Sequence record: MK295203
DNA length: 64,000 nucleotides
Direction: 5' to 3' (one strand)
Source: Escherichia phage vB_EcoM_005
Shown here: piece after piece, positions 1-64,000 of the stretch
Position numbering within the stretch: the first letter of the stretch is position 1
Layout: every line of letters starts with the position of its first letter
Made by a program: the position numbers and the translations under genes
The notes under the pieces: model-generated
What the model was told of the DNA's origin: nothing
The model's input: the letters and a program-made list of their open reading frames with translations, nothing else
The model's database searches: none

Positions 1-21
1 AATATTTATAAGGAGGCGACT

Positions 22-471
22 ATGGCTTACTCAGGGAAATTTAAACCTACAAACTTACAAAAATATAAAGGTGACTGGAAGAAAATCCAATATCGTTCCT
101 CTTGGGAAGCATGGTTTATGCGTTGGCTTGACAACCATCCTAATGTAGTCCAGTGGAATTCAGAAGAGGTAGTCATTCCTTACTTTTGCAATGCCGAAGG
201 AAAGAAAAGACGATATTTTATGGACTTCTGGGTTAAATTTGATACAGGTCAACAATTCTTTTTTGAAGTCAAACCTTTTAAAGAAACCCATGCTCCTGCT
301 GTTCCTGCTAAAATGACTACGGCTGCTAAAAAGAGATATATCAACGAACACTATACTTGGTCTGTTAATACCGATAAGTGGAAAGCAGCTAAATCTACAG
401 CAGATAAAATGGGTATCACGTTTAGATTGATTACCGAACATTCACTGAAAAAATTAGGATGGAAAGGATGA
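22..471 (+). CDS. head completion protein gp4-like (assigned by size and synteny)
   Basis: 149-aa ORF, SD aaggagg 8 nt upstream; sits upstream of gp2/gp3/gene 1 as in T4; sequence itself not recognised. Confidence 0.5.
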
Positions 472-1295
472 GTATATTTTCCTACATCAATGAGGCTACT
501 GAAACCACAAAGGGTTCCAAGCCTACTCGTTCAGAACAACAATGGATAGCATTAGGTGTCCAGTATGCCGAAGCTAAAGCAAAGGGCGTCTCGGCTAAGA
601 AATTCGCTGAAGATAAAGGCATTAAGTATTCTAGCTTTACATCTGCGATGTCTCGATACTCGAGTCGAATTAAAACTGCTGTACAGGTTGAAAAACTTCA
701 GAAGAAACCTGGCAATAAATTAACCAAAGCCGAACGTCAATTAATTTTGGTGAATAGTTTTAGAAAGAGTATTCGTGATAAGATTGCTAACGAAGGTGCT
801 GCTGTAAACAATAAATCAGCTAAATGGTTTACAGAAACATTAAAGAAAGGAATTCGCGGACACCAGGTATCTAAACCATCTCCTGGTAAGCTTTATGCTT
901 ATATCTATGATGCCAAACACAAGGATACCCTACCATACTGGGACAAATATCCTTTAATCATTTATCTTGGGTTAGGTAAGCATAATTTAATGTACGGGCT
1001 GAACTTACACTATATCCCACCTAAAGCACGACAGCAATTTCTGGAAGAATTGCTGAAGCAATACGCGAGTACGCCTACCATTACGAACTCGACTAAATTA
1101 AAAATCGATTGGAGCAAGGTAAAAGGATTCGCCGGAGCCGATGTGATGATTAAGGCTTATATCCCTGGAAATATCAAGGGACCTTTAGTAGAGATAAAAC
1201 CGTCTGATTGGGCTAATGTAATAGGATTACCACTTCAGCAATTTGTATCTAAAGGTAAGCGTTACTCAGCTCAGAAAGTATGGAAGAATTCATAA
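459..1295 (+). CDS. DNA end protector gp2-like (size and synteny)
   Basis: 278-aa ORF overlapping previous gene; T4 gp2 is about 274 aa and lies between 4 and 3. Confidence 0.5.
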
Positions 1296-1377
1296 TCTAT
1301 TATCCCGGCCAGTTATTGAATGGAACAGACCTAGGACCATTATACACTGTCTGGGACTTAAGCAATATAGGAACCCT

Positions 1378-1968
1378 ATGAACGGTTTATTTAACCAAAC
1401 TAACACTACTAACTTTATCTTAGAGGTTAGTGACGCAGGAATGACGCAGGCATTCAAATTGAACGTACAAGATGTAACACTACCGGGTATCCATATTCCG
1501 GTCTCAGACGTCCCAGGATCGACCCAGGGCATACATCGTGCTAAGCTGCCAGGTTCTACGGTAGAATTCGATCCATTGATTGTGAACTTTCTTGTAGACC
1601 GTGAATTGAAATCATGGCTTGACGTTTATAAGTGGATGTTGTCATTAAACAACTACGTAACACATGATTCAGAAGCCTGGCATCCTAAAGGTCAACCTGA
1701 AGCTATCACCCTCCACATCCTTGATAACAACAAACAAAAAATCGTAATGAGCATTCATTACTACGGTGGTTGGCCATCTGACCTCTCGGAAATCCAGTAC
1801 TCTTATAAAGAGGATTCTGACCCAGCGATAATCGCTACAGCAACATTCAACTTCAAATCGTTTGCTGTAGAAATAGATGGTACAATAGTTACAGGTCGTC
1901 CACAAATTGATTCGTATGCCGAACAACGTGTGGCTCGTATGTCTATGCATCCATCTATGAGAAAATAA
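1378..1968 (+). CDS. tail completion / sheath stabiliser gp3-like (synteny)
   Basis: ORF starting MNGLFNQ after agga SD; stop overlaps the ATG of gene 1. Confidence 0.45.
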   Translation: MNGLFNQTNTTNFILEVSDAGMTQAFKLNVQDVTLPGIHIPVSDVPGSTQGIHRAKLPGSTVEFDPLIVNFLVDRELKSWLDVYKWMLSLNNYVTHDSEAWHPKGQPEAITLHILDNNKQKIVMSIHYYGGWPSDLSEIQYSYKEDSDPAIIATATFNFKSFAVEIDGTIVTGRPQIDSYAEQRVARMSMHPSMRK

Positions 1969-2721
1969 TGAAACTAATATCAATTGTAGGAATCAAACGT
2001 AGCGGTAAGGATACCGTTGCTAACTATGTAATCGAAAATATGGATTCGGTAAAATTTCAGCTCGCAGGTCCTATTAAAAAGTATCTGGCCGAAGCCTATG
2101 AATACATCTCTGATGACCCTGTATTCGACCGTAGTTATATGCCTAAACTCGATTTTAACTGTTTTGAAGGTATCGGTTACGACCGTGAAGAAATCCTTCC
2201 TTTAAAACCATATGATGTTATTGATATCTTTGAAAATGCTATTGTCAAATTGAATAATATCCTTCCTATTCCAGGAATGGACGTTCGTACCGCATATCAT
2301 TATGGTCTTACCCCAGTCCAGTATCTGTCTGAAGAAACAAAAGACCGACTGTTTGAAGTAATAAATAAAAATAACAATTGGTCAGTACGTCGTCTCATGC
2401 AGACCCTTGGGACTGATATTATTGTTAACCAATTTGATAAGATGTATTGGGTTAAGTTGTTCGCTTTAGACTATTTTGATAAAATATACTCTGATGCGAA
2501 ATACTATGTCGTACCTGATGTTCGTCAAACACACGAAATTGATTCGCTCAGAGCGATGGGTGCTACGATTATTCATGTAGTTCGCGCTGAAACCGGTCAA
2601 GTACAAGACTCGCACATCACTGAAGCGGGTCTACCAATTTTACCTGGTGACGTTGTTGTTGAAAATAACGGCACTCTTTCTGAACTATACACCACTATTG
2701 ATAAATTATTAGGAAATAAAA

Positions 2722-2729
<8 letters not shown>
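1968..2729 (+). CDS. 1: deoxynucleoside monophosphate kinase (gene 1)
   Basis: P-loop GIKRSGKDT; strong match to recalled T4 gp1 (WSVRRLMQ.LGTD, MYWVKLFALDY, HITEAGLP). Confidence 0.9.
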
Positions 2730-3422
<693 letters not shown>

Positions 3423-3427
3423 AAAGT

Positions 3428-3456
3428 TGTTTACAAGGTCTATAGGCATGATACTA
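3428..3456 (+). promoter_or_regulatory. T4-type early promoter (GTTTAC -35, 17-bp spacer, TACTAT -10) with inverted repeat ggtctatag/ctatagacc
   Basis: aaaagttGTTTACaaggtctataggcatgaTACTATagacctatcaa; A-rich upstream. Confidence 0.7.
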
Positions 3457-3494
3457 TAGACCTATCAAAACAAACTAACCAAACGGAAATCAAA

Positions 3495-3719
3495 ATGAAA
3501 ACTTATCAAGAATTTATTACCGAAGCTAAAAGACATGAAGATGAACTGCCAATTGTTACAAAAACCTTTGATGGCACACTGGCTGATTTTAAAAAAGTCC
3601 CTAGTGATAAGCTTGCTAAATTGACTGGCTCTATCAATGAAAAAGGTGGCAAGGTCACGTTTTCTGCTGGCGGCATAGCCAATCTTAAAAAACTTTTGAA
3701 AGCCGCTGGCGCTGAATAA
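3495..3719 (+). CDS. internal protein (IP)-like with capsid targeting sequence
   Basis: N-terminus MKTYQEFITEA matches the T4 IPI/IPII/IPIII capsid-targeting signal cleaved by the prohead protease; small basic protein. Confidence 0.7.
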   Translation: MKTYQEFITEAKRHEDELPIVTKTFDGTLADFKKVPSDKLAKLTGSINEKGGKVTFSAGGIANLKKLLKAAGAE

Positions 3720-3720
3720 A

Positions 3721-3993
3721 ATGAAATCATACCAAGAATTTATCACTGAATCTATTCTTAATGAAGAAGTAAAAATTAACAAATCTGTTAAGACCGTGAT
3801 TGATAATATAAATCATCTCTATAACATTGATTTGACTAATCACGTGACTTTAGGCAATAAGCGAAACTTTTTTGTTTTTGATACTTCAGAACTTGACCAG
3901 AATCAAATTAACAATATTGAACGTTTTGCTAATGAAAAAGGACTGCGTCACGAAACGGCTGGTTATAAAAAGTATGCAATTTATCTAAAATAA
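3721..3993 (+). CDS. internal protein (IP)-like with variant capsid targeting sequence
   Basis: N-terminus MKSYQEFITES; immediately follows previous IP-like gene. Confidence 0.6.
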   Translation: MKSYQEFITESILNEEVKINKSVKTVIDNINHLYNIDLTNHVTLGNKRNFFVFDTSELDQNQINNIERFANEKGLRHETAGYKKYAIYLK

Positions 3994-3995
3994 TT

Positions 3996-4025
3996 GTTTA
4001 CAACGGGCTCTAGTGGTGATACTAT
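3996..4025 (+). promoter_or_regulatory. T4-type early promoter
   Basis: GTTTACaacgggctctagtggtgaTACTATagccctatcaa; spacer and downstream repeats partly palindromic. Confidence 0.65.
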
Positions 4026-4061
4026 AGCCCTATCAAAACAAATGAGTGATTGGAGAATAAA

Positions 4062-4247
4062 ATGAAACGTTGCGAATTAATTAGAAATGTTACTGCACTG
4101 GCCGCCGTTACTGCTTTTGGCTTTAGTATGTTTGCAGGATTCATGCTCGATATGCTTTCAACTTCCGAGAATATAATCTCTTTAGTAGTGGCATTTTTAA
4201 TTGGTTCAATCTCTTTTGTTATGGATAAAATCTCTAAAGGTGAGTAA
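4062..4247 (+). CDS. small membrane protein, hypothetical
   Basis: SD ggaga then ATG; two hydrophobic segments. Confidence 0.5.
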   Translation: MKRCELIRNVTALAAVTAFGFSMFAGFMLDMLSTSENIISLVVAFLIGSISFVMDKISKGE

Positions 4248-4248
4248 A

Positions 4249-4629
4249 ATGTATAAAGTGTATGCGGACTACCAAGCTAATCCATCCGAAAAACCAGATT
4301 GTCAAATTGGATGGGCGCATGACACCCTGCTTGAAGCGGTAGATGAAGCTCAAAAATTAGGGTATAGTTATGTAGATATTGTTCAACCAAATGGAACAGT
4401 TATTACTCTTGAAGAATTCAAGAATATCAAAACAAACTTTTTGCTCTTTGCTGGTGATAACTATTATCCTCGTGGCGGTTATGCTGACTTAATTGCAAAA
4501 GCGGCGTCTGAAGATGAACTACGCGATATCATTAAAGAAAACGAGAATAAGCCTCAATATGGGTCTAATCGTTTTGACTGGTGGCAAATTGTTAATGCCA
4601 ATACCCACACAATTGTAGACGAGGGTTAA
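4249..4629 (+). CDS. hypothetical protein
   Basis: 126-aa ORF MYKVYADY..., SD gtgag upstream, tightly packed with neighbours. Confidence 0.5.
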   Translation: MYKVYADYQANPSEKPDCQIGWAHDTLLEAVDEAQKLGYSYVDIVQPNGTVITLEEFKNIKTNFLLFAGDNYYPRGGYADLIAKAASEDELRDIIKENENKPQYGSNRFDWWQIVNANTHTIVDEG

Positions 4630-4914
4630 ATGCTATACGTTAAGGTTACTAATCCAGAGAATGGCTATAACTCCGATCAGGTTGCAGCTGAGTTGTTGAT
4701 TCGCAATTATGGCAAAGATGCTGTTCTTGATGTTCAACAGGTTAATATAGGACGTAGTTCAAGCGATGTTAAGCTCAAAGTTAACAGCCATCGTTATAAT
4801 TCTGTTAACTTTACTTTTTATACCGCAACTGAAAACGGATTGGTCGAATACGACATCTTTAAAAATCCTTTGAAGATTGCTTCTATTAAACTTGATTACA
4901 TTAATATGCTTTAA
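4630..4914 (+). CDS. hypothetical protein
   Basis: 94-aa ORF, start overlaps previous stop (TAAATG). Confidence 0.5.
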   Translation: MLYVKVTNPENGYNSDQVAAELLIRNYGKDAVLDVQQVNIGRSSSDVKLKVNSHRYNSVNFTFYTATENGLVEYDIFKNPLKIASIKLDYINML

Positions 4915-5043
4915 GAATTATGTGATATTATTACTCTATCATTAATACCCTCTATTACCAAAGGTTCTTCCCTCAAAGAACCTTTCATAATAGACAAGGT
5001 CTATTAATCAAACTTACTTTACTTAATTTTATTTGAGGTGTTT

Positions 5044-5310
5044 ATGTTAGTATTAAAATTAGCTTTTTATGACCCAGAAACCAAGACAACAACTACCAAA
5101 CGTTGTTCTATTTCATATGACTGCCAATTTGGCGAAGTTGAGACTGACGGCGAGCCCTTTATGGCAATTGCCGATAGCACATTCGCTAAACCAAAAATAA
5201 TTCCACTAGTTAACGCTGCGGCTTATCTGGTTGCTCCTGAAGAAATGACTTATCATACAATTCAGCACATGGCTAAAGACGATAATGCTCCTGCTGGATT
5301 TGTAATTTAA
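5044..5310 (+). CDS. hypothetical protein
   Basis: ORF after gaggtg SD; ends 5 nt before first tRNA. Confidence 0.45.
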   Translation: MLVLKLAFYDPETKTTTTKRCSISYDCQFGEVETDGEPFMAIADSTFAKPKIIPLVNAAAYLVAPEEMTYHTIQHMAKDDNAPAGFVI

Positions 5311-5315
5311 ATTAA

Positions 5316-5389
5316 GGCCCTGTAGCTCAATGGTTAGCAGCAGTCCCCTCATAAGGGAAAGGTTACCGGTTCAAATCCGGTCTGGGTCA
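5316..5389 (+). tRNA. tRNA with CAU anticodon (Met or lysidine-modified Ile)
   Basis: ggccctgtagctcaatggtt...ccggttcaaatccgg: acceptor stem, D-loop AATGG, T-loop TTCAAATCC, anticodon loop cuCAUaa; no encoded CCA. Confidence 0.7.
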
Positions 5390-5397
5390 TTAACTAC

Positions 5398-5472
5398 GTC
5401 CCGCTGGTGTAATGGATAGCATACGATCCTTCTAAGTTTGCGGTCCTGGTTCGATCCCAGGGCGGGATACCA
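5398..5472 (+). tRNA. tRNA-Arg (UCU)
   Basis: gtcccgctggtgtaatggatagc...ggttcgatcccagggcgggatacca: acceptor stem pairs, T-loop GGTTCGATCC, anticodon loop cuUCUaa, encoded CCA. Confidence 0.75.
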
Positions 5473-5707
5473 AATGAAGACTATTATATAGTCAAGCCGT
5501 CGTATGAAGGACTGATTACCAGCATTCACCGGCGCAACAAACAAGAAACCGGGTCGCTACCGGTAAGTCGTCGGACTGAAGTTCCCTGAATAAGGACTGG
5601 CATTAACAAATCTTTACGATCTGTTAACGTCCCCTTATCTCACAGCTGAAACGGCGCACCGAACACTTGCCTAGCAGGTGGAACCCCGACAAGGTTACCC
5701 TAGGTTA
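5473..5707 (+). ncRNA. candidate small stable RNA(s) downstream of the tRNA genes
   Basis: 235 nt, GC-richer than surroundings, no ORF over 30 codons, ends at a strong terminator; T4 encodes stable RNAs C and D at the equivalent position. Confidence 0.3.
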
Positions 5708-5708
5708 A

Positions 5709-5737
5709 AGGCCCTTCCGAAAGGTTGGGCCTTTTTT
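5709..5737 (+). terminator. rho-independent terminator
   Basis: aggcccttccgaaaggttgggcc + TTTTTT; identical 30-nt copy at 6853-6882. Confidence 0.75.
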
Positions 5738-5774
5738 GTATAAATAGATAAGTTAATTAACACAGGAAACAATA

Positions 5775-6248
5775 ATGAAAACTTACAATGAATTTTTGAA
5801 CGAAAGCGTTCTGACTGAAGCCTCCGCTTCAGATGTTCGCGCTGCAGCAACTGCTGCTATTAAAGCCGGTAAATATTCTTATAAAGATGCTTCTGATGAA
5901 TCTCGGTACAAGTTCTACGACGATATGAGAGCTGAAGGCTTTGTGGGTAACTATGTTACCACCGCCTGGAAAAGCATGGTTGCTTCTGGTGCAGCTTTCG
6001 AAAAAGCTTCTGGTAAACCCGCTCCTAAGGCCGACCCTAAAGCAGCACAAGAAAAAAATATTGCTAAAGGAATTATCTCTAAGTATGAAGCAATTCTTAA
6101 AGAGCTTTTAGTAATCAAAACAGAAGGCCAGAAACTGGCACGAGCACATAGCTTCAAAGATAATCCACATGCTCACGACTTAGAGTATGTTGAAGATATT
6201 CAGAAAATCATCAAAGACCGTATCTGGTCTGCTAAACAAATCAAATAA
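5775..6248 (+). CDS. internal protein (IP)-like with capsid targeting sequence
   Basis: N-terminus MKTYNEFLNESVLTEA; 157 aa, lysine/alanine rich. Confidence 0.6.
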   Translation: MKTYNEFLNESVLTEASASDVRAAATAAIKAGKYSYKDASDESRYKFYDDMRAEGFVGNYVTTAWKSMVASGAAFEKASGKPAPKADPKAAQEKNIAKGIISKYEAILKELLVIKTEGQKLARAHSFKDNPHAHDLEYVEDIQKIIKDRIWSAKQIK

Positions 6249-6250
6249 CG

Positions 6251-6273
6251 AAAGCCCCGTCTGGGGCTTTTTT
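6251..6273 (+). terminator. rho-independent terminator
   Basis: aaagccccgtctggggc + TTTTTT. Confidence 0.75.
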
Positions 6274-6292
6274 GGTTAACTTAGAGAAATAT

Positions 6293-6847
6293 ATGAAACT
6301 TTTAAAATATTTGAGTTGGGTTCTGTTGGTTCCACTGGATTTCATCTCTATGGTTCTGGCCGTTATCCTTGCGCCTTTTGTAGTTCCTTTCCATAATAAA
6401 AAGACCGGTAAATTGCCTTATGGCTTTGATTGGATGATGACATACGATAATCCAATTGACGGTGACAAAGGTCATATTAAACGTTGGGCTAAAATCAGGA
6501 AAATGCCGGGCGGTGTTTATCTCCAGAGGGTAGCTTGGCTATGGCGAAATAAAGCTTATAACTTTGCTTACCATAAACTTGGACGCGATTGTAGCTCAGA
6601 ATTCCATTATCGTGGTAATCCTGACGTTGAATCTGGTTCTCCTGATAAAGCTCATCATGGGTGGCTATGGATGTGGAATGATGAAGCATGGGGAGTCTTT
6701 GCTTCGGTTCCTTATCTTAAGGTTGGAGGTATTACCTTTTATCTTCGCGTGTACTGTGGTTGGAAACTTAAGAGTCTTTTGTCTCGTAAAATCCCTAAGG
6801 CTATGTTAGCCTTCCACATAAACCCGTTCCGGTTCTACAAGAACTGA
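6293..6847 (+). CDS. membrane protein, hypothetical
   Basis: N-terminal TM helix (LSWVLLVPLDFISMVLAVILAPFVVPF), Trp-rich soluble part. Confidence 0.5.
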   Translation: MKLLKYLSWVLLVPLDFISMVLAVILAPFVVPFHNKKTGKLPYGFDWMMTYDNPIDGDKGHIKRWAKIRKMPGGVYLQRVAWLWRNKAYNFAYHKLGRDCSSEFHYRGNPDVESGSPDKAHHGWLWMWNDEAWGVFASVPYLKVGGITFYLRVYCGWKLKSLLSRKIPKAMLAFHINPFRFYKN

Positions 6848-6852
6848 TTCTA

Positions 6853-6880
6853 GGCCCTTCCGAAAGGTTGGGCCTTTTTT
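6853..6880 (+). terminator. rho-independent terminator (repeat of 5709-5737)
   Basis: ggcccttccgaaaggttgggcc + TTTTTT. Confidence 0.75.
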
Positions 6881-6903
6881 GTTTCTAAAAGTTTAAAAAA
6901 GAT

Positions 6904-6932
6904 GTTTACACCTCCTTTAAACATGATACTAT
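6904..6932 (+). promoter_or_regulatory. T4-type early promoter
   Basis: GTTTACacctcctttaaacatgaTACTATagacctatcaa. Confidence 0.7.
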
Positions 6933-6967
6933 AGACCTATCAAAACAACAGAGTGAAGGAGAGTAAA

Positions 6968-7231
6968 ATGGATAATTATGGTGAATTGTTTAATTTCTTT
7001 ATGAAATGCGTTCCGGAAGAATTTGGTGCTACCGTTAACGATATTAAGGTTATCGGTCCTGAACATCCGGTATATGAAACGTATGCTGTAATGGGTAATG
7101 AAGACGGACAATGGTATACAATTAAGGTTGTGGTTAATATGTTCTCAGCTGAAGGTTATGCTAAATCGTCTACCAAAGTTTATCATGATAACGATTTTGA
7201 TGCGGAAGATTATTTCAATAATATGAAATAA
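6968..7231 (+). CDS. hypothetical protein
   Basis: SD aggag then ATG; 87 aa. Confidence 0.5.
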   Translation: MDNYGELFNFFMKCVPEEFGATVNDIKVIGPEHPVYETYAVMGNEDGQWYTIKVVVNMFSAEGYAKSSTKVYHDNDFDAEDYFNNMK

Positions 7232-7235
7232 AAAT

Positions 7236-7265
7236 GTTTACAACCCTCAGAGGACAGGGTATAAT
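7236..7265 (+). promoter_or_regulatory. T4-type early promoter with hairpin spanning the -10
   Basis: GTTTACaaccctcagaggacagggTATAATgtcctc; inverted repeat gaggaca/tgtcctc flanks TATAAT. Confidence 0.65.
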
Positions 7266-7307
7266 GTCCTCATGGATTATAAATCTTAACCAACTGAAGG
7301 AAATACT

Positions 7308-7901
7308 ATGAACACTTTAAAGAAAATCGTTGAATTCATCCGTTCTAAACTGGGTACTGCAATGGCTCAGAACCTGTCAATCGAAGACCAATACACCAAA
7401 GCTGCTTCTACCCTGATTGATAAAATCACTGAACTCCAGACTGCTCATGTTAAGTCTGTGAATGAAGAAAAACGTATTCGTGCGTTGGCTAATGAAAAAG
7501 ACCAGCTCGCTGCTTCTAAAGAACGTGAAATTCGTAAACTGATTGCCGAAGGCGCTGATGTCCAGGTACATGCTAAACTTGGCCTCCTTTATCGTCGTAC
7601 AGCTACTCAGCTTCGTAAGAAAGCTGATGATTATATCGAAATGCGTAATGAAATTAAACTGAAGGTTAAGGAACTTGATGACTCTCGTCAGGAACTGGCT
7701 GTTAAGCTCGAGTACATCCGTGAAACTCGTAATATGGCTGCCCTTGGTATTGCTACTGCTGATGATGTTGTTGAAATTGCTGCACTGACCAAGATTGATA
7801 TCGAAGACACCCTGATGCGTGTAGAAACGTTTAAAGGCCCACAAGTTGGAATGGATACGACTTCTGCTGATATCGAAGACTACATTAATTCACTTAAGTA
7901 A
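7308..7901 (+). CDS. coiled-coil protein, possibly PspA/IM30-like
   Basis: 197 aa, heptad-rich, charged; weak resemblance to phage-shock protein A architecture. Confidence 0.45.
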
Positions 7902-7906
7902 TGTTA

Positions 7907-7927
7907 CCGGGAGACTTCGGTCTCCCT
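7907..7927 (+). terminator. hairpin, weak terminator
   Basis: gggagacttcggtctccc followed by tattt. Confidence 0.45.
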
Positions 7928-7949
7928 ATTTGGAGGAGAGGAGAATATT

Positions 7950-8486
7950 ATGAGTTTATACGACGACCTGATATCAAATATTGATTGGTTTAAACATAGT
8001 GGTCTTTCACATGAAACTAATGCAGTTCTTTATAGAATTCGCCAAGACCTAGGTTATTCAAACGATTTCTTAAGCAGAACATCTAGCCGTGGGCATACTA
8101 CCAAATTACCCTTTATCTTTGCTTTAGCTGAGGACCTTTCTTTTGCAGATGCTTTAGAAATTATTGACCTTGAATTAGGTATACAACGTGTGGAGTTCGC
8201 TGGGCTACGCTATTCAGTATACTCTTTAAATGAACCAAGCGATTATAAACAGCTTGTTGATGCCGACGATGATTACCATTTAGTATGCTATTTGATGTTA
8301 GAAAATGGTGACCACTTTGGTATGGTCGACCGTCGCCCGAGTTATTCGGATATTAAAAATTACGATAAAGATGAGCTTATTATTTTGGCTAATGAGTATA
8401 CATCAGAGATTCGAAAACAACAACGGAAGCTTAATCGTTTTATTGCTGAATGCCGCGAATACGCTAAAGAGGTTCGTAATGTATAA
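7950..8486 (+). CDS. hypothetical protein (C-terminal FIAEC motif)
   Basis: 178-aa ORF, SD ggagga; ends ...NRFIAECREYAKEVRNV. Confidence 0.5.
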   Translation: MSLYDDLISNIDWFKHSGLSHETNAVLYRIRQDLGYSNDFLSRTSSRGHTTKLPFIFALAEDLSFADALEIIDLELGIQRVEFAGLRYSVYSLNEPSDYKQLVDADDDYHLVCYLMLENGDHFGMVDRRPSYSDIKNYDKDELIILANEYTSEIRKQQRKLNRFIAECREYAKEVRNV

Positions 8487-8832
8487 GCCTAGTAAAACCG
8501 ACCCTGGTTACGCATTAGCAGATTATGATATAGCTATTTCATTATTCCTCGGCATTGCTACTAGTATGGTTGCAGGGATAATTGGATTTCTTGTCGGCGG
8601 GATTATTAATGGTATGCCTCGCCATCCGTTTGAAGATATGAGCCTCGCGTGGATTTGGGTTCCAGCTTTAATAGGATACTTTATCCCAGTGGTCTTTGAT
8701 ATTACCCAAACCAATAAAATAAACAAGCCACGTAAAAAGAGATATGCTTTAGAGATGGCTAATTATAATGAGTATGTAAAACAAACCAAACGTAATGACC
8801 TTGAAACCTTTATTAAGGAATGTAAATCATGA
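8479..8832 (+). CDS. small membrane protein (C-terminal FIKEC motif)
   Basis: ATG overlaps upstream stop; two TM helices; ends ...ETFIKECKS. Confidence 0.5.
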   Translation: MYKPSKTDPGYALADYDIAISLFLGIATSMVAGIIGFLVGGIINGMPRHPFEDMSLAWIWVPALIGYFIPVVFDITQTNKINKPRKKRYALEMANYNEYVKQTKRNDLETFIKECKS

Positions 8833-9119
8833 ATAAAATTGAAATTGAAATCCCTGAATACAACAGCGCGCTGTCTGCAGAAAAGGCTATCTATGACCTG
8901 CTGGGTAAAGTAGACACCATCGAATCCAAATGTGAAGAAATCGCAGATGAATATGGTATTGAATTCAGCACAGGTGATTATGGTTCAGGCCGTACATATT
9001 ATCCTGTCGGTTATGAATGCTCCCAGTGGTTTAAAGATGAAATTGAAAACAACGGTGGTGAAGTTGAAAACGGCGTCGTTACAGTTGGTGCTTGGGTCTC
9101 CTCTTCAGCAATGTGCTAA
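8829..9119 (+). CDS. member 1 of tandem small-protein family (C-terminal GAWVSSSAMC)
   Basis: 96-aa acidic ORF; stop followed by taaGGAA and next start. Confidence 0.55.
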   Translation: MNKIEIEIPEYNSALSAEKAIYDLLGKVDTIESKCEEIADEYGIEFSTGDYGSGRTYYPVGYECSQWFKDEIENNGGEVENGVVTVGAWVSSSAMC

Positions 9120-9128
9120 GGAAACGCT

Positions 9129-9410
9129 ATGATGAATGATTACCGTAAAAATAAAGAACTGGCTGAAGCAGTAAATGATATCCATAAAGCTATTCGTCGT
9201 GCTGAGGAAATTGCAAACAAATATGAGACTCATTTTAATATATACCCTGCTCGCGGTATGGGCGGTGACTATTATTCTCCTGGCGCCTTGAAAGCCGACC
9301 TTGCCCACTGGGAAGAATACGGTGAAGCTCAGTATGCTATTGTAAACCAACATGATTACACTACCAGCCTAGAAAATGGTGGATGGGTGTCCTCTTCTTC
9401 TGAATGTTAA
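9129..9410 (+). CDS. member 2 of tandem small-protein family (C-terminal GGWVSSSSEC)
   Basis: 93 aa; same stop-SD junction tgttaaggaa. Confidence 0.55.
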   Translation: MMNDYRKNKELAEAVNDIHKAIRRAEEIANKYETHFNIYPARGMGGDYYSPGALKADLAHWEEYGEAQYAIVNQHDYTTSLENGGWVSSSSEC

Positions 9411-9419
9411 GGAATTATT

Positions 9420-9617
9420 ATGTCTCGTGAACTAGATTGTGCAATCCGTACTGCAGCCGCAGCTATTGAAAACGTTATCCAGATTTGTAAAGAAGAACGC
9501 GAAGAAGCTGATATCTATATCGATGGCGCTCGTGACCTAGAACGACATATCACGCTTTATAACGGTTGTATTACTATTAGTGGTACTTCCTGGGTATCAT
9601 CCTCTTACGAATGCTAA
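9420..9617 (+). CDS. member 3 of tandem small-protein family (C-terminal TSWVSSSYEC)
   Basis: 65 aa; junction tgctaaggaa. Confidence 0.55.
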   Translation: MSRELDCAIRTAAAAIENVIQICKEEREEADIYIDGARDLERHITLYNGCITISGTSWVSSSYEC

Positions 9618-9626
9618 GGAAATAAA

Positions 9627-9836
9627 ATGACTATTGATGAAATTGAAAAACAAATCCGCGAATTAGTACGTAAAGGCCAGTCCGTGGCTGACGAAACAGG
9701 TCAGCACTTCCACGCTGGAGGCGAAGAATATATTCCAGCTTCTAGTCCGGAATATGATGATTACGAATGGGCCCGTGATGATTACGGTATCCCAGATGGT
9801 GAAGGTTTCTGGTTTACATCCTCTATGTCTTGCTAA
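9627..9836 (+). CDS. member 4 of tandem small-protein family (C-terminal GFWFTSSMSC)
   Basis: 69 aa; junction tgctaaggtg. Confidence 0.55.
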   Translation: MTIDEIEKQIRELVRKGQSVADETGQHFHAGGEEYIPASSPEYDDYEWARDDYGIPDGEGFWFTSSMSC

Positions 9837-9846
9837 GGTGATAAAA

Positions 9847-10071
9847 ATGTCTGATATTAATGAATTAGAAAAAGCGGCACTTGAACTGGCTGCACTGTAT
9901 AAGAAAGTAAAAGATATGGCTTCTGCTCAGGATTTCCGTGTTGAGCTCGATGATTATGACGGTGAAGTTCGTCTCGAAGATTGGCTGAATAGCTCTTGTT
10001 ATGGTGAAGAAGCTGGTCGCACCTTCGTTGCTCAGGCCGATGGTAAAATCTGGTATCCTAGCTCATGCTAA
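9847..10071 (+). CDS. member 5 of tandem small-protein family (C-terminal KIWYPSSC)
   Basis: 74 aa from ATG at 9847; degenerate version of the tail motif. Confidence 0.5.
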   Translation: MSDINELEKAALELAALYKKVKDMASAQDFRVELDDYDGEVRLEDWLNSSCYGEEAGRTFVAQADGKIWYPSSC

Positions 10072-10292
10072 AATTAAAGAAAAGATACATTCGTAAAATA
10101 AATGGTCTTCGCGATTATGCTAAAGGTTGGCCATTAAGTATTATTATGGCTGATAGACACCCGCGTTATAATACTGAGATGACTTATTACAAAAAGTACG
10201 ATTCATATTGTCGGTCTAAAGCAGGTCGTTTAGATGGTTCTTATGAAGACTATTTCGGTAAAAAACCTACCCGTATTTCGTTAGGAAAATAA
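10065..10292 (+). CDS. hypothetical basic protein
   Basis: 75-aa ORF overlapping previous stop (ATGCTAA). Confidence 0.4.
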   Translation: MLKLKKRYIRKINGLRDYAKGWPLSIIMADRHPRYNTEMTYYKKYDSYCRSKAGRLDGSYEDYFGKKPTRISLGK

Positions 10293-10322
10293 TTTAATCA
10301 CACGGATGTGGTAGGAGGACTT

Positions 10323-10652
10323 ATGCATAAAGATTCAGTATTCAAATATCTTTTGAAAACAGATAAAGAATTCTATATGAATGGACAAGCTTTCTTGTTC
10401 GTTCGTGGTAAACGTGAGATGTTTTACAAATGCGACCTCTCAATGCACCATCATATGTATCACACCCATGGTGAGCCTATACTGGGGTTCTCTGGTGACG
10501 AAACCAGACATATAGCTATGTACTACGACCATTTTAAGCTCAATGATTGTGGTGACAACGCTCTGGTCTGGAATCCATCTTGGCGTCGTTGGGATACGGT
10601 AGACAACGATAAATTATTTTTAGAATATTGCAGAAGCGATGTACAACTCTAA
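10323..10652 (+). CDS. hypothetical protein (His/Cys-rich)
   Basis: SD aggagga then ATG; motif CDLSMHHHMYHTHGE suggests metal binding. Confidence 0.5.
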   Translation: MHKDSVFKYLLKTDKEFYMNGQAFLFVRGKREMFYKCDLSMHHHMYHTHGEPILGFSGDETRHIAMYYDHFKLNDCGDNALVWNPSWRRWDTVDNDKLFLEYCRSDVQL

Positions 10653-10695
10653 AAATACGTGTTACTATTACCCTACACAAACATGAGGAGAACAT

Positions 10696-10935
10696 ATGTG
10701 GTATTACGCTCCGATGTCCGATAAGTCTAATGAACCGCTACGCATTACTCGTGCCAGGTTTAAAAAGATTTATGGCTTTGCTTATAAGAAGTCTGATTAC
10801 GGTGTTCGTTTTGAAGATGCCCACTGTATCAATGACCCTTATGCAGAAGAAATTTCTAATGAGATAATTCCTATCATTAAGAATAATTCTGATGATATGT
10901 GGGAATTGCATAACGATTACGTCGCTGAAATTTAA
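10696..10935 (+). CDS. hypothetical protein
   Basis: SD gaggag; 79 aa. Confidence 0.5.
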   Translation: MWYYAPMSDKSNEPLRITRARFKKIYGFAYKKSDYGVRFEDAHCINDPYAEEISNEIIPIIKNNSDDMWELHNDYVAEI

Positions 10936-10954
10936 GTTTACTGAGGAAAATATT

Positions 10955-11818
10955 ATGATGTTAGTTATTGGTTCTCGTGCACTGCACCACGCTGGTCTGA
11001 TTGAAAGTAAGCATATCGAAAATTCTGATTGGGATTTCATTGCCGACCAAGGTTCATGGAACCATTTTAAAGCTCGGATGTTTGGTGCCCATGTTTCTGT
11101 GGATAATCCTGATGTCCAGGCTTTTAAATGCATGTACAACGGTAAAGAAACCTATTTTGAAGCATATATCGTTCGTGCTCTGACTAACGTACGAGAAATT
11201 ACCGGCGAGCTTCAAGACGAAGATTTCACCTCAAGTTATCGTCTCCTGAAATATGCCGAAAATCATATTAAAAAGGACCGTCTTACAGGTTTCTATTGGG
11301 CTACGCCTGATATCTGTCTGGCTATCAAAACCTCTCATCGTTTCCTGAAGAATAATCCTTTCTTCTTGAAAACTATGTCCCACATCAAATACCTTCGTAA
11401 TAAAGGTACCACCTTGAATGAAGAACTCCAGGAAATTATGCTGCAACGTCAAAAAGAAACGTTGAGCTATTCCCATCCTAAATTGGATGTAAACAAATCA
11501 TCGTTCTTTAATGATACCATGGAGAAGTTCGAGGCTTTGCCTGAAGCTATTAAATTGGCTGGTGTGTATGAAGAAACCTGTGTCCTGGCACTAGAACGTT
11601 CACAGGTTCCTAATGACTTCAATATTTCACCATCATTAAGTTTCTATATGGCTCTTGAGAAAGTGTGTACCTCAATCACTTCAGGTTGGTTCCGCACTTA
11701 TGCATGGGAAAACTACCAAGCTGTGGTTAATATGTACAAGACTTTAGGTGAAAGTGACTACATTGAACGATTTAAACGTAATCAACATCTTATTAAACCT
11801 TTCAAAAAGGCTGAGTAA
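10955..11818 (+). CDS. hypothetical protein
   Basis: 287 aa from ATG after actgagg SD; no confident family assignment. Confidence 0.5.
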   Translation: MMLVIGSRALHHAGLIESKHIENSDWDFIADQGSWNHFKARMFGAHVSVDNPDVQAFKCMYNGKETYFEAYIVRALTNVREITGELQDEDFTSSYRLLKYAENHIKKDRLTGFYWATPDICLAIKTSHRFLKNNPFFLKTMSHIKYLRNKGTTLNEELQEIMLQRQKETLSYSHPKLDVNKSSFFNDTMEKFEALPEAIKLAGVYEETCVLALERSQVPNDFNISPSLSFYMALEKVCTSITSGWFRTYAWENYQAVVNMYKTLGESDYIERFKRNQHLIKPFKKAE

Positions 11819-12468
11819 TGGGACGGCCTCTAAAAGATTTAACCGGACAGGTTATAAATGGTATTAAATTTTTATCGGTGGCCTATAAAGCCACCGGATC
11901 GCCAACCAAGTGGCTTTTATTGTGCCATTGCGGTGAAGAATTCGTTACCACCGCCTCTAGAATAAAAACAGGAAAAACAAAATCATGCGGCTGTGAAAGA
12001 TACCATTATTCCTTTATAAAGAATAGGTATACATATTCCTCATATTCTGCTATGATTGCTAGATGTACAGACCCTAAACATAAAGCCTATCCCGCCTACG
12101 GTGGTAATGGTATAGTTGTTTGTGACGAGTGGCTTCCTAAAGGAAAGAAAGGGTATTTAAAATTTGTCGAGGATATGGGCGAGAGACCTAAAGGGACTTC
12201 AATAAATCGAATAGGTTCTGTTAAAAGGTATAGCAAAGAAACTTGTGAGTGGGCTCCATTTACAATGCAATCATTTGACCAAAGAACGCGTCATGATTCA
12301 CCGGGTCCTATTTCAGGAGTTGTATATAGAAAAGATAGAAATAAATGGGTAGCTTCTATAACAGTAGAAGGCGAAGCCATAGGGCTATATTATGGTGATA
12401 CTGAAAGCGAAGCGATAGAGGCTAGAAAACAAGCTGAACTTAAATATTTTGGAAGATTTAAGTCATAA
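11818..12468 (+). CDS. HNH homing endonuclease with C-terminal AP2 DNA-binding domain
   Basis: Cys cluster CHCGEEF...CGC and C-terminal AP2-like GVVYRKDRNKWVASITVEGEAIGLYYGDTESEAIEARKQAELKYFG. Confidence 0.65.
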   Translation: MGRPLKDLTGQVINGIKFLSVAYKATGSPTKWLLLCHCGEEFVTTASRIKTGKTKSCGCERYHYSFIKNRYTYSSYSAMIARCTDPKHKAYPAYGGNGIVVCDEWLPKGKKGYLKFVEDMGERPKGTSINRIGSVKRYSKETCEWAPFTMQSFDQRTRHDSPGPISGVVYRKDRNKWVASITVEGEAIGLYYGDTESEAIEARKQAELKYFGRFKS

Positions 12469-12473
12469 AAGTT

Positions 12474-12502
12474 GTTTACAAGGTCTATAGGTGTGATACT
12501 AT
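12474..12502 (+). promoter_or_regulatory. T4-type early promoter
   Basis: near-identical to the 3428 promoter: aaaagttGTTTACaaggtctataggtgtgaTACTATagacctatcaa. Confidence 0.7.
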
Positions 12503-12539
12503 AGACCTATCAAAACAACAGAGTGAAATGGAGAATAAA

Positions 12540-12752
12540 ATGAAACTTTCTAACCAAGCAATCAACATGTTAAACGAAGTTCGTGCAGCTGGTGCTAAAT
12601 GCCTGATGGTTGACACTCGTGATGGAGACCTTCGTCAAGCATTTGGTGAATTGAAATCTGCTGACCTGGTTAAATGTTCAGTTGGTATTGGTAACGCACT
12701 TCGTGTATCCTTATCTCCTAAAGGTAAAATGTACTTTTTCAACAAAAAGTAA
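12540..12752 (+). CDS. hypothetical protein
   Basis: SD ggaga then ATG; 70 aa. Confidence 0.5.
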   Translation: MKLSNQAINMLNEVRAAGAKCLMVDTRDGDLRQAFGELKSADLVKCSVGIGNALRVSLSPKGKMYFFNKK

Positions 12753-12766
12753 GTGAGGAAAATATT

Positions 12767-13357
12767 ATGAACGGTCCAAAAACTTTTAATTCTCAAGCTC
12801 GTGCAGTCGGTGGTTTTGCTCAAGATATCAGTAATGATATGATTAAAAATGAGCCTATGTTCTTTAATTGCGATGCTTATTTTGCTCATAAACACGGCGG
12901 TCCTATTACTCGTAGCTTTATTGAAAACCTGCCTGAAGATTGGCAATGTGGCCCTGATATTGTATTTGATTCCCGTGTACACATGTTAATGCCTGGCTGG
13001 TACCCTGCAATTCCAGGCTTCCACCATGATGATGTACCACGTCCGGATATTCCGGTCGGCCAACACTTTATTACCGCAGGGCAGCCTGATTATGATAATC
13101 CTCGTTACCATTCTGAACATATTCTTGGTCTTGTTAACGCTGGAATTGAGTCCAATGAATTAACCAAGTGGGATGCTCCTGACCGCACGTTGCTCCAGTT
13201 TGATTGGCAGACGTGGCATACCGGTTCTCGTGCAGTAAGTAATGGTTGGCGCTGGTTTGGTCGTGTCTCTCGTAATACTGACCGTGTTAAAAAGATTACT
13301 AATGAAATCCGTGTTAATGCTCAAGTTTATCTGGAATTCCCTATGGAGGGCTGGTAA
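12767..13357 (+). CDS. hypothetical protein, possible Fe(II)/2-oxoglutarate oxygenase-like
   Basis: 196 aa; HHD and downstream WHTGSRAVS could be an HxD...H...RxS facial triad; weak. Confidence 0.45.
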   Translation: MNGPKTFNSQARAVGGFAQDISNDMIKNEPMFFNCDAYFAHKHGGPITRSFIENLPEDWQCGPDIVFDSRVHMLMPGWYPAIPGFHHDDVPRPDIPVGQHFITAGQPDYDNPRYHSEHILGLVNAGIESNELTKWDAPDRTLLQFDWQTWHTGSRAVSNGWRWFGRVSRNTDRVKKITNEIRVNAQVYLEFPMEGW

Positions 13358-13944
13358 TGGCCCTTTATGAACCTGGGTGTATGGGCATTGATGCAAACTT
13401 CATCCGTCGGTCGGAAAATGCTGGAATTATTATCCCAAGTGGTGAGAATATGATTATTAAAAAGTCCTGGCGAAATATCGATGACTGTGATGAAGGAATT
13501 TCAGCCAGTACAATAGATTGGTCAGGTTGTACTGCCGAAATGAAACAGCTTTTAATTGAGGAATATAAAATGGGCTATATTGTAAACGGCTGGCAAGCGG
13601 AACCACATAAAGAACAGACTCCAGACCCATTGATTTGTTATAGCAAAAAATACGGCTTCCGTGCCTGGAGTGATGAATACGACAAATTGGTGAGTTCTAG
13701 ATTCTATGTTTGGATGGGTATATTATTTTTCCCACTCCTAGGGTTTTTCCTGACAACAGATAATGACCTGCCTATTTGTGTATTCGCTTCAGCGATGTCT
13801 GCTGCTATCTTAGGTCTTATCGCATCATTTTTATGGACCTCTGTTATCGAAGTACCTTTTCGTATTTCTAAAGTTAAAAAGGTATATGACGATATCACTA
13901 AGAAAAATACATTAAACTCTTTTATTAAGGAATGCCGTAAATGA
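13357..13944 (+). CDS. membrane-anchored protein (C-terminal FIKEC motif)
   Basis: 195 aa; soluble N-domain then two TM helices; ends ...NSFIKECRK. Confidence 0.5.
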   Translation: MALYEPGCMGIDANFIRRSENAGIIIPSGENMIIKKSWRNIDDCDEGISASTIDWSGCTAEMKQLLIEEYKMGYIVNGWQAEPHKEQTPDPLICYSKKYGFRAWSDEYDKLVSSRFYVWMGILFFPLLGFFLTTDNDLPICVFASAMSAAILGLIASFLWTSVIEVPFRISKVKKVYDDITKKNTLNSFIKECRK

Positions 13945-14177
13945 GCATTGCAATTTATATTAAATCTGAGTCATGTGATTCTTATCTGTATTCCTATGAT
14001 ACCGGAACATCAGAAGAGAAAATTAAAGAAGACTTAGAAAGCGATATGGATATGTTCTGTCCTATTGGTGACTATATGCTTCAAGTGTCTGATAGTGAAA
14101 GTCCATCATCAGAAAATAGACTTCAAATTATTATGCAAGATATTTTTAAACAATCATGGGAACGAGACGATGAGTAA
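13941..14177 (+). CDS. small acidic protein, hypothetical
   Basis: 78 aa ORF overlapping neighbours by ATGA. Confidence 0.45.
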   Translation: MSIAIYIKSESCDSYLYSYDTGTSEEKIKEDLESDMDMFCPIGDYMLQVSDSESPSSENRLQIIMQDIFKQSWERDDE

Positions 14178-14619
14178 GAAAGCTAAGGAATTATCGGCAG
14201 GTATTTTGTTCATGACCGTTGATAAAGAACTAGTTATGGGTCGTGTAACAGGCTCTCGTAATCCAGAGAATATGCGTCATAAATGGGACATTCCTAAGGG
14301 TCATGTCGAACCAGGCGAAGAGCCTATTCAAGCGGCAATGCGCGAAACCGAAGAAGAGATTGGATTCACAGCATACGATCCTGCGTTCCTGAAAGACCTA
14401 GGTGAGTTCAAATATTCAAGCAATAAGAATCTACATCTGTTCTTATATACAGTGCCTGTGGAACACGAGCAGTTCAAGGATTGCAAATGTACGGCTTACC
14501 ATACGTTCCCTGATGGTCGTACTATTCCTGAATTCGATGCGTTCGCTTTGATTAAACGTCCGCAATGGGAATATGTCATGGGCCCGTCGATGTTTAAGGT
14601 TTTAGATTCGCTCTTTTGA
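14170..14619 (+). CDS. nudE: Nudix hydrolase NudE
   Basis: Nudix box GHVEPGEEPIQAAMRETEEEIGF; 149 aa; adjacent to lysozyme e as in T4. Confidence 0.85.
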   Translation: MSKKAKELSAGILFMTVDKELVMGRVTGSRNPENMRHKWDIPKGHVEPGEEPIQAAMRETEEEIGFTAYDPAFLKDLGEFKYSSNKNLHLFLYTVPVEHEQFKDCKCTAYHTFPDGRTIPEFDAFALIKRPQWEYVMGPSMFKVLDSLF

Positions 14620-14649
14620 TATAAATACCTCCTATACTCAGGAGGTATT

Positions 14650-15081
14650 ATGGATATTTTTGATATGTTACGTCAAGACGAAGGTCTTGATTTAAATCTT
14701 TATAAAGACACTGAAGGTTATTGGACTATTGGTATTGGCCAATTGATTACTAAGAACCCTTCTAAAGATGTTGCTCGTGCTGAACTTGATAAGCTTATGG
14801 GTCGAGTTTGTAATGGTCGTATTACTATGGCTGAAGCTGAACAACTCTTTAACCGATCGGTTGAAAATGCTCGTAGAGCTATTCTGCGTAATCCTAAATT
14901 GAAACCTGTTTATGATGTACTGGACGAAGTTCGTCGTTGTGCTTTAATTAACATGGTCTTCCAAATGGGTGAAGCAGGCGTAGCAGGGTTCACTAACTCT
15001 TTACGTATGCTCCAACAGAAACGTTGGAACGATGCGGCAGTTAACCTGGTTTATCGCAGAGAATGTAATTCCTGCATCTAA
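14650..15081 (+). CDS. e: lysozyme (T4 e-type endolysin) with divergent short C-terminus
   Basis: [26 protein letters not shown]...[30 protein letters not shown] matches T4 lysozyme incl. catalytic E11/D20/T26 equivalents; last ~10 aa ([10 protein letters not shown]) do not match T4 and protein is ~20 aa short. Confidence 0.85.
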
Positions 15082-15094
15082 AGAACTTTTGGCG

Positions 15095-15430
15095 ATGTTT
15101 GAATCTGAAGAGTTCACTGAAGAACTGAATGAGAACCTGACCCAGGCCACTCCTCAGGTTATTCGCGTTCGTAACGCTCTGCAGACAGGCATGCAGGCCC
15201 GCGTATCTAAGACTATGAAGCTGGCATTCACCACTTCTAAAAATGAAGACTATGGCGACGGTATTGCAATGAACACTGGACAGTATTATGTCGAGTGGAA
15301 TGGTGAAACCGGTACGGCTAAGATTCGTCAGACACGTGCAGCGGGTGGTAAAATGTTAGACCTTAAACTGAACGTTAAAGAGAAAGACGTCGCGGCTTTG
15401 TTCAAGAATTGGATGAAAACCTACAAATAA
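15095..15430 (+). CDS. hypothetical protein
   Basis: 111 aa from ATG at 15095 (longer track ORF from 15032 overlaps the lysozyme 3' end). Confidence 0.4.
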   Translation: MFESEEFTEELNENLTQATPQVIRVRNALQTGMQARVSKTMKLAFTTSKNEDYGDGIAMNTGQYYVEWNGETGTAKIRQTRAAGGKMLDLKLNVKEKDVAALFKNWMKTYK

Positions 15431-15459
15431 GTTTACATCTCCTAGAATTATGATAGTAT
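15431..15459 (+). promoter_or_regulatory. T4-type early promoter
   Basis: GTTTACatctcctagaattatgaTAGTATatc. Confidence 0.6.
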
Positions 15460-15512
15460 ATCTACAGTTACTTGAACAGACCAATTAAAATATTTACCTT
15501 TAAGGAACCAGT

Positions 15513-16109
15513 ATGAAAACGTATAAAGAATTTATCACCGAAGCTTCTGTAGGAAAGGTCCAAGGCATTAATAAAGATGAGTGGACTTACCGAGGAAACG
15601 GCGTTGACAAAATAGGAAACGGCTTTGACGCTAAAACAGCTCCTATTGAACGGTATTTAGCTACAAAGGCTTCCGATTTTAAAGCTTTCGCTTGGGAAGG
15701 ACTTCGCTGGCGTAACGACCTAAATATTGAAGCTGATGGGCTTAAATTTGGCCATATCCAAGATGTTGTTGCTAGTAACTTGGATGCAGCTTTTATTAAA
15801 GCCGACGGTGACCTTCGTCGCTGGAATTTAAAACTGTTCTCTAAACAGAAAGGTCCGGTATTTGTACCTAAAGCAGGTAAATGGACTATTGATAATAAAT
15901 TGGCTAAAGCGGTTAACTTCGCTGGTCTTGAATTTGCCAAGCACAAATCAGCATGGAAAGGTCTTGATACAATGGCTTTCCGTAAAGAATTTGCTGATGT
16001 TATGACTAAAGCCGGCTTTAAGGCAGAACTAGATACCTCTAAAGGTACGTTTAAAGACGCTAATATTCAGTACGCTTACGCCGTTGCTAATGCAGCCCGT
16101 GGTAATTAA
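15513..16109 (+). CDS. ipIII: internal protein III-like
   Basis: N-terminus MKTYKEFITEAS; 198 aa (T4 IPIII about 194 aa); located between e and denV as in T4. Confidence 0.7.
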   Translation: MKTYKEFITEASVGKVQGINKDEWTYRGNGVDKIGNGFDAKTAPIERYLATKASDFKAFAWEGLRWRNDLNIEADGLKFGHIQDVVASNLDAAFIKADGDLRRWNLKLFSKQKGPVFVPKAGKWTIDNKLAKAVNFAGLEFAKHKSAWKGLDTMAFRKEFADVMTKAGFKAELDTSKGTFKDANIQYAYAVANAARGN

Positions 16110-16137
16110 TAAAGCGATTTACCTTTAAAGGAAACAT

Positions 16138-16440
16138 ATGAAAACCTATCAAGAATTTATCACTGAAGCCCGCGTAACCGCAGGTAAATTAGAAGCCGCT
16201 GTAAATAAAAAGGCCCATTCATTTCATGATTTGTCAGATAAAGACCGTAAGAAACTTGTAAGCCTTTATATTGACAAAGAGCGTATTCTCGCTCTCCCGG
16301 GCGCTAATGAAGGTAAACAGGCCAAGCCTTTGAATTCTGTCGAAAAGAAAATTGATAACTTTGCTTCTAAGTTTGGTATGTCTATGGATGACCTTCAGCA
16401 AGCGGCTACCGAAGCAGCTAAAGCAATTAAAGGTAAATAA
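16138..16440 (+). CDS. ipII: internal protein II-like
   Basis: N-terminus MKTYQEFITEARV; 100 aa; leader shared with ipIII (tttacctttaaaggaa). Confidence 0.7.
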   Translation: MKTYQEFITEARVTAGKLEAAVNKKAHSFHDLSDKDRKKLVSLYIDKERILALPGANEGKQAKPLNSVEKKIDNFASKFGMSMDDLQQAATEAAKAIKGK

Positions 16441-16442
16441 CA

Positions 16443-16471
16443 GTTTACTTTTACAATAGCTGTGATATAGT
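16443..16471 (+). promoter_or_regulatory. T4-type early promoter
   Basis: GTTTACttttacaatagctgtgaTATAGT. Confidence 0.55.
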
Positions 16472-16500
16472 GTTCTCACACAAACATGGAGAACACTAAA

Positions 16501-16917
16501 ATGACTCGTATCAACCTTACCTTAGTATCTGAATTGGCTGACCAACACTTAATGGCTGAATATCGCGAATTACCACGTGTTTTCGGTGCAGTTCGTAAGC
16601 ATGTTGCTAATGGTAAACGTGTTCGTGATTTTAAAATTAGCTCTACTTTTATCCTTGGTACAGGCCATGTTACATTCTTTTACGATAAGCTTGAGTTCTT
16701 ACGTAAACGCCAAATCGAGCTTATAGCCGAATGTTTAAAACGTGGTTTTAATATCAAGGACACTACGGTCCAGGACATTAGTGATATTCCTCAGGAATTC
16801 CGTGGTGACTATACTCCACACGAAGCTTCTATTGCTATATCTCAGGCCCGTTTGGACGAAAAAATTGCACAACGCCCTACCTGGTACAAACATTATGGTA
16901 AGGCTATTTACGCTTAA
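16501..16917 (+). CDS. denV: endonuclease V, pyrimidine-dimer DNA glycosylase
   Basis: [41 protein letters not shown]... essentially identical to recalled T4 endo V over 138 aa. Confidence 0.95.
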
Positions 16918-16959
16918 TTAAATCCGTGATAGAATACTTCTATCAACTTAAGGAATAAT

Positions 16960-17259
16960 ATGAAAACTTATCAAGAATTTATTACAGAAGCCAAAGCTCC
17001 TAAAGCATTTCAAATTGGGGTTCAAGGCAATTTAGACCAAGAATATGTTGATGCTATTGTAGCAAGCCTCGGTAAACAGGGTGTACAAGTGGATTTGGTT
17101 GATTTTACCAAAGGTAATACTTTTAATATTGTTACGTCTAAAGGCTCTTTAGCTAAAGTTAAAAAGGCTTTTGGTGTAGCACAAGCCTACGAAATCGACC
17201 ACTCTGAATTAGAAAATAAAGGTCGCCAGAACACAATTAAAGGTTCTGGTTCTTTCTAA
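16960..17259 (+). CDS. internal protein (IP)-like with capsid targeting sequence
   Basis: N-terminus MKTYQEFITEAKAP; 99 aa; an extra IP relative to T4 at this locus. Confidence 0.6.
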   Translation: MKTYQEFITEAKAPKAFQIGVQGNLDQEYVDAIVASLGKQGVQVDLVDFTKGNTFNIVTSKGSLAKVKKAFGVAQAYEIDHSELENKGRQNTIKGSGSF

Positions 17260-17423
17260 TAAAGGCAAGCCGACCCTCTCCTCATGAACGTCGCGTCCTC
17301 TGAGTGATGGACCTTTCCCTACCTGTAATAAGGTCGAGCCCAAGTGCGGTAAAGGGTTTACATACGGATACATGGACGAATTATGTGCCAAGGAATGGCC
17401 CCACAACTTAAAAAGAGACAATT

Positions 17424-17969
17424 ATGAAAACGTTTTTAACCGGTAGTTATCTATCCCTGATGAATGCTTTTGCAAACCATTCTGATGCTAGAGTAGAACA
17501 CATTTGTAATAGTGGGTTTTATGTACCTGATTCACAAACCCTGTTTAAAGAATGCTGCACCTTAAAACTTGATGGTGGGCGCCAATCCGGTAAAACTAAA
17601 GCAGTATCCATTTTTGCCACAGAATGGTTAGCTAATGGCGGCTCTATTGTTATTTTATCTAATAACACAGCATATGCCAATGTTTCGGCTACTGCAATCC
17701 GAAAGGAATATTTTAATAACCATACAGAAAGTATTAAGTACCGTTTGTACACTGATTCTGTTCGTAGTTTTATTGGTAATACTGCATGCAAATTCCGTGG
17801 ATTATCGCTTTCACGTGTTCTGTATATAATTGATGAGCCTGTTAAAACACCTAATATGGATAAGATTTATGATGCCCATATAAAGGTGGTGCAACATTGC
17901 TGTCATGCATCATGTGTCGAAACCAATCAAACTGCGCGTCCTCTGTTCTTTGTGATAGGAATGCAATGA
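17424..17969 (+). CDS. P-loop NTPase-like protein, hypothetical
   Basis: Walker A-like GGRQSGKT; 181 aa; Cys-rich C-terminus. Confidence 0.45.
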   Translation: MKTFLTGSYLSLMNAFANHSDARVEHICNSGFYVPDSQTLFKECCTLKLDGGRQSGKTKAVSIFATEWLANGGSIVILSNNTAYANVSATAIRKEYFNNHTESIKYRLYTDSVRSFIGNTACKFRGLSLSRVLYIIDEPVKTPNMDKIYDAHIKVVQHCCHASCVETNQTARPLFFVIGMQ

Positions 17970-18262
17970 TGACTGATGAAGAACTTTTTGAGTTCTGTTA
18001 TTTCTCACGTAAGGTTCGAAGAGAGGACCTTACTAAAAATTTCGAGTATGCTTATTTCTATCCATTAGAATATGTATTCATGACAGGGCCCTTTAAGGGC
18101 TCTCGTTTTAGATGTCATGCTCCAAGCATCCGATTAATGAAACAGGTTCCTTACTTCACCCTCGAGTTCATCTCAGGGCCTTGTAAGGGTATTATTACTC
18201 GCAGTCTCTTAACTTATGACCAAGAGATTCATATGATTTCTGGCTGGAAGAAATATGTCTAA
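17966..18262 (+). CDS. hypothetical protein
   Basis: 98 aa from ATG overlapping previous stop (ATGA). Confidence 0.45.
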   Translation: MMTDEELFEFCYFSRKVRREDLTKNFEYAYFYPLEYVFMTGPFKGSRFRCHAPSIRLMKQVPYFTLEFISGPCKGIITRSLLTYDQEIHMISGWKKYV

Positions 18263-18473
18263 ATTGACAATTGAAGGCTCTGATGAAGCTCTGAAGATGT
18301 TTGTTGACTGGTTCCACGAACAGGGCGAACAAGGCTTTTTGGAATGTTGGGATGGCGGACAATGGAATGGTAAAGAAATTGTTTACCCGACTACGTATAT
18401 CTCTGTTCGTGGTGGATATGACGGCCTTCATTTGGTTGAATACGATATTGCATCTGATGAGGAAGTGAAATGA
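18255..18473 (+). CDS. hypothetical protein
   Basis: 72 aa, Trp-rich acidic. Confidence 0.45.
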   Translation: MSKLTIEGSDEALKMFVDWFHEQGEQGFLECWDGGQWNGKEIVYPTTYISVRGGYDGLHLVEYDIASDEEVK

Positions 18474-18748
18474 TTGAAGATATTAAGGGTTATAAGCCGC
18501 ATACCGACGATAAAATCAGTAAAGTGAACGCTATCAAAGATGCCGAAGTTCGATTAGGGCTAATCTTTAAAGCCTTGGAAGAAGAATATGTTGAAGCCTT
18601 TACATGCTCGGGTGTTGATAAAATGAGTGATGAAGAATTCAACCTCACCCATGAACGCCTAGCCCAGATTCGTACGGCAATAGAACGCTTGAAAGAAGCA
18701 AGCATGTGGGCGTGTCGTTCCGTTTTCCAACCCGAGGAAAAATACTAA
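18470..18748 (+). CDS. hypothetical protein
   Basis: 92 aa, ATGA overlap with upstream gene. Confidence 0.45.
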   Translation: MIEDIKGYKPHTDDKISKVNAIKDAEVRLGLIFKALEEEYVEAFTCSGVDKMSDEEFNLTHERLAQIRTAIERLKEASMWACRSVFQPEEKY

Positions 18749-18753
18749 AAGCA

Positions 18754-18782
18754 GTTTACATCTCCTGTAGACGTGATACTAT
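18754..18782 (+). promoter_or_regulatory. T4-type early promoter with inverted repeat (18761-18770 / 18794-18803)
   Basis: GTTTACatctcctgtagacgtgaTACTATaaacctatcaactacaggaga. Confidence 0.7.
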
Positions 18783-18810
18783 AAACCTATCAACTACAGG
18801 AGATTACAAA

Positions 18811-19269
18811 ATGTCAGAAATTAATTCAGAAGTATTCATCCGCCGCAACAAATTACGTCGTCAGTTCGAAACCGAATTCCGTGAACTGAATGCGTCCATC
18901 AAAAAAGCCGCCATTAAGAGCGGAGTCCCAGCCTTCTTTATTAAGTACTCTAATCACTTGTTGGACCGTGCTATCCAACGTGAAATCGACGAAAAATACG
19001 TTTTTGCTTTATTCAAGCAACTCCATAACCATGTTAAAGAAATCCACGAATTCTTAATCCAGGAACCTCTGCCTGATGTAGAATCCGAAATTGTCCCTGG
19101 TAAAGTGTATCGTCCATTGCGTCTCGAAATTACCGATAAAACCTTATGGCTAGGTATGACAGTAGACCGTAAACATCCTGATAAAGGATATTCCCTTAAA
19201 TGCCGTATGGCATTTGTTAACTCTAAACGTTTAGAAGGTAAAACCAGCACGAAAGTAATCTATCTTTAA
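18811..19269 (+). CDS. regB: endoribonuclease RegB
   Basis: SEVFIRRNKLRRQFETEFRE...HLLDRAIQREIDE.YVF...YRP.RLEITD..LWLG...LKCRMA matches recalled T4 RegB. Confidence 0.9.
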   Translation: MSEINSEVFIRRNKLRRQFETEFRELNASIKKAAIKSGVPAFFIKYSNHLLDRAIQREIDEKYVFALFKQLHNHVKEIHEFLIQEPLPDVESEIVPGKVYRPLRLEITDKTLWLGMTVDRKHPDKGYSLKCRMAFVNSKRLEGKTSTKVIYL

Positions 19270-19281
19270 TAATGAGGTCTC

Positions 19282-19821
19282 ATGAAAAAAGTATTAGCCA
19301 CTTTACTATTGACAGTTAGTATGTCTGCCCATAGCGTAGAGCCTACTTTCAGTAATGAACAACTCGATAATTTACATTATGCGTATGCTTTCGGTGAACA
19401 ATACCAAAAGTCGGGAAAGTTCAAAGAAAACCCTAATCAAAAAGGATTAGGATATATCATGGCCGGATTACTATGGCAGGAATCATCCGCCGGAATTAAT
19501 CAAGGTTTAAATAAAGATAAGCACCATGCTTATGGCATGTTCCAAAATTACTTGCCTACGTTAAGAAGTCGTGTTCAACAGGTAGGTTGGAAGATGTCAG
19601 ACAAAGAAATAATTCGTATGGTCCAAAAACGACAGAACAGTGCCTCTTGGGCCTACATTGAACTGTCTTATTGGATTGATGTTCACAAAGGTGACCTGAG
19701 AAAAGCGATTGCTTCTTATAATGCGGGCTGGAATGTCAAAGCAGGCAGTAAATATGCTTCTGAAGTTCTAGAAAAGGCCAATTACCTAAAATCTAAAAAG
19801 ATGTTTGAGGCGGTATATTAA
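19282..19821 (+). CDS. secreted lytic-transglycosylase-like protein
   Basis: signal peptide MKKVLATLLLTVSMSAHS; catalytic-type motif LLWQESSAG typical of SLT domains. Confidence 0.5.
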   Translation: MKKVLATLLLTVSMSAHSVEPTFSNEQLDNLHYAYAFGEQYQKSGKFKENPNQKGLGYIMAGLLWQESSAGINQGLNKDKHHAYGMFQNYLPTLRSRVQQVGWKMSDKEIIRMVQKRQNSASWAYIELSYWIDVHKGDLRKAIASYNAGWNVKAGSKYASEVLEKANYLKSKKMFEAVY

Positions 19822-20079
19822 ATGATTAAGCAGATGACTATAGCGCTTATGTTGATCGCTCCGGGAGTATTAGCGTCACAAGTTGATGATAGCAATAATT
19901 CAATTGTCGAGTATGCTACCCGTACAGTCCGAATGAAAGAGAAAACTCTTTCTAAAAGATACGAGCAACGTCTAAACGTTACTGAATGTATTCCATCTGA
20001 TAAAAAGTACAAAGAAATGTGCGCGTCTATGGTAGACAGACTCGTTGATTCTTACAATCGAGGATTAAACTCTAAATGA
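19822..20079 (+). CDS. secreted small protein, hypothetical
   Basis: signal peptide MIKQMTIALMLIAPGVLASQ. Confidence 0.45.
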   Translation: MIKQMTIALMLIAPGVLASQVDDSNNSIVEYATRTVRMKEKTLSKRYEQRLNVTECIPSDKKYKEMCASMVDRLVDSYNRGLNSK

Positions 20080-20543
20080 TTATCGATTATATTAAGGGCG
20101 ATATCGTCGCCCTGTTTCTTCAAGGTAATAATGTTGCACACGGGTGCAACTGTTTCCACACAATGGGTTCAGGTGTAGCCGGACAATTGGCTAAGGCTTA
20201 TCCACCTATTCTCTCTATCGATAAAACCACTTATTTAGGCAATTTGGAAAAACTTGGCACGTTTACTCAAGCCACAGGTAATAATGGCCAAATTTGCTAT
20301 AATTTATACACCCAATACGAACCAGGTCCTAATCTTGATTACGGTGCTTTAGTAAACTGTATGATAGAATTAAACCGTACCGCAAAGGGTCTTTTGTTTA
20401 AACCAAGAATTTATATTCCTCGCATCGGTTGTGGTATTGCTGGCGGTGATTGGGACAAGGTTTATCAATTGATTAATTTGTTTACTCCTGATATTAATTT
20501 AGTGGTGGTAGATTATGAAAGCCCATTACCCGCATCCGTTTGA
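20076..20543 (+). CDS. Macro-domain protein (ADP-ribose binding / hydrolase-like)
   Basis: 155 aa; N-terminal I.GDIV + NNVAHGCN, MGSGVAG and RIGCGIAGGDW resemble Macro-domain Gly-rich loops. Confidence 0.55.
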   Translation: MIIDYIKGDIVALFLQGNNVAHGCNCFHTMGSGVAGQLAKAYPPILSIDKTTYLGNLEKLGTFTQATGNNGQICYNLYTQYEPGPNLDYGALVNCMIELNRTAKGLLFKPRIYIPRIGCGIAGGDWDKVYQLINLFTPDINLVVVDYESPLPASV

Positions 20544-20727
20544 CCCTAAAAACAAAGCGGAAATTATTCGACGCTGGACCGAAACCCGAGTAACTAAATG
20601 CCCTATAAAAAGTCAACACAACACCGATAAATGGTATATCGGTGAATACGTTGAATATACTTTTATAGATAAAAATAAACGTAAACAGCATGTAGAAGAA
20701 TATTGCTTAAAGGTGCAATGGTTATGA
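20515..20727 (+). CDS. hypothetical protein
   Basis: 70-aa ORF overlapping neighbours. Confidence 0.4.
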   Translation: MKAHYPHPFDPKNKAEIIRRWTETRVTKCPIKSQHNTDKWYIGEYVEYTFIDKNKRKQHVEEYCLKVQWL

Positions 20728-20909
20728 GTCTGAGTAAAGAACAGAAAGATAAATTGTTTGAGCTTATCCACGAGCTTTTGGATGAGCATGCAGAAGCAAA
20801 CGCTTTTTACGATGAATATGGCCCTATAGATGCCGAACACCAGGAAGAATTCGCCAGTCGGTTTGATGAGAAAGAAAACGAATTAATTGCTTATGTAAAT
20901 AGTCTTTAA
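20703..20909 (+). CDS. hypothetical acidic protein
   Basis: 68-aa ORF (internal ATG at 20724 also possible). Confidence 0.45.
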   Translation: MLKGAMVMSLSKEQKDKLFELIHELLDEHAEANAFYDEYGPIDAEHQEEFASRFDEKENELIAYVNSL

Positions 20910-20918
20910 GAAGGTAAT

Positions 20919-21491
20919 ATGGCCCAACTTTATTTTCACTACGCAGCAATGAATTCCGGGAAGACCGCTTCATTGCTAACAGCCGCTCATAACTACAAAG
21001 AACGTGGTATGGGCGTACTCCTTTTAAAGCCTGCGATAGACAATAGAGAATCAAGCCATAGCATTTCGTCTCGTATAGGGATTAGCCAAGAAGCTAATGC
21101 AGTGACTCCGGATATGGACCTATACGAGTTCTATCGTTGGGCTGAATCTCAAAAAGATATCCACTGTGTGTTTGTGGATGAAGCGCAGTTCTTAGAACCT
21201 GTACAGATAAAACAACTGGCAAAGATAGTAGACAATTATAATGTTCCAGTTATGTGCTATGGACTAAGAACTGATTTTCAGGGTAAACTGTTTCCTGGCT
21301 CTGCTGAATTACTCGCTACAGCAGATAAACTCGTTGAGTACAAAGGTGTGTGCCATTGCGGCCGTAAAGCTACTATGACGGCTCGTATCCAAGATGGTAT
21401 CGCAATTAAGGACGGAGCCCAAGTTTCTATAGGTGGCAACGATTCTTACGTGTCATTGTGCAGGAAGCACTGGATAGAAATAACGAGTTGA
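20919..21491 (+). CDS. tk: thymidine kinase
   Basis: P-loop MNSGKT, VDEAQF, C-terminal zinc ribbon CHCG...C..H; 190 aa. Confidence 0.9.
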   Translation: MAQLYFHYAAMNSGKTASLLTAAHNYKERGMGVLLLKPAIDNRESSHSISSRIGISQEANAVTPDMDLYEFYRWAESQKDIHCVFVDEAQFLEPVQIKQLAKIVDNYNVPVMCYGLRTDFQGKLFPGSAELLATADKLVEYKGVCHCGRKATMTARIQDGIAIKDGAQVSIGGNDSYVSLCRKHWIEITS

Positions 21492-21553
21492 GGGTACTAT
21501 GGACCTAAATTCAAAGATTTTAATTCTAGCGTTCGCTGTGGCTATTTCTTATA

Positions 21554-21760
21554 TTGTTCTTTTGCCTATCATGGATGGTGTGGCTTACTAAAAGAGAGAT
21601 AGAGGTTGTAGCAGCGACGTATAATGCTAATAATAAAGAGTGTCCTAATAAAAATGGGATGGATTTAATTAAAGCGCATTATATGCTTTCCATTACCTCG
21701 CCTATACAGAGGAATTGGGTTGAATATAATTTTAACGACGTGTTCTATTCTTATTTGTAG
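21554..21760 (+). CDS. hypothetical small protein
   Basis: 68-aa ORF, hydrophobic N-terminus. Confidence 0.35.
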   Translation: MFFCLSWMVWLTKREIEVVAATYNANNKECPNKNGMDLIKAHYMLSITSPIQRNWVEYNFNDVFYSYL

Positions 21761-21871
21761 TAAGCTTAAAAAGCTATAAATAATAATACTAACCGTAGAG
21801 CTTTAGCTTTTGGTAATCGCTATCGGTTAAGGCCGAAAGGCAAATAGTATAAAACAACAAAGGACTTTTGT

Positions 21872-22186
21872 ATGGATATTTTCCGTACAGCGGCTTGTAT
21901 CCTTATGGCGGGATGTTTAAGCCCTACAGTTTCACTAGCAAATGATACCAATGATAAATTGATGGATGCGTTTGCTAGTAGTGCGATGCCTGTTTATGCG
22001 CAAATGAGTAGACCTAGCGTAAAGGCCTCCGAAGACTATTGGGCCTATGTTACGGCTTCCTGGAAGATTTCAAGTTGTCGGACTATAGAAGCGTGCTCAA
22101 TTGAAGGTCGTGCCATCGGAGAGCGTTATGCAAAACTATTCAGCCCATTTAGAAACCAAAAGCTATGCAAGACACAAAGCGTATGA
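21872..22186 (+). CDS. lipoprotein, hypothetical (possibly 5' part of a frameshifted gene)
   Basis: lipobox ILMAGC; overlaps the next ORF (22101-22436) in another frame. Confidence 0.45.
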   Translation: MDIFRTAACILMAGCLSPTVSLANDTNDKLMDAFASSAMPVYAQMSRPSVKASEDYWAYVTASWKISSCRTIEACSIEGRAIGERYAKLFSPFRNQKLCKTQSV

Positions 22187-22436
22187 CTTCTATTATGTAG
22201 AAGTTCAAGGACCTCTGGACCAATTTAGTGAGCAATATCTTGGATTCAGTGGCAAAGAATATAAAGCATCATTACCGTCTGCTTCAGACTTGCCTAAGGA
22301 CCCGGTAGATTTTCTTGACGAGCTTCTTAAAGCATCTGATAAAATCTATGGCACCCTTCCTAAGGCCATCCAGTCGACTTTGGACGATATCACTGGCGTC
22401 TTTTACCAGACTAAGTATTTGCTGACGTTAGAATAA
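22101..22436 (+). CDS. hypothetical protein (possibly 3' part of the same gene)
   Basis: ORF in +1 frame relative to 21872-22186; ends at terminator. Confidence 0.4.
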   Translation: MKVVPSESVMQNYSAHLETKSYARHKAYDFYYVEVQGPLDQFSEQYLGFSGKEYKASLPSASDLPKDPVDFLDELLKASDKIYGTLPKAIQSTLDDITGVFYQTKYLLTLE

Positions 22437-22438
22437 TC

Positions 22439-22467
22439 AAAGGTCCCACTTCGGTGGGACCTTTTTC
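22439..22467 (+). terminator. rho-independent terminator
   Basis: aaaggtcccacttcggtgggacc + TTTTT. Confidence 0.8.
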
Positions 22468-22475
22468 GTTTAGGT

Positions 22476-22504
22476 GTTTACATCCTCTAGGAACATGATA
22501 CTAT
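22476..22504 (+). promoter_or_regulatory. T4-type early promoter
   Basis: GTTTACatcctctaggaacatgaTACTATagacctatcaa. Confidence 0.7.
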
Positions 22505-22532
22505 AGACCTATCAACTAATGAGGAGAACAGT

Positions 22533-22769
22533 ATGAAACTTACAAGTACTACGGTTTCATTAGAATATGAAATCAACGGTCGTATCCTTGAGATTAAGAT
22601 ATTCGACGACCGAAGTATCTTCGCTGATTATCGAGGATACAGAATTCGTCTAGAAAAGGACGAGCTCAAGGAACCGTGGCTCCTTAAAGACACATTAAAG
22701 GGTTGTGGGTGTAAACTGAACACCACCCAGGCCCAAGAATTAATTTCTACCATCAACAAATACTGGTGA
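22533..22769 (+). CDS. hypothetical protein
   Basis: SD gaggag; 78 aa. Confidence 0.5.
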   Translation: MKLTSTTVSLEYEINGRILEIKIFDDRSIFADYRGYRIRLEKDELKEPWLLKDTLKGCGCKLNTTQAQELISTINKYW

Positions 22770-22773
22770 TATT

Positions 22774-22956
22774 ATGTTAACTACTGAACAGATTGAACAA
22801 ATCCTTAAACTCGCTACTGCTGTTGAACGCGATTCGTATGATATTGCAGTAGAACAATGTGAAGGCTATTCATATTCCGGAATAGAGCAGTGTAAACGAG
22901 ATTTGGCTAACTCTAAAGCAGCATTGGTTGGGTATCTTAATGAGTTGAAAGCATAA
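22774..22956 (+). CDS. hypothetical protein
   Basis: 60 aa. Confidence 0.4.
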   Translation: MLTTEQIEQILKLATAVERDSYDIAVEQCEGYSYSGIEQCKRDLANSKAALVGYLNELKA

Positions 22957-23000
22957 TGGCTGATGGCACAGGAGCATGAGATGATTTACTATCTTGAACC

Positions 23001-23186
23001 TTGGGCTTGGCTAACTTTGTTCTAGAACCTGAGACATTAGCCGGTTCTGGTGATGATATGACTGTTGAAGTGGTAGAATGGAATCTCATTAAAGGTGGGA
23101 TTGTTCTGGAACAAGATGACGAGGTCATTTATCTGGATGCAAGCCAAGTTGAAGAGCTTTATAGTATTTTAAAACACAACCGGTGA
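23001..23186 (+). CDS. hypothetical acidic protein
   Basis: 61 aa. Confidence 0.4.
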   Translation: MGLANFVLEPETLAGSGDDMTVEVVEWNLIKGGIVLEQDDEVIYLDASQVEELYSILKHNR

Positions 23187-23189
23187 TTT

Positions 23190-23372
23190 ATGAAAACCGA
23201 AGAAAAGCATTTAAAACTTGAAGAGCTTATCGAGATATATTCTGGAGCAGTGGCCAGATTTGAAACTGCGTTTTGCAATGATTACCCAGCTAGTGAATGC
23301 AGCAGGCTTTCTAAAGAAGAAGATGAAGCTCTTAAAGAGTTGTTAAATTTTATTAAACAAAATGTGAAATGA
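23190..23372 (+). CDS. hypothetical protein
   Basis: 60 aa. Confidence 0.4.
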   Translation: MKTEEKHLKLEELIEIYSGAVARFETAFCNDYPASECSRLSKEEDEALKELLNFIKQNVK

Positions 23373-23382
23373 GGAACGGAAA

Positions 23383-23844
23383 ATGATTATTGAAACATCT
23401 GGGCTGTTTGGTGACCTGACTGCTGAAGTAGTTGATAATGCAATTGTGCTTTCACAAGAAGACGATAAAATCGTACTGACTATCCAAGATATCAAACCAC
23501 TTTACGATTTAAAGGTTTTGGACAAACACGAATATCTTAAGGGTAGTTTTAGAGGTGTATTTGATATTAACGATGATATGTGGGCCCAGATTTATAACCA
23601 TGACAACGGGTTTAATTTGGAAACGGATGCAGAATGTCTAAGCATTAGTGATTCCGCTAATTTCTTTAAATGTATTTTTAAACTGTTCCAGGAAGAATGC
23701 AAGCCGGAAGTTGAATGGAAAGTCCCTGGCCAAGATGCGGTAATTCGTTCTATCGACGGTGAAAATGAAGTGGTATTTACTAAGGACGAGCTTAAAGTTT
23801 TAGTCTCTTATCTGAACTCTGTTATCCCAACTATGAACGCTTAA
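23383..23844 (+). CDS. hypothetical acidic protein
   Basis: 153 aa, SD ggaacgga. Confidence 0.5.
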   Translation: MIIETSGLFGDLTAEVVDNAIVLSQEDDKIVLTIQDIKPLYDLKVLDKHEYLKGSFRGVFDINDDMWAQIYNHDNGFNLETDAECLSISDSANFFKCIFKLFQEECKPEVEWKVPGQDAVIRSIDGENEVVFTKDELKVLVSYLNSVIPTMNA

Positions 23845-23853
23845 GGAAATATT

Positions 23854-24207
23854 ATGGTTATCAATACAAGGTGTTCTGTGCTTGCAGGTAGTACTATTTT
23901 CGGCTTAACTGTTGCAGGTGCCGGTATATTGGAGCAGTTCTTTGTATTGAGTACTCCTGTTGGTTTAAGTTTAGGTTTTATTTTAGGACTGGTTACACTG
24001 GCTCTTATTCTGGCGGTAGCTGTTGGTATTGTGTATTGTATAATGAGTTTCTGGGCCTGGTATGATTTACGTAAAGAAGAAAAAGAATGGGAACTAATTA
24101 AAGCTAAACGTGAAGGAAAGGAAATTAAAGAAAATATCGTTATTCAATATATCAAAGCTCGTAAATCTAAGGTCTGTCCGGTAATCCACTTCGAGGACAA
24201 AGAATGA
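23854..24207 (+). CDS. membrane protein, hypothetical
   Basis: three hydrophobic helices then basic tail. Confidence 0.5.
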   Translation: MVINTRCSVLAGSTIFGLTVAGAGILEQFFVLSTPVGLSLGFILGLVTLALILAVAVGIVYCIMSFWAWYDLRKEEKEWELIKAKREGKEIKENIVIQYIKARKSKVCPVIHFEDKE

Positions 24208-25115
24208 GAACAGTTATGAAAGGCTACTTCGGTAGCCACCTTTATGGAACAAGTACTCCGGAATCTGATGTCGATTTTAAAGAAATCTTTGTTCCACATC
24301 CGCGTGATATTCTGTTAGGTACGGCTATGAACCATACCAACCTGAATACGAATAACACAGCTTCTAAAAACACTAAAGATGATGTTGACCACGAGCTTTA
24401 CAGCCTGAAATATTTCTTTAAACTAGCGGCTGAAGGCGAAACCGTTGCTCTGGATATGCTCCACACTCCACCTGAATTGGTGGTTAAATCTGATTTACCT
24501 GATGTATGGAAATTTATCCAGGATAACCGTTCTCGGTTCTATACAACCAACATGAAAGCCTATTTAGGGTATGTCCGTAAGCAAGCTTCTAAGTATGGTG
24601 TTAAAGGTTCTCGGGTAGAAGATATCAAACACAGACTCCCTGAAAACGAGTTCTGTGAATGGGTATTCCATAACCACGAGAAAACAGGTCCTCAAACGTT
24701 CTATACTGTTCTTGGACGTAAGTACCAAACCACCTTGTCTTTAATCGAGCTCAAGCAATCTCTGAATAAGCTCGATGCGGAATATGGTGAACGTGCTCGT
24801 AAGGCTGAAGCCAATGAAGGTATTGACTGGAAAGCTCTGAGCCATGCTTATCGGGCTGGATACCAGTTGAAGGAAATCTATCAAACTGGTGACCTCCAAT
24901 ATCCTTTACGTACAGCACCGTTTATCCTTGAAATCAAACAAGGGCTTCATGCTTTTAAAGATGTACAGGCCGAACTTGAAGCTATCGTTGATGAAGTCGA
25001 AACTAATGCTATCTGGGCCGCTAAGAATGGTATGCCTGAGAAGGTAGACATGAAGTTCTGGGACAAGTTCGTCGAAGAGGTTTACCTAGAAAACCATAAC
25101 TCGTATTATAAATGA
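24204..25115 (+). CDS. Pol-beta superfamily nucleotidyltransferase (MNT/KNTase-like)
   Basis: N-terminal GSHLYGTSTPESDVDF = G-S-x3-G-x5-SDVD nucleotidyltransferase signature; 303 aa. Confidence 0.6.
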   Translation: MRTVMKGYFGSHLYGTSTPESDVDFKEIFVPHPRDILLGTAMNHTNLNTNNTASKNTKDDVDHELYSLKYFFKLAAEGETVALDMLHTPPELVVKSDLPDVWKFIQDNRSRFYTTNMKAYLGYVRKQASKYGVKGSRVEDIKHRLPENEFCEWVFHNHEKTGPQTFYTVLGRKYQTTLSLIELKQSLNKLDAEYGERARKAEANEGIDWKALSHAYRAGYQLKEIYQTGDLQYPLRTAPFILEIKQGLHAFKDVQAELEAIVDEVETNAIWAAKNGMPEKVDMKFWDKFVEEVYLENHNSYYK

Positions 25116-25116
25116 T

Positions 25117-25139
25117 AAAAGGCCTTCGGGCCTTTTTTG
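25117..25139 (+). terminator. rho-independent terminator
   Basis: aaaggccttcgggcc + TTTTTT. Confidence 0.8.
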
Positions 25140-25157
25140 GGTTTAGTGCAAAAAAGA

Positions 25158-25186
25158 GTTTACACCCTCGTAGAGCATGTTATTAT
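25158..25186 (+). promoter_or_regulatory. T4-type early promoter
   Basis: GTTTACaccctcgtagagcatgtTATTAT. Confidence 0.6.
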
Positions 25187-25223
25187 GGACCTATCAAATC
25201 TACTGAGTGAAATGGAGAATATA

Positions 25224-26204
25224 ATGTTAACTATCAAAATCAACAAAGGTATCTATCGCGGTAATGAAATCTCTGGTACGTTCATGAGTTCAGGTAAAAC
25301 CTGGTTCCCTAATAAAATTCATGAATCCGAAGCTCACCTCGGTGACGGCAAGGTATTCGTACAGATTGATGGTGTTGAACGTGGTGTATGGGTGTTCAAA
25401 TGTGACGTTGAAACGGAAGGTGCTGAAGCTCCTGTAGTGGTTACTGAATCCGCTGAAGAAATGAAGCATCGCATCAACAAACGTTTTAAAGTAATGAACA
25501 TGATGACTAACGGAATCATCGATGGTAAAATTCGTTCCCTTATCATCTCTGGTGCCGCAGGTATTGGTAAAACGTATTCTTTGGATAAAGCATTACAAAA
25601 TGCCCACGAAAATGAAACTATCGAATATAAATCAATCAACGGAAAGATTAGTGGAATCGGTCTTTACGAGCAGCTTTGGAATAACCGCGGCCCTAATAGT
25701 GTTCTTCTTATCGATGATGTTGATGTATTCTCTGATATGGATATCCTGAACCTGTTAAAAGCAGCATTGGATACCGGTGAAAAACGTAAGGTGTGCTGGA
25801 GCACTTCAAGTTCTTACCTCGATGATAAAAATATCGATAAAGAATTCGAATACGAAGGCACCATCGTGTTCATCACCAACGTTGATATTGACCGTGAATT
25901 AGAGCGTGGAACTAAACTTGCTCCACACCTCCAGGCTTTAGTATCTCGTTCAGTTTACTTAGACCTCGGAGTTCACTCGAACGAAGAGATTATGGTTCGT
26001 GTTGAAGACGTTATCCTGTCCACTGATATGATGCAAAATCGAGGTCTGACTGATGCTGAGACTTATCAAGCTTTAGCATGGATGAAGGCTAATGTATCTC
26101 GTCTTCGTAACGTATCATTACGTACAGCTCTTTATCTGGCAGACTTCATTGCCACCGATAAAAATGACTGGAACGAAATCGCTGAAGTTACACTTCTGAA
26201 ATAA
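25224..26204 (+). CDS. P-loop ATPase (AAA-like)
   Basis: Walker A GAAGIGKT, Walker B VLLIDDVD; 326 aa. Confidence 0.6.
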   Translation: MLTIKINKGIYRGNEISGTFMSSGKTWFPNKIHESEAHLGDGKVFVQIDGVERGVWVFKCDVETEGAEAPVVVTESAEEMKHRINKRFKVMNMMTNGIIDGKIRSLIISGAAGIGKTYSLDKALQNAHENETIEYKSINGKISGIGLYEQLWNNRGPNSVLLIDDVDVFSDMDILNLLKAALDTGEKRKVCWSTSSSYLDDKNIDKEFEYEGTIVFITNVDIDRELERGTKLAPHLQALVSRSVYLDLGVHSNEEIMVRVEDVILSTDMMQNRGLTDAETYQALAWMKANVSRLRNVSLRTALYLADFIATDKNDWNEIAEVTLLK

Positions 26205-26214
26205 AGGTGAAATT

Positions 26215-26556
26215 ATGTTCGAACAATTTAGTTACGACCTTATAAAAGCAGAGTTGAAGTACTCTAATGCCATGAAACAGTCCGTCGAGGACTATGATAA
26301 TGAATTTAAATACAAATTCGCCGAGAAGGTTTATAAAACTGATTGTGAAGAAGGAGACTATAAGAGACTGGCCTTGGCAGCTAAGACTCAGGCCTTAATA
26401 AATCTAGACCGCAAACAGGTAAAGTTGGCAGGCGACTTCCGAGGTGAACTCTGCGCCATCAGGAATGAATACCTTATTCGTATTAAACACCAACGGAAAG
26501 AGAACACCCAATCTGCGTGGTTTAGTGGACAATCAGGTGAAAAAAGTTTCTATTAG
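26215..26556 (+). CDS. hypothetical protein
   Basis: 113 aa. Confidence 0.5.
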   Translation: MFEQFSYDLIKAELKYSNAMKQSVEDYDNEFKYKFAEKVYKTDCEEGDYKRLALAAKTQALINLDRKQVKLAGDFRGELCAIRNEYLIRIKHQRKENTQSAWFSGQSGEKSFY

Positions 26557-26558
26557 TT

Positions 26559-26587
26559 GTTTACATCTCCAGTAGAAATGATACTAT
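26559..26587 (+). promoter_or_regulatory. T4-type early promoter with inverted repeat (ctccagtag / ctactggag)
   Basis: GTTTACatctccagtagaaatgaTACTATagacctatcaactactggagg. Confidence 0.7.
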
Positions 26588-26613
26588 AGACCTATCAACT
26601 ACTGGAGGTTATC

Positions 26614-27039
26614 ATGAACGCTAAAGATATTTTTTCACTGATTAATTTCAACAACGGTAATTTCAAATCTGAAAAACAAAGCAAGTTCTTTAACGACGTT
26701 GCTTGTGGTAATGAGATTACCGTATCTGGAGGAGAGATTTACAAAAGCCGTTGGAACTGGATTGTTATCATCGATTCAGTTGGTATTGTAGAGCTCTATA
26801 AAAATACTAACAAAAAACGTACTCTTCACTGGAGTCGTGAAACCAATCAATCTTATCAAGCTGAACGTAACAAACGTTTAATGCCTACTGAATCTGACCT
26901 GGCAAATGTTAAATCTGATATCGCTTATTTCGATAATCTGATTGCCGAGGAACAAGCGGTTATTGATAAGTTTGACGAAATCAAAGCTTGTAAAGAGATT
27001 CCTGAATTCATGGAGCGTTTAAAGACGGTTCTCGCATAA
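26614..27039 (+). CDS. hypothetical protein
   Basis: 141 aa. Confidence 0.5.
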   Translation: MNAKDIFSLINFNNGNFKSEKQSKFFNDVACGNEITVSGGEIYKSRWNWIVIIDSVGIVELYKNTNKKRTLHWSRETNQSYQAERNKRLMPTESDLANVKSDIAYFDNLIAEEQAVIDKFDEIKACKEIPEFMERLKTVLA

Positions 27040-27102
27040 ACGCTTTATACCAAGGATGGTATAATGGTTCTAGGTTCTTAATTACTTACTGAGGAAATTA
27101 TT

Positions 27103-27948
27103 ATGTCACAGGCAATTAATCAAATTCGTTCTGAAGTTAAAAAAGTTATTAAATTTGGTCGTATTCCACTGAATAAAGAAGTGGTTGAAAAGGTTTTGGC
27201 CATGATGTGGGAAAAGTTTGAAGTTTGTATTTCTGTAGATGAATTCACTAAAATCTTTGACAAGACTAAAGGTTTGTTTACGTTAGAAGACCGAGTCATG
27301 AAATCTCTTCACAGGGCCGGTATGTTGACTCGTGCTAACGCCAGAATTATTCTTAGAAATTATAACAAAGGCTATGACCTCTACGGTCGTTTAATCCCGG
27401 CGATGTCATTTGATGAAGTTGTTAAAGACCTTAATGCCAACCAACGACGTCTACTGGCTCTTGGCGCTCGCCTTGCAAAAGGTCTTGATAAACAAATGAC
27501 CTTTAAGACCAATGGTTCAGGCGATTGGATTATCTTTAGTATTGTTAACCACCCCAGAAATGAAAATGAGTATACTATTTCCCATTACAGTGGATGTCAA
27601 TACGACAACTGGAAGTTCCATCTGCGCTTAGCCCTGTCTGAATTAGAACAGCATGGTGTTCTTAGTTTTGGTGATGCCGAAACTGGAGTGGGTCAGCGTA
27701 TTAAACTTTATAAAATTAAAGACCTGGCTGAAGAGCCTTCAGAACAAGCTCCTAAACCGGAACCTGTGCCAGTGCGCAGCAATGAGAAGCATCAATCCCA
27801 GATTGAGTATTTTAGCAATTTGCTTACTTGCTTGAATGTTACAATCCAACAACAAGATGATGAGATTTTCCGACTCTCTGGTCTGAATGCTAAAGCTAAG
27901 GCTGAACGTCAAAAATATATCGATATCCTAAATCTTCTTAAGGATTAA
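27103..27948 (+). CDS. hypothetical protein
   Basis: 281 aa; leader actgaggaaattattatgtcacaggc shared with gene at 34276. Confidence 0.5.
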   Translation: MSQAINQIRSEVKKVIKFGRIPLNKEVVEKVLAMMWEKFEVCISVDEFTKIFDKTKGLFTLEDRVMKSLHRAGMLTRANARIILRNYNKGYDLYGRLIPAMSFDEVVKDLNANQRRLLALGARLAKGLDKQMTFKTNGSGDWIIFSIVNHPRNENEYTISHYSGCQYDNWKFHLRLALSELEQHGVLSFGDAETGVGQRIKLYKIKDLAEEPSEQAPKPEPVPVRSNEKHQSQIEYFSNLLTCLNVTIQQQDDEIFRLSGLNAKAKAERQKYIDILNLLKD

Positions 27949-27949
27949 T

Positions 27950-28165
27950 ATGGCTACTTTAATTATTGGTTCTATTTTTGGATACCTTGTGATAGGATTC
28001 ATTACTACCGTATTAATCCATAAATTCGATGGCCATTTTGAAAGAGGTGACAAGTATGATGCAGTATTCACTACCCTTGCATGGCCTATATTCTGGATTG
28101 TATGTATTGTTTTGGTAGTAGTGTGGCCTATGGCTAAATTCTATGAAAAATTATTTGGACTTTAA
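27950..28165 (+). CDS. small membrane protein
   Basis: two TM helices, 71 aa. Confidence 0.5.
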   Translation: MATLIIGSIFGYLVIGFITTVLIHKFDGHFERGDKYDAVFTTLAWPIFWIVCIVLVVVWPMAKFYEKLFGL

Positions 28166-28166
28166 T

Positions 28167-28949
28167 ATGAACATTAAAACACGTAAAGAATATTCTCGAT
28201 ATGATTTTGATACCACACGTCGTATCGCTATTGACCGTCTGGCAGACTTTGGCCATATTTGTAATGGTAATTATACTTATGGTGTAGGTCGTAAAGGAAC
28301 TTATATTGGTTCTTTGAACGATTATTGCCGTTGCCCGGCCCACCTGTTTGGTGCAACATTGCGAGCTAATATCAAAGACCTCTTGGCTACAGCAGGGCGT
28401 ATTTCTACGGTTCCTGTTAATATCAAAAATATTAATTTTACAGCTCGTAACCTGGTCATTAATATTTTGGCAGACGGTATTCAAGTTCGTTTCCGTCCTA
28501 CCTCAAAAGGTAATAAAGCCCTTCGTGAAGCATTTGAAACCGTTAATGTTAAACTAACTCGCGAATATCTTTTGTCTTACGCCCCTTATCAATCCCAACA
28601 AAAGGAACCACAAATGGAACGTCGTATCTCTATCTCTACATCTGCGGTATCATGTGACAGCGTAGGCCAGTATGCAGCCTATGACAAATTCAAAACCACC
28701 GCTGTGCCGAGTCCATTCAATTCCAAACCGTATCATTGGAAAATTGCACCTGATAATTCTATGGTGGTTACTAACCCTACGATGAAACCTATCGAGAAGT
28801 ATCATGAGGACTACATCCAGGAATCAATCCACCGTTTAAACGGTCAAATCGAAGATGAGAAAAAGAGTATCCAAGACGTATTGATTCGTATCAAGAACAT
28901 GGAACTCCAGCGTGACAAGCTCCGCGCGGCAGTATTAGCTCTAAAATAA
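28167..28949 (+). CDS. hypothetical protein
   Basis: 260 aa from ATG at 28167. Confidence 0.5.
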   Translation: MNIKTRKEYSRYDFDTTRRIAIDRLADFGHICNGNYTYGVGRKGTYIGSLNDYCRCPAHLFGATLRANIKDLLATAGRISTVPVNIKNINFTARNLVINILADGIQVRFRPTSKGNKALREAFETVNVKLTREYLLSYAPYQSQQKEPQMERRISISTSAVSCDSVGQYAAYDKFKTTAVPSPFNSKPYHWKIAPDNSMVVTNPTMKPIEKYHEDYIQESIHRLNGQIEDEKKSIQDVLIRIKNMELQRDKLRAAVLALK

Positions 28950-28950
28950 T

Positions 28951-28980
28951 GTTTACATCCAAGGATGGATGGAGTATAAT
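28951..28980 (+). promoter_or_regulatory. T4-type early promoter
   Basis: GTTTACatccaaggatggatggagTATAAT. Confidence 0.6.
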
Positions 28981-29008
28981 CCTTTTATCAACTACTGAGG
29001 AGAATATC

Positions 29009-29920
29009 ATGACTCGTACTGAATACATCAATGCCTTTACTACGTATATCACTGCTGCCACCCCTCCATTAACCCCATACGAGGTAATAGTTTCTAATAT
29101 CAATAAATGGGTAGACCAAATTGATGAAGCACTATCTGGTTGTTTCAAAGATGAAATCGAAAAGATTGCGAGTCGTTTGTTTATTTCTGATATCACGGAA
29201 ACTTTTAAAGGTTCTCGTTTGCTTTCACGCCTGGTCAATAAGGACATCCTTTCAGAGTTTGGCAAAGAGAAACATCCAGGTTCCAGCCATGTTGTTAGCT
29301 ATCAATGGTTTGGTGACGTTTTAAAAAGCTATGTCAAAATTAAAGGTGCCGATCCTAGTGGCCTATTTCCACAACGTTGGGCTGGTGAATTTAAGGCTAA
29401 CTCCGCATTAATTCTAAAAGCAGCAACCAAAACCTTTGTAAAGGGTGATTGTCGTACTATCCACCCTATGGCTAATTGCATGATTAAAACAAACAGCTAT
29501 AAAGGGAAGGTACTTATTTCTATTATTTGGTCGCCTAGTCGGAAACCTAAAGAAGTTGAAGTTTCGAAATACCACGATATTTCCTACAATACCCTGAATA
29601 TGGTAGAACAGGCTTTAGCTTTGATGGATACAGTAGAGAAATATGAGATTCAAGAAATCAAACACCACTTAGGCTGGAAAGGATATGAAGTTTTAGTAAC
29701 AGTTCGCGAAATCAAATGCCCTGTTCCAAAAACCGACGCTGAAATTTATCAAGAAAAATGTGAGGAAATTGTGAACACTGATAAAGAGCCTGCAACCTTA
29801 GAAGACCTGATTGATGAGCTGAATAGCCCGAGGCTATTGGCCTGTGCACAAATTACTAAATCCAAGTTACCAGAAGTCGTTGCGGACCGTCTTGAACAGG
29901 CTCTGGAGCTGCTGAAATGA
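29009..29920 (+). CDS. hypothetical protein
   Basis: 303 aa from ATG after actgaggag SD. Confidence 0.5.
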   Translation: MTRTEYINAFTTYITAATPPLTPYEVIVSNINKWVDQIDEALSGCFKDEIEKIASRLFISDITETFKGSRLLSRLVNKDILSEFGKEKHPGSSHVVSYQWFGDVLKSYVKIKGADPSGLFPQRWAGEFKANSALILKAATKTFVKGDCRTIHPMANCMIKTNSYKGKVLISIIWSPSRKPKEVEVSKYHDISYNTLNMVEQALALMDTVEKYEIQEIKHHLGWKGYEVLVTVREIKCPVPKTDAEIYQEKCEEIVNTDKEPATLEDLIDELNSPRLLACAQITKSKLPEVVADRLEQALELLK

Positions 29921-30249
29921 AACAACGTTTAGCTGAAGATATTGCTTCAACAACCAATACAGGTTTATTGGAATTTATTAAAGCCGAGGATGTTGAAGCT
30001 GAATTGGTTGGTAAGATTCATGGTGATGAGTATAGTGATGTCGTTAATTGGGACGCTGTGATGGCCATGGTTGAACGTCGTGAAAAAGCTTCTAAGAACG
30101 TTCCGAACTGTCCTATGTGTGGAACTGAACAGGTCCAGTTGGTTCAATGGCGGCATAATCCACTTCAGTATAAATGTCGCATGTGTAAACACAAATTTGA
30201 GCGAGACGAAAATGGCAAAGCGCAAAGAATATGTAGAGGCGGCCGATAA
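29917..30249 (+). CDS. zinc-ribbon protein, hypothetical
   Basis: CPMCG...CRMCKHKF four-Cys motif. Confidence 0.5.
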
Positions 30250-30448
30250 GGCGGTCCGCGAACTTACTCTAGCTTATTATAAAGAGCACGGTAAATTTCC
30301 TGACAGTTATTCAGTTTTAAAATCTGCTTTAACTCGCTCGTATAATAATATACTATCTGATGTGTATGATTTAAAATATGAGCACATGGAAAAATATGGA
30401 ACAGAACTTGACCGTTCTGAAGCATTCAAACAAATATTAGGAATTTAA
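30212..30448 (+). CDS. hypothetical protein
   Basis: 78 aa from ATG at 30212; overlaps upstream ORF by 38 nt. Confidence 0.4.
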
Positions 30449-30449
30449 A

Positions 30450-30614
30450 ATGGATGTGATGCCGGAAAAAGGTGTATTTGATGATGAGAAGATTGCTGAA
30501 CTCCTGGCTTCTCTTGGACGTGAATCTCAGGTAGGTTTGACTATGCCTCAGGTATTTGCTCCGGACGGAACTTCTATTGGTGGCTTTGACCAATTGCGAG
30601 CATATTTCAAATGA
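30450..30614 (+). pseudogene. nrdC: nrdC (phage glutaredoxin/thioredoxin) 3' remnant lacking the CxxC active site
   Basis: 54-aa ORF MPEKGVFDDEKIAELL...GLTMPQVFAPDG..IGGFDQL..YFK matches the C-terminal part of recalled T4 NrdC; upstream portion replaced by unrelated ORF. Confidence 0.6.
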
Positions 30615-30901
30615 TTGAATTAAATGAACAGACTATTTTTCTAGGTGATGGTACCGAAGATGACCTGGAATATAAACTATACGAATATATGGTTTGGCTG
30701 GCTAAAGCAGAAGGTATTGACTTTGCTGTAGCTCACCCGTATGGCGAGAACACCGTTGTAATCGGTGGCACTGCTTATGAAGTCCAATGGCAATACGTTG
30801 GGCTTGAATCCGAAGAATTTGAAGAAGATGAACACGGTGATTGGCACCCAGTCGGCCCTTGGTACTGGGAAGATGGTGAACCCGATTTTGAAGTAGCATA
30901 A
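30611..30901 (+). CDS. hypothetical acidic protein
   Basis: 96 aa, Trp/Glu rich. Confidence 0.45.
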   Translation: MIELNEQTIFLGDGTEDDLEYKLYEYMVWLAKAEGIDFAVAHPYGENTVVIGGTAYEVQWQYVGLESEEFEEDEHGDWHPVGPWYWEDGEPDFEVA

Positions 30902-31257
30902 AGGCCGTCTGATTGAACATTCGCTTTATGAACTTTCGGATTCAGGTTCTTTACCTGACCTAGAATCCGATTTGATTAAAGCTGCTGCTGACTATATCCA
31001 TTGGCTTGAAGCTCAACTTCGCTTTGCTGATAAGGCGTTCTGATGAAAACTAAATTAGTCTATACCGAAAAGTTGGATGGCAGTAAGGTCTGGAAACTTC
31101 TTATCAAAGGAAGTCCTACCGACCAGTTTATGGCCACCTGTGTAGGATTGTATACTCGCCCTACCAAAAAGATGATTCGTCAATTTAAACGGTTGCATCG
31201 TTCGTTCTATAATGTTTAATAAATACCTATATCTAATTATTATTAAAGGTATAGGTC

Positions 31258-32232
31258 ATGCAAGATTTCGGACATTGGGCGGTATTTGAAGAAACCGATA
31301 TTAAAAACCATATTGGATTTGTATACGTAATCACTTTTGAAGATGGCAAAAAATATGTAGGTGCTAAAAAGATTTGGAAACGAATTAAAGCTGCACCTTG
31401 CACATTTAAACGCGGCCCTAAAAAAGGATTTGAAGAATCTGATTGGAAAACCTATACCTCATCATCTAATGAACTAAACGCAATGATAGAAAAGGGTATA
31501 AGTCCTAAAGAGTACCTTATTGTAGGATGGTATCCTACTTGGGGTAAAACTCTTATGGCAGAAATGGAAATGCAATTAGCCAATGATGTTTTACGAGACC
31601 CTATGTGGCTTAACAAGCAAATTGGCGGACATTTCAACCCTAACTGCTTTGACGATTTAACCGCTGACGAAGTTGGCAAGTATATTAAATCTGGGTGGCA
31701 ATTTGGTCGTTCTAAAACAGAAAAACATTCTGTTACCTATAATTGCTCTAAATTTACTATATGGGACTATCAAGAAAATAAAGCAGTGGAAGTTCTAAAT
31801 CAAAATGAGTTTGCTCGTAATAATGATTTAAGTAGCAACCATCTAACTAGACTACTTCAAGGAACTCTCGACCTTATTAAAGATCGCTGGGGACTTCCAC
31901 CAGATATTGCTCGTCAGCGTTATAAATTTCAGGACGTTTCTTCAGGAACAAAATTTTTATCTAATTCTGAGTTAGAAGAATTTTACGGTATGACTCGCGG
32001 TCAGGCTAACAAAGCCGTTAAAGATGGAAGAGCCGTTAAATTGGTAGTCGAAAGCAAAGAAGACCACATTAAAAAACTTGGCTCTATCGAATTGGTAAAA
32101 ACCGAAAAGACAAAAGTTACGTCTCAAGTAATGCTTAACAGTTTTAAAGATATAGTTAATCCTATGACCACTGCCGAAAAATCAGAAATGATTGAATGGT
32201 TGGAAAGTTATATAACTTATTTGAAATCTTAA
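31258..32232 (+). CDS. GIY-YIG homing endonuclease-like protein
   Basis: N-terminal GFVYVITFEDGKKYVGAKK (GIY...YIG pattern) with downstream conserved R/E/N; 324 aa. Confidence 0.6.
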   Translation: MQDFGHWAVFEETDIKNHIGFVYVITFEDGKKYVGAKKIWKRIKAAPCTFKRGPKKGFEESDWKTYTSSSNELNAMIEKGISPKEYLIVGWYPTWGKTLMAEMEMQLANDVLRDPMWLNKQIGGHFNPNCFDDLTADEVGKYIKSGWQFGRSKTEKHSVTYNCSKFTIWDYQENKAVEVLNQNEFARNNDLSSNHLTRLLQGTLDLIKDRWGLPPDIARQRYKFQDVSSGTKFLSNSELEEFYGMTRGQANKAVKDGRAVKLVVESKEDHIKKLGSIELVKTEKTKVTSQVMLNSFKDIVNPMTTAEKSEMIEWLESYITYLKS

Positions 32233-32373
32233 TGAGGAAATCGCTTAAATGATTAATTTTTATGGCTATACATTTTATGCTTTAGCCGAATCTCTGAACG
32301 ATGCGGTTCGTATTATGGGTGTTGAGTATCCTGCTCAATGGATATTTGTTGTAACTAATACATGGACTATCGT

Positions 32374-32589
32374 ATGAACAAATTTCGTAATGCCGTTTCC
32401 GATATCCTGGCTAATATCACATTAGTTCTGTTTATCGTATGCCTTTTAATCCTGGCTATTCCGTTTGGATTGCTGTTCATGATTATTGGTGCTCTGAGTA
32501 CTGAAAAAGGTCTTGAAGGGTCCGAGTTCGACAAACGAATCCAGGCTGTTCATAGTGTTATTTCTAAAATGATGAAGGTGAAAGAATGA
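32374..32589 (+). CDS. small membrane protein
   Basis: single long hydrophobic stretch. Confidence 0.45.
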   Translation: MNKFRNAVSDILANITLVLFIVCLLILAIPFGLLFMIIGALSTEKGLEGSEFDKRIQAVHSVISKMMKVKE

Positions 32590-32885
32590 AACGTTTTGAA
32601 GAATATGTAGCTACTAATTGGACCGCATGGGACAAGTTTGGTGATGATTGGTACTTCCATGACTGTGACCTGAACCCGGAATTCTTTGTCGATAAGGAAG
32701 AAGACCTTAAAGACATCTATGCTCTGTCAGAGATTCATGGTATTAAACCAACCGTTTATTTCTCTTTCGATGACACAGGTTTTCTTGTACAGGTTTACGT
32801 CCCATACAACACTAATGATGACGAAGAAGTTATCAAAACTTGGGACTACCAAGGAGTTATTTCCTATGGACCAAAAGTTAACTAA
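32586..32885 (+). CDS. hypothetical protein
   Basis: 99 aa. Confidence 0.45.
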   Translation: MKRFEEYVATNWTAWDKFGDDWYFHDCDLNPEFFVDKEEDLKDIYALSEIHGIKPTVYFSFDDTGFLVQVYVPYNTNDDEEVIKTWDYQGVISYGPKVN

Positions 32886-33084
32886 AATCGAAATCTACGG
32901 TATCCCTGAGACAGTCATGGATGACAAGCCTCTTATAGTATCATTGGCCAAACGTGCCGGCTTCAAGAGCTTAGCGATACGCTATCCTGTCATATTTGTC
33001 GATAATAAGAAAATAGAAAATATTCCTGCCTTTAAGTCACTTTTGATTGAACTTGGTTATGACCGAGATTTAATTGAAGATTAG
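32866..33084 (+). CDS. hypothetical protein
   Basis: 72 aa from ATG after ggag SD. Confidence 0.4.
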   Translation: MDQKLTKIEIYGIPETVMDDKPLIVSLAKRAGFKSLAIRYPVIFVDNKKIENIPAFKSLLIELGYDRDLIED

Positions 33085-33085
33085 T

Positions 33086-33114
33086 GTTTACTTCCTCTCC
33101 TCACGTGTTATAGT
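33086..33114 (+). promoter_or_regulatory. T4-type early promoter with 13-nt inverted repeat (tctcctcacgtgt / acacatgaggaga)
   Basis: GTTTACttcctctcctcacgtgtTATAGTctatcctatcaacacatgaggaga. Confidence 0.65.
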
Positions 33115-33143
33115 CTATCCTATCAACACATGAGGAGAACATT

Positions 33144-33320
33144 ATGACTATCCAAGATAAAGAAATTAAAGTCAACCAGTATTATTCAATCAACGGCAAA
33201 GCTGTTCTAGTAACTGAAATATCTAGCCTGGATGTGTGGTATACCATAATTGACCTTAATATTAAAATGATTTGTGACCGTGGTGTATTTTGTTCGATAG
33301 CTAAGGAAATCAAATTATGA
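33144..33320 (+). CDS. hypothetical small protein
   Basis: 58-aa ORF after SD gaggag (below track threshold). Confidence 0.35.
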   Translation: MTIQDKEIKVNQYYSINGKAVLVTEISSLDVWYTIIDLNIKMICDRGVFCSIAKEIKL

Positions 33321-33571
33321 GCCTGAAATTACATTCAATGAAAAATGTCGTCACCCTTAATCTTGATGATGAACGTTTGATTTTTATCACCACCACAGAT
33401 AAAAATATTGAAATCGCTAACGGCCCGAAAACTTATTGCTGTCCTGTTAAGAATTGGAAACGCGTAACATTTCTTACTCTGGCCGAACGCCTGAAAGATA
33501 TTAAGTTAGATTTGGATGTCAAAGATGTCCAATATATTAAAAATCTTATTGGATACAAACTGCTGAGGTAA
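33317..33571 (+). CDS. hypothetical protein
   Basis: 84 aa. Confidence 0.45.
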   Translation: MSLKLHSMKNVVTLNLDDERLIFITTTDKNIEIANGPKTYCCPVKNWKRVTFLTLAERLKDIKLDLDVKDVQYIKNLIGYKLLR

Positions 33572-33573
33572 CT

Positions 33574-33867
33574 ATGGGTAAAACTATTCGTCGTAAAGAA
33601 TTGTCTGTAAAAGATTTTTATTATTCTGGACGCCGTAAAGCACCGGACGGCGTAAGTCAGGATTTGGTTGAAGAAAATATCTTCCGTTCTGACAAGTGGA
33701 AACGTATGAGAGGCGTTGATTCCGAAGTTAAGAATGAAATGAACCGCCAACTTCGTAAAGAAGTGAGAAAGCTGAAAAAAGATGTTTACAACGACGATGA
33801 ACCTGATTACAATACTTCTCATCGAGTTGCAAAACGTAAATCAAACGAGTGTTATCGTTACAGCTGA
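33574..33867 (+). CDS. hypothetical basic protein
   Basis: 97 aa, Lys/Arg-rich. Confidence 0.45.
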   Translation: MGKTIRRKELSVKDFYYSGRRKAPDGVSQDLVEENIFRSDKWKRMRGVDSEVKNEMNRQLRKEVRKLKKDVYNDDEPDYNTSHRVAKRKSNECYRYS

Positions 33868-34006
33868 GGAAAATATGAATATTAAACGAATGCTTTTTAA
33901 GCAAGGGTTATATACTTTAAATTCTGCTCCAAAAGGCGATACAACCAAGGGGTCAGTAAATGACTGGGTTAAATTCATTGATGAAAATGGCAATTGGAAA
34001 ATTTAA

Positions 34007-34207
34007 ATGAATCCTGAATCTAAATTATCACAGCGAATTGCTGAAGCTCGTCGTCAGTTCTTTGAAAATATGATGGCTCAAGGTATTGATGACGAAGTTT
34101 TTCTGAACTGGTTTTGGAATCACAAATATTCAGCTTGTTCAGGCGCTTTGTTAATTTCCGCAGCAATGATGTATGAAGGCTGGAAAGGTGCTAAAGCACA
34201 AAAATAG
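34007..34207 (+). CDS. hypothetical protein
   Basis: 66 aa. Confidence 0.4.
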   Translation: MNPESKLSQRIAEARRQFFENMMAQGIDDEVFLNWFWNHKYSACSGALLISAAMMYEGWKGAKAQK

Positions 34208-34236
34208 TTTACAAACTCTTGGGACCAGAGTATAAT
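34207..34236 (+). promoter_or_regulatory. T4-type early promoter with hairpin around -10
   Basis: GTTTACaaactcttgggaccagagTATAATggtcc; ggacca/tggtcc inverted repeat. Confidence 0.6.
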
Positions 34237-34275
34237 GGTCCTACGGATTATAACTTTAAAACTGAGGAAATTATT

Positions 34276-34605
34276 ATGTCACAAGCTATTAAAAACGTAC
34301 TGAACTCTTTCGCTTTCGATAAAGTAAACGAACTGATGAAAACTGGTTTTGTAACTCCTCAGGTTCTTGACCAATGGGTTGCTGAACTGTTACCAATCAT
34401 GCACTCTAAAGACCAGAAAATTGGTAAGAATGGTATTCGTGAAATCCTGGTTCAATATATCCTTGATGAATTCGATGTCGCAGCCTTTGGTGTCGAATCT
34501 AAAGCTTGGGCCCCTGGTGAAATCTCTGATAAAACTATCCGTCGTATGAAGAACCAGCGTAAGAAAAAATTCGTTGACCTTAAAATTGTTAAGGCGGCGA
34601 AATGA
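34276..34605 (+). CDS. hypothetical protein
   Basis: 109 aa; leader shared with 27103 gene. Confidence 0.5.
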   Translation: MSQAIKNVLNSFAFDKVNELMKTGFVTPQVLDQWVAELLPIMHSKDQKIGKNGIREILVQYILDEFDVAAFGVESKAWAPGEISDKTIRRMKNQRKKKFVDLKIVKAAK

Positions 34606-34868
34606 TTAAAATAAAACTCTCTAATTACGATAAAAACTTGGAAATGATTGCTATGAAAGAAGAACTCCTGAATGATGTCCGCTTTACAGGTTATGCAGTT
34701 CAATTTAATGGTGATGGGGTTCTTCAAATTGAAGGCGACCACTTTATTATTGAATACGAATTTAAACAGTATTGGCTTTACGCGAAGGACGAAGTTGGCG
34801 GTGTTGATTACGTCGACGAGTTCGATAACCTAGATGATGCCTTGGAAGGAGCTCGATTCCTACAATGA
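34602..34868 (+). CDS. hypothetical protein
   Basis: 88 aa. Confidence 0.45.
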   Translation: MIKIKLSNYDKNLEMIAMKEELLNDVRFTGYAVQFNGDGVLQIEGDHFIIEYEFKQYWLYAKDEVGGVDYVDEFDNLDDALEGARFLQ

Positions 34869-35128
34869 AACCCATATCCACCACCCTCGCCTACGAAGGT
34901 CTCGGATTTTTCTTAATAGATAACTGTATGGATGTTGAGTTTGTTTGTGGTGAGACTTCTTTAGTATGGAAGTCTCATATTTCCAAATACAACCATCGTG
35001 AATATCCAGGTCTTTTTAAAGAATTTTGTGGATATATGTCTGAACACGGGTGTACTGATACAATTTCTTATTCCGAGTTCATACAAATCCTTGAAACAGT
35101 ATTTCAGGCTTATTGCTTACTCCGTTGA
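34865..35128 (+). CDS. hypothetical protein
   Basis: 87 aa. Confidence 0.45.
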   Translation: MKPISTTLAYEGLGFFLIDNCMDVEFVCGETSLVWKSHISKYNHREYPGLFKEFCGYMSEHGCTDTISYSEFIQILETVFQAYCLLR

Positions 35129-35194
35129 TGCTTTAAAAGGGTCTTCAAATACTATGATATAATAGACCTATGATTTGAGTTATCTGAGGTAACA

Positions 35195-35752
35195 ATGACC
35201 AAAATTAAACTGACTAAAAATAATTATGTAAATAACAAGGAGCTTCTTAAAGCTATTACAAGTTGGAAGCAGGAATTATATGCTAATACCGACCCTAATA
35301 AAATCATTAGACAAAATGATACTATAGGATTGGCTATTATGCTTATAGCAGAAGGCCTCAGCAAGCGTTTCAACTTCTCAGGATATACCCAATCTTGGCG
35401 GCAGGAAATGATAGCTGATGGAATCGAAGCTTCGATTAAAGGTCTTCACAACTTCGACGAAACAAAATATGACAACCCACATGCATATATCACTATGGCT
35501 TGTTTTAATGCCTTCGTTCAGCGTATCAAAAAAGAACGTAAAGAAATGGCAAAGAAATATAGCTACTTCGTCCATAATGTCTATGACAGCAATGATGACG
35601 ACATGGTAGGTATTGCAGATGAAACCTTTATCCAAGATATCTACGACAAAATGACTCAGTATGAAACCTCTTTAACTAAAGCACCAGGGTCTGATAAGAG
35701 TGCCGAACCTAAAGTTGGTGAACTGGATTTTTTATATGGAACATCAGATTAA
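35195..35752 (+). CDS. 55: late-transcription sigma factor gp55
   Basis: [79 protein letters not shown] strongly matches recalled T4 gp55. Confidence 0.9.
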
Positions 35753-35966
35753 TATCACTCCACTTTTAGATGGAATGGAAGACTTCGAAGCACTCCCTTA
35801 TTTTATTAAATTGATATTACGGGATGTTAAAGGCCTTCCTATTGATATTGACCCACTTAACGTCAGGAATATTGAATTCACTTCTCCTGACAATAACGTA
35901 GATTATCGTTATCATGTTGAGAACGCTAATTTCTACTTCACTATTGAATTGACTCCAAAGGATTAA
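35736..35966 (+). CDS. hypothetical protein
   Basis: 76 aa from ATG overlapping the gp55 3' end. Confidence 0.4.
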
Positions 35967-35967
35967 T

Positions 35968-36279
35968 ATGCAAAGCCATGACATTTCTCAATTGACTGAT
36001 GAGCAAATTGAAGAAGCCCAGCAACGTTTAGAAGAGCACAATATTAAAGAAGCTAATTCTCAAGCGGCTAAGATTCTTAAGAAGAATGCTCGTGAAATCC
36101 GTCGTTTAAATCTCCATGCCCAAGGCGCTGTACTTGAAAACAACTTTGAAGCATATAAGTACGCTTTAATTAAATTACGTGGTATTTACCGTCAACCTGT
36201 TACTGATGAACTTGTTCAATTGATGTGGGAATCTACCCGCAAACAAATTTGGGAAATCGTCAATGGCTCTAGTAAATAA
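35968..36279 (+). CDS. hypothetical protein
   Basis: 103 aa. Confidence 0.45.
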   Translation: MQSHDISQLTDEQIEEAQQRLEEHNIKEANSQAAKILKKNAREIRRLNLHAQGAVLENNFEAYKYALIKLRGIYRQPVTDELVQLMWESTRKQIWEIVNGSSK

Positions 36280-36463
36280 ACCCTTTAAACGGCTTCTTAT
36301 TGGAGCCGCCTTTAGACTTCGCTCATACGGTAATATCTGTATTAAGCAGTCCGAAACCGAATACAAAATGATGGGCCAATATTCTGATGGTATTTTTAAG
36401 ATTGAGCCTGTAGCCAAGGTTTGGGTAGATTCGCACCAACTTAAGAAATGGTGGCAACGATGA
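36263..36463 (+). CDS. hypothetical protein
   Basis: 66 aa. Confidence 0.4.
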   Translation: MALVNKPFKRLLIGAAFRLRSYGNICIKQSETEYKMMGQYSDGIFKIEPVAKVWVDSHQLKKWWQR

Positions 36464-36684
36464 TAACATGGACAGGTGGCTAATGAAAGACGAATACGAA
36501 AAAGTTTAAGAGGTTGTATGAATGACGAATTCGATGGATTTTGATAAGATTAAATCTGACAAAAACGAGATGATTCTTCAATTTGAAGCCGCTCGTATTA
36601 AAGCAGAAAACGAAGGTACTATTACATATAAGCCTATCAAGTTCAGGTCTTCTCATGAACCTCTGTATGGTGTATTAGTTGGTA

Positions 36685-36707
36685 AAGGAGCTTAGGCTCC
36701 TTTTTTG
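36685..36707 (+). terminator. rho-independent terminator
   Basis: aaaggagcttaggctcc + TTTTTT. Confidence 0.75.
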
Positions 36708-36735
36708 CTTTCTGAATGGATGATAAAATAAATCT

Positions 36736-37491
36736 ATGAAATACATCACATACCTGACAATATATTCCGGGACTAAGCTTCCACCGTTTTATATAGGGTC
36801 TACCACTTTGGAGAAGCATTTAAAAGGATACCACGGGAGTGTCCTTTCTAAAGCATATAAAGAAATCTATAAAAATGAGCTTTTAGAGCACCCAGAATTA
36901 TTTGACTCATGTATTGTAAGTGAACACCCTACAAGAGAAGAGGCTTTAGAAGCTGAAAGAATGTACCAGTTAAGAACCGATGCGGCCCAAAATCCTCTAT
37001 TCTTTAATAGGGCTGTCGCAGCTCCTAAAGGATTCTTTGGGCTTTCGCTACCTAAAGAGCAACACCCTCTTTACGGCTCTCATAATGCTAAAGGGTATAT
37101 TCATTCCTATAATCCTGTTACATTGGAACAAACCTTTGCACCTACAGTCCCCGAAGGATATGTAGAAGGTCGTTCACCTAATTATAAAGCATCTAGTCAT
37201 AATAAGGGCAGGAAGTGGTATAACAATGGTGTTGACAAAGGATTATTTGTAGAAGGAAAACAACCCGAATCTTGGGTTCTTGGTGGTTTTCTAACCGATG
37301 AGCATAAGAAAAACTTGAAAAGAACTGATGGGATATATGACGGCAATTATCACAATTTAGTTTATAAAATTTTTAAGCCTACCGTTACAATTGTTAGACC
37401 TAAGAAAATCTGGGTTAATGACGGCATAAAAAGCTTTATGATTTCTGAGATAGAATTTAATAGTGAAATACATTATAAAGGTAGATTATGA
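36736..37491 (+). CDS. GIY-YIG (Seg-like) homing endonuclease
   Basis: N-terminal YITYLTIYSGTKLPPFYIGST (GIY...YIG), downstream conserved Glu/Asn; 251 aa; lies between 55 and 47 where T4 carries a-gt. Confidence 0.6.
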   Translation: MKYITYLTIYSGTKLPPFYIGSTTLEKHLKGYHGSVLSKAYKEIYKNELLEHPELFDSCIVSEHPTREEALEAERMYQLRTDAAQNPLFFNRAVAAPKGFFGLSLPKEQHPLYGSHNAKGYIHSYNPVTLEQTFAPTVPEGYVEGRSPNYKASSHNKGRKWYNNGVDKGLFVEGKQPESWVLGGFLTDEHKKNLKRTDGIYDGNYHNLVYKIFKPTVTIVRPKKIWVNDGIKSFMISEIEFNSEIHYKGRL

Positions 37492-38510
37492 AAATTTTGA
37501 ATATAGGCGATTTGCATATCGGAGTAAAAGCCGACGACCCCTGGATTCAAGAAATCCAGCTTAACGGTATTAAACAGGCGGTAGAATATTCTAAAGCAAA
37601 CAATATTGATACGTGGATTCAATATGGTGATTGGTTCGATGTACGCAAGGCTATCACCCATAAATGTATGGAATTTAATCGTGGTCTAGTGGAAATTATC
37701 AGTGATGCAGGTATTAAAGTCCACGTTATAATTGGCAACCACGATGCAACGTTTAAAAATAGCATAACTCCTAATGCGGTTTCTGAACTTCTTACTCAGT
37801 ATGAAAATTTTACTATTTACGAGAAACCTACTACGGTTAACTTTGATGGCACTGAAATTGATTTGATTCCATGGATGTGTGAAGAAAACACGACTGATAT
37901 CATGGACCATATCAAAAATACTACTGCAGATTTCTGTATAGGTCACTGGGAATTAAATGGTTTCTATTTCTATAAAGGAATGAAATCTCACGGTTTAGAA
38001 CCTGATTTCCTTAAGAAGTATAAGCAAGTATGGTCTGGCCACTTCCACACCATTTCCGATGCAGCAAACGTTAAGTATATTGGTACGCCATGGACCCTGA
38101 CTGCAGGTGATGAAAATGACCCTCGCGGCTTCTGGATTTTCGATACAGAAACTCATAAGATGGATTTTGTCATCAATGAAACCTGTTGGCACCGTAAGAT
38201 TCATTATCCTAACGCGACTATCGATTACAAAGATTTTACAAATATCGCAGTTCGTGTTATAGTCGATAAAATCGATGACGGGCTTACTAAGTTCGAATCT
38301 GAACTTGAAAAGGTTGTCCACTCTTTACGTATTGTGTCTAAGGTAGATAACAGTGTTGATATCGATGATTCTGAAGAGGAAGATGAAGTCAAGTCCCTCT
38401 TGGACATGATGTATGATTATATCGATGCCCTTCCTGACGGCCACACTGAAGACGATGTTAAAGCCCTTAAGACTATGGCTGCACAACTTTATAATGAGGT
38501 TACACGATGA
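37488..38510 (+). CDS. 47: recombination endonuclease subunit gp47 (Mre11-like)
   Basis: calcineurin-like phosphoesterase motifs GDLH, GDWFD, GNHD, GHWE/GH.H; 340 aa; followed by gp46. Confidence 0.9.
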   Translation: MKILNIGDLHIGVKADDPWIQEIQLNGIKQAVEYSKANNIDTWIQYGDWFDVRKAITHKCMEFNRGLVEIISDAGIKVHVIIGNHDATFKNSITPNAVSELLTQYENFTIYEKPTTVNFDGTEIDLIPWMCEENTTDIMDHIKNTTADFCIGHWELNGFYFYKGMKSHGLEPDFLKKYKQVWSGHFHTISDAANVKYIGTPWTLTAGDENDPRGFWIFDTETHKMDFVINETCWHRKIHYPNATIDYKDFTNIAVRVIVDKIDDGLTKFESELEKVVHSLRIVSKVDNSVDIDDSEEEDEVKSLLDMMYDYIDALPDGHTEDDVKALKTMAAQLYNEVTR

Positions 38511-38770
38511 CTTTAGACGAATTCAAAAAATCAGGCCTCGAACTAGAACACGACTGTATCGTTATTGATGACGATGGACAGCCTAGTACAATCAAGTTCT
38601 GGTTCGAGGCCGTGAGCACCCGTGATACCAACGAGCTTATTAAAGTCTATGTTGCCACCGATTGGGCTGTGGAATTTAGCTTTAATGTAATGGTAGATGA
38701 TACTCCAGAAACATTAATCCATATGGCTGAATCATGCATCAAGGATGCTTATAACGATGAAGACTTTTAA
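38507..38770 (+). CDS. hypothetical protein
   Basis: 87 aa between 47 and 46. Confidence 0.45.
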   Translation: MTLDEFKKSGLELEHDCIVIDDDGQPSTIKFWFEAVSTRDTNELIKVYVATDWAVEFSFNVMVDDTPETLIHMAESCIKDAYNDEDF

Positions 38771-40241
38771 GTTAAAGAAAGTAACGTATAAAAATATTAT
38801 GTCGGTAGGCCAGCAACCTATTACAATCCAACTTGATAAGGTCCAAAAGACCTTAGTCACCGGTAAAAATGGCGCTGGGAAATCTACGTTCCTTGAAGCC
38901 GTTACATTTGCTCTGTTCGGTAAGCCTTTTCGTGATGTTAAGAAAGGGCAATTAATTAACTCAAGTAATAAGAAAGACCTTTTGGTCGAACTGTGGATGG
39001 AATATGATGGCAAAGAATACTACATCAAACGTGGGCAAAAACCCAACGTTTTTGAAATCTCTTGTGACGGTGAACGTCTTGATGAATCTGCCAGCAGTAA
39101 AGACTTCCAAGCGGAATTTGAACAGCTTATCGGAATGTCCTACACAAGCTTCAAACAGATTGTCGTACTTGGTACAGCAGGGTATACCCCTTTCATGGGT
39201 TTGTCGACCCCTGCGCGAAGAAAGCTCGTCGAAGACCTCTTAGAGGTTTCTGTATTAGCGGATATGGATAAGCTGAACAAATCTTTGATTCGTGAGACTA
39301 ATAGCCAAATCCAAGTAATCGACGTTAAACAGGATTCTATTACCCAGCAAATTAAAATTTATAATGACAACGAAGAACGTCAGCGTAAATTATCCGGGGT
39401 CATCGTCGATGATGACCCTAGCGACTCTATGAGTGACCTGAGTAATAAAGGATTTGCAATCAAGAATGATATGGCAACCTTTACTAAGGTCGTGAAATTA
39501 TACGAAACCGGCGGTAGTTGTCCTACATGTATGCAAGGATTGGAAGAGCACGGAAATATCCTTACTAAAATTAAGGATAAGAATTTTGAGCTTCAAAAAT
39601 CTTTGGATAAGATTAATGAGCAGTACCAAGAACTCAAGCTCATTAAGGACCAAGTAACCGAACAACGTAATAAAGCGTTGGCTATTAAATCTCAGATAGC
39701 TACTCATAAGCAACAAGCCATTACTGCCGTAGAGAAAGCTAAAAAAGTTAAAGTATTAATCGACCAAGCAGCTGCTGAGTTCGTAAGTAATGCCGAAGAG
39801 ATTGCCGCGCTTCAAGCAGAGCTTGATAAAATCGTCTCTACCAAATCGTCCTTAGTAATGGAAAAATATCATCGTATTATGGAAGCCGACTACGTCTTTA
39901 CACTGGACGAAGAGTTCAATGAGACGATTAAATCACGTGGACGTGAAGACTTTAGTTATGCTTCATTTTCACAGGGTGAGAAAGCACGTATTGATATCGC
40001 ACTACTTTTTACATGGCGTGATATTGCTTCTAAGGTATCAGGTGTTAATATCAGCACGTTAATTCTTGATGAGGTATTTGACAGTGCTACTGACGCTGAA
40101 GGCGTTAAGACCATTGCAACCATCTTGAATAGCCTTGAGGATACGAACGTGTTCATTATTTCTCACCGAGACCATGACCCACAAGCTTATGGCCAGCATC
40201 TTCAAATGAAGAAAGTTGGACGATTCACGGTGATGGAATGA
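38757..40241 (+). CDS. 46: recombination endonuclease subunit gp46 (Rad50/SbcC-like ATPase)
   Basis: Walker A GKNGAGKST, coiled-coil middle, signature/Walker B FSQGEKARIDIALLF...LILDEVFD; matches recalled T4 gp46 ends. Confidence 0.9.
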   Translation: MKTFKLKKVTYKNIMSVGQQPITIQLDKVQKTLVTGKNGAGKSTFLEAVTFALFGKPFRDVKKGQLINSSNKKDLLVELWMEYDGKEYYIKRGQKPNVFEISCDGERLDESASSKDFQAEFEQLIGMSYTSFKQIVVLGTAGYTPFMGLSTPARRKLVEDLLEVSVLADMDKLNKSLIRETNSQIQVIDVKQDSITQQIKIYNDNEERQRKLSGVIVDDDPSDSMSDLSNKGFAIKNDMATFTKVVKLYETGGSCPTCMQGLEEHGNILTKIKDKNFELQKSLDKINEQYQELKLIKDQVTEQRNKALAIKSQIATHKQQAITAVEKAKKVKVLIDQAAAEFVSNAEEIAALQAELDKIVSTKSSLVMEKYHRIMEADYVFTLDEEFNETIKSRGREDFSYASFSQGEKARIDIALLFTWRDIASKVSGVNISTLILDEVFDSATDAEGVKTIATILNSLEDTNVFIISHRDHDPQAYGQHLQMKKVGRFTVME

Positions 40242-40429
40242 GTGATTTTATAACAGGCCAGCATCTGTTGGCCGTTCCTGAACTAAAGCGGTATGTTTTA
40301 GTTAATAACTTCTCTGGAGACGAACATCTTGTTACTGAAGATTATCTCCGAAATGCTTTTAAGTCAGAGTATGATAGAATCATGTCGAACAGGAACCCTG
40401 CCTGGTTCGTTTATGAATACTTTGATTAA
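40238..40429 (+). CDS. hypothetical protein
   Basis: 63 aa. Confidence 0.4.
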   Translation: MSDFITGQHLLAVPELKRYVLVNNFSGDEHLVTEDYLRNAFKSEYDRIMSNRNPAWFVYEYFD

Positions 40430-40491
40430 ACGTTAAGTGCTTTAAAATATTGATTTATAATACATCTACCAACCAAATGAGAGAAAATATT

Positions 40492-40905
40492 ATGTTTGCC
40501 AACGCTATTACTGTTAAAGATATCCAAGTTAAAACCATTCGTACTGATTCCAACCCACATAATCAAAACCGTATCCGTAAATCATGGGTACTGAATATTG
40601 ATACCAACTCTGCACGTCGCCTGCAATCTCTTCCACAAGAAACTAAGTTCATGCTCTACGGTATCATTGATAACGACGTATCCGATAAGTGGGTAGAAAT
40701 TATGCGTCGCCACTATAATGATTCACTGGCCGCAGGTGCTAAACTGGTTATCGACCGTGATGGTTCTGAACGTCTCGAAGATGATTATTGCGTAGATTTT
40801 GACGAACAACTGCTTGAAGCTGGTGCTATTGTTGCTTCCCAGATTCCAGAGTATATTGAATCTCTGCCTGAATCCATTCGTAAACAAATGATCGTTATTG
40901 CTTAA
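40492..40905 (+). CDS. rpbA: RNA polymerase-binding protein RpbA-like
   Basis: 137 aa directly upstream of gene 45 as in T4. Confidence 0.6.
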   Translation: MFANAITVKDIQVKTIRTDSNPHNQNRIRKSWVLNIDTNSARRLQSLPQETKFMLYGIIDNDVSDKWVEIMRRHYNDSLAAGAKLVIDRDGSERLEDDYCVDFDEQLLEAGAIVASQIPEYIESLPESIRKQMIVIA

Positions 40906-40933
40906 TTAATTTTTGACTTGATAAGGAAACATT

Positions 40934-41632
40934 ATGAAATTCTCTAAAGAAACTCTGAACATTCTGAAAAACTTCTCCGGTATTAACCCAGGTATCATGC
41001 TTAAACCTGGTAACACTATTCTAACTCGTTCAGTAACGGGTGCAAGTTATGGTGAAGCTACTGTAAATGACACCTTTGATATCGAAGCCGCAATTTATGA
41101 TTTGAACGGCTTCTTAAGTATTCTGTCATTGGTATCTGATAGTGCTGAAGTTTCGGTAAGTGAAGACCAAACCACTTTAATTATTAAAGACCAACGTTCA
41201 ACTATTAAGTGGCCTATTGCCGACCCAAGCACAATTGCATTCCCAAGCAAAGCTATTCCGTTCCCAGTGGCTGAAGTTATTTTTGACCTTAAAGCTGAAG
41301 ATTATCAACAGTTGATGCGGGTGTCCTCTGGACTGAGTATTGATACATTTGCTATTACTGTAGACAATGGTAAAATTGTAATCAATGGTTACAAACAAGT
41401 TGATGATAAGGACCTGGCACGCCCATTGTATTCCTTAGTGGTTGCAGACCATGATGGCCCTGAATTCAAATTCATTATTAACAAAACTAATATGAAAATG
41501 ATGCCGGCCGATTACCATGTTCTGTTATGGGCACGCGGTGAAGGTCAGGACGCTCGTTTCGCTGCTAAGTTTGAAGGTTCACAAGCTTCTTACGTATTAG
41601 CTATGGAAGCAGGCTCAAGCCACTCGTTCTAA
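40934..41632 (+). CDS. 45: sliding clamp gp45
   Basis: NFSGINPGIMLKPG..ILTRSV.G..YGEA...D..D.EAAIYDLNGFLSILSLV matches recalled T4 gp45; 232 aa. Confidence 0.95.
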   Translation: MKFSKETLNILKNFSGINPGIMLKPGNTILTRSVTGASYGEATVNDTFDIEAAIYDLNGFLSILSLVSDSAEVSVSEDQTTLIIKDQRSTIKWPIADPSTIAFPSKAIPFPVAEVIFDLKAEDYQQLMRVSSGLSIDTFAITVDNGKIVINGYKQVDDKDLARPLYSLVVADHDGPEFKFIINKTNMKMMPADYHVLLWARGEGQDARFAAKFEGSQASYVLAMEAGSSHSF

Positions 41633-42096
41633 TGTATATATGTTATCATAATACGATAACCAACACTAAAACCAAGTGTGTCTATCATTATTTTGGTAGA
41701 CACCGTGTTACTGCTGAAGAATACTACGGTACAGGTAAGTTTGTTAAGAAATGCAAACGAGAAAATGCTATTACTCCAGGTCTTTGGGAGTTTTGTGTTG
41801 AAGTTATCCATACAGTGGATACGTTTAAAGAAGCCAAGATTATTGAAGAAGAGCTTGTTAAAGAAGGCATATCAAAATATGGTATCCTTTGTGTTAATAA
41901 GAATCCTGGTGGTGATGGCGGTGTGGATTACCACACCGAAGAATCTAAACGTAAAATGTCAGAAACTAGAACAGGAAAATCAAGAATATTTTCCGAAAGT
42001 CATAAAGAAAATTTAAGTAAACGAGCCAGAAAATACTCTGATGTTTGGTCCGAACCTGTATATTCAAATCTTAAAACCATTTGGCTGGAAACAGGT
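41632..42096 (+). mobile_element. GIY-YIG endonuclease-like module, in-frame with downstream gene 44 (no stop codon)
   Basis: CVYHYFGRH...YYGTGKF (GIY/YIG), FCVEVIH..EAKIIEEELV, NKNPGG, then NUMOD3-like HTEESKRKMSETRTGKSR...SESHKENLSKRARKY; ATG overlaps gene 45 stop. Confidence 0.55.
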
Positions 42097-43068
42097 ATGT
42101 TATTAAATGGTTTAACTATTAATGAAAACGACTTCATGTGGGAACAGAAATATCGTCCAGGTACTTTATCTGAGTGTATTCTGCCTGCGCATGATAAAGA
42201 AACCCTCCAAGCCATTGTTAATAAGGGCCTAATCCCTAACATTATCCTAGTCTCTGCTTCACCAGGCACAGGTAAAACTACCGTAGCTAAAGCATTGTGT
42301 GCTGATACAAATTCAGATATGCTGTTTGTTAACGGTTCTGACTGCCGTATTGATTTCGTTCGTAACGAACTTACTCGTTTTGCATCTTCTAAATCTATCG
42401 AAGGTAAGCGTAAGGTAATTGTTATCGACGAATTCGACCGCGCTGGTGTTGCTGAAGCTCAACGTCACCTTCGTTCGTTCTTAGAAGCCTATTCCTCAAA
42501 CTGTTCTGTAATTATTACAGCAAACAATATTGATGGTATTATCGGTCCACTTCAATCCCGTTGTCGTGTTATTAAATTTGGTGAAGCCACTCCAGCCGAC
42601 CAAACATCCATGATGAAAGAAATGATTCATCGTGCTGTAGCAATCTGTAAAAACGAAAATATCGAAGTCGAAGACCTTAAAGTTATTGCCGCTTTAGTTA
42701 AACAAAACTTTCCTGACTTCCGTAAAACAGTTAACCAACTGGACCGTTACTCATCCAGTGGTAAAATCGATACAGGCATTTTGAGTATTGTAATGAATAC
42801 CAATTCGCCTATCGATGAAGTAGTGGCTGCACTTAAAGATAAAAACTTTAAAGAACTCCGTGCATTAGCTCCACGCCATGTCAATGACTATTCCAACTTT
42901 ATTATGTCACTGGCTAACGAACTCTATGGTAAATTGCCTGGACCAAGCATTGTTAGAATGTATGAAATTGTCGGTGAAAATAACCAATACCACGGTATTG
43001 CGGCTAACCCAGAAATTCACATGACTTATCTGTTCATCCAACTTGCTCTGGAGCTCCAATGGCTATAA
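42097..43068 (+). CDS. 44: clamp loader large subunit gp44 (coordinates from internal ATG)
   Basis: EQKYRPGTLSECILPAHDKET, Walker A SPGTGKTT, VIDEFDR, SRC motif QSRC; near-collinear with recalled T4 gp44. Confidence 0.9.
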   Translation: MLLNGLTINENDFMWEQKYRPGTLSECILPAHDKETLQAIVNKGLIPNIILVSASPGTGKTTVAKALCADTNSDMLFVNGSDCRIDFVRNELTRFASSKSIEGKRKVIVIDEFDRAGVAEAQRHLRSFLEAYSSNCSVIITANNIDGIIGPLQSRCRVIKFGEATPADQTSMMKEMIHRAVAICKNENIEVEDLKVIAALVKQNFPDFRKTVNQLDRYSSSGKIDTGILSIVMNTNSPIDEVVAALKDKNFKELRALAPRHVNDYSNFIMSLANELYGKLPGPSIVRMYEIVGENNQYHGIAANPEIHMTYLFIQLALELQWL

Positions 43069-43631
43069 GTCTTTTTGATGATGACGTTGAACTGAACGAA
43101 CATGAAGTTGCTTGGAAACAACGTAACGATGCTGCTATTCAAGCCTTGGCCGATTCATTTAAAGAAAAGGCTGAAAACGAATTGTTTGCCATTATGAACG
43201 ATATCACATATGGTAAGAACCAACGTAACTTGGCTCAGTCGGAAAACTACAATCAATTTTGGCTCGATAATAGTTTGAGCCAACATGTGGATTGCATTAT
43301 GCAGGCTGCAATGGTTAACTGTTTGAAACTTGATGACCAAAGTCATTTCAACTATCTTTTACATGCCGTTCCTAAGGGTAAGAGATTTGGTAAATGGGCT
43401 AAGGCCCATGATGATGAAGTTAGTGTAGTTTTTATTACTCGTTTATTGATGAAATACCATTCAATTAATAATGATGACGCTTATCGTTATCTCGAGACTT
43501 ATAAAATTAAAGGCCATCTTCCGGCAGTGCTTAAGAAGATGAAAGGGTTGGTTACTGACGAATTCCTGAAATCCGTAACCAAAAATGTTAAAGAACAAAA
43601 AGACTTGAAAAAGAAAGCATTGGAATGGTAA
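43059..43631 (+). CDS. 62: clamp loader small subunit gp62
   Basis: 190 aa, overlaps gene 44 stop, position between 44 and regA. Confidence 0.85.
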   Translation: MAISLFDDDVELNEHEVAWKQRNDAAIQALADSFKEKAENELFAIMNDITYGKNQRNLAQSENYNQFWLDNSLSQHVDCIMQAAMVNCLKLDDQSHFNYLLHAVPKGKRFGKWAKAHDDEVSVVFITRLLMKYHSINNDDAYRYLETYKIKGHLPAVLKKMKGLVTDEFLKSVTKNVKEQKDLKKKALEW

Positions 43632-43637
43632 ATTAAA

Positions 43638-44000
43638 ATGATTGAAATTACTCTGAAACAACCTGAAGACTTCTTGAAAGTGAAAGAGACCCTAACTCGT
43701 ATGGGTATCGCTAATAATAAAGAAAAGAAACTATATCAATCCTGCCACATTCTGCAAAAGCAAGGGCTATATTATATCGTCCACTTTAAAGAGATGTTGC
43801 GTATGGACGGCCGTCAAGTTGATATCGATGGTGAAGACTACCAACGTCGTGATTCAATTGCCCAGCTTCTTAAGGAGTGGGGACTGATTGATATTGTAGA
43901 TGAATCTGAACTGTTCGAAATCACCAATAACTTCCGTGTCATTTCCTTTAAGCAGAAAAATGACTGGGAACTACTGTCTAAGTACACCATTGGTAATTAA
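43638..44000 (+). CDS. regA: translational repressor RegA
   Basis: 120 aa; MIEITLKQPEDFLKVKETLTRMGIANNKEKKLYQSCHILQKQGLYYIVHFKEMLRMDGRQVDID matches recalled T4 RegA. Confidence 0.9.
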   Translation: MIEITLKQPEDFLKVKETLTRMGIANNKEKKLYQSCHILQKQGLYYIVHFKEMLRMDGRQVDIDGEDYQRRDSIAQLLKEWGLIDIVDESELFEITNNFRVISFKQKNDWELLSKYTIGN

Positions 44001-44120
44001 TATGATTCTTGAAATTTATAAGTTACTACATCCGGGACAGCAAGTCTTCCAGGCTATGATTAGAACTAAAGACGAATATGGCAATCCGTCTATTAAACGT
44101 TTTACAATAGAAATTTAAGC

Positions 44121-44142
44121 AAAGGGACTTCGGTCCCTTTTG
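44121..44142 (+). promoter_or_regulatory. hairpin upstream of gene 43: terminator and/or gene 43 translational operator
   Basis: aaagggacttcggtcccttt then tgg; lies ~55 nt upstream of the gene 43 SD. Confidence 0.5.
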
Positions 44143-44199
44143 GAGTATAATGATTCATCAACAAACAAAAGACAATCACTCGTCTATAAAGGAAATGAA

Positions 44200-46812
44200 A
44201 TGCAAGAATTCTATTTGACAGTCGAACAAATCGGTGATAATATTCTCGAACGTTACATCGATAAAAATGGTAACGAACGTAGTCGTGAAGTTCCTTACAA
44301 GCCTACAATGTTTATGCATGCTAATCCAGAGCAAGCCGTAAAATACATTGATATCTATGGTAAGGGTTGTGTTAAGAAAGAATTCGACTCTATGCGTGAT
44401 GCATCCCAATGGATGAAACGTATGGACGATATGGGTCTCGAAGCCCTGGGTATGGACGACTATAAATTAGCCTATTTGTCTGATACCTATCGTAAAGAAA
44501 TCAAATACGATTCTTCTAAGATTCGTATTGCTAACTTCGACATCGAGGTAACATCTCCTGATGGATTCCCTGAACCAGCTCAGGCTAAACATCCTATCGA
44601 TGCCATTACCCACTACGACTCGATTGACGATAAATTCTATGTATTCGACCTTTTAGTTTCACCTTATGGTACCGTTGAAGAGTGGTCTATTAAAATCGCT
44701 GAGAAACTCCAAGAAGAAGGTGGTGACGAAGTTCCACAAGAAATCATTGACAAAATCGTTTATCTTCCGTTTAATTCCGAAGAAGAAATGATGCTTGAGT
44801 ATCTGAATTTCTGGCAGCAGAAAACTCCTGTTATTTTGACTGGTTGGAACGTTGAGTCGTTTGACGTACCATACGTTTATAACCGTCTGAAAAATCTGTT
44901 TGGTGAGAACACTGCTAAGCGATTAAGCCCACACCGTAAGACTCGTGTTAAAGTTATCGAGAACATGTATGGTGCTCGTGAAATTATTACACTGTTCGGT
45001 ATCTCTGTTCTGGATTATATCGACCTTTATAAAAAATTCAGCTTTACCAACCAGCCTTCTTATTCTTTGGATTATGTTTCTGAATATGAATTGAAAGTAG
45101 GTAAGTTGAAATATGATGGTCCAATCTCCAAGTTACGTGAGACGAACCACCAACGATATATTTCCTATAACATTATCGACGTATATCGTGTAGTGCAGAT
45201 TGATATGAAACGCCAGTTCATTCTTCTGAGTTTGGACATGGGTTATTATGCTAAGATGCAGATTCAGTCGGTGTTCAGTCCAATTAAGACTTGGGACGCT
45301 ATTATCTTTAATAGCCTTAAAGAACAAGGCAAGGTCATTCCACAAGCTCGTTCACACGTGGTCCAACCTTATCCTGGTGCTTTCGTTAAGGAACCTATTC
45401 CTAACGCATACAAATATGTAATGAGTTTTGACCTTACATCTCTGTACCCGAGTATTATTCGACAAGTGAATATAAGCCCAGAGACCATCGCAGGCACATT
45501 CGCTAATGCACCGATACATGAATATATTGCCGGAACAGCTCCGCGTCCTAGCGACGTCTACAGTTGCTCTCCTAACGGCATGATGTACTATAAAGACCGT
45601 GATGGTGTGATTCCTACAGAAATCACTAAGGTGTTCTTACAACGTAAAGAACATAAAGGTTATATGCTTGCAGCTCAACGTAATGGCGAGTTAATTAAAG
45701 AAGCATTAGAAAATCCTAATCTGTCAGTTGATAGTCCACTGGATATCGATTATCGTTTTGACTTCTCTGACGAAATCAAAGCCAAGATTAAAACGCTGTC
45801 AGCACCTTCTTTAAAAGAAATGTTGTTCAGAGCCGAACGTACTGAAGTCGCAGGTATGACTGCTCAGATTAACCGTAAGTTGCTTATCAACTCCCTTTAT
45901 GGTGCACTTGGTAACGTATGGTTCCGTTACTATGACCTCAGGAACGCAACTGCAATCACACTGTTTGGTCAAATGGCCCTCCAATGGATTGAACGTAAGG
46001 TTAACGAATATCTGAACAGCGTGTGTAAGACTGAAAATCAGAAGTTCGTGCTCTATGGTGATACTGACTCCATTTATGTTAAGGCAGATGCAATCATCAA
46101 TAAAGTAGGCGAAGATAAATTCCGTGACACTAACCACTGGGTCGACTTCTTAGATAAATTTGCACGTGAACGTATGGAACCGGCTATTGATGCAGGCTTC
46201 CGTGAGATGTGCGAGTACATGAACAACAAACAACACTTGATGTTCATGGACCGAGAAGCTATCGCAGGTCCTCCACTTGGTTCTAAAGGTCTTGGTGGAT
46301 TCTGGACAGGCAAGAAACGTTATGCACTTAACGTTTGGGACATGGAAGGCACTCGTTATGCCGAACCACACTTGAAAATCATGGGTCTCGAAACTCAGAA
46401 ATCAAGTACACCTAAAGCGGTTCAGAAAGCTCTGAAAGAATGTATCCGTCGTATGCTTCAGGAAGGCGAGGCATCTTTGCAAGAATATTTCAAACAGTTT
46501 AATAAGGAATTTAACGAACTGGACTATGTAAGCATTGCAGCAGTATCCAGTGCTAACAACATCGAGAAATATAATGAAGGCGGATTGGTATATGTACTGC
46601 CACTTAAAGAAGGCAACCCATTCGGTGAAGCCTGTATGGCATGGCCGTCAGGTATTGAACTTCCGATTCAGATTCGTGACCAAGTCCTCCGTTGGATGGA
46701 CTACAACGTACTGTTCCAAAAGACCTTTATCAAGCCTCTGACTGGTTTTACCGAGTCTGCTAAAATCGACTACGAGAAAAAAGCAACATTATTTGACATG
46801 TTTGACTTTTAA
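44200..46812 (+). CDS. 43: DNA polymerase gp43 (family B)
   Basis: exo motifs FDIEV, YNIID; pol motifs DLTSLYPSII, KKRY (GKKRYALNVWDMEG), YGDTDS; very close to recalled RB69/T4 gp43. Confidence 0.95.
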   Translation: MQEFYLTVEQIGDNILERYIDKNGNERSREVPYKPTMFMHANPEQAVKYIDIYGKGCVKKEFDSMRDASQWMKRMDDMGLEALGMDDYKLAYLSDTYRKEIKYDSSKIRIANFDIEVTSPDGFPEPAQAKHPIDAITHYDSIDDKFYVFDLLVSPYGTVEEWSIKIAEKLQEEGGDEVPQEIIDKIVYLPFNSEEEMMLEYLNFWQQKTPVILTGWNVESFDVPYVYNRLKNLFGENTAKRLSPHRKTRVKVIENMYGAREIITLFGISVLDYIDLYKKFSFTNQPSYSLDYVSEYELKVGKLKYDGPISKLRETNHQRYISYNIIDVYRVVQIDMKRQFILLSLDMGYYAKMQIQSVFSPIKTWDAIIFNSLKEQGKVIPQARSHVVQPYPGAFVKEPIPNAYKYVMSFDLTSLYPSIIRQVNISPETIAGTFANAPIHEYIAGTAPRPSDVYSCSPNGMMYYKDRDGVIPTEITKVFLQRKEHKGYMLAAQRNGELIKEALENPNLSVDSPLDIDYRFDFSDEIKAKIKTLSAPSLKEMLFRAERTEVAGMTAQINRKLLINSLYGALGNVWFRYYDLRNATAITLFGQMALQWIERKVNEYLNSVCKTENQKFVLYGDTDSIYVKADAIINKVGEDKFRDTNHWVDFLDKFARERMEPAIDAGFREMCEYMNNKQHLMFMDREAIAGPPLGSKGLGGFWTGKKRYALNVWDMEGTRYAEPHLKIMGLETQKSSTPKAVQKALKECIRRMLQEGEASLQEYFKQFNKEFNELDYVSIAAVSSANNIEKYNEGGLVYVLPLKEGNPFGEACMAWPSGIELPIQIRDQVLRWMDYNVLFQKTFIKPLTGFTESAKIDYEKKATLFDMFDF

Positions 46813-46814
46813 GT

Positions 46815-46843
46815 GTTTACATACCACATGGAACGTGGTAGTA
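46815..46843 (+). promoter_or_regulatory. T4-type early promoter
   Basis: GTTTACataccacatggaacgtggTAGTATccttcctatcaa. Confidence 0.6.
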
Positions 46844-46875
46844 TCCTTCCTATCAACTACTTAGAGGAAATTACA

Positions 46876-47112
46876 ATGGAAGCTTTAATCGTTAGTGCTG
46901 GTGTTTTAGGATTCGGTTCTCTGGCTATTATGTTCATTGGTTACTTTTTACCATGGATTTTAGCTCTTCTGCGAGGCACTCGTAGTAATGTAGGAATTTT
47001 CTTCCTTAATCTCCTGTTAGGTTGGACGATGATTGGTTGGGTAGTGGCTTTAATCTGGGCTATCGCTGCTGAACGTAAATCAAATGCACAAATCATTATT
47101 GTTAAACAGTAA
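46876..47112 (+). CDS. imm: Imm-like small membrane protein (superinfection immunity family)
   Basis: 78 aa, two TM helices (LIVSAGVLGFGSLAIMFIGYFLPWILALL / GIFFLNLLLGWTMIGWVVALIWAI); directly after gene 43 as T4 imm. Confidence 0.55.
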   Translation: MEALIVSAGVLGFGSLAIMFIGYFLPWILALLRGTRSNVGIFFLNLLLGWTMIGWVVALIWAIAAERKSNAQIIIVKQ

Positions 47113-47121
47113 GGGAATCCA

Positions 47122-47622
47122 ATGAAAAAGTTAATTATCGCAATGAGTATGCTCCTATCAGGTTGCGCAGTCCAATATGGTGATGCAGTTTCGGCCGATG
47201 AAGTTGGTAAAGCTCGTATCGCAGCTGAACAGAAACAATTCGATGGCGAAATGAAATTCCGTGCAGGTTCAGGACTTGTGTATACCCGAGCTAATAATCA
47301 ATGTGGTAATAACTGTGCAAAATATGCTCAACATGAAATCGAATTCCAACGTGAACAAGAGTCCAAGCGTGAAGCGGTACTAGCCAAACACCAGGCAGAA
47401 ATGAAGCGCCAAGATGATTTGTATAAAAAGCAGAAATTGTATGCGATGTGCGTAAACCATATCAATCTACAGATTTCTATCCATGAGGCCCGTTATTACG
47501 AAATGCTCGAAACCGAGAGCTTTGATAAGGCCCGTGATTATAAGAAACAAATCAATAAGCTCAAGACCAAAGTGCCGGCAGCAATAGAACAGTGTATCGA
47601 AATCGGTAAAGATAAGATTTAA
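47122..47622 (+). CDS. lipoprotein, hypothetical
   Basis: signal peptide with lipobox LLSGC; coiled-coil rich mature part. Confidence 0.5.
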   Translation: MKKLIIAMSMLLSGCAVQYGDAVSADEVGKARIAAEQKQFDGEMKFRAGSGLVYTRANNQCGNNCAKYAQHEIEFQREQESKREAVLAKHQAEMKRQDDLYKKQKLYAMCVNHINLQISIHEARYYEMLETESFDKARDYKKQINKLKTKVPAAIEQCIEIGKDKI

Positions 47623-47682
47623 GCAGTATCAATTTATTAAAAATAGTGTATAATGTACCTACATTCACTTGAGGAACAGATA

Positions 47683-49356
47683 ATGAAAAAGGTTGTTATT
47701 TTAGGCGCAGGTCTTGGCTCACGGTTGTATCCAATTACTAACGAAATCCCGAAGGTATTGGTTAACTACAAACAACATACAGTACTAAAACATTTATATG
47801 ATTTGTATAGTAACCAATCAGATGAAATTATTCTGGTTATTCACAGCAAATTTAACGACCTCGTTAAAGGCTATATTAAATCCATTAACATGATTAATAG
47901 TGATAAGCCTAAATTCACTATTCGTAACGTAGATGTGGCCAATGGTTCAGCTCATGCTATCGATTGCATTGCTGAAGATATCATTGGCCATAACGTCCTG
48001 TTTAACTGGTGTGACATCATTCCTGAGGGTCATAAAGTTGAGTGGGATAACGACTACTGTTATACCTACGGGACTGACTGTCGTTTTACATTTGAAGAAC
48101 CGTACTTGCGTGAAATTGGTACTGGCGGTGGCGTGGTTGGTTTGTATCAGGTGGCTAATTGGACAGGTTTCGACCGTTCTAATTATGGTGAAGACCTTGC
48201 CGATAACCTAGATTCAATGGTCTATTTGACTGAACGTAAGCTAGACTTTGTAGTTGATGTCGGTGACAAATTGAAACTGGCTAAGGCCCATGAAGAATCC
48301 GAAATTAACCGTGAATTTAATAAATTAGAGTTCACTGAGAATCTGGCTATTAAAGTACCAACTAACGAATTAGGTAAAGAAATCCAATCTAAAGAAATCA
48401 ATTGGTATAATTCTATTGATTCTGAATTTGTTCCGAGCATTGTAGACTTTGCTCCAGGCGAATTCATTAAAATGGAACGTATCTTTGGTCGCACCATGGC
48501 AGATGCCTACCGGTTTATGTCTAAAGAAACTAAAGTCCTCATGGTTTATAAGGTCATTAGTGCATTACGTTCATTCGGTGGAACTATCGATAACCCATCT
48601 GATGAGCAATGGTATTCCGATGTTAAGAAAGAAGTATTGGACAAGGTCCTGATTCGTAATGCTTCTATTGCCGGATTGATTGAAGGCTTTGCTCCACAGG
48701 GTATTACCCATGTCAATGACTTTAAGGTAGGCGACCCTGAAAAACTTCTTCGTCATGCACTAGAAATTCTGTCTGAACATAAAGAACCGTACCAACTTAT
48801 TCATGGCGACCCGCACTACAGTAATATTATGTTGTCTGACGAAGGTGATATTAAAATCATCGACCCACGTGGTTATTTTGGTAATAGTTCTAAAGGCCCT
48901 GCGATTTATGATGAAGCTAAGGTGCTTTATTCTATCGATGGTTATGACAAATTTAACTCTGACCCTCTATGGGGTGGCTTAACCCGTAACGGAACTCGTG
49001 TATTCGTTGATATTGAAAAGGTCATGCCTTTAGACGATATTCCGATGTGTACATTTAAGCACAAGCTCTGGATTGCTGTTATCTGGATGGCATTGGCAGG
49101 TTACTTTAAAAATAACCCTCTGAAAGCTCTGGGTGCTTATTACAATGGGCTATATCAACTGAGCGTGCTGCTGAAGCGGCATCCTCGTAAGCGTAAGCTT
49201 ATCACAGGTGAATTTGTCGATGAAGTTCGTGACCCTATTACGGCTCAAATTATCACTCGTTGTCCTGATAAGTGGGTTTTGCTTGACCAAGAAACTGGTG
49301 TAAAATATAAACCTACAGGTTCTACTGAACTCCACAAACAATGGAAGAAAATTTAA
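47683..49356 (+). CDS. bifunctional sugar/alcohol-1-phosphate nucleotidyltransferase + kinase (LicC/LicA- or MurU/AmgK-like fusion)
   Basis: N-terminal VILGAGLGSRLYPITNEIPKVLV (nucleotidyltransferase G-x-G-x-R-L loop); C-terminal HGDPHYSNIML and IKIIDPRGYFG (protein-kinase-like HGD...N and IDxE/D motifs of choline/aminoglycoside-type kinases). Confidence 0.7.
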   Translation: MKKVVILGAGLGSRLYPITNEIPKVLVNYKQHTVLKHLYDLYSNQSDEIILVIHSKFNDLVKGYIKSINMINSDKPKFTIRNVDVANGSAHAIDCIAEDIIGHNVLFNWCDIIPEGHKVEWDNDYCYTYGTDCRFTFEEPYLREIGTGGGVVGLYQVANWTGFDRSNYGEDLADNLDSMVYLTERKLDFVVDVGDKLKLAKAHEESEINREFNKLEFTENLAIKVPTNELGKEIQSKEINWYNSIDSEFVPSIVDFAPGEFIKMERIFGRTMADAYRFMSKETKVLMVYKVISALRSFGGTIDNPSDEQWYSDVKKEVLDKVLIRNASIAGLIEGFAPQGITHVNDFKVGDPEKLLRHALEILSEHKEPYQLIHGDPHYSNIMLSDEGDIKIIDPRGYFGNSSKGPAIYDEAKVLYSIDGYDKFNSDPLWGGLTRNGTRVFVDIEKVMPLDDIPMCTFKHKLWIAVIWMALAGYFKNNPLKALGAYYNGLYQLSVLLKRHPRKRKLITGEFVDEVRDPITAQIITRCPDKWVLLDQETGVKYKPTGSTELHKQWKKI

Positions 49357-49739
49357 TGTCGCATCGAGTAGAAAATAAGCCCCATTTATGTTTTGACATC
49401 GATAATACAATCACGGTTTGGAACCATGACCGTGATTACGAAAACTTTAAACCGGACACCGAAATGGTGTCCATGATTAATAAGCTTTATGATGAAGGGT
49501 ACGAGATTACATTGTTCACTGCTCGTGGTATGACTTCATGTGGCCCTGGTCGAATCTTGGTTGAAGTAGTTCCTGCATTGGTTAAGAACCTTGAAAAGAT
49601 TGGATTGAAATATCATAATCTGCTTACACATAAGCCGAGTTATACTTTTATCATCGATGACCGAGCAATCCGTCCTGACCACTTTAAAGAAATGGTTCGT
49701 GAAGGAACTCTTGAAACCTATAAGGCATATCATCCATGA
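49356..49739 (+). CDS. HAD-superfamily phosphatase
   Basis: motif I FDIDNTIT (DxDxT), motif II TLFTARG; 127 aa; TAATG overlap with upstream gene. Confidence 0.6.
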   Translation: MSHRVENKPHLCFDIDNTITVWNHDRDYENFKPDTEMVSMINKLYDEGYEITLFTARGMTSCGPGRILVEVVPALVKNLEKIGLKYHNLLTHKPSYTFIIDDRAIRPDHFKEMVREGTLETYKAYHP

Positions 49740-50272
49740 AACCAAAAATCATTGTTATCGACGGCCCGGATAATTCCGGGAAGTCCACTTTAATTGAATC
49801 ACTTTTATCTGATAAGAAATATCGTCTTATTGATTTTCCTAAAAAGATTAACGGTAAATGCATTTCATTAGGGACCGATAATGACAAGGCTTTAGTCGAG
49901 ACGTTGTATAAGTTTTTAGACCCTAATTTTGTCTACATCTTAGACCGTGGGTATCCTAGTAATATTGTTTACTCGGGATTCCTTCGTGGTGAAATGGACC
50001 CTTATGTAGAACTGGAAGATTGGAAAGGGTTTAAATCTGAATTCAATATTATTGAGGTTATTTTAACCCGTAACCCATTAGATGAAGACTTCGAAGATGA
50101 CCTTATTAAATTAACCAAAGATGAGTTCAACCTAACTATCCGGCAGTATGAAACATGTTTTGAAAACGTGTTTAAAATCTTAAATCACGACGGCCATAAT
50201 AATTTGCTTAATGTTGATATGGTAGAATTAAAACGTCTGAATGAATATATTGAAAATAAGGTGAATAAATGA
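49736..50272 (+). CDS. P-loop kinase (thymidylate/deoxynucleoside kinase-like)
   Basis: Walker A IVIDGPDNSGKST, downstream DRGYPS; 178 aa. Confidence 0.55.
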   Translation: MKPKIIVIDGPDNSGKSTLIESLLSDKKYRLIDFPKKINGKCISLGTDNDKALVETLYKFLDPNFVYILDRGYPSNIVYSGFLRGEMDPYVELEDWKGFKSEFNIIEVILTRNPLDEDFEDDLIKLTKDEFNLTIRQYETCFENVFKILNHDGHNNLLNVDMVELKRLNEYIENKVNK

Positions 50273-50967
50273 AACACATTACCGCTGTTAGTTTTGAAAA
50301 CGCGTTTAAGCAAATGAACGAAGAAATCCTGGAAGCTCCACAGTTTGCAGTTGATTCTCGTATCGGCCGTTGTTATGAAATTGGTTCTGCTTCGGTAGAA
50401 GTACTGGATGCAAGCACCTATAAATTCACCGACCCTCGTATTAATCGTATCAACTATGATTATGCCGAATCTTTCTGGAAATTTATGATTTCTGGTGGTA
50501 CTGATGCCGCCGAAGCATTTAAGGAATACCCTAATGTTGCTAAGTTCATTGATAAGCCGAAAAGTGACGTATTGCCTGCAAACTTCAACACTTTCTATGG
50601 ACCTCGAATTGTGGCCCAACTCCCAGCCCTACTTAAAGAGCTTAAAGAAAAGCCTAACTCGAGACGAGTTGTGTTCCAAATTCTCCAAGAACAAGACCAA
50701 GCTCTCCTTGATTCTGACGAATCCTTAGAATATCCGTGTACCGATTCGGTAACATATTATATTCGTGATGGACGTCTGTATGCACACACTCATATGCGTT
50801 CACAGAACTGTGCTATCGTTATGCAGCTGGATTTCTATCTGCAGGGTAAACTGATGGCCTTTATTGCTGAACAGTGTGGTGTTGGTCTGGGTACGTATTC
50901 CCATACTATGGTTAGTGCACACGTGTTTGAACGTGATTTTGACTACGTTCGAGGATTCCTGAAATGA
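50269..50967 (+). CDS. 42: dCMP hydroxymethylase (gene 42; thymidylate-synthase fold)
   Basis: active-site region EYPCTDSVTYYIRDGRLYAHTHMRSQN aligns with recalled T4 gp42 MCTNTVQYLIRDKKINAVVNMRSND; Cys followed by Thr rather than TS-type PCH. Confidence 0.75.
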   Translation: MKHITAVSFENAFKQMNEEILEAPQFAVDSRIGRCYEIGSASVEVLDASTYKFTDPRINRINYDYAESFWKFMISGGTDAAEAFKEYPNVAKFIDKPKSDVLPANFNTFYGPRIVAQLPALLKELKEKPNSRRVVFQILQEQDQALLDSDESLEYPCTDSVTYYIRDGRLYAHTHMRSQNCAIVMQLDFYLQGKLMAFIAEQCGVGLGTYSHTMVSAHVFERDFDYVRGFLK

Positions 50968-51758
50968 GTCTGTTTATCGTTCCTATTTTCAGTATGCGTA
51001 GTTACGAAACAGGTGAATATGCCGTCCTTAAGGACGGTAATTTTCAACTCCATTTAAACCGTGCTCGCCCAGGTGATTATCTGGCTTATCCTAGAAATTC
51101 GAGCGATATCAAAGAATGTATTGAATTGTTTCCTGAACTGAATTTTGTGCCACTTTGGTATAAAGAAAATGCTTATGAAACTCGTAAACATTTTTGGTCT
51201 GAAAATGAGTTCGTCGTTGATTCATTAATTGAATACTATGACTGTTCAGGCTTAGTAACCGATATCACAGGTTATGATGGCACTCAGACTGTACAATTCA
51301 ACTTTAACATTACAATGGACCCTGAAGTTCCTCGTTATTATATCGATGAGTTTATTGATATCGACGTGTCTTCAGTTGAACGTTCGATTTATACTACAGT
51401 CCTGAATCAATGCCAGAAAGACGTCCTGGTGTCACGAGGTGCGTCCTCTGATAAGATTTTTGTAGACCAAAAGGTAATTAATCCCGCAGTAATTGAGCGT
51501 TACTCTGAAGGTCTAGCGCCTATTAAAATTGATGGTATTTTCCATCCATTCCGTATCTCAGATAAATGCTACCAATTCGAAAGAGTTGTAGACCAAGCTG
51601 CGGCCGTATATTATCAGATTCTGAAATCAAGACCTCATATCATTTATCATGAGAATCCTGGTTTAGTATTCCATCCTGGTCTGGCTGAATTCATTTATTT
51701 CGGTGCCCACATCCATTCTGAGCACGAAATGCCAAGTTATGAGGACGTAGTATGCTAG
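50964..51758 (+). CDS. hypothetical protein in the position of T4 beta-glucosyltransferase; candidate DNA sugar transferase
   Basis: 264 aa between gene 42 and uvsX; no similarity to recalled T4 b-gt; acidic DID motif. Confidence 0.4.
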   Translation: MSLFIVPIFSMRSYETGEYAVLKDGNFQLHLNRARPGDYLAYPRNSSDIKECIELFPELNFVPLWYKENAYETRKHFWSENEFVVDSLIEYYDCSGLVTDITGYDGTQTVQFNFNITMDPEVPRYYIDEFIDIDVSSVERSIYTTVLNQCQKDVLVSRGASSDKIFVDQKVINPAVIERYSEGLAPIKIDGIFHPFRISDKCYQFERVVDQAAAVYYQILKSRPHIIYHENPGLVFHPGLAEFIYFGAHIHSEHEMPSYEDVVC

Positions 51759-51883
51759 GTCCTTTATTGCTTTTTATAATTTTGTTATTATTCTCTTTCG
51801 GAGCCTTGTTATTATTATGCTGGCTCGAGAAACGAGAAGTCCGGAAGATAGTCGATAAGGCTATCAACCGAGGAATAAAATAA
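51752..51883 (+). CDS. small membrane protein, hypothetical
   Basis: 43-aa ORF MLGPLLLFIILLLFSFGALLLLCW... below track threshold. Confidence 0.3.
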   Translation: MLGPLLLFIILLLFSFGALLLLCWLEKREVRKIVDKAINRGIK

Positions 51884-51960
51884 CGCTGTAAATGTGAAGT
51901 GATATAATTACCCTATCTTAAAACGTGAGTAAAATATAATGGTGCCTATGGAAAAATATA

Positions 51961-53133
51961 ATGTCCGATTTAAAATCCCGTTTGATTAAAGCTTCTACTT
52001 CTAAAATGACTGCCGACCTGACCAAATCTAAATTGTTTAATGGTCGTGACGAAGTTCCTACTCGTATCCCTATGCTGAATATTGCATTAGGTGGTGCGTT
52101 GAATGCAGGCTTACAATCAGGTTTGACAATCTTTGCTGCTCCATCTAAACACTTTAAAACGTTGTTTGGACTTACCATGGTTGCGGCATATATGAAGAAA
52201 TATCCAGACGCAATTTGTTTGTTCTATGACTCTGAGTTCGGTGCTTCAGAATCTTATTTCCGTTCGATGGGTGTTGATTTGGAACGTGTGGTTCATACAC
52301 CAATCCAGTCGGTCGAACAGCTTAAAGTTGATATGACTAACCAGTTAGAAGAAATTACTCGTGGCGAAAAGGTTATTATCTTTATCGACTCCATTGGTAA
52401 TACTGCTTCTAAGAAAGAAACCGAAGATGCTTTGAACGAGAAAGTTGTAGGTGATATGACTCGTGCTAAGTCACTGAAATCTCTGTTCCGTATCGTAACA
52501 CCTTATCTGACCATCAAGGATATCCCTTGTGTAGCAATTAACCACACTGCTATGGAAATTGGTGGAATGTATCCTAAAGAGATTATGGGTGGCGGTACTG
52601 GTATTCTGTACTCTGCTTCTACCGTGTTCTTTATCTCTAAACGTCAGGTTAAAGATGGTACTGAGCTCACTGGTTATGACTTCACACTGAAGGCTGAGAA
52701 ATCTCGTACGGTTAAAGAGAAGTCAACGTTCCCTATCACCGTTAACTTCGAAGGTGGCATTGACCCGTTTAGTGGATTGCTTGAAATGGCTACTGATATC
52801 GGCTTTGTCGTGAAACCTAAAGCAGGTTGGTATAATCGTGCATTCCTTGACGAAACCACGGGTGAAATGGTTCAAGAAGAAAAAGCATGGCGTGCTAAAG
52901 CTACCGATTGTGTTGAGTTCTGGGGACCGCTGTTTAAACATGCTCCGTTCCGTGAAGCAATCGAGAATAAGTATAAGCTTGGTGCAATTAATTCTATTAA
53001 AGAAGTTGACGATGCAGTGAACGACCTTATTAACTCTCGTGTCTCTAAGAACGTTGCTGTTAAATTAGGTGGAAATACCCAAAGCGCCGCTGATATCGAA
53101 AACGATTTAGAAGAGATGGATTTAGATGACTGA
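51961..53133 (+). CDS. uvsX: recombinase UvsX (RecA-like)
   Basis: MSDLKSRLIKASTSKMTADLTKSKLFN...IPMLNIALGG; Walker A-like GLTIFAAPSKHFKT; 390 aa. Confidence 0.95.
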   Translation: MSDLKSRLIKASTSKMTADLTKSKLFNGRDEVPTRIPMLNIALGGALNAGLQSGLTIFAAPSKHFKTLFGLTMVAAYMKKYPDAICLFYDSEFGASESYFRSMGVDLERVVHTPIQSVEQLKVDMTNQLEEITRGEKVIIFIDSIGNTASKKETEDALNEKVVGDMTRAKSLKSLFRIVTPYLTIKDIPCVAINHTAMEIGGMYPKEIMGGGTGILYSASTVFFISKRQVKDGTELTGYDFTLKAEKSRTVKEKSTFPITVNFEGGIDPFSGLLEMATDIGFVVKPKAGWYNRAFLDETTGEMVQEEKAWRAKATDCVEFWGPLFKHAPFREAIENKYKLGAINSIKEVDDAVNDLINSRVSKNVAVKLGGNTQSAADIENDLEEMDLDD

Positions 53134-53455
53134 TTTATCTGATTTAGATAATTTCGTTAAAGATACCGAAGAGGGTCCTAGTGACCCTCGGTATTATGAG
53201 AAATCATTAGATATAATCCGTAAGTCAATGGGTTCTGTTAAGCAGGAAATTATGCTTACTTTACCCGATGGCACTGCTCACATCGTTTATGTGATGAATA
53301 TTGTTATTGAGAAAGATGGAAAAGTGTCGGTTGATTTCGGAACACCTTCCGAAGACCGAAAAGAAGAGCTAGCGCTTCATGTAGAAAAATGTGTTACAAT
53401 GCAAATACAAGAAGAACTGGATAAAATTAAATCTAAGAGGTGGTGGAAATGGTAG
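53126..53455 (+). CDS. 40: gp40-like head vertex assembly protein (synteny)
   Basis: 109-aa ORF between uvsX and 41. Confidence 0.5.
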   Translation: MTDLSDLDNFVKDTEEGPSDPRYYEKSLDIIRKSMGSVKQEIMLTLPDGTAHIVYVMNIVIEKDGKVSVDFGTPSEDRKEELALHVEKCVTMQIQEELDKIKSKRWWKW

Positions 53456-54881
53456 AAACTATTTTGGCTCAACTGCTAGGCAATAGTGATTATTTCACTA
53501 AGGTCTGGCCTTATATGAATGATTCTTATTTTGACCAGGGTCCTGCAAAGACCCTTTTCAAAGAAATTAAAAAACACGTCAATGAATATAATGCAGTGCC
53601 TTCTAAGAACGCATTGAGCATTGCATTAGATAACAGTACGCTTTCAGAAGTTGAACATCAGGGCGCTAAAGAGCTTTTAAGTTCACTGAATGCCGGACCT
53701 GAAGACCAAGAATGGTTGGTTAAAGAGACGGAGAAATACGTTCAGAAAGCAGCGATGTATAATGCAACTTCAAAAATCATTGAAATCCAAACTAATGCCG
53801 ACCTTCCGGTTGAGCAACAAAATAGAAAACTTCCAGGTATTGGTGCTATTCCTGGATATCATGCGTGATGCATTATCGATTTGTTTCGATTCTGAATTAG
53901 GTCATGACTGGATGGATGACTATGAAGAACGATTCAAAAGTTATTCCGATAAAGCACGTAAGGTTCCGTTCCGTCTTAATATTCTGAATAAGATTACCAA
54001 GGGTGGTGCCGAGTTTGGTTACTGAAAACGTATTGTTGGCAGGAACAAACGTAGGTAAGTCTCTTGGCCTGTGTTCATTGGCTGCTGATTACCTTCAATC
54101 AGGTTACGATGTTCTTTATATCTCCATGGAGATGGCAGAGGAAGTATGTGCTAAGCGTATAGATGCCAACCTTCTGGATGTATCGCTGGATGATATCGAT
54201 GATGGTCATGTCTCTTGGCCTGAATATAAAGCTAAGATGGATAAATGGCGTTCAACTGCTACCTTAGGTCGTTTAAAGATTAAACAGTATCCTACTGGTG
54301 GTGCTAATGCCGATACCTTCCGTGCATTATTAAACGAATACAAGCTCAAACAAAACTTTGTGCCGCAGGTCGTTATCGTCGACTACTTGGCCATTTGTGC
54401 ATCGTCTCGTACTAAAGTTTTCTCTGAAAACAGTTACGGATTGATTAAGATGGTAGCCGAAGAACTACGTGGACTGGCAGTAGAGAAGAAATTATTGTTG
54501 TGGACAGCAGCCCAGACTACTCGTGGTGCGAACGTTGCGGCCGAAATCGATATGGCTGATATTGCTGAATCATTTGGTATTGCACATACTGCAGACTTCA
54601 TGTTAGGTGTGGTCGAGACAGAAGAGTTTGCTCAGATGGGTATGCAAATGGTTAAGCAGCTTAAATCTCGTTACGGCGATAAGAGCTACTACAACAAATT
54701 TAAGATTGGCGTTAAGAAAGGAAACCAACGTTGGTATGAAGTTGAAGACGATTCCAACCCAGGCCCGGTGAACACTGTTCGTGAGGCTACAGGTGAGATG
54801 AATCGTCAAGCCGAGGTCAATCGTCAGACGCGTGTTAATAGAAGTGATTTAGACGATTTAGCAGCATCTATCAAATTTTAA
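53440..54881 (+). pseudogene. 41: replicative helicase gp41 (DnaB-like), split across three frames by two +1 shifts
   Basis: segments 53440-53868, 53870-54025 and 54003-54881 each align with consecutive parts of recalled T4 gp41 (..GAIP|DIMR.. and ..GGAE|TG.. junctions); Walker A GTNVGKS in third segment. Confidence 0.85.
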
Positions 54882-54902
54882 GGAGCTTCGGCTCCTTTTT
54901 TG
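54881..54902 (+). terminator. rho-independent terminator
   Basis: aggagcttcggctcct + TTTTT. Confidence 0.8.
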
Positions 54903-54910
54903 TTTTAAGG

Positions 54911-54939
54911 GTTTACATCTCCTATAGGCATGATACTAT
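54911..54939 (+). promoter_or_regulatory. T4-type early promoter
   Basis: GTTTACatctcctataggcatgaTACTATagacctatcaa. Confidence 0.7.
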
Positions 54940-54963
54940 AGACCTATCAACTTGGAGAACAAA

Positions 54964-55281
54964 ATGAAAACCATCGATTGCAAAGCAGAACATAAAGTGT
55001 ATTACCATGGAAGTTGTAGTGTTGCTAATATCGGTAATATGCTTTGTCCTCCTGAGGAAACAGGAGTTCTGTCTGAAACCGGTCGTAAGAAAAACCTAAA
55101 TCGTGTGTTCTTTACTGAAGATATCGGTTTGGCTAAGATTTATGCAGGACGCGCAGCTCGTTCAGTGGGAGGAGAACCTCGTCTTTATCGTGTAATTGCT
55201 CCGGTAGATGTGGTTTGTTTAAATGATACTAAAGGCGCCACAGTTTATCATGCTGAATGGGCCTTCTGTGAGGAAATCTAA
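54964..55281 (+). CDS. hypothetical protein
   Basis: 105 aa, SD ggaga. Confidence 0.5.
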   Translation: MKTIDCKAEHKVYYHGSCSVANIGNMLCPPEETGVLSETGRKKNLNRVFFTEDIGLAKIYAGRAARSVGGEPRLYRVIAPVDVVCLNDTKGATVYHAEWAFCEEI

Positions 55282-55476
55282 ATGCCCGAATCAATTAAAG
55301 TAAAATTTGTCGGCCATTTCGCCAACGGTGATACTGCTACCAAAGAAGTTTCAGTACGTGAAAATGATATTGTGTGGGTGGCCACTCAATTCGCTGAAGT
55401 CAATGGCATTCTAGTCAAGGCCTACGTCGACGACGTAGAAGTTTATGAACACGATGCTCGCATTGAGGAAATCTAA
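55282..55476 (+). CDS. dmd: Dmd-like antitoxin (inhibitor of RnlA/LsoA)
   Basis: 64 aa; VWVATQFAEVNGILVKAYVDDVEV resembles recalled T4 Dmd core; position right after gene 41. Confidence 0.55.
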   Translation: MPESIKVKFVGHFANGDTATKEVSVRENDIVWVATQFAEVNGILVKAYVDDVEVYEHDARIEEI

Positions 55477-55617
55477 ATGGAAGAATTTGAATGTGTAGTA
55501 TGTGGCTGTTCAGTCTATGAAGACCAAGCGGTATTTGATGCTTGGGATAACGCAACCTGTTTAGACTGTGACGGCGAATTCGAAGAAATTGCCCATAAAC
55601 ATGAAGGTGAGGAATAA
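55477..55617 (+). CDS. small zinc-ribbon protein
   Basis: 46-aa ORF with CVVCGC...CLDCDG. Confidence 0.35.
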   Translation: MEEFECVVCGCSVYEDQAVFDAWDNATCLDCDGEFEEIAHKHEGEE

Positions 55618-55857
55618 ATGAATATTACCTTAATGAAACCAACTCCCAGTTCTTTTTGGAACAAATCTTTTGGTAAGCATAATATGTTTATCCAACGTAC
55701 TGTAAGCAACTGGGAACTGGTTCTTTCAGTCGGTCACAACGATTATGAACAAGAATACGTAGAGTTCTTCGAATTTCCTGTGAAGCCTACTAAGCGTCAG
55801 ATTCGTCAGACAAAACGTAAATTCCGTAAAATTTATTTGGAAGATTCGTTAAAATAA
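55618..55857 (+). CDS. hypothetical protein (KPTKRQIRQ tail; paralog of 56645-56866)
   Basis: 79 aa. Confidence 0.45.
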   Translation: MNITLMKPTPSSFWNKSFGKHNMFIQRTVSNWELVLSVGHNDYEQEYVEFFEFPVKPTKRQIRQTKRKFRKIYLEDSLK

Positions 55858-55858
55858 A

Positions 55859-55888
55859 GTTTACAACGGTCTATGGTAGTGATACTAT
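55859..55888 (+). promoter_or_regulatory. T4-type early promoter
   Basis: GTTTACaacggtctatggtagtgaTACTATagacctatcaa. Confidence 0.7.
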
Positions 55889-55916
55889 AGACCTATCAAC
55901 TAACGAGGAGTTAAAA

Positions 55917-56210
55917 ATGAAAAAGTTATTAATCGCAGCAATCCTTACAGTAGCATCATGTGGCACGGCTCCAGTAACTGCCGGATTGGATAAAGACCTT
56001 TGTGAATGGTCTATGACTGCAGACCAAGAATCGGTTGAACATCAGATTTATGCCGATATCATGAACATCACTAAACGCGACCGCCCTGATATGGCTAAAG
56101 AAGTGTCAGACCAATTAGCTTCAGGTGGTGTTATGCAATATAACTATGTTTTGTATTGCGATGCCAATTTCGATAACAAAAATATCGTTAAAGAGGTGAC
56201 AGATGAATAA
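55917..56210 (+). CDS. sp: Spackle (Sp) periplasmic protein, superinfection exclusion
   Basis: 97 aa, signal peptide ending ASCG; DKDLCEWSMTADQ...IMNI.KRDRP.M...SGGVMQYNYVLYCD.NF.NKNI matches recalled T4 Sp. Confidence 0.75.
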   Translation: MKKLLIAAILTVASCGTAPVTAGLDKDLCEWSMTADQESVEHQIYADIMNITKRDRPDMAKEVSDQLASGGVMQYNYVLYCDANFDNKNIVKEVTDE

Positions 56211-56643
56211 GATTAACAGAAATTTAGTTATCAAAAAACTTTGTTGTAAAAATCCAAATGCACAAGCATACAGGATGTTTTGGAGCGACGACCACCAATA
56301 CCTGGGTTATTTTCTTGTTGATAGTGATGATAGAATTACAATGGCCCATAAACTTCTTAACAGAGAATTAAACCATTGGCAAGAACTTATTGCGGTGAGG
56401 TCTAAATTATTTTCATGTAATGCAATGCATCAATTGGTTTATTTTTTCGCTGAAGGTATTCCTGACAAGGTTGAGTTTGATGGATTCGAATTTAAAGATA
56501 TCTTCCCGGACAACGAATTGAACGACTGCGTTAATATGGATATCCCTAGCAAGTACATCAAAAATAGTCTGTTGAAAATTCTGGAAGCCCCGGTTTATTC
56601 AATTGATGACCAAATTTTTAATGCTTTTATGAATCGAGGTTAA
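56203..56643 (+). CDS. hypothetical protein
   Basis: 146 aa. Confidence 0.5.
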   Translation: MNKINRNLVIKKLCCKNPNAQAYRMFWSDDHQYLGYFLVDSDDRITMAHKLLNRELNHWQELIAVRSKLFSCNAMHQLVYFFAEGIPDKVEFDGFEFKDIFPDNELNDCVNMDIPSKYIKNSLLKILEAPVYSIDDQIFNAFMNRG

Positions 56644-56644
56644 T

Positions 56645-56866
56645 ATGTTTGTCTTAACTCAATTCTCTAAAGCAGTGTATAGTTACTCTTGTCAATGGGA
56701 AGTCTTTATCGATTCTCCTTCACCTAAGTACGGTGTTTTTGGACGAGTAACTACTCAAGCTTATGTTGCACGGCCTACTAAGCGTCAGATTCGTAAACTT
56801 AAAAAGGCTCATCGCCAACTGATTAAAAGAAGGGAACAATATGAGTGCAATGTGTACGGGCTCTAA
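56645..56866 (+). CDS. hypothetical protein (RPTKRQIRK tail)
   Basis: 73 aa. Confidence 0.45.
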   Translation: MFVLTQFSKAVYSYSCQWEVFIDSPSPKYGVFGRVTTQAYVARPTKRQIRKLKKAHRQLIKRREQYECNVYGL

Positions 56867-57032
56867 GATTTCTGTATTCGAGTTATTCGAAGAATATGAA
56901 ATCGTATCAAAAGACCAAGAAGCTATCCATATTATTGCTGGTGATGGTGTGACTTGGATTATTCCACTGTACCACGAAGATACCTATGAAGTCACTGATG
57001 CAAATGGTGATAAAGCTATTTTCGTAATATAA
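56841..57032 (+). CDS. hypothetical protein
   Basis: 63 aa. Confidence 0.4.
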   Translation: MSAMCTGSKISVFELFEEYEIVSKDQEAIHIIAGDGVTWIIPLYHEDTYEVTDANGDKAIFVI

Positions 57033-57048
57033 ATAAGGCCAGGAGCCT

Positions 57049-57210
57049 ATGAAATCTTTTAAAGAAGTTATGAACGAAGATATGGTCGCAGGCGATGCAG
57101 GTGGTAATCCTACTGCTATTGCCTCCGGAACTACCTCAGGCGCAGTCGTCAACAAAGGGCCTGAACAAATCCCATCTAAAAAGCGTAAAGAAAAATCCGA
57201 AAACGAATGA
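57049..57210 (+). CDS. hypothetical small protein
   Basis: 53-aa ORF after SD aggag; in same frame as the downstream endonuclease fragment, separated by a single TGA. Confidence 0.35.
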   Translation: MKSFKEVMNEDMVAGDAGGNPTAIASGTTSGAVVNKGPEQIPSKKRKEKSENE

Positions 57211-57246
57211 TATAATGGCTCTATTAATTTAGAGTATGATAAGTAC

Positions 57247-57777
57247 ATGGGTTCAGGAGGGCCTTTAAGTAGGGCAAAGGAAAAATACGGGCTGGAAAAT
57301 TTCGAAAGAGAAATTCTAGAGTTTTTCCCTAATGAAGACCTAATGAACGAAGCTGAGGCAGCTATAGTAACTAAAGAATTTATTAAAAGACCCGATGTTT
57401 ATAATGCTGTGCCGGGCGGCAGAAGTTTTAGAGTAGGCCCGACGGAAAATTATGATTCTAAACGGCATTCAGAAGTCCAGATAAAAAGCTGGGATAATCC
57501 TGAAAAAAGGGCCAAGCAAGCCAAAACTATAAAAGCTATCGCATGGAAAGAATGGGATAATTTAGAGGAAGTAAAAATCCGACATAAAGAATCCTGCAGT
57601 AAAGCACAAAGAAAACATAAAGCCTGGAAAGATTATAATGTATTAAAAGAGATTTGGGTTAAATTAGGAAAACCTGGATACGGTAGGTTTAATAATGAAT
57701 TAATTAAGCTTGGTTACGAAAAAAGAAATTACCAAAGAATGGTAGATGCTTTTAATAAAGAGGAAGAACTAGTATGA
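57247..57777 (+). pseudogene. GIY-YIG homing endonuclease, N-terminally truncated
   Basis: begins at the YIG half (KYMGSGG...GLENFEREILEFF) with no GIY strand upstream; C-terminal module shared with the two HNH endonucleases. Confidence 0.5.
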
Positions 57778-58041
57778 GTTTTGTAGACAGAGAATTTGCT
57801 TTAAGAGCTTTTCAAACACTGCCAAAATTTAGACAAGTTACCGGAAGCGATTTTAAGCTTAACGCAAGGTGCCCTATTTGTGGTGACTCACAGAAAGACG
57901 AACATAAAGCTCGTTTTTGGGCTTATCCTGTGAATGATGGTGGCATTATGTTGCACTGCTTCAATTGCGATGCTAGTTTAGGAATTAAGAAGTATCTATA
58001 CGAATACGAGCCTGATTTATATCGTTAAGATGCCTGTCATC

Positions 58042-58245
58042 GAAAAGCTTAATTTCTGTGAACGATTAGATAGAATGCCAAACGACCATCCTATTATCAA
58101 ATATGTGACACTACGTTGCATTCCTGAAAACAAATGGAATCGTGAAAAGCTTAATTTCTGTGAACGATTAGATAGAATGCCAAAGGACCATCCTATTATC
58201 AAATATGTAACACTACGTTGCATTCCTGAAAACAAATGGAATCGC
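58042..58245 (+). repeat. tandem duplication, 2 x 102 bp (in-frame, 34 codons)
   Basis: 58042-58143 and 58144-58245 differ at ~3 positions. Confidence 0.9.
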
Positions 58246-58248
58246 TTA

Positions 58249-58597
58249 TGGTTTACTAAAGAATGGCCGGCATTGGTGAACTCTGTCAATCCAGGGACCT
58301 ATTCTAAATTGAAATGCCTGAGCCTCGTTTGGTTATTCCAATTTTCAATAAGAATAAACAAATTGAAAGTTTTCAGGGTCGAGCCTTACGTAAAGATGCT
58401 CCACAAAAATATATTACAATACGTTGTGGTTTACTAAAGAATGGCCGGCATTAGTTAACTCTGTGAATCCAGGGACCTATTCTAAAGAAATGCCTGAACC
58501 TCGTTTGGTTATTCCAATTTTCAATAAGAATAAACAAATTGAAAGTTTTCAGGGTCGAGCCTTACGTAAAGATGCTCCACAAAAATATATTACAATA
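58249..58597 (+). repeat. tandem duplication, 2 x ~172 bp, copies differ by a 2-nt indel
   Basis: 58249-58421 and 58427-58597; first copy has ctaaattgaaatg vs ctaaagaaatg. Confidence 0.9.
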
Positions 58598-58693
58598 AGT
58601 TGGTGTGGGTAATGGAAGGCCCTATTGACTCTTTGTTTGTTCCGAATGCAATAGCAATTACTGGCGGGTCGTTGGACTTGGCTATGGTTCCAT

Positions 58694-58788
58694 GTAAAGA
58701 AACTCGTGCCTGGGTAATGGACAATGAACCCCGCCATCCGTTGTAAAGAAACACGTGCCTGGGTAATGGACAATGAACCCCGCCATCC
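58694..58788 (+). repeat. tandem duplication, 2 x 46 bp with 49-bp period (frameshifting)
   Basis: gtaaagaaac(t/a)cgtgcctgggtaatggacaatgaaccccgccatcc at 58694 and 58743. Confidence 0.9.
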
Positions 58789-58817
58789 TGACACAATTAA
58801 GCGTATGCAACGATTAG

Positions 58818-59471
58818 TTGATGCTGGCGAAAGGGTTCTATTCTGGGACAAGAGGAAAATTAAGAGGTTCTAAGCGGTCTTTATCATATTATACGGAAGA
58901 ACACCATGTTATACCTAGATGTATGAATGGTTCTGATGATAAAAACAATTTAGTTGCTTTATTGCCAAGAGAACACTTTGTAGCTCATAGGCTTTTAACA
59001 AAAATATATCCCGAAGTAAAAGGTCTACATTATGCTGTTAATTTAATGAGATATAATAAAGGAGTTAAATTAACTAGTAGAACTATAGCCACGTTAAGAG
59101 AAAATAACGCTAAAGCATTTTCAGGAAAAAATAACCCGATGTTTGGTAAACCTTCCTGGATTAGAGGGATGAAAACTCCTGAAGAAACTAAAGCCAAAAT
59201 GCGCCTGGCTCATAAAGATAAAATTATATCTGATGAAGCCAAGGCCAATATGAGTAAAGCTAGAAAAGGAAGATTTAGTGGTAAAGATTCCCCTAGATAT
59301 GGTTTGCCAAATCCTAGGCGTGGAGAAATATGGAATAGTTACGATATGCTTTATGAATTATGGGTTTACAATAATAAACCTAAACGCACCAAATTTAATA
59401 AAATAGCTGTTGATAATGGATATCCTGATATTTGTTATCGACGAATGATAGAAAACTTTAATAGGAAATAA
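58818..59471 (+). CDS. HNH homing endonuclease (Mob-like); 5' end uncertain
   Basis: HNH motif EEHHVIPRCMNGSDDKNNLVALLPREHFVAH; NUMOD-like repeats; track ORF start overlaps primase-derived sequence. Confidence 0.65.
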   Translation: MMLAKGFYSGTRGKLRGSKRSLSYYTEEHHVIPRCMNGSDDKNNLVALLPREHFVAHRLLTKIYPEVKGLHYAVNLMRYNKGVKLTSRTIATLRENNAKAFSGKNNPMFGKPSWIRGMKTPEETKAKMRLAHKDKIISDEAKANMSKARKGRFSGKDSPRYGLPNPRRGEIWNSYDMLYELWVYNNKPKRTKFNKIAVDNGYPDICYRRMIENFNRK

Positions 59472-59475
59472 TATA

Positions 59476-59613
59476 ATGGCATTTTTTAACGAATGTAGTG
59501 GTTTGATTTCTGGTGTTGATAAAGCTGAGGAAGCTTATTTTAATGCTCTGATTCACGAAGATAATTTATTTATTCGCTTTAATCTAACAGTTTATAATTA
59601 TCTAACTTATTAA
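59476..59613 (+). pseudogene. dCTPase (gene 56) N-terminal fragment
   Basis: MAFFNECSGLISGVDKAEEAYFNALIHED then unrelated tail; 54 nt identical to the start of the next copy. Confidence 0.6.
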
Positions 59614-59636
59614 TGAATTGAAAAAGGAAAAATATA

Positions 59637-60056
59637 ATGGCACACTTTAACGAATGCGCAAACCTGATTGCTGGTGTTGATAAAGCTGAGGAAGCTTATT
59701 TTAATGCTCTGATTCACGAAGATAAGGACCCTCTGCAGGTTATGTTGCGTGAACAGAAAGATTGTATTGACGATGAATTCCGTGAACTTCTGACTTCCCT
59801 CGGTGAAATGTCTAAAGGTGAGAAAGATGCATCTGCTGTATGGAAAAAATGGAAAGCCCGTTACCCGGAAGCACAAGCCAAACCTATTTCAGAAATGTCT
59901 CCTGAAGACCAGCTTGAAATTAAATTTGAACTCATTGATATTATGCACTTCGTATTCAATATGGCTATTGGCTTGAATATGTCGGCTGAAGAAATGTTTA
60001 AACTTTATTACCTGAAAAATAAACACAACTTTGAACGCCAGGACAATGGATATTAA
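59637..60056 (+). CDS. 56: dCTP pyrophosphatase gp56 copy A (MazG-like), apparently lacking a middle segment
   Basis: MAHFNECA..I.GVDKA...DPLQVML then REQKDCIDDEFRELLTSLGEMS.GEK.ASAVWKKWKARY...EMSPEDQLEIKFEL.D..HFV.NM..GL.M.AEE.FKLYYLKNK.NF.RQD.GY, matching recalled T4 gp56 ends. Confidence 0.75.
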   Translation: MAHFNECANLIAGVDKAEEAYFNALIHEDKDPLQVMLREQKDCIDDEFRELLTSLGEMSKGEKDASAVWKKWKARYPEAQAKPISEMSPEDQLEIKFELIDIMHFVFNMAIGLNMSAEEMFKLYYLKNKHNFERQDNGY

Positions 60057-60106
60057 TTTCAAATCCGTTCTTAAAGAAAAGTTCCCGCAATGGGAACTTT
60101 TAGAAG
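60008..60106 (+). repeat. 99-bp direct repeat, copy 1 (3' end of dCTPase copy A plus junction)
   Basis: identical to 60430-60528. Confidence 0.9.
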
Positions 60107-60480
60107 ATAAACCTGAATATAACCGTCATCCTGATGACTTGGCTACTGCAGGTGAAGTTGTTGATTGGTTGCGCAATCAGAAAGATTATATTGATGATGA
60201 ATTCCGCGAACTTCTGACTTCTCTTGGTGGCATGAGCAATGGCGAAAAAGATGCGAGCGCTGTATGGAAGCCTTGGAAAGCTCAACATGCTGAACGTCGT
60301 GAAACCCTGATTAACGATTTGTCTCCTGAAGACCAGCTCGAAATTAAATTCGAAATGATTGATATTCTGCACTTTGTTCTGAATATGTTCCAAGGTCTTG
60401 GACTGACTGCTGAAGAAATCTTTAAACTGTATTACCTGAAAAATAAACACAACTTTGAACGCCAGGACAATGGATATTAA
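60046..60480 (+). CDS. dCTP pyrophosphatase gp56 copy B (diverged paralog/allele), lacking the N-terminal segment
   Basis: YNRHPDDLATAGEVVDWLRNQKDYIDDEFRELLTSLG... ; ~75 percent nt identity to copy A body, identical 99-bp 3' end. Confidence 0.7.
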   Translation: MDINFKSVLKEKFPQWELLEDKPEYNRHPDDLATAGEVVDWLRNQKDYIDDEFRELLTSLGGMSNGEKDASAVWKPWKAQHAERRETLINDLSPEDQLEIKFEMIDILHFVLNMFQGLGLTAEEIFKLYYLKNKHNFERQDNGY

Positions 60481-60528
60481 TTTCAAATCCGTTCTTAAAG
60501 AAAAGTTCCCGCAATGGGAACTTTTAGA
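60430..60528 (+). repeat. 99-bp direct repeat, copy 2
   Basis: identical to 60008-60106; runs into the start of the HNH ORF. Confidence 0.9.
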
Positions 60529-61311
60529 GGTCATGATTACTTAAAAATTATAGATAAGTATAAACTAAACGTCCATACCAAATCTAAAACTGAAGCTCAT
60601 CATATACTTCCGAAGTGTGCATTTCCAGAATACAGCGATTTTAAAATCTCTCCTTGGAATAGGGTGTATCTTCCTATATACCAACACATATATGTTCATT
60701 ATCTTTTGTGCTCAACTAAGGTGTCGGGTTTGCTTAATGCATTCCAGAGAATGACACTAACAAATAGTGCCCAGTTTAAGAAGCTTTCTGATTTAGAGAA
60801 AGACCTTACTATTAAGTTATGGGCCGATAAACGTGGGGAGTGGATAGAGCAAGACATTCTCCGTAAAAGAAAATCCTTTATGTATTCTAATTTTGATTTC
60901 TGGTATAATGACTGGATTTCGCGGGATATGCCTCGCTATCGAAGATATTGGGGAGTTTTGGTTGAAGAAAATAATCCGGAAGTTTTAGGTACCCACAAAA
61001 ATAGTTTATTGACAGTGGTAAAAGATTTTTGTTTGAGATACGCAGAAGAACATAATTTATCTGAAGAAGAAGTTTTGAGTCTTCAAAAATTAAAACAGTC
61101 TTCAGAAAAAGCTTTAAAAGATAAAGGAAAAACTTTAAGTAAAACTGCTAGAGGCAATCAACTCAAATGGAATTATGAAACTGAGCTTAGGAATTTATGG
61201 ATTGCTAATAACAAACCAAAATATGTGAATTTCAGAAAGCTAGTGGTTAGCTTAGGCTACCCGGATGAAAATTATATAAACATGATAAAGAGGTTTGAAA
61301 ATGGGTTCTGA
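60514..61311 (+). CDS. HNH homing endonuclease (Mob-like)
   Basis: HNH motif EAHHILPKC...NRVYLPIYQHIYVHY; C-terminal module similar to the 58818 endonuclease; ATG lies inside the 99-bp repeat. Confidence 0.65.
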   Translation: MGTFRGHDYLKIIDKYKLNVHTKSKTEAHHILPKCAFPEYSDFKISPWNRVYLPIYQHIYVHYLLCSTKVSGLLNAFQRMTLTNSAQFKKLSDLEKDLTIKLWADKRGEWIEQDILRKRKSFMYSNFDFWYNDWISRDMPRYRRYWGVLVEENNPEVLGTHKNSLLTVVKDFCLRYAEEHNLSEEEVLSLQKLKQSSEKALKDKGKTLSKTARGNQLKWNYETELRNLWIANNKPKYVNFRKLVVSLGYPDENYINMIKRFENGF

Positions 61312-61456
61312 GATGTTGCTTTGGGCCATAGTCTTCCTTTTATTCTTAATTGGGTTGGGGATTTATAGAATTACTGGCCTATTAGAACGACAGTTTAAAG
61401 ATGGCCAGTAATTAAGTTATAAATACACCTGTAATTAAACAACAAAGGAGTTAATT

Positions 61457-61690
61457 ATGGGTGGTTTCGTTAATATCAAAACCTTTACGCATCCGGCCGG
61501 TGAAGGTAAAGAAGTTAAAGGTACCGAGGTTTCTGTCCCGTTTGAGATTTATTCAAACGAGCACCGTATTGCAGACTCTCATTATCAGACTTTCCCTTCA
61601 GCCGTTGCAGCCTACTCAACCGTAGTGACTGATGCTGCTGACTGGAAGACCAAAAACGCGGCGATGTTTACGCCAACTGATATTGTTTAA
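61457..61690 (+). CDS. soc: small outer capsid protein Soc
   Basis: GFVNIKTF....G.KEVKGTEVSVPFEIYSNEHRIADSHYQTFPSAVAAYSTV matches recalled T4 Soc (YVNIKTF...AHYQTFPSEKAAYSTV). Confidence 0.8.
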   Translation: MGGFVNIKTFTHPAGEGKEVKGTEVSVPFEIYSNEHRIADSHYQTFPSAVAAYSTVVTDAADWKTKNAAMFTPTDIV

Positions 61691-61693
61691 TTA

Positions 61694-61720
61694 TAAGGAA
61701 CCTTCGGGTTCCTTTTTTTG
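61694..61720 (+). terminator. rho-independent terminator
   Basis: aaggaaccttcgggttcctt + TTTTTTT. Confidence 0.8.
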
Positions 61721-61729
61721 GTTTTAAGG

Positions 61730-61759
61730 GTTTACTTTTTAGGAAGGTTGTGTTAAGAT
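61730..61759 (+). promoter_or_regulatory. T4-type early promoter (weaker -10 TAAGAT)
   Basis: GTTTACtttttaggaaggttgtgtTAAGAT. Confidence 0.45.
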
Positions 61760-61785
61760 GGTATTATCTTATAGAGGAGAACACT

Positions 61786-61995
61786 ATGTTAAATCGTTGG
61801 ATTAAACCAAATAAAACTTTGGATGAAATTATCGCTAATCATGTATTGAAAAAGTACTTTTATACTCCTTGGTATACCGAAGTTATTGTCCATTCATTTA
61901 TGATGCATGAAGACGGTTCTATCGAATTTAATGCCGAAATCCGTCACGAGACTGATGATATTGATAAGGTTGAATTTAAACGAGGTTTCTTATGA
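61786..61995 (+). CDS. hypothetical protein
   Basis: 69 aa from ATG after gaggaga SD. Confidence 0.45.
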   Translation: MLNRWIKPNKTLDEIIANHVLKKYFYTPWYTEVIVHSFMMHEDGSIEFNAEIRHETDDIDKVEFKRGFL

Positions 61996-62321
61996 TTCGT
62001 TGGCTTAAGAATTTTTTCAAGATTACCCCTGGCGAAGGGCCGGTTCCTATTAGTCCATCAGACGTTAAGTTAAGGGAATATGTTTATGTGGGCGATGGTA
62101 TGATGGAAGAAGTTATCCGTCAACCTGAAAAAGCCGGTAATGTAGGCCCGGGTGCCCTTCCTTTGAATTCTAAAAAGTTTAAAGAGCATCTAGAAGCTCG
62201 TCGCACAAGCCATATTGATACTACTCCTATTATGGTTGCGGCTGCTGTCAGTTCTTGGACCGGTGATTCGTCTTATTCTGACTCAGGAAGCTGTGGCTCA
62301 TCGTCCGGCTCGTGTGATTAA
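61992..62321 (+). CDS. hypothetical protein
   Basis: 109 aa, Ser/Gly/Cys-rich C-terminus. Confidence 0.45.
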   Translation: MIRWLKNFFKITPGEGPVPISPSDVKLREYVYVGDGMMEEVIRQPEKAGNVGPGALPLNSKKFKEHLEARRTSHIDTTPIMVAAAVSSWTGDSSYSDSGSCGSSSGSCD

Positions 62322-62521
62322 TGAAACCTTTATCATGGCTTAAAGATTGGCTAGACCGTCCTGGCGATTATCTTGATGACGGGTGGTTAGACCAAGCCAA
62401 TGCAGAAATGAAACGTGACTCCGAAGAATGGATTCTTAAAGGTATCCGTGAAGAACGTGAAAAGAAATTAGAACGCGAAGCCCTTAGGATTATGCGTGAT
62501 ATCTATGGGGATAAATCATGA
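62321..62521 (+). CDS. hypothetical protein
   Basis: 66 aa. Confidence 0.4.
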
Positions 62522-62671
62522 CTATTAAAGAGGCTGAAGAACGTGCTAAAGAGGCATTGGATTTGCTTCTTAAAATCGGTAGTAAAATGATGGAAGAAAA
62601 CGAGAAATACATCCAAGAAAATAAAATTCCGGATGGCCCTTTAGTAGGTAAACTAAGAAGAGGAAAACATA

Positions 62672-63064
62672 ATGAAAGTCTATGAACTAGAATTCTTTGT
62701 TCGTGATTCTGCCAGACAAACACGTCCTTATGATGCTACGCCGTGTCTTATCCTTGTCGATAATGGTACGAATTCTATAACCCAGTTAGAAACACGATTA
62801 AAAGATATTTGTTATCGTTATCCGGCAGACCCATATACCGAAGGAACAATGGACCTTTTCTATAAAGATACCGATAGAATGTCCAATGAACGTCTTAAAG
62901 GCCGTACTTATCTGATTTCCGCTACCGAAGACCTTACTGAAGTCGAACGTCAGATTTGGAAACACTTTGATATTGGATTGCGCTTTACCATGACTGAAGA
63001 CGCTATTTTTGATGCTAAGGTACGAGCTCGTATGTACGAATACGGTCCTATCGGTGGTTACTAA
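62672..63064 (+). CDS. hypothetical protein
   Basis: 130 aa, SD gaagagga. Confidence 0.5.
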
Positions 63065-63252
63065 TGGACTTATTTGATATGTTTGTCATTCCGGACCCTG
63101 AGCCTGAAACAACTCAGGAGCCGCCTGTTGACCTTGTCAACGAACTTGATATTATTATACAGAAGCATGGTTTTAAGTTGCCTAAAGATGCTCTTAGCGA
63201 CCTAGCTTCTTATTACTTAGACCCTCCACCCTGGGCCCCTTGGGTAAAATAA
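63064..63252 (+). CDS. hypothetical acidic protein
   Basis: 62 aa. Confidence 0.4.
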   Translation: MDLFDMFVIPDPEPETTQEPPVDLVNELDIIIQKHGFKLPKDALSDLASYYLDPPPWAPWVK

Positions 63253-63254
63253 AG

Positions 63255-63283
63255 TTTTACACCTCCTCCCTTCATGTTATAAT
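63255..63283 (+). promoter_or_regulatory. T4-type early promoter with inverted repeat (acctcc / ggaggt)
   Basis: TTTTACacctcctcccttcatgtTATAATgacctctaaatcactggaggt. Confidence 0.6.
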
Positions 63284-63307
63284 GACCTCTAAATCACTGG
63301 AGGTCAT

Positions 63308-63877
63308 ATGAACATCGAACAAAAATGTCTTTATCAAGACCGAATCAATTCCAAATTCTCAAAACACGAACAGAATCTTTTAGAAAAATGTCTGGATGCT
63401 AAAAAGGACCCTAACTTCCATTACGACCTTGATAAGCTAGTTCGTAAGCATGTTACTTCAGCGGTTCCGGTAGAGCTTTATCGTGGGATTACCCCTATGG
63501 AACTTGAGCAACTTGAAGTTCTTTCTGTTGGGTGTCAGTGGTCTCCTGGCCGGGTTACTTCTTTTAGTACACAATACTCTCAGGCTCGTCAGTTCGCAGG
63601 GGCATGGGAATATGGAACCAGAACCATTTTAAGTCTCAGGAATGCTCCATTCATTTTTGACTACTATAACCATGCTATCGACCTTGTTCTTGCAGGGAAT
63701 GTGGATGAGCTTGAAATAGATGAAACCCGTATCGACCTCTACGATATGGTAGAAACTGAATGTGAGTTCATGGTCTCTAGCCTATCACGATTTGAGATTG
63801 TTGAAATCGAAACCATCAAAAGAGACCCGTACGAAATCGAGTACAAAACAATTCATTTAAAAATGTTGAATTTTTAG
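63308..63877 (+). CDS. ADP-ribosyltransferase, ModA/ModB-like (R-S-E class)
   Basis: candidate catalytic triad elements LYRG (Arg), SFSTQ (Ser-x-Ser) and ETECEF (E-x-E); 189 aa; located after soc as mod genes in T4. Confidence 0.55.
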   Translation: MNIEQKCLYQDRINSKFSKHEQNLLEKCLDAKKDPNFHYDLDKLVRKHVTSAVPVELYRGITPMELEQLEVLSVGCQWSPGRVTSFSTQYSQARQFAGAWEYGTRTILSLRNAPFIFDYYNHAIDLVLAGNVDELEIDETRIDLYDMVETECEFMVSSLSRFEIVEIETIKRDPYEIEYKTIHLKMLNF

Positions 63878-63906
63878 TTTACAGGCAAGGAAGCTTGTGG
63901 TACTAT
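63877..63906 (+). promoter_or_regulatory. T4-type early promoter
   Basis: GTTTACaggcaaggaagcttgtggTACTATctttctatcaa. Confidence 0.6.
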
Positions 63907-63931
63907 CTTTCTATCAACTGAGGAGAATAAT

Positions 63932-64000
63932 ATGTTATATCCAAGCCATAAATTAGCAGAATTTATCAACAACGCCAAATGCGACGATTTCCGTGAGAAT
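63932..64000 (+). CDS. start of next gene (partial, runs off window)
   Basis: SD gaggag then ATG; 23 codons visible. Confidence 0.4.
   Translation, partial: MLYPSHKLAEFINNAKCDDFREN

Follow-up and report, generated by a model that had tools for sequence, protein, structure and literature searches.

A described counterpart of the locus considered here is ipI of phage T4, whose product IPI* is injected and inhibits CT596 GmrSD, a type IV restriction enzyme. Cleavage by the prohead protease is said to follow an (L/I)xE rule established for T4 by Mullaney and Black in 1996. T4 internal proteins are targeted to the core of the prohead by a leader, cleaved by gp21 after a Glu and injected together with the DNA (PMC3012670, PMC12373910); IPI* itself is both packaged and injected (PMC3012670). 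Variable cargo behind a constant leader was what Repoila described for internal proteins in 1994, to go by the accounts of that study in later papers (PMC3012670, PMC4122927, PMC12373910). Ip1, Ip2 and Ip3, the only characterised members, each inhibit one distinct GmrSD-type type IV enzyme (PMC12373910). The one published screen of ip4-10 against a panel of GmrSD variants, in which few of the numerous GmrSD clusters proved active and could be assayed, yielded no reproducible inhibition, and an apparent ip8 signal with CLS_018/019 could not be reproduced (PMC12373910). Finally, the promoter-early stem-loop (PeSL) cassette has been proposed as an agent of modular shuffling in T4-like phages, by authors who tied these cassettes explicitly to the 1994 observations on the IP locus (PMC4122927).

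We analysed a stretch of 64,000 nucleotides from Escherichia phage vB_EcoM_005 (record MK295203; hereafter, the window), which comes from a JS98-like T4 relative of the genus Dhakavirus and has Escherichia phage UGJNEcP3 as its best DNA match (93% identity over the region). On the left, the local gene order consists of gene 1, encoding the dNMP kinase (1968-2729, + strand), 57A (2722-2967, + strand; Pfam GP57, 8e-28) and 57B (2967-3422, + strand), a member of the Acb1 anti-CBASS phosphodiesterase family (Pfam PF23474, E 6.8e-59, full length) that forms the left border of the internal-protein slot. Directly downstream of 57B, where the preliminary description had located a pair of internal-protein-like genes, are two ORFs of 74 aa (3495-3719, + strand, beginning MKTYQEFITEAKRHEDE) and 90 aa (3721-3993, + strand, beginning MKSYQEFITESILNEE). 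The conserved right neighbour of the slot, annotated as trna.4 in JS98, RB32 and T4, is represented by a gene for a trna.4-like small membrane protein (4062-4247, + strand; phrog_1692, 3e-33), with which a run of trna.4-, trna.3- and trna.2-like genes begins, in that order and on the + strand. The interval between 57B and trna.4 is one of two ip loci, the other being next to gene e. As a side observation, gp57B is labelled 57B or 'RNA ligase' in JS98, WG01 and T4 despite the full-length Pfam match to Acb1, and the internal-protein slot adjoins, in Acb1, a known anti-defence gene that targets CBASS.

Judged by sequence, the two ORFs are orthologues of the named families Ip8 and Ip9. The first is 85% identical to RB15 Ip8 (CAA84465) over its full 74 aa (E 1.5e-40) and falls into phrog_8765, 'internal virion protein' (8e-27); its family is present in 106 phage records, and its relatives form 20 protein clusters at 75-93% identity. 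The second is 77-78% identical to the Ip9 of RB15 and RB32 over its full 90 aa (E about 1e-46) and falls into phrog_7673, 'internal head protein' (2.5e-55), with a family present in 198 phage records. Close relatives annotate both proteins in the same way. Values of dN/dS against orthologues (0.19-0.37 for Ip8, 0.02-0.16 for Ip9) indicate purifying selection and hence that both ORFs are real genes; chance ORFs can be rejected on these grounds, on the number of records that hold each family and on the motif statistics given below. The preliminary description, which missed the names Ip8 and Ip9, had thus correctly recognised a known system: the locus, the leader, both families and the idea of shuffling were already published in 1994 and present in database annotations, and its notion of changing cargo attached to an unchanging leader agrees with how the locus is described in print (PMC3012670, PMC4122927, PMC12373910).

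Compared with known members of the two families, the pair differs in several points. Like RB15 Ip8, our Ip8 has 74 aa, the same leader and a place in the 57B-trna.4 slot; however, RB15 ip8 stands at the end of a row of four ip genes, behind a promoter/stem-loop cassette of its own, whereas here ip8 comes first, in a co-transcription unit with ip9. The Ip9 proteins of RB15, K3 and RB32 (CAA84463; ABI94964) likewise share with ours the length of 90 aa, the leader type and the slot, but carry Thr3 where ours has Ser3, and our ip9, unlike theirs, lacks a promoter cassette of its own, its ATG lying 1 nt past the ip8 stop.

Both ORFs were said to open with a T4-type capsid-targeting leader, and so they do: MKTYQEFITE|A in Ip8 and MKSYQEFITE|S in Ip9 conform to the pattern MKTYQEFIxE, as do T4 IPII and IPIII (MKTYQEFIAE). 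In a six-frame translation of the window the motif M[KR][TS]Y.[ED]F[ILV].[ED] occurs six times, always at the start of a + strand ORF (3495, 3721, 5775, 15513, 16138 and 16960). A looser motif, MK.Y.EF, returns the same six sites, against an expectation of 0.005 matches in shuffled versions of the window. Six cargos, all different, keep the same leader in this genome, and M1, K2, F7, I8 and E10 are invariant in all collected Ip8 and Ip9 sequences.

The proposed prohead-protease site after Glu is also present, in that I-T-E at residues 8-10 fits the (L/I)xE rule, the cleavage itself being a prediction. In Ip8, where the leader comprises residues 1-10 (MKTYQEFITE), cleavage at ITE|A would release a mature Ip8* of 64 aa with a pI of 9.6 and the N-terminus AKRHEDELPIVTK. 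The leader of Ip9 (MKSYQEFITE|SILNE|E) holds two such sites, ITE|S and LNE|E, so that the predicted Ip9* would have 80 or 75 aa, a pI of 8.0-9.0 and SILNEEVK or EVKINK at its N-terminus. AlphaFold confidence is low in both models over the leader and just after it (approximately residues 10-15, the predicted cleavage site). T4 IPI resembles the two proteins in its slot, its upstream promoter/stem-loop cassette, a leader ending in I-T-E|A and a similar size, but its leader has 19 residues rather than 10 (or 15).

Past the leader, similarity ends. BLASTP aligns Ip8 with Ip9 over residues 1-16 only and hhalign over some 35 N-terminal columns led by the common leader, which bears out the view that the mature proteins are unrelated. 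Models built from family alignments give the Ip8 cargo a beta-alpha-beta-beta-alpha topology (mean pLDDT 78.5) and the Ip9 cargo an alpha-beta-beta-alpha-beta-beta topology (mean pLDDT 81.9); with different predicted topologies and an alignment confined to the N-terminus, we reject the idea that the two are diverged paralogues. By BLASTP and hhalign neither cargo resembles T4 IPI, IPII, IPIII, Ip5 or Ip7 outside the leader, and a PDB fold search with models and profiles of both proteins returned no significant match to any solved structure. Neither by sequence nor by fold, then, do they group with IPI*: there is no BLASTP similarity past the leader and no significant structural match. NCBIfam holds no match for either protein and Pfam only a sub-threshold match of the leader to DUF7412.

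A relationship between Ip9 and Ip7, for which a partial tblastn match (H110) and a chimeric protein (P0040) might speak, was considered and rejected, as the similarity found by hhalign is that of the leader. P0040 deserves mention in its own right: in this metagenomic protein of 77 aa the N-terminal half matches phrog_2667 (Ip7-type internal head protein) and the C-terminal 35 residues match Ip9, which suggests a recombinant of an Ip7-type N-terminal half with an Ip9 C-terminal half and therefore recombination between cargos, beyond the leaders.

How variable is the slot? T4 holds ipI alone between 57B and trna.4, that is, in the place where the preliminary description had put it, while the window and UGJNEcP3 hold Ip8-Ip9. 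IME341 has a 69-aa ORF followed by Ip8 and Ip9, and WG01 the same three followed by Ip7; MX01 has Ip9-Ip7, RB15 has Ip5-Ip9-Ip7-Ip8 and RB32 has Ip5-Ip9-Ip7, a set which, according to the RB32 record, 'replaces ipI' and is 'flanked by 43 bp direct repeat'. In JS98 we find two leader-bearing ORFs, of 69 aa (2205-2414 of NC_010105, GTG start, MKSYKEFLTEA...) and 97 aa (2494-2787, MKTYQEFIKES...), in an interval where the RefSeq record annotates nothing; neither cargo has a match among the ip proteins that we compared.

Within the window, the leader-coding DNA forms a 50-nt direct repeat with 76% identity between ip8 and ip9, and one relative provides an example of exchange within it. When MX01 975-1050 is aligned with window 3485-3560 and 3711-3786, the 5' end of MX01 ip9 appears as a hybrid, Ip8-type in its upstream sequence and codons 1-4 and Ip9-type from about codon 8. 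Such a hybrid is what one would expect if the two leaders had crossed over within the repeat and the Ip8 cargo had been lost in the process, and it points to an event of this kind.

Ahead of ip8 lies a 49-nt PeSL-type cassette (3428-3476, + strand) that consists of GTTTACA, a 10-bp stem-loop overlapping GATACTAT and then TATCAAAACAAA. A promoter scan picks out a promoter-like TTTACA-N16-TACTAT with TG, and the hairpin (-18.1 kcal/mol) has a z of -6.3 relative to shuffled controls. Cassettes of this type in T4-like phages reportedly go back to Arbiol in 2010. A second copy (3996-4044, + strand), 84% identical to the first, was recovered as a direct repeat, by pattern match and by promoter scan, with a hairpin z of -4.6 against shuffled controls. 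The first cassette is the predicted promoter that drives the Ip8-Ip9 pair, and the second is both the predicted right border of the Ip8-Ip9 cassette and the predicted promoter of trna.4. Since no PeSL cassette intervenes between ip8 and ip9 in the window, and ip9 starts 1 nt after the ip8 stop, the pair would be bicistronic, a single unit.

The element at 3428-3476 also aligns upstream of T4 ipI, RB15 ip5, ip9, ip8 and trna.4, MX01 ip9 and the JS98 97-aa ORF; across this alignment the stem arms vary between copies and the hairpin is kept. The likeness to PeSL as defined by Comeau 2014 (PMC4122927) lies in a TTTACW-N17-TAYWAT promoter and a stem-loop flanking variable genes, the difference in that one exchange junction (MX01 versus the window) falls inside the leader-coding repeat and thus outside PeSL. 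A third exact match to the pattern GTTTACA...GATACTATAG is found at 55859-55890, far from the ip locus, with a hairpin z of -3.4.

The visible promoter of the pair is early-type only: no TATAAATA late-promoter box precedes ip8, the nearest being at 5739, and the sequence aligned ahead of T4 ipI likewise shows none. We considered whether a missing late promoter argues against packaging and rejected the argument, because T4 ipI has the same cassette and IPI* is packaged (PMC3012670).

The late-promoter box at 5739-5746 belongs to another leader-bearing gene, which it directly precedes (5775-6248, + strand, 157 aa, MKTYNEFLNE|SVLTE|A; phrog_2280, unknown function) and which is followed by a terminator-like hairpin at 6251-6270. 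Its family is present in 510 phage records and, among the matches listed, is annotated as hypothetical or 'Phage protein' or carries no feature; this candidate internal protein is probably a packaged protein that has gone unrecognised. The remaining three leaders mark the second internal-protein locus of the genome (15513-17259, + strand), where the same leader is found on IPIII (15513-16109, + strand; 86% identity to T4 IPIII), IPII (16138-16440, + strand; 93% identity to T4 IPII) and an Ip7-like protein (16960-17259, + strand; 48% identity to RB15 Ip7).

What kind of DNA might such proteins accompany? T4-type glucosyltransferases, whether alpha or beta, are absent from the window; a nucleotidyltransferase/kinase fusion (47653-49356) and a divergent thymidylate-synthase-family gene (50269-50967) are both present, downstream of the DNA polymerase, and Dhakaviruses have been placed among phages with a pathway for arabinosylated 5-hydroxycytosine (2026, PMC13326640). 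The DNA of this phage is probably hypermodified in a manner different from that of T4, with arabinosylated 5-hydroxycytosine. We note in passing that gene 56 (dCTPase) is recovered by tblastn in three pieces (59476-59565, 59637-60053 and 60100-60477) adjoining an ORF (58818-59471) that carries a NUMOD3 homing-endonuclease motif, a configuration (58818-60477) that may reflect duplication or an endonuclease-associated rearrangement.

The Ip9 cargo, of about 72 aa and with the motif ...KRNFFxFD...N..N(I/V)(E/Q)RFAN.KGLR.E..G.KK.AIY, is also found outside the internal-protein slot. Searched exhaustively with HMMER on its own (residues 16-90), it retrieves only 10 cluster representatives, which take three forms: fusions to variant leaders (MKFNEFLTEA, MKSFKEYLTES), leaderless proteins of 66-77 aa and a module in a large protein. 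Leaderless copies are found in the Kagunavirus JSSK01 (stretch 2507-2725), beside a divergent HTH-gene region, and in the Seuratvirus KS_S4 (stretch 2492-2716), among small hypothetical genes; both have in-frame stops upstream, and their start coincides with that of the predicted mature Ip9. In the Ackermannviridae pertopsoe, SilasIsHot and ChubbyThor, the module makes up the C-terminal ~70-80 residues of a protein of 684-755 aa (phrog_3867; Kuttervirus pertopsoe stretch 2991-5258, ChubbyThor gp130 stretch 250-2301). Residues 1-654 of this large protein are conserved across the family and its C-terminus varies; in LIMEstone1 the annotation of its homologue reads 'confirmed structural protein', a virion protein with MS confirmation. 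This distribution suggests one domain that reaches the host by different delivery routes, and we put forward, tentatively and as something short of an even bet, that the Ip9 cargo is a portable effector module to which unrelated phages give three such routes, namely leader fusion, leaderless siphovirus gene and Ackermannviridae C-terminal module.

On the strength of these comparisons we consider it probable that Ip8 and Ip9 are T4-type internal proteins, encoded by a bicistronic cassette in a hyperplastic 57B-trna.4 slot, packaged, injected and, by analogy, directed against host defence. An early-type promoter/stem-loop cassette stands upstream, and each of the two proteins opens with the 10-residue leader MK(T/S)YQEFITE. 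If T4 is a guide to what follows, the leader would take them into the scaffolding core of the assembling prohead, gp21 would cut after Glu10 (I-T-E|A/S), and in Ip9 possibly also after L-N-E15, and the small basic Ip8* (64 aa) and Ip9* (75-80 aa) would remain alongside the DNA in the head and be injected together with it. By analogy, each might then neutralise a specific host factor by binding it before phage gene expression, the most likely target being a nuclease that attacks hypermodified phage DNA, as in the case of Ip1-3 and GmrSD. The diversity of the slot would derive from the swapping of cassettes, both at the promoter/stem-loop repeats on either side and inside the shared leader-coding sequence, and not from rapid point mutation.

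Packaging, cleavage and injection of Ip8 and Ip9 are steps that we infer by homology. Searches of the literature turned up neither virion proteomics nor data on N-terminal processing for the two proteins. The supplements to a virion mass spectrometry study of the Jiaodavirus ValerieMcCarty03 contain no predicted Ip8 peptides, and the three regions of its genome that we examined contain no Ip8; what the study did detect were proteins that are encoded next to the lysozyme gene and carry the annotation 'internal virion protein'.

Analogy with the characterised members, Ip1-3, makes an anti-restriction role plausible. In favour of an anti-defence function we count the position of the slot next to the anti-CBASS gene Acb1 and the probable hypermodification of the DNA. 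Against it counts the low omega of Ip9 (about 0.03), since purifying selection of this strength is not to be expected in a fast arms race by point mutation. The target, moreover, need not be a GmrSD of the type met by T4, since this phage probably carries arabinosylated 5-hydroxycytosine rather than glucosyl-hmC. Both Ip8 and Ip9 are also found in glucosyl-hmC Tequatroviruses, and Ip8 in Klebsiella T4-like phages, so that neither appears tied to one DNA chemistry.

There are a number of scenarios that depart from this reading. The one that survives best, possible though we would not put our money on it, keeps injection and anti-defence and has the proteins act on something other than GmrSD, a sensor or effector that is disarmed before phage transcription. 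This would accord with the negative results for ip4-10 on the GmrSD panel, with the neighbouring Acb1 acting on CBASS and with the spread of the Ip9 cargo over phages of differing DNA chemistries (Kagunavirus, Seuratvirus, Ackermannviridae, and T4-likes with glucosyl-hmC or arabinosylated DNA). However, the panel covered few active and testable representatives of the many GmrSD clusters, and all three characterised members of the system act on GmrSD enzymes.

A second scenario, which we regard as unlikely, has the proteins packaged for a physical purpose, as small basic proteins that offset charge or help to arrange the DNA, be it inside the head or in the course of ejection. The predicted mature forms of both are indeed basic, both proteins are under purifying selection and no defence target has been found for ip4-10. 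Yet if the two had such a duty, we would hardly expect the content of the slot to be swapped and lost as freely as it is, with MX01 lacking Ip8 and JS98 and T4 lacking both. Further, the leader route into the head is closed to the leaderless siphovirus homologues of the Ip9 cargo, which, presumably lying among early genes, fit an intracellular better than a structural role, and all three internal proteins of known function are specific nuclease inhibitors. Finally, that the leader is vestigial and Ip8 and Ip9 are ordinary early cytoplasmic proteins that never enter the head would suit an early-type promoter and a cargo that can exist without packaging, as the leaderless homologues show, but is highly improbable given five invariant leader residues across the collected sequences, the retention of the same leader on six cargos and the packaging of T4 IPI from the same promoter arrangement.

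The spread of the Ip9 cargo across phage families offers a route to its target, as a leaderless homologue could be expressed in trans and screened without packaging. Were the large Ackermannviridae protein ejected, it would resemble a polymorphic toxin in being a carrier, here of an anti-defence domain; the shared module would, if this is true, point to a conserved host target in Escherichia, Salmonella, Shigella and Klebsiella. Plausibly, it is in part the content of the slot that decides which wild strains are open to infection by a therapeutic T4-like phage.

Follow-up and report, generated by a model that had tools for sequence, protein, structure and literature searches.

The question raised by this locus is what occupies the 265 nt (5473-5737) that lie downstream of tRNA-Arg, the second of two tRNA genes, in Escherichia phage vB_EcoM_005 and that run to the end of a terminator. 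At the equivalent position T4 encodes two small stable RNAs, RNA C and RNA D, which have been recognised for about fifty years, and a preliminary description of the segment had drawn the analogy with this pair. No function was assigned to T4 RNA C or RNA D in a review of 2010 (PMC3014915); an RNA-seq study of T4 from 2022, which includes a northern blot for RNAC, lists RNAC and RNAD as stable RNAs that accumulate late and have no known function (PMC9697503); and in an evolution study of 2025, in which a T4-like phage adapted to a semi-permissive host, every line is reported to carry a single convergent SNP in rnaD (PMC12685909). An assigned function for either RNA was not found in the literature. 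Our analysis of the window, that is, the whole 64,000-nt stretch of DNA examined, leads us to conclude that the segment very probably forms the 3' portion of a tRNA transcription unit of the T4 type, carried by a Dhakavirus, and consists of a spacer, an rnaD orthologue, a trailer and a terminator, with rnaC deleted. The features of the region are as follows.

5316-5389, + strand: tRNA-Met (CAU), found by ARAGORN; Rfam tRNA, 55.6 bits.
5398-5472, + strand: tRNA-Arg (UCU), the T4-type allele, found by ARAGORN; Rfam, 48.8 bits; the whole tRNA is identical to T4 tRNA-Arg (alignment A1).
5473-5538, + strand: spacer of 66 nt that separates tRNA-Arg from RNA D; two hairpins are predicted in it.
About 5541-5660, + strand: orthologue of rnaD (T4 species 2 stable RNA), 83.9% identical to T4 rnaD; 151.8 bits with our covariance model R1.
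5661-5706, + strand: 3' trailer, with hairpins T1 (5664-5670/5674-5680) and T2 (5682-5685/5693-5696), then a variable third hairpin.
5707-5737, + strand: intrinsic terminator of the tRNA/RNA D unit, copy 1 of a 31-nt repeat; predicted fold with a U6 tail.

The non-coding character first ascribed to the segment was borne out, the longest + strand ORF in 5473-5737 being 21 aa long and the - strand ORFs (22-57 aa) overlapping the tRNA or the terminator. The segment is also GC-richer than its flanks, as had been noted (0.50-0.505 over 5400-5699 vs 0.28-0.43 upstream and 0.38-0.40 downstream, in 200-nt windows), and a GC-rich hairpin followed by U6 closes it, in keeping with the strong terminator described there. 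The region is 95.7% identical to Escherichia phage QL01 (genus Dhakavirus, Tevenvirinae); the first 25 kb of the window are ~92% identical to JS10, and the gene order (57A, 57B, Ip genes, trna.4/.3/.2, tRNAs, then the e.8 side) matches that of T4. Within the segment the order is likewise that of T4, namely tRNA-Arg, rnaD, trailer, terminator and the e.8 side; the split into four parts was drawn from an alignment with T4, QL01, Kha5h and ATK47. The preliminary description had named fold prediction and a covariance-model search as checks. The predicted fold of a 268-nt segment is better than that of all 200 dinucleotide-shuffled sequences (z = -3.6). Rfam returned nothing in the segment beyond the tRNAs, with only the two tRNAs passing the gathering threshold and a best sub-threshold match of 12.4 bits (E 7.7) at E <= 10; our own model R1 recognises rnaD.

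By blastn, window positions 5544-5660 match T4 rnaD (NC_000866, 71053-71171) at 83.9% identity over 118 nt (E 5e-29), and the ends of the RNA at 5541 and 5660 are transferred from the T4 annotation. The suggested analogy thus stands for the position and for RNA D; it fails for RNA C, as set out below. Model R1 finds one rnaD copy in the window; a further weak match at 63178-63217 (- strand) lies antisense inside an ORF and was dismissed as chance. Homologues of rnaD are present in 733 phage records. Their annotation is uneven: Kha5h and ATK47 carry rnaC only and the RB-series records rnaD, and in many GenBank T4-like genomes rnaD is either missed or covered by 'hypothetical protein' CDSs (e.g. 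VR7ORF148c), a point that bears on the annotation of these phages.

The T4 layout (NC_000866) is tRNA-Arg, 1 nt, rnaD (119 nt), 6 nt and rnaC (139 nt). When T4 rnaC was compared with the 64-kb window no match was obtained (best E 0.98), so that homology to this gene, its T-arm-like GGGUUCGAAUCCC included, was not found in the window. Alignment with T4, QL01, Kha5h and ATK47 leaves a clean 146-nt gap at the rnaC site (GCGCACCGAA|CACTTGCC). Most of 691 matching records have the extra 146 nt, and the contiguous, rnaC-less junction recurs in VR5, MX01, ESCO10, JS98, IME281, IME341 and dhabil. Judged from these alignments, rnaC is removed in this phage by a clean 146-nt deletion, and because the gene is absent, 5473-5737 is not RNA C plus RNA D but spacer, RNA D and trailer. 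Natural genomes with RNA D and without RNA C offer a handle for tests of RNA D. T4 rnaC itself gives in Rfam only a weak match to tRNA-Sec (17.5 bits).

The slot downstream of rnaD has other occupants in related phages. Providencia phage PSTCR6 carries a genuine tRNA-Ile gene (726-797) where T4 has rnaC, which suggests that the positions after rnaD are exchangeable tRNA-sized cassettes. In Klebsiella phage Roth76 a non-coding stretch of ~120 nt (1490-1612) separates an RNA D-like element from tRNA-Asp; an 18-bp closing stem (GUUCGCUUUCAGGGAUAC / GUAUCUCUGAAAGCGAAU) was recognised by eye, and the stretch may be a counterpart of rnaC. In the Roth76 record a CDS for a 37-aa 'hypothetical protein' (1413-1526) covers the RNA D-like element and extends into this next stretch.

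A consensus structure for RNA D was obtained by running RNAalifold on 22 distinct rnaD sequences. It consists of four helices, given here in window coordinates.

5548-5552/5560-5564, + strand: P1, a 5-bp hairpin with the invariant loop GUCGCUA.
5567-5573/5652-5659, + strand: P2, a long-range helix GUCGUCG/CGGCG-AC that includes a U5571-G5654 wobble.
5580-5583/5644-5647, + strand: P3, 4 bp, with an A-U to U-A swap in 7 sequences.
5587-5642, + strand: P4, a long hairpin with a variable apical part.

In this model P2 clamps the 3' end of RNA D. The preliminary description had held that a lack of conserved secondary structure in homologous regions would count against the segment; in these homologues the rnaD fold is backed by covariation. 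In the 22-sequence alignment 97.7% of the cells pair, vs 29-48% with the partners slid, and none of 500 shuffles reaches the observed pairing or covariation; as the rnaD sequences are closely related, such shuffle controls overstate significance and the figures are not probabilities. With Karamvirus and Jiaodavirus added, the pairing fraction is 97.9% over 26 sequences (alignment A4, which was fitted to the model and hence favours the structure), and 11 of the 22 pairs change on both sides. Across the alignments tested the number of pairs changed on both sides was 5-11, and the covariation spans six genera. Conservation of sequence is superimposed on that of structure: the P2 core CGUCG/CGGCG, with its U-G wobble, is invariant in all 26 sequences, and a run of ~45 nt in rnaD, which takes in unpaired junctions, hardly varies across three genera. 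For the apical part of P4 at least three versions occur that are unrelated in sequence, all with a predicted hairpin fold (type A in the window and T4; type B in dhabil and JS98; type C in VEc20, ES12 and IME341). When four distinct versions were compared with shuffled sequences three were the more stable (z -2.9 to -4.6), and type C was not (z -1.3). Since type C occurs in both Tequatrovirus and Dhakavirus, the sequences point to an exchange of P4 versions by recombination between conserved flanks.

Model R1 extends the family to Karamvirus (CC31, PG7 and Pet-CM3-4; 35-37 bits) and Jiaodavirus (Roth76 and PKO111; 22 bits), in which rnaD-like RNAs directly follow tRNA-Asn; independent minimum free energy folds of the Roth76 and PG7 RNAs have the layout of the RNA D consensus. 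A match in Aeromonas phage L9-6 was rejected as part of a tRNA-Lys gene, and the seven IMG/VR sequences that fitted a degenerate pattern (L024-L030) were not significant with R1, the best, L030, scoring 13.1 bits. An early reading of the P2/P3 internal loop as a K-turn was dropped, because, as judged by eye, the tandem G-A is not kept in the Karamvirus and Jiaodavirus homologues. RNA D, which has no Rfam family, thereby gains a fold backed by covariation, and the reach of the family to Karamvirus and Jiaodavirus, together with a fixed core bearing an exchangeable apical hairpin, provides handles for the design of mutants and probes.

The spacer between tRNA-Arg and rnaD is restricted to 25 near-identical Dhakavirus records (97-99% identity); it is lacking in T4 and dhabil, in which rnaD abuts a tRNA. 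Its minimum free energy is -15.4 kcal/mol (z = -2.0). Because these 66 nt separate rnaD from tRNA-Arg, 5' processing of the RNA may differ from that in T4. As to its source, one could speculate that the spacer is a collapsed second copy of RNA D, in which case the window would carry a tandem of a mini-RNA D and RNA D. In a lenient-gap local alignment with rnaD the spacer scores 34.6, against 20.0 +/- 3.5 for shuffles, with 1 in 1000 shuffles doing better; its predicted fold combines a 5' hairpin with a closing helix of the RNA D sequence type, and it has in common with RNA D the leader AAUGAAGA, a P1-like hairpin, AAG, a GUCG/CGGC helix with a U-G wobble, and GGACUGA. Against this, when the window was searched at E <= 10 with a core covariance model of P1 and P2 (R2, built on 15 members of the family), the spacer was not among the matches, and it has no homologues outside the 25 near-identical records. 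We regard such an origin as doubtful.

Downstream of rnaD, the trailer is the most conserved in its first part. Positions 5662-5696 (35 nt) are almost invariant in 13 distinct sequences from Tequatrovirus, Mosigvirus and Dhakavirus, the exceptions being single-base substitutions, two in number, and a loop indel of 1 nt; the sequence reads ACACUUGCC(U)UAGCAGGUGGAACCCCGACAAGGUU, with GGAACCCCGACAAGG in the middle of the 35 nt. The trailer is kept with or without an rnaC upstream, accompanies T4-type rnaD in every case and is lacking at the loci of Karamvirus and Jiaodavirus. Its conservation exceeds what the hairpins alone would need, so the trailer may give rise to a separate, 3'-spacer-derived RNA. 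In the third trailer hairpin and in the stem of the terminator the variation is compensatory, the latter reading GGCCC/GGGCC here vs GCCCC/GGGGC in T4-type phages, a compensatory swap. The predicted fold of the terminator is AAAGGCCC-UU-CC-GAAA-GG-UU-GGGCCUUU followed by U6, that is, an 8-bp GC-rich stem, a 2x2 internal loop and a GAAA-capped tip, and it has the sequence and fold expected of an intrinsic terminator; a simple terminator scan missed it because of the 2x2 internal loop in the stem.

Upstream of the tRNA genes the start of the unit can be proposed from two further elements.

4904-4931, + strand: candidate MotA-dependent middle promoter, with a MotA box ATATGCTTTA (4904-4913) and a -10 element TATTAT (4926-4931), 12 bp apart.
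4951-4994, + strand: leader hairpin with 19-bp arms and a 6-nt loop (inverted repeat I2, 89% complementary).

The former fits the MotA-box middle-promoter consensus established for T4. Ahead of the tRNA cluster, the block TGCTTTAAGA.T.AT.TG.TATTATTA does not vary between the window, T4, Kha5h, QL01 and dhabil. The leader hairpin is kept in T4 and Kha5h with changes on both arms and is also conserved with QL01 and dhabil. An 88-aa ORF (phrog_14864, 5044-5310) is inserted between the leader hairpin and tRNA-Met; T4 and dhabil have no gene there, and their first tRNA directly follows the hairpin. We infer from the sequence a transcription unit of ~800 nt, from ~4938 to 5737, which would lead from the MotA-type middle promoter through the leader hairpin, the 88-aa ORF, tRNA-Met and tRNA-Arg to the terminator at 5707-5737. 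By extension from T4, the primary transcript would be cut by host RNase P, RNase E and 3' exonucleases, releasing both tRNAs together with an RNA of ~120 nt, which P2 would clamp at its 3' end and which would accumulate owing to its compact fold.

The terminator has a second copy further downstream. A recurrence over 30 nt had been reported; the repeat proved slightly longer, 31 nt, with 5709-5739 and 6852-6882 being 100% identical. There is no third copy in the 64 kb within 3 mismatches, and no copy of the repeat arises in 100 shuffles. The two copies do bracket an internal protein (IP)-like gene and a membrane protein gene, as first described, within the following arrangement.

5739-5746, + strand: TATAAATA, the T4 late-promoter consensus, directly after copy 1 and 29 nt upstream of the IP-like ORF.
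5775-6248, + strand: IP-like ORF of 157 aa (phrog_2280), with an N-terminal capsid-targeting-like motif MKTYNEFLNE.
6293-6847, + strand: second cargo gene, a DUF7338 protein of 184 aa (phrog_2143 in PHROGs; Pfam PF24027, 4.4e-63).
6852-6882, + strand: copy 2 of the terminator repeat, 4 nt past the DUF7338 stop codon.
6905-6932, + strand: early-type promoter-like site TTTACA-16-TACTAT, downstream of copy 2.

The late-promoter consensus TATAAATA also follows the terminator in Kha5h, dhabil and QL01, and is not found there in T4, which has no cargo; its count over the entire window is not above chance. The motif at the start of the IP-like protein matches the homologues of Ip8 and Ip9 at 3495 and 3721 (MKTYQEFITE and MKSYQEFITE) and resembles the start of T4 IPI (MKTFKEFTST). 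Three ORFs of the window (5775-6248 and two in 3495-3993) share MK(T/S)Y(Q/N)EF(I/L)(T/N)E, typical of the capsid-targeting sequences of T4 internal proteins. The IP-like ORF is followed by a different terminator and then by the DUF7338 gene; the neighbouring proteins belong, in Pfam and PHROGs, to families of unknown function only. The terminator pair brackets just one ORF of 154-157 aa in four other phage sequences (L008, L010, L012 and L016), and with T4, which has one terminator and no cargo, the cargo across phages amounts to 0, 1 or 2 genes. Because the same pair brackets varying cargo and T4 is without it, we propose that the repeat forms the borders of an insertable late-gene cassette, the duplicated terminator marking both ends of an insert that would comprise the late promoter, the IP-like gene and the DUF7338 gene. 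Recombination at the terminator repeat would be in line with these sequences. Repeat-bracketed cargo of this kind is seen in many T-even phages and is typical of hyperplastic regions; the ATK47 record carries a note on a 43-bp repeat.

What RNA D does has to be argued from its conservation. T4 mutants that lack the entire tRNA region grow on laboratory hosts, so any function of RNA D would be conditional. The mechanism that we prefer, while holding it only tentatively, is that RNA D acts in trans as a structured, protein-binding RNA, serving a host or phage protein as ligand or decoy, rather than as an antisense RNA. The preference for a protein ligand is based on the invariant 5' domain and junctions, the sequence-fixed helix with its U-G wobble and the swappable apical hairpin; a recognised protein-binding motif was not found in RNA D. 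Base pairing is another way in which such an RNA could act: RNA D, or the trailer with its terminator, could be a regulatory RNA, the trailer resembling a 3'-external-transcribed-spacer RNA that sponges host or phage RNAs. A near-invariant trailer followed by a terminator hairpin with a U-tail is the usual build of Hfq-type RNAs, and the trailer is retained irrespective of rnaC. However, rnaD shows neither similarity nor extended complementarity to any of 5,426 E. coli genomes, and at the 96 translation-initiation regions of the 64-kb window the duplex energies of rnaD and its domains, the trailer and the spacer are no better than those of shuffled queries. For want of an E. coli match and of unusual complementarity to start regions in the window, antisense action is disfavoured, and we consider a base-pairing role quite unlikely. 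We give similarly little weight to a composite of the two, in which RNA D would be the core of a host-interaction module, its 5' domain and P2 binding a host factor (e.g. a tRNA-directed defence or processing enzyme) and P4 tuning the specificity, and the trailer with its terminator would form a separate regulatory RNA; were it true, the rnaC-less phages would demonstrate that neither RNA D nor the trailer needs RNA C in order to work.

An action in cis deserves more consideration than these two, and is still rather unlikely in our view. RNA D would then be a compactly folded processing and stability module that directs endonuclease cleavage for the 3' terminus of the preceding tRNA and stops 3' exonucleases; the stable RNA itself would be a by-product. 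It always lies inside tRNA clusters, and in T4, dhabil, PSTCR6, Karamvirus and Jiaodavirus it starts 1-5 nt past the tRNA CCA, after an A-rich linker. This linkage is broken by an ORF of 114-116 aa between tRNA-Arg and rnaD in Kha5h, RB68 and ATK47, and by the 66-nt spacer here; moreover, ~45 nearly invariant nucleotides including junctions exceed the need of a blocking hairpin, and a convergent adaptive SNP has been reported in rnaD (PMC12685909), both of which count against a module acting in cis. That the segment yields no RNA product at all, and is simply untranslated intergenic sequence whose structure arose by chance, would agree with the failure of any Rfam family to match it, but T4 rnaD, too, has neither an Rfam match nor a family. 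Clear orthology to a T4 RNA that has been detected experimentally (PMC9697503) and covariation across six genera leave this reading hardly credible.

Several known systems resemble parts of this locus. Mobile regulatory cassettes of the PeSL type, and Ip genes flanked by repeats, have reportedly been described in T4-type phages by Repoila et al. in 1994 and Arbiol et al. in 2010. The likeness lies in the identical terminator stem-loop at both ends of a variable cargo and in the early-promoter-like site after copy 2; the difference is that copy 1 is here followed by a late promoter (TATAAATA), whereas PeSL cassettes have an early promoter after each stem-loop. In E. coli the 3'ETS-leuZ, the 3' spacer of a tRNA operon, reportedly acts as an sRNA sponge (Lalaouna et al., 2015). 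The trailer of the present unit, likewise a conserved stretch that in a tRNA operon joins the final stable RNA to the terminator, resembles it by analogy only. With T4 rnaC (species 1 stable RNA, which has a tRNA-like 3' domain) the comparison is confined to its surroundings, the gene itself being absent from the window and its downstream trailer present. The closest counterpart is T4 rnaD, whose product is also called band D. This phage differs from T4 in having a 66-nt spacer to tRNA-Arg instead of 1 nt, a 3' flank CACCGAA instead of CACCAAA, and the trailer directly after rnaD, with rnaC missing. The two genes are nevertheless orthologous, lie on the same strand at the end of the tRNA cluster after tRNA-Arg (UCU), have the same predicted P1-P4 fold and share the downstream trailer and terminator; the element described here is an already known one, the orthologue of a T4 stable RNA, and not a new kind of element.

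Follow-up and report, generated by a model that had tools for sequence, protein, structure and literature searches.

A probable internal-protein gene with a capsid targeting sequence beside the tRNA cluster of a T-even-type phage

Does a T-even-type phage encode a packaged internal protein (IP) directly after its tRNA genes, at a site where phage T4 carries no IP gene? The question is raised by an ATG-initiated open reading frame (ORF) of 157 aa at positions 5775–6248 (+ strand) of the window, the whole 64-kb stretch of DNA analysed here. In a preliminary description, its N-terminus, MKTYNEFLNESVLTEA, was taken for a variant capsid targeting sequence (CTS), and the gene for an independently acquired, terminator-bounded cassette.

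The window is T-even-type and closest to the JS98-like Dhakaviruses; over positions 5300–6900, its best DNA matches (~90–92%) are phages E33, ABTNLsp5, and 04086. The + strand genes run in the order of the T4 early strand: 57B/Acb1, the ipI-locus CTS genes, tRNAs, an rnaD/rnaC-like stretch, the CTS ORF, a DUF7338 gene, and the e.8 and e.6 homologues. The relevant features are as follows.

2967–3422, + strand: 57B/Acb1, upstream of the CTS genes of the ipI locus
3495–3719 and 3721–3993, + strand: two CTS genes at the classical ipI locus, downstream of 57B/Acb1
5316–5389 and 5398–5472: tRNA-Met and tRNA-Arg, respectively, upstream of the CTS gene under study
5707–5739, + strand: intrinsic terminator hairpin (5707–5734) with T-run; dG −17.8 kcal/mol, z −3.3
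5739–5746, + strand: late promoter box TATAAATA, an exact match to the T4-type late box
5764–5767, + strand: Shine-Dalgarno sequence AGGA, 7 nt before the ATG, read from the sequence
5775–6248, + strand: CTS-bearing, internal-protein-like gene (157 aa); an ORF with a phrog_2280 match
5775–5819, + strand: putative propeptide, comprising CTS residues 1–10 (MKTYNEFLNE) and then VLTE (residues 12–15); from conservation, and disordered in the structural model
5823–5999, + strand: variable N-domain (residues 17–75), a predicted three-helix bundle (pLDDT 80–92)
6000–6035, + strand: Lys/Pro/Ala-rich flexible linker (residues 76–87); pLDDT <50 for residues 82–87
6036–6236, + strand: conserved C-domain (residues 88–154), a predicted long helical hairpin
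6051–6057, + strand: A7 tract 3' of the linker, at which some database alleles are frameshifted
6251–6270, + strand: second terminator hairpin with T-run, unrelated to the first and directly after the stop codon; dG −15.4 kcal/mol, z −3.6
6294–6847, + strand: DUF7338 gene (PF24027, E 5e-63; the ORF finder places the start at TTG 6272)
6852–6882, + strand: second copy of the terminator repeat (31 nt), closing a 1143-bp two-gene unit
6905–6932, + strand: sigma-70-like early promoter for the e.8 homologue, after the second repeat copy
15513–16109, 16138–16440, and 16960–17259, + strand: three CTS genes at the classical ipIII/ipII locus

The ORF lies between an rnaC-like RNA and e.8; the ipI locus is ~1.8 kb upstream of it, and ipIII ~9 kb downstream. 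Residence in one of the two classical IP hot-spots is typical of IP genes, if not strictly defining, and the position of this ORF outside both counts against the IP reading. The two hairpin terminators previously placed at 5709 and 6251 are both present; each is followed by a T-run, and both fold well. They were folded directly, an automated terminator scan having missed both + strand hairpins as a result of its loop and strand rules. The first (5707–5739) forms the 3' terminus of the rnaC-like RNA that follows the tRNA genes, and is homologous to the T4 rnaC terminator. A search of the locus against Rfam returned the two tRNAs only, with no family for the rnaC/rnaD-like RNAs. T4 does indeed lack an IP gene at this site: in NC_000866, only a 284 bp spacer separates rnaC from e.8.

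Is the gene a recent arrival? A tblastn search identified homologues in 509 phage records from at least seven Tevenvirinae genera; 466 hold a nearly complete copy, and all are labelled hypothetical. The carriers belong to Tequatro-, Mosig-, Dhaka-, Jiaoda-, Winkler-, and Tegunavirus and to the Klebsiella kv_tblp5/F48 group, or are unclassified phages; a more distant branch comprises phages of Klebsiella, Serratia, Erwinia, Yersinia, Kosakonia, and Enterobacter. Where tRNAs are annotated (the Tequatrovirus slur03, the Mosigvirus Shf125875, the Dhakavirus ABTNLsp5, the Jiaodavirus phiKp_22, the kv_tblp5/F48 group, and the Winklervirus LC53), the gene follows directly after the tRNA cluster, with one ORF in between in LC53. 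An exhaustive phmmer search of 1.84 billion representatives returned 8 relatives only, each a T-even-type protein or a truncated or chimeric fragment of one. When the locus is compared across related phages, the site is occupied across genera and empty in T4 and PST. Because the gene occupies the same place after the tRNA cluster in so many genera, it appears to be old at this site, with T4 and PST being the phages that lack it; the idea of an independent acquisition in the window is not borne out.

Among these homologues, the PHROG 2280 orthologues fD1 (phiD1) g140, RB32 ORF133c, vB_EcoM_112 e112_137, and PhAPEC2_134 are 154–157 aa long, 76–83% identical, and located at the same locus; the window allele differs from them in having its own N-domain variant. 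They are annotated as hypothetical only, and no description of them as CTS-bearing or as internal proteins was found in the records and literature searched. Likewise, no paper was found in a literature search for 'RB32ORF133c', and the sequence was not found in the supplements of Silas et al. The gene is also distinct from IpIV (PST ipIV, fD1 g129, ValerieMcCarty04 WKM80649): while IpIV is 157 aa long too, it is encoded at the ipII locus and the mature sequences are unrelated, and we rejected this identification.

The immediate surroundings of the gene point to a mobile past of another kind. A perfect 31-nt direct repeat (repeat family D1, 100% identity) occupies positions 5709–5739 and 6852–6882, and its hairpin core occurs only twice in the 64-kb window, against an expectation of zero. 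The two copies bracket 1143 bp of DNA containing (i) the CTS gene, (ii) its own, unrelated terminator, and (iii) the DUF7338 gene. Hence, the proposed cassette stands as a module bounded by terminators, but the repeat-bounded unit extends to 6882 rather than 6251, and holds a second gene. In the Tequatrovirus locus, the CTS gene is present without DUF7338, and T4 has neither gene. JS98 carries the modules in the opposite order: terminator, TATAAATA, and DUF7338, followed by terminator, TATAAATA, leader, and orf135. Since a global alignment of T4 with the window is misleading across the indel, local BLAST was used instead. At this locus, T4 equals slur03 minus 559 bp between two copies of the rnaC terminator (36 nt, 94% identical), and the single T4 copy is flanked on its left as copy 1 is and on its right as copy 2 is. 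On its own, the T4 comparison fits insertion or deletion equally; given that the gene is found at the same site across genera, its loss in the T4/PST lineage is the more parsimonious reading.

We turn to the N-terminus itself. Each Met in the window with 50 or more open codons after it (564 positions) was scored against MKTYQEFITEA using BLOSUM62. The ORF scored 41 and ranked sixth, with the next candidate at 23 and a background of −1.4 ± 8.8; ranks one to five (scores 49–56) are ORFs whose PHROG families carry an annotation as internal virion or head proteins. T4 IPI itself (MKTFKEFTSTT...; propeptide MKTFKEFTSTTTPVSTITE, cut before A) scores ~29 on the same scale, by hand calculation. A six-frame scan for M-[KR]-[TS]-[YF]-x-[ED]-[FY] gave six ORFs, namely the five IP-family ORFs and the ORF at 5775–6248. 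Seven of the ten residues of MKTYNEFLNE are identical to MKTYQEFI(T/A)E, and residue 8 changes from I to L. The first 10 residues of IPIII suffice for packaging, and amber-suppressor mutagenesis of IPIII assigns targeting mainly to residues 4 and 7, and processing to residues 8 and 10 (PMC9026906, a review of Black's work). The ORF retains residues of these kinds at all four positions: Y4, F7, L8 (I in IPIII), and E10.

The same positions are retained among relatives. When 11 homologues from seven or more genera, sharing 17–83% identity with the window protein, are aligned, F7, L8, and E10 belong to the few positions conserved at 90% or more, and position 4 is always Y or F. By comparison, the first 48 nt of the gene are only 54–69% identical between lineages. 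The CTS residues have thus been kept while the 5' DNA and the rest of the protein (17–48% identity) diverged, which argues for selection on the peptide rather than for an inherited DNA segment. The EFLNES variant also occurs in the Jiaodavirus IpIV orthologue (WKM80649, MKTYQEFLNES...), while the PST and fD1 orthologues read MKTYQEFITEA. WKM80649 is abundant in purified virions by mass spectrometry (MS), with many peptide matches, and so this form of the CTS is compatible with packaging. Both the ORF call and the CTS scoring support the original reading of the 157-aa ORF, and we conclude from the pattern of conserved residues that its N-terminus is a true variant of the T4 CTS.

Two motifs of the form (L/I)-x-E plus a small residue, putative sites for the prohead protease gp21, follow in the ORF: LNE↓S (residues 8–11) and LTE↓A (residues 13–16; arrows mark the predicted cuts). 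The gp21 sites of T4 prefer a small P1' residue. Cleavage is therefore predicted, from these motifs, after E10 and/or E15. The propeptide of T4 IPI is likewise long (19 aa, cut at ITE↓A), such that a 15-residue propeptide falls within the known range. Some alleles are atypical at the predicted cleavage site (FLMTE↓A, FLTE↓Q), which counts against processing. The predicted mature N-terminal peptides are SVLTEASASDVR (after E10) and ASASDVR (after E15) for the window protein, and AVLNEASSTEIQAVAK (after E10) and ASSTEIQAVAK (after E15) for fD1 g140.

What kind of protein would remain after cleavage? The predicted mature product is 147 or 142 aa (16.2 or 15.6 kDa), with a pI of 9.2–9.4 and a net charge of +5 or +6, and its composition is closely like that of the five other IPs of the window. 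It has a full-length match to phrog_2280 (residues 1–157, E 4.3e-55), a family annotated as 'unknown function'; the window allele shares 98% identity with a metagenomic protein and 92% with a protein of Salmonella phage GRNsp7. An AlphaFold2 model, built from a shallow alignment (mean pLDDT 71), predicts residues 1–15 to be disordered, residues 18–75 to form a confident three-helix bundle (pLDDT 80–92), the K/P/A-rich linker to be disordered, and residues 88–154 to form a long helical hairpin (pLDDT 60–76). The mature part has no match in PADLOC, Pfam, or the PDB; its fold matches are generic helical hairpins, and no likeness in sequence or fold to characterized anti-defence proteins was found.

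The two predicted domains have had different histories. Relative to ABTNLsp5, a phage of the same genus, identity is 97% for e.6 and 98% for the C-domain coding sequence, but falls to 65% for the N-domain; even within the genus, the N-domain shares just 65–72% nucleotide identity with other alleles. Across genera, the C-domain retains 86–91% nucleotide identity, against 69–74% for the neighbouring e.6. The contrast between the two domains indicates that the N-domain is an exchangeable, fast-diverging part on a conserved chassis, a pattern expected of a protein that faces variable host targets. JS98 orf135 (205 aa, starting MKTYNEFLNESVLNEA) provides a further example. From the late promoter through the leader to residue 16, it nearly matches the window gene (one residue differs); it shares the K/P/A linker and has, in its C-terminal part, a related hairpin in which a DTPDLY motif occurs, yet its N-domain is unrelated to that of the window protein, and its order relative to the DUF7338 gene is inverted.

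The main alternative to an anti-defence function starts from these same properties. The protein may be packaged by means of its CTS and nonetheless be structural: a basic, helical protein of the head interior that condenses or organizes DNA or aids ejection, like a minor core or 'histone-like' component. A mature product with 14% Lys, a K/P/A linker, and, in the model, a long helical hairpin would suit such a role, as would the unusual conservation of the C-domain (86–98% nucleotide identity, all comparisons included, versus 69–74% for e.6), and the lysines of T4 internal proteins are known to contact DNA phosphates (PMC3012670). Against this, the gene is dispensable, being missing from both T4 and PST; the hypervariable N-domain, swapped between close relatives, is a better fit to an arms race; and every CTS protein characterized so far is a restriction inhibitor. 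We regard a purely structural role as unlikely, while noting that structural and anti-defence roles are compatible with each other.

Is the protein in the virion at all? The most direct data come from Yersinia phage fD1 (phiD1, HE956711), whose g140 encodes a 157-aa protein that starts MKSYTQFLNEAVLNEA, lies beside e.8, and is 82% identical to the window protein. In LC-MS/MS of ultracentrifuge-purified fD1 virions, g140 is listed as 'PPAP', while neither of the adjacent g138 and g139 appears in the list (PMC8309999 Table S3); we took the capitalized 'PPAP' to denote the strict threshold of at least two peptides in all replicates. The same list includes 113 of 277 phage proteins, among them DenV, NudE, and Vs, together with 672 host proteins (PMC8309999 Table S3). 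This low specificity means that detection of g140 carries a likelihood ratio of only ~2–3: the fD1 data show expression of g140 and its association with particles, which is short of encapsidation. The family was not seen among the entries listed in the noisy virion MS tables of two Klebsiella Jiaodaviruses (ValerieMcCarty), a negative that is uninformative because those phages are not among the tblastn matches and may not encode the gene. A virion study of UFV13 covers four gel bands only.

Transcription signals give a second indication. The TATAAATA box precedes the ATG by 28 nt, and the homologues of slur03 and T4_ev240 (Tequatrovirus), phiKp_22 (Jiaodavirus), and MHG19, as well as JS98 orf135, have the same box at the same position; ABTNLsp5 and Shf125875 have a variant matching at 7 of 8 positions. 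Octamers of this kind are not over-represented across the AT-rich window. From the upstream terminator to the ATG, a search for sigma-70-like promoters gave none. From the late box, the lack of an early promoter, and the terminator directly upstream, we infer that the gene is probably transcribed late only. The other IP genes of the window lie behind sigma-70-like early promoters rather than TATAAATA. The regulation of the gene thus differs from theirs, which counts against the IP reading.

These observations bear on a second alternative: that the CTS-like N-terminus is a recombination relic or shared leader, on a protein that stays unpackaged in the cytoplasm late in infection. The 5' end does behave as a recombination module, in that leader and first 16 codons are shared with JS98 orf135 despite the different N-domain; the gene sits outside the classical IP loci, and its sole proteomic support comes from a data set of low specificity. 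A relic, though, would not readily account for targeting and processing positions that are kept across genera whose 5' DNA and remaining protein sequence have drifted apart to 17–48% identity, nor for the combination of a late promoter, an IP-like composition, and an orthologue associated with particles. We consider this explanation rather improbable, slightly more so than a structural role. Finally, the idea of a chance ORF or decaying pseudogene, to which the frameshifts at the A7 tract of some database copies might lend support, is effectively refuted by conservation and peptide evidence: 466 of 509 records are near full length, the PHROG match has an E-value of 4e-55, promoter, Shine-Dalgarno sequence, and terminator are conserved, and peptides were detected in fD1.

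Taken together, the evidence makes it probable that the gene at 5775–6248 encodes a packaged, processed internal protein. The course of events that we infer, from transcription to effect in the host, would run as follows. The upstream terminator would insulate the gene from the tRNA/stable-RNA transcript, leaving it to late transcription from its own TATAAATA promoter. The N-terminal CTS (MKTYNEFLNE) would then bring the precursor into the assembling prohead core, where gp21 would trim 10 or 15 residues, at LNE↓S and/or LTE↓A. The resulting basic, lysine-rich protein of ~16 kDa would stay in the DNA-filled head and be injected with the DNA. For the mature protein, the likeliest role would be to neutralize a host defence as the DNA enters, the swappable N-domain conferring specificity; the analogy is with IPI*, Ip2, Ip3, and Bas37_0260. 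This anti-defence role is plausible, at somewhat under an even chance; as the mature part has no likeness to known anti-defence proteins, it is argued purely by analogy. Over longer times, terminator, late promoter, and gene would travel as a module, to be gained, lost, and reordered through recombination between terminator hairpins.

A broader hypothesis, which we put forward more tentatively still, is that the site is a third IP locus of T-even phages, common to the whole subfamily, and that it encodes a two-domain injected effector. The C-terminal hairpin would serve a common function in the head, on DNA, or in ejection, while an N-domain exchanged among alleles (those of the window, of Mosigvirus, and of JS98) would direct it against different host defences; the whole would be carried on a late-gene counterpart of the promoter-early stem-loops (PeSLs), and T4 would have lost it. 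If so, the loss explains why T4 genetics never found the gene, and T4 is a ready-made natural null background in which to test its function. The carriers, several hundred T-even-type phages of E. coli, Shigella, Salmonella, Yersinia, and Klebsiella, include many candidates for therapy, and the known CTS internal proteins act at DNA entry and help to set host range. What is new here is the recognition of a widespread hypothetical family as a probable packaged protein, which adds a locus to catalogues of the IP repertoire. The locus also offers a clean natural example of the gain, loss, and reordering of modules via repeated terminators.

How does the gene compare with systems already described? 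At the sequence level, it has the attributes of an IP gene: a CTS, a gp21 motif, a late promoter, and a product that is basic, lysine-rich, dispensable, and variable. T4 IPI, IPII, and IPIII, as well as Ip4–Ip12 of other T-evens, have a CTS with the same key residues and an L/I-x-E cleavage motif followed by a small residue, and T4-type IPs, like the window gene product, are small, basic proteins rich in lysine, which the phage can do without and which differ greatly among relatives. The window protein is unlike the T4 IPs in several respects: its mature part has no likeness to theirs in sequence or fold, its gene occupies a third locus with a late promoter as the sole promoter, it combines two predicted domains of which the N-domain is swappable, and its packaging is a prediction.

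With regard to function, IPI, Ip2, and Ip3 each inhibit a distinct GmrSD-type type IV restriction enzyme (PMC12373910; PMC9391042, preprint), and Bas37_0260 inhibits McrBC (10.1101/2025.11.20.689424). All four characterized CTS proteins are thus type IV restriction inhibitors, and the CTS is the only thing that they have in common (PMC12373910; 10.1101/2025.11.20.689424). No homology of the mature window protein to IPI*, Ip2, Ip3, or Bas37_0260 was found by sequence or fold; the known inhibitors are mutually unrelated too.

With regard to genomic context, the closest parallel is provided by the PeSLs (Arbiol et al. 2010, Comeau et al. 2014), in which repeated stem-loop terminators next to promoters likewise flank accessory genes in the hyperplastic region. 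PeSL cassettes are inserted, deleted, and reordered via recombination between copies (PMC2839356, PMC4122927). PeSLs have an early sigma-70 promoter, whereas the composite element described here consists of a terminator and the late promoter TATAAATA: only the downstream repeat copy has an early promoter beside it, and the upstream copy abuts the late one. Repeated stem-loops do, as in PeSLs, flank accessory ORFs at this locus, and indels end within the repeats. The locus is a case of modular shuffling of the kind described for PeSLs, and the term 'cassette' is apt.

Five further genes encoding a capsid targeting sequence (CTS) lie in the window, two at the ipI locus (3495–3993) and three at the ipIII/ipII locus (15513–17259); together with the internal-protein-like ORF at 5775–6248, they bring the predicted packaged proteins of the phage to six. 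All five display the CTS form MK[TS]Y[QK]EFITE, and each is preceded by a sigma-70-like early promoter. The features discussed alongside these genes are as follows (window coordinates unless stated).

2967–3422: homologue of 57B (PF23474, E 7e-59)
5473–5737: stable-RNA region, 3' of tRNA-Arg
6051–6057: A7 tract inside the 5775–6248 ORF, directly past the linker
6294–6847 (ORF finder start, 6272): DUF7338 gene (PF24027, phrog_2143), within the repeat-bounded unit that also holds the 5775–6248 gene
57028–57210: 53-aa ORF (MKSFKEVMNEDMVAGDAGG...), phrog_1823, unknown function
L009 1444–2007: annotated homologue of the 5775–6248 gene in Serratia phage LC53

The 57B homologue, directly upstream of the ipI-locus CTS genes, is by sequence clearly an Acb1 anti-CBASS 2H-phosphoesterase; known and candidate anti-defence genes are thus clustered at this locus.

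Several independent database alleles of the 5775–6248 gene are frameshifted, in both directions, exactly at the A7 tract. Gain of one A (P0007, T4_ev240) gives a product ending ...QEKKYC*, while loss of one A (P0008, from SfPhi01, and P0011) gives ...QEKISLKELS...KSF*; in both cases, only the CTS, N-domain and linker remain. These frameshifts could be homopolymer sequencing errors, or real slippage that yields a short isoform.

In the LC53 homologue, a CTS-like MKFKEFLSEG begins at an internal Met, 19 codons downstream of the annotated start, which is probably misplaced. After the six CTS genes, the next-best CTS-like N-terminus in the window (score 23) is that of the 53-aa ORF, a ranking that suggests its CTS likeness may be due to chance. 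Another exact T4-type late promoter box, TATAAATA, lies on the early strand 13 nt upstream of this ORF, which is followed by a truncated GIY-YIG-like ORF and a homologue of the gene 61 primase.

Elsewhere, five small ORFs lie in tandem at 8829–10071, and all five products share a similar C-terminal motif (...WVSSSAMC, ...WVSSSSEC, ...WVSSSYEC, ...WFTSSMSC and ...WYPSSC). The ORFs appear to form a paralogous array encoding small acidic proteins in which a Trp-x-Ser-Ser-x-x-Cys tail is conserved.

The DUF7338 gene of the window starts ~24 nt past the 6251–6270 terminator, and no separate promoter can be recognised for it. Its JS98 counterpart is positioned upstream of the CTS gene, with its own terminator and late promoter box.

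Rfam holds no family for the rnaD/rnaC-like RNAs of the stable-RNA region, which is unlike that of T4. Relative to T4, a 67-nt insertion lies immediately 3' of tRNA-Arg, followed by rnaD-like sequence; T4 rnaC is mostly absent, including its tRNA-like part, and is represented by its last ~75 nt, with the terminator.

Follow-up and report, generated by a model that had tools for sequence, protein, structure and literature searches.

The window analysed here is a 64,000-nucleotide stretch of Escherichia phage vB_EcoM_005 (record MK295203), which megablast comparison assigns, among T-even coliphages, to the Dhakavirus group (JS98, Bp7, and LHE83 match at 91–96% identity). Because the Bp7 annotation runs from e.6 through three unnamed genes and others to e.2, and on through a small gene to nudE and e, the feature described here lies within the T4 'e.8–e' early-gene stretch, which in T4 itself reads e.6, e.5, e.4, e.3, e.2, nudE, and e. 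The window genes and T4 e.2–e.5 have a common order, 3′ of e.6 and 5′ of nudE/e, but e.4 is present in T4 and missing from this Dhakavirus, about 4.5 kb of other genes separate the Dhakavirus e.3-type and e.2 genes, and the Dhakavirus e.2 is a long form, unlike that of T4. The features are as follows, including three genes that we refer to as P1, P2, and P3.

7950–8486, + strand: P1, a soluble 178-aa protein of phrog_8788, corresponding to T4 e.5 in position and tail
8439–8456, + strand: P1 tail motif F-I-A-E-C-R, encoded by TTT ATT GCT GAA TGC CGC and not used here as a Shine-Dalgarno (SD) sequence
8466–8481, + strand: P1/P2 junction, with the SD AAAGAGGTT at 8466–8474 and the P2 ATG at 8479–8481
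8479–8832, + strand: P2, a 117-aa protein of phrog_2330 and T4 e.3/e.4 type, predicted to form a hairpin of two transmembrane (TM) segments with a long basic cytoplasmic helix
8773–8829, + strand: C-terminal 19 residues of P2 (YVKQTKRNDLETFIKECKS), the sole part of P2 that aligns with the e.2 family
8809–8832, + strand: P2 junction F-I-K-E-C-K-S-stop, with AAGGA at 8815–8819, the next ATG at 8829–8831, and TGA at 8830–8832
8829–9119, + strand: downstream gene encoding an acidic 96-aa protein, presumed translationally coupled to P2
13357–13944, + strand: P3, a 195-aa long form of e.2 (phrog_2203) with an N-terminal Phage_T4_Y06M domain, two TM segments, and the tail
13588–13920, + strand: variable TM cassette of P3, 30–50% identical in nucleotides to the QL01/VR5-type allele, with flanks that are 96–100% identical
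13921–13944, + strand: P3 junction F-I-K-E-C-R-K-stop, with AAGGA at 13927–13931, the next ATG at 13941–13943, and TGA at 13942–13944
13941–14177, + strand: downstream gene encoding an acidic 78-aa protein, a homolog of RB69 ORF130c, with nudE next; presumed coupled to P3

The gene at 8829–9119 opens a tandem series of five small paralogs whose products end in W[VF]SSSxxC, and the 78-aa gene is the only one between P3 and nudE, as it is in Bp7, JS10, SP18, and RB69. We considered a duplicated two-gene module, in which the genes starting at 8829 and 13941 would be homologous to each other, and rejected it, as BLASTP between the two finds no similarity. A Pfam scan of P1, P2, P3, and their neighbours identified no significant family (the scanned set apparently lacks PF26896), the PHROGs matches of these proteins are solely to families without known function, and a literature search on the function of T4 e.2–e.5 found nothing relevant.

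The three proteins end in ..NRFIAECREYAKEVRNV, ..LETFIKECKS, and ..LNSFIKECRK, at 8486, 8832, and 13944 respectively, which confirms the resemblance of NRFIAEC, ETFIKECKS, and NSFIKECRK tails reported in a previous sequence-only reading of this DNA. A six-frame search of the window for FI[KA]EC yields exactly three occurrences, where about 0.04 are expected from residue frequencies, all near the ends of + strand genes; at the nucleotide level, identical copies of the 14-mer TTTATTAAGGAATG stand at 8809 and 13921, the only two in the window. One explanation is simply that three C-termini of no common origin have come to resemble each other by chance in a genome rich in AT, and the window offers it some comfort: about 0.4 shared 5-mers are expected in the last 12 residues of the ~132 window proteins, a second such 5-mer (ASDEE) is indeed seen, and the 14-mer with up to two mismatches occurs 11 times as against 1.6 expected, the extras being compositional look-alikes inside unrelated genes. 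Since this many 5-mers could be shared by chance, and since the pairwise BLASTP values among the three proteins (E 2e-4 to 1e-2) are not significant across ~8600 pairs, the window alone is not proof that the similarity is meaningful; taken by itself it is statistically uncompelling, and it is the homologs in other phages that give it significance.

P2 can be assigned on sequence similarity as an e.3-type protein homologous to T4 e.3. All homologs agree with its start (MYKPS..), it matches phrog_2330 at 1.9e-43, and tblastn aligns residues 1–116 with e.3 of RB69 (2e-5) and T4 (2e-3), with profile searches finding P0079 (T4-e.3-like) at 5.7e-6 and P0080 (RB69 e.3) at 7.3e-4. An exhaustive profile search recovers seven representative clusters only, all of them T-even and e.3-like; one is a 42-aa fragment, and the others have tails of FIKECKS (twice), FIREVRNAKTR, FIDDCKNWR, FVRDCRKTK, and FIKECRK. 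Within the P2 family itself LETFIKECKS is invariant. The relationship to the other genes of the cluster is more restricted. Alignment of the e.3 and e.4 sets by hhalign gives an E-value of 2.4e-6 over 56 columns, falling to a weak match (5e-5, probability 67%) when the N-terminus and tail are removed, and the P2 family aligns with the C-terminal half of e.2 at 2e-6 over 19 columns only; with the last 12 residues cut, nothing aligns in this comparison with e.2. On these profile alignments, common descent of whole proteins may be taken as proven for the e.3-type proteins only, with weak indications that it extends to e.3 and e.4.

P3 is, as judged from its similarities, the long form of e.2. It matches phrog_2203 at 3.6e-70, the precomputed assignment of PF26896 (Phage_T4_Y06M) is present on all P3 homologs, and the W-x-x-LDDGDEG..VDW..C residues of its N-terminal domain are invariant alignment columns. 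The e.2 gene is present in some 600 Tevenvirinae genomes. The TM half of the e.2 family has diverged to less than 25% identity, and F-I-[EK]-E-C-R-K is invariant; stand-alone proteins consisting of two TM segments and the tail are matched by the e.2 profile over its C-terminal half in PHROGs searches, and these relatives show the same tail consensus. P1 lacks hydrophobic segments, and resembles T4 e.5 in position and tail only: it lies directly 3′ of e.6, starts after a hairpin, and is followed by an overlapping membrane-protein gene, the two proteins having ..[RK]F[IV]xECREY.. in common. BLASTP aligns just this tail, and the hhalign comparison of the P1 family with e.5 (E 1.3e-5 over 99 columns) declines to 0.35 with the tail removed. 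Members of the P1 family all have RFIxECREYAK, with A, K, or T at x. Profile comparisons thus detect no similarity beyond the tail for P2 and P3, for P1 and T4 e.5, or for RB69 ORF133c and e.3. The description of the three as unrelated proteins is therefore accurate in that the bodies are barely or not alignable, but it misses that all three derive from one syntenic cluster of e.5, e.3/e.4, and e.2 genes with the tail.

The tail is widely represented in this cluster in other phages. The T4 e.5 protein contains ..KFVKECREY.. (its end being ..LLEKFVKECREYVKAITIPSK), T4 e.4, a Pfam Phage_T4_Y06O protein, ends in ..KFVKESRCKSQS (also written ..IMKFVKESRCKSQS), and T4 e.3 ends in ..EFVIDCRKIK (..MKEFVIDCRKIK). 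The RB69 tails are ERFITECRNLR in e.2 and NFIKECRGK in ORF133c, the intact Tequatrovirus e.2 of phage HP3 ends in NFITECRKLK, and Kanagawavirus e.2 and an extra 106-aa two-TM protein have F[IV]KGCRNGR..; on the metagenomic T4-like contig L014 the tail is found on four consecutive genes. The consensus across T4, RB69, SP18, the Kanagawaviruses, and metagenomic relatives is L-x-x-F-[IV]-x-[ED]-[C/V]-[RK]. An HMM of 21 tails and a regular expression identify only e-cluster genes in the 64-kb window, the next HMM match having an E-value of ~0.5; in T4 from 0 to 76.5 kb the HMM matches are confined to e.5, e.3, and what is left of e.2 at its 3′ end, to which the regular expression adds e.4. The exact junction pattern is found in IMG/VR only in e.3/e.2 of T-even phages and in four chance matches. 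By these comparisons the tail is a hallmark of a single syntenic cluster rather than of a random trio, and chance resemblance, which we regard as extremely improbable, is ruled out by its presence in homologous genes of so many phages and by the restriction of the HMM matches in the window and in this part of T4 to these genes.

A second aspect of the tail is its relationship to translation of the next gene. The ATGs at 8829 and 13941 overlap the upstream stop codons as ATGA (8829–8832 and 13941–13944), and the proposal that the K-E codons of P2 and P3 carry the downstream SD holds up well, as ATT-AAG-GAA supplies AAGGA 8–9 nt ahead of each overlapping start. The best anti-SD duplex is formed by AUUAAGGAA, at −6.1 kcal/mol with a spacer of 8 nt, and in-frame stops just 5′ of both ATGs mean that the downstream genes have no N-terminal extension. 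At the P1/P2 junction the SD and start lie within the final P1 codons (K-E-V-R-N). An SD inside the last codons of the upstream gene is found at most of the ~70 tight junctions in the window, TAAGGA being the favourite form. Our table of 29 junctions draws on Dhaka-, Gapriver-, Mosig-, Tequatro-, and Kanagawaviruses as well as on two metagenomic lineages, a small sample in which the lineages are not fully independent; its composition is as follows.

Phe position: F in 29/29; TTT 23, TTC 6
I/V position: I 21, V 8; ATT 19, GTT 6, GTG 2, ATA 1, ATC 1
x position: 10 different residues; 12 different codons
E/D position: E 22, D 3, G 3, M 1; GAA 20, GAT 3, GGA 3, GAG 2, ATG 1
Cys position: C in 24/29, and otherwise V, S, or I, mostly in e.4-type tails; TGT 12, TGC 12
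R/K position: R 25, K 4; CGT 8, AGA 6, CGA 6, AGG 4, AAA 4, CGC 1

Because the residues stay while their synonymous codons turn over freely, it is likely that the peptide is under selection, and retention of the leucine at −3 through several different codons agrees with this. The junctions can be sorted into three classes according to the distance between the Phe codon and the next ATG, and the location of the SD.

Class A: 17–22 nt, with the SD in the x/E codons; P2, P3, and all e.4
Class B: 26–28 nt, with the SD in AGG-AAx, or in CGA-GGA for R-G; T4/HP3 e.3 and RB69/HP3 e.2 (AGG), and ORF133c and the L014 111-aa gene (CGA-GGA)
Class C: 31–40 nt, with the SD beyond the motif; the P1 family, and e.3 and e.2 of L014

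The codons at position x follow these classes. Lysine at x is AAG in 10/10 class A junctions with the SD in the xAG-GAA register and AAA in 4/4 junctions of classes B and C, where the SD is elsewhere (Fisher p = 0.005, with ~6 versus 4 independent lineages counted); both glutamates at x are GAG and lie in class A, and AGG encodes the arginine in all four junctions that use the Arg codon as SD. For comparison, window-wide codon use is 0.29 for AAG, 0.21 for GAG, and 0.05 of Arg for AGG. The e.2 family has a charge-reversing K/E polymorphism at x, and the codon is always AAG or GAG (RAG-GAA). Two class A junctions have a weak SD, namely RB69 e.5 (ATG-GAA) and P0076 (AGA-GAA).

Could the tail then be merely the translation of an RNA element, its codons being constrained to spell an SD in A/U-rich surroundings with the amino acids irrelevant? 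The AAGGA or GAGGA in P2, P3, and most e.3/e.4 junctions, with its attendant AAG/GAG bias, is as this predicts, as are the pervasiveness of such SDs in the window and the invariance of the 18 nt AAGGAATGTAAATCATGA across five lineages with synonymous sites included. The Kanagawaviruses have replaced the glutamate by glycine in an AAA-GGA that again spells AAGGA, which shows that RNA constraint can override the peptide. Yet such a constraint does not account for retention of F, I/V, C, R/K, and the −3 leucine despite synonymous turnover, nor for persistence of the motif in the P1 family, 31–40 nt 5′ of the next start, and wherever the SD is found in later codons or beyond the gene; moreover, other coupled junctions in the window have an SD without this peptide. 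We therefore regard an exclusively RNA-level explanation as quite improbable. The tail had also been tied to the presence of an overlapping downstream gene, and this does not hold: the P1 family, T4 e.3, RB69 e.2, ORF133c, and L014 e.3 keep the tail without the SD role, and L014 e.2 keeps it with a 9-nt gap to the next gene and no overlap. Because the tail is kept where the SD role is absent, it is probably in the main a protein-level motif, and what remains of the RNA-level constraint that had been proposed is that the SD is tracked by the codon at x and in some junctions by that for Arg. The comparisons point to an SD overlaid on the single free position of the tail or on its Arg codon, which occasionally bends the peptide.

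Membrane anchoring of both FIKEC proteins, which had also been noted earlier, is borne out by prediction, as two hydrophobic segments are present in P2 and likewise in P3. AlphaFold2 models P2 (mean pLDDT 85.5) as a hairpin of helices at 18–45 and 57–116, with the TM2 helix unbroken to residue 116 and a pLDDT of 85–91 in the tail. As a fold this simple helical hairpin is uninformative for structure searches, and the model of P1 (pLDDT 46) is too poor to use. The last 45 residues of P2 include 11 K+R and are strongly basic after TM2, so that by the positive-inside rule the tail is predicted to be cytoplasmic. With their i, i+3, i+4, i+7 spacing, residues L108, F111, I112, and C115 would line up as a hydrophobic stripe along the end of the helix; since valine or isoleucine can replace the cysteine, it is unlikely to have a redox or metal role. 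We infer that the tail helix may act at the inner membrane face as a surface for interaction or oligomerisation, possibly among the co-translated products of the cluster.

Comparison of related genomes shows that the tail, SD, and start codon together form an island of 96–100% nucleotide identity at which several mosaic boundaries fall. P3 is 96–100% identical to the QL01-type Dhakavirus allele (L008) as far as ~13588, 30–50% identical to ~13915, and 96–100% identical again from 13921, placing the right breakpoint of the e.2 cassette exactly at the TTTATT at 13921; the divergent cassette is of the Tequatrovirus type (IEMPWRLRRQQ..), at 36–39% as against 21–22% identity. At the P2 junction a 30-nt block (8814–8843) is 96–100% identical to SP18 and L017 between flanks of 50–66%, and relative to JS10 the divergent P2 body starts exactly at the P1/P2 ATG, which forms the left breakpoint of the P2 cassette. 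Gene gains and losses are seen here also. SP18 and L017 have e.4 between the e.5-type and e.3-type genes, and the P1/P2 junction of the window (GCTAAAGAGGTTCGTAATG) reads as a chimera of the SP18 e.5/e.4 (GCTAAAGGGGTTCAAAATG) and e.4/e.3 (ATTAAGGAGGTTCGTAATG) junctions. Phage Q7622 differs from PEi20 by an extra 106-aa two-TM gene that is flanked by direct repeats of TTYGTTAAAGGATGYCGWAATGGSCGTA, ~28 nt of junction. The tail DNA is kept in the broken e.2 gene of the T4 reference, and in the RB69-like contig L034, where ~250 nt of e.3 are deleted.

These observations bring to the fore a different explanation, that the tail is a passive scar without protein function: recombination or deletion events that replace a gene body must spare the RBS of the gene downstream, and the old 3′ end would be inherited along with it. 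The occurrence of the tail on otherwise dissimilar bodies, the breakpoint exactly at the tail, and its survival in the broken or deleted genes of the T4 reference and contig L034 are all as would be expected. A scar should nonetheless not conserve amino acids through synonymous change across genera, and the conserved block reaches ~19 residues 5′ of the SD, with the hydrophobic i, i+3, i+4, i+7 pattern on a confidently predicted helix; the P1 family, in addition, retains the motif far from any RBS. We consider the scar explanation unlikely.

The explanation we favor, and judge to be probable, is that the e.5, e.4, e.3, and long e.2 products share a conserved C-terminal helix, with the SD of the next gene written over its codons. 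The tail would be the end of a ~20-residue cytoplasmic C-terminal helix common to these proteins and to the stand-alone two-TM relatives, with P1 the e.5-type, P2 the e.3-type, and P3 the long e.2 representative in the window. The genes are packed head-to-tail and their translation is presumably coupled, and because the next start lies 17–28 nt after the Phe codon, the next SD must sit in tail codons. One solution, seen in P2 and P3, uses the free x codon with the Glu codon, xAG-GAA giving AAGGA or GAGGA; the other uses the Arg codon, in AGG-AAx or CGA-GGA. If the next start is farther off, as in P1, the motif stays and x drifts to GCT, AAA, or ACT. Nowhere are these fast-diverging genes better conserved as DNA than at this double-coded junction, which recurs at successive boundaries, and this is probably why recombination joints fall there, be they cassette swaps or the gain or loss of entire genes for small membrane proteins.

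The earlier suggestion of a micro-homology for module exchange thus gains from several breakpoints and two indels located at junctions, but it is tempered by a divergent patch relative to Bp7 that lies inside P2 (8530–8650) rather than at a junction, and by the small sample. These alignments are suggestive of a role for the junctions in recombination, which they may favor. A stronger version can be envisaged, in which the junction is a coding-sequence 'plug', a 25–30-nt element serving recombination, translation, and protein assembly at once. As DNA it would provide homology for inserting, deleting, and swapping small membrane-protein cassettes in the T-even e.2–e.6 region, as peptide it would furnish each new cassette with the same cytoplasmic helix end for docking to a common partner or to cluster proteins, and as RNA it would keep the downstream gene translationally coupled. 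We think this threefold role doubtful.

The shared-helix reading would provide the first shared testable feature for the orphan T4 genes e.2–e.5, a common C-terminal helix motif. It also describes a natural experiment in double coding, in which the peptide is constant, the SD hops between two codon positions, and the synonymous codons follow. Each ingredient is already known: C-terminal motifs specific to a family, coupled translation, and mosaic exchange within hyperplastic regions are all familiar. What they add up to here is a neat instance of double coding with a 'floating' SD, of illustrative rather than conceptual value.

Translational coupling commonly involves ATGA overlaps with the downstream SD in the last codons of the upstream gene, and Eyre-Walker reportedly described, in 1996 in J Mol Evol, an effect of such overlaps on codon use at gene ends. 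The window junctions are like known coupled pairs in having the ATGA overlap, an SD 5–10 nt upstream and inside the upstream ORF, and a synonymous bias towards AAG, GAG, and AGG at the SD site. They depart from ordinary coupling in that the SD overlies a peptide motif conserved across several gene families, and shifts between two codon positions of the tail motif among lineages.

In T4-type phages, modular shuffling is mediated by promoter-early stem-loop (PeSL) cassettes, which are intergenic and include a sigma-70 promoter and a stem-loop (PMC2839356, PMC4122927). The junctions described here are similar in being short conserved sequences that end in an SD and start codon and are repeated at boundaries in hyperplastic regions, where they flank genes that differ between relatives (the e.4 indel, the Q7622 gene, and the e.2 and P2 cassette swaps); unlike PeSLs, they lie inside coding sequence. 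A search of 8780–8832 and 13900–13944 for promoter-like sites found none that is convincing, the one candidate being a 9/12 match at 8801–8830 and the overall count being below shuffled expectation; no terminator signal was found at the junctions, and RNA structure at the three junctions is no better than in shuffled sequences (folding z-scores of +0.45, +0.99, and −0.46). Identity with PeSLs is thus ruled out, there being neither promoter nor stem-loop. If the junction does guide recombination, targeted shuffling of the PeSL type would extend from intergenic cassettes to coding-sequence junctions, and as a 'plug' the junction would be the equivalent of a PeSL located within genes.

There is a further parallel in the lambdoid phages, for which Botstein's modular theory is said to envisage conserved boundary ('linker') sequences between exchangeable modules. 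Like these linkers, the junctions are short and conserved, lie at the boundaries of genes, and coincide with clustered mosaic joints. They differ in belonging to another phage group, and in that a double function, as peptide and as RBS, would explain their conservation here.

The e.2 gene of the T4 reference (L002; NC_000866 67472-67960, minus strand), annotated as encoding a 102-aa product, is interrupted by two frame changes, one of -1 in a run of A and one of +1 ~75 nt later; reading through both yields e.2 as it occurs in phage HP3, 162 aa long and with the tail NFITECRKLK*, the tail being the C-terminal motif L-x-x-F-[IV]-x-[ED]-[C/V]-[RK] common to e.5, e.4, e.3 and long e.2 products. 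Either the gene is a true pseudogene in T4, or the interruption is an error of the early sequencing. We note also that the annotated ATG of T4 nudE falls within the GAATGC that forms the E and C codons of this same tail, and that translation seems more likely to begin at the second ATG, which is preceded by AGGAAA. In an RB69-like contig (L034; IMG/VR 2974739009, reverse strand, ~3402) e.3 has suffered a deletion of about 250 nt, and the remnant consists only of the initial codons and some 30 at the 3′ end, including the tail and its junction with the next gene.

Two further starts in relatives are probably misplaced. The annotated start of RB69 e.4 (L013, 3070-3465) is probably 21 nt too late; from the upstream in-frame ATG the product reads MSKPTLYMPSKP, matching MSKPSLYLPSKP of T4 e.4. 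The e.2 homologue of a metagenomic T4-like contig (L014), with its start called at 1171, probably begins instead at an ATG that follows GGAGGT, at 1195.

In the window, a promoter-like site with near-consensus TTTACA-17-TATAAT lies upstream of e.6 (7237-7265), and a hairpin, GGGAGAC-TTCG-GTCTCCC (7909-7926), separates e.6 from the e.5-type gene at 7950-8486 (+); 3′ of the hairpin comes GGAGGAGAGGAG and then the start of the e.5-type gene. T4 and L017, a relative, have a similar hairpin in the equivalent place. After the e.3-type gene (8479-8832, +), five small acidic genes of 96, 93, 65, 69 and ~74 aa lie in tandem (8829-10071), with C-termini of W[VF]SSSxxC* or YPSSC*, and TAAGGA, 6 nt and ATG follow most of them; the same array is located after e.3 in RB69, SP18 and L017. 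Elsewhere, a ~44-nt direct repeat (58252-58295 and 58430-58473, 178 nt apart) codes for WFTKEWPALVNSVNP in both copies, and a stretch at the C-terminus is identical between two adjoining paralogs, 59637-60056 and 60046-60480.

Relative to Bp7, the final ~28 codons of lysozyme gene e (in the region 14650-15430) are exchanged for other sequence, such that the two proteins differ at their C-terminal ends, and the missing part is not present anywhere else in the window; recombination may have left this arrangement as a scar, or it may be a chimera created during assembly. An ORF overlapping e (15032-15430) terminates in ..NWMKTYK*, resembling the MKTY[KQ]EFITEA start of internal-protein genes further on. 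Six genes begin with MKTY[QKN]EFITE.. (3495, 3721, 5775, 15513, 16138 and 16960), in two groups that flank the e cluster on both sides, and this N-terminus is of the capsid-targeting type found in T4 internal proteins.
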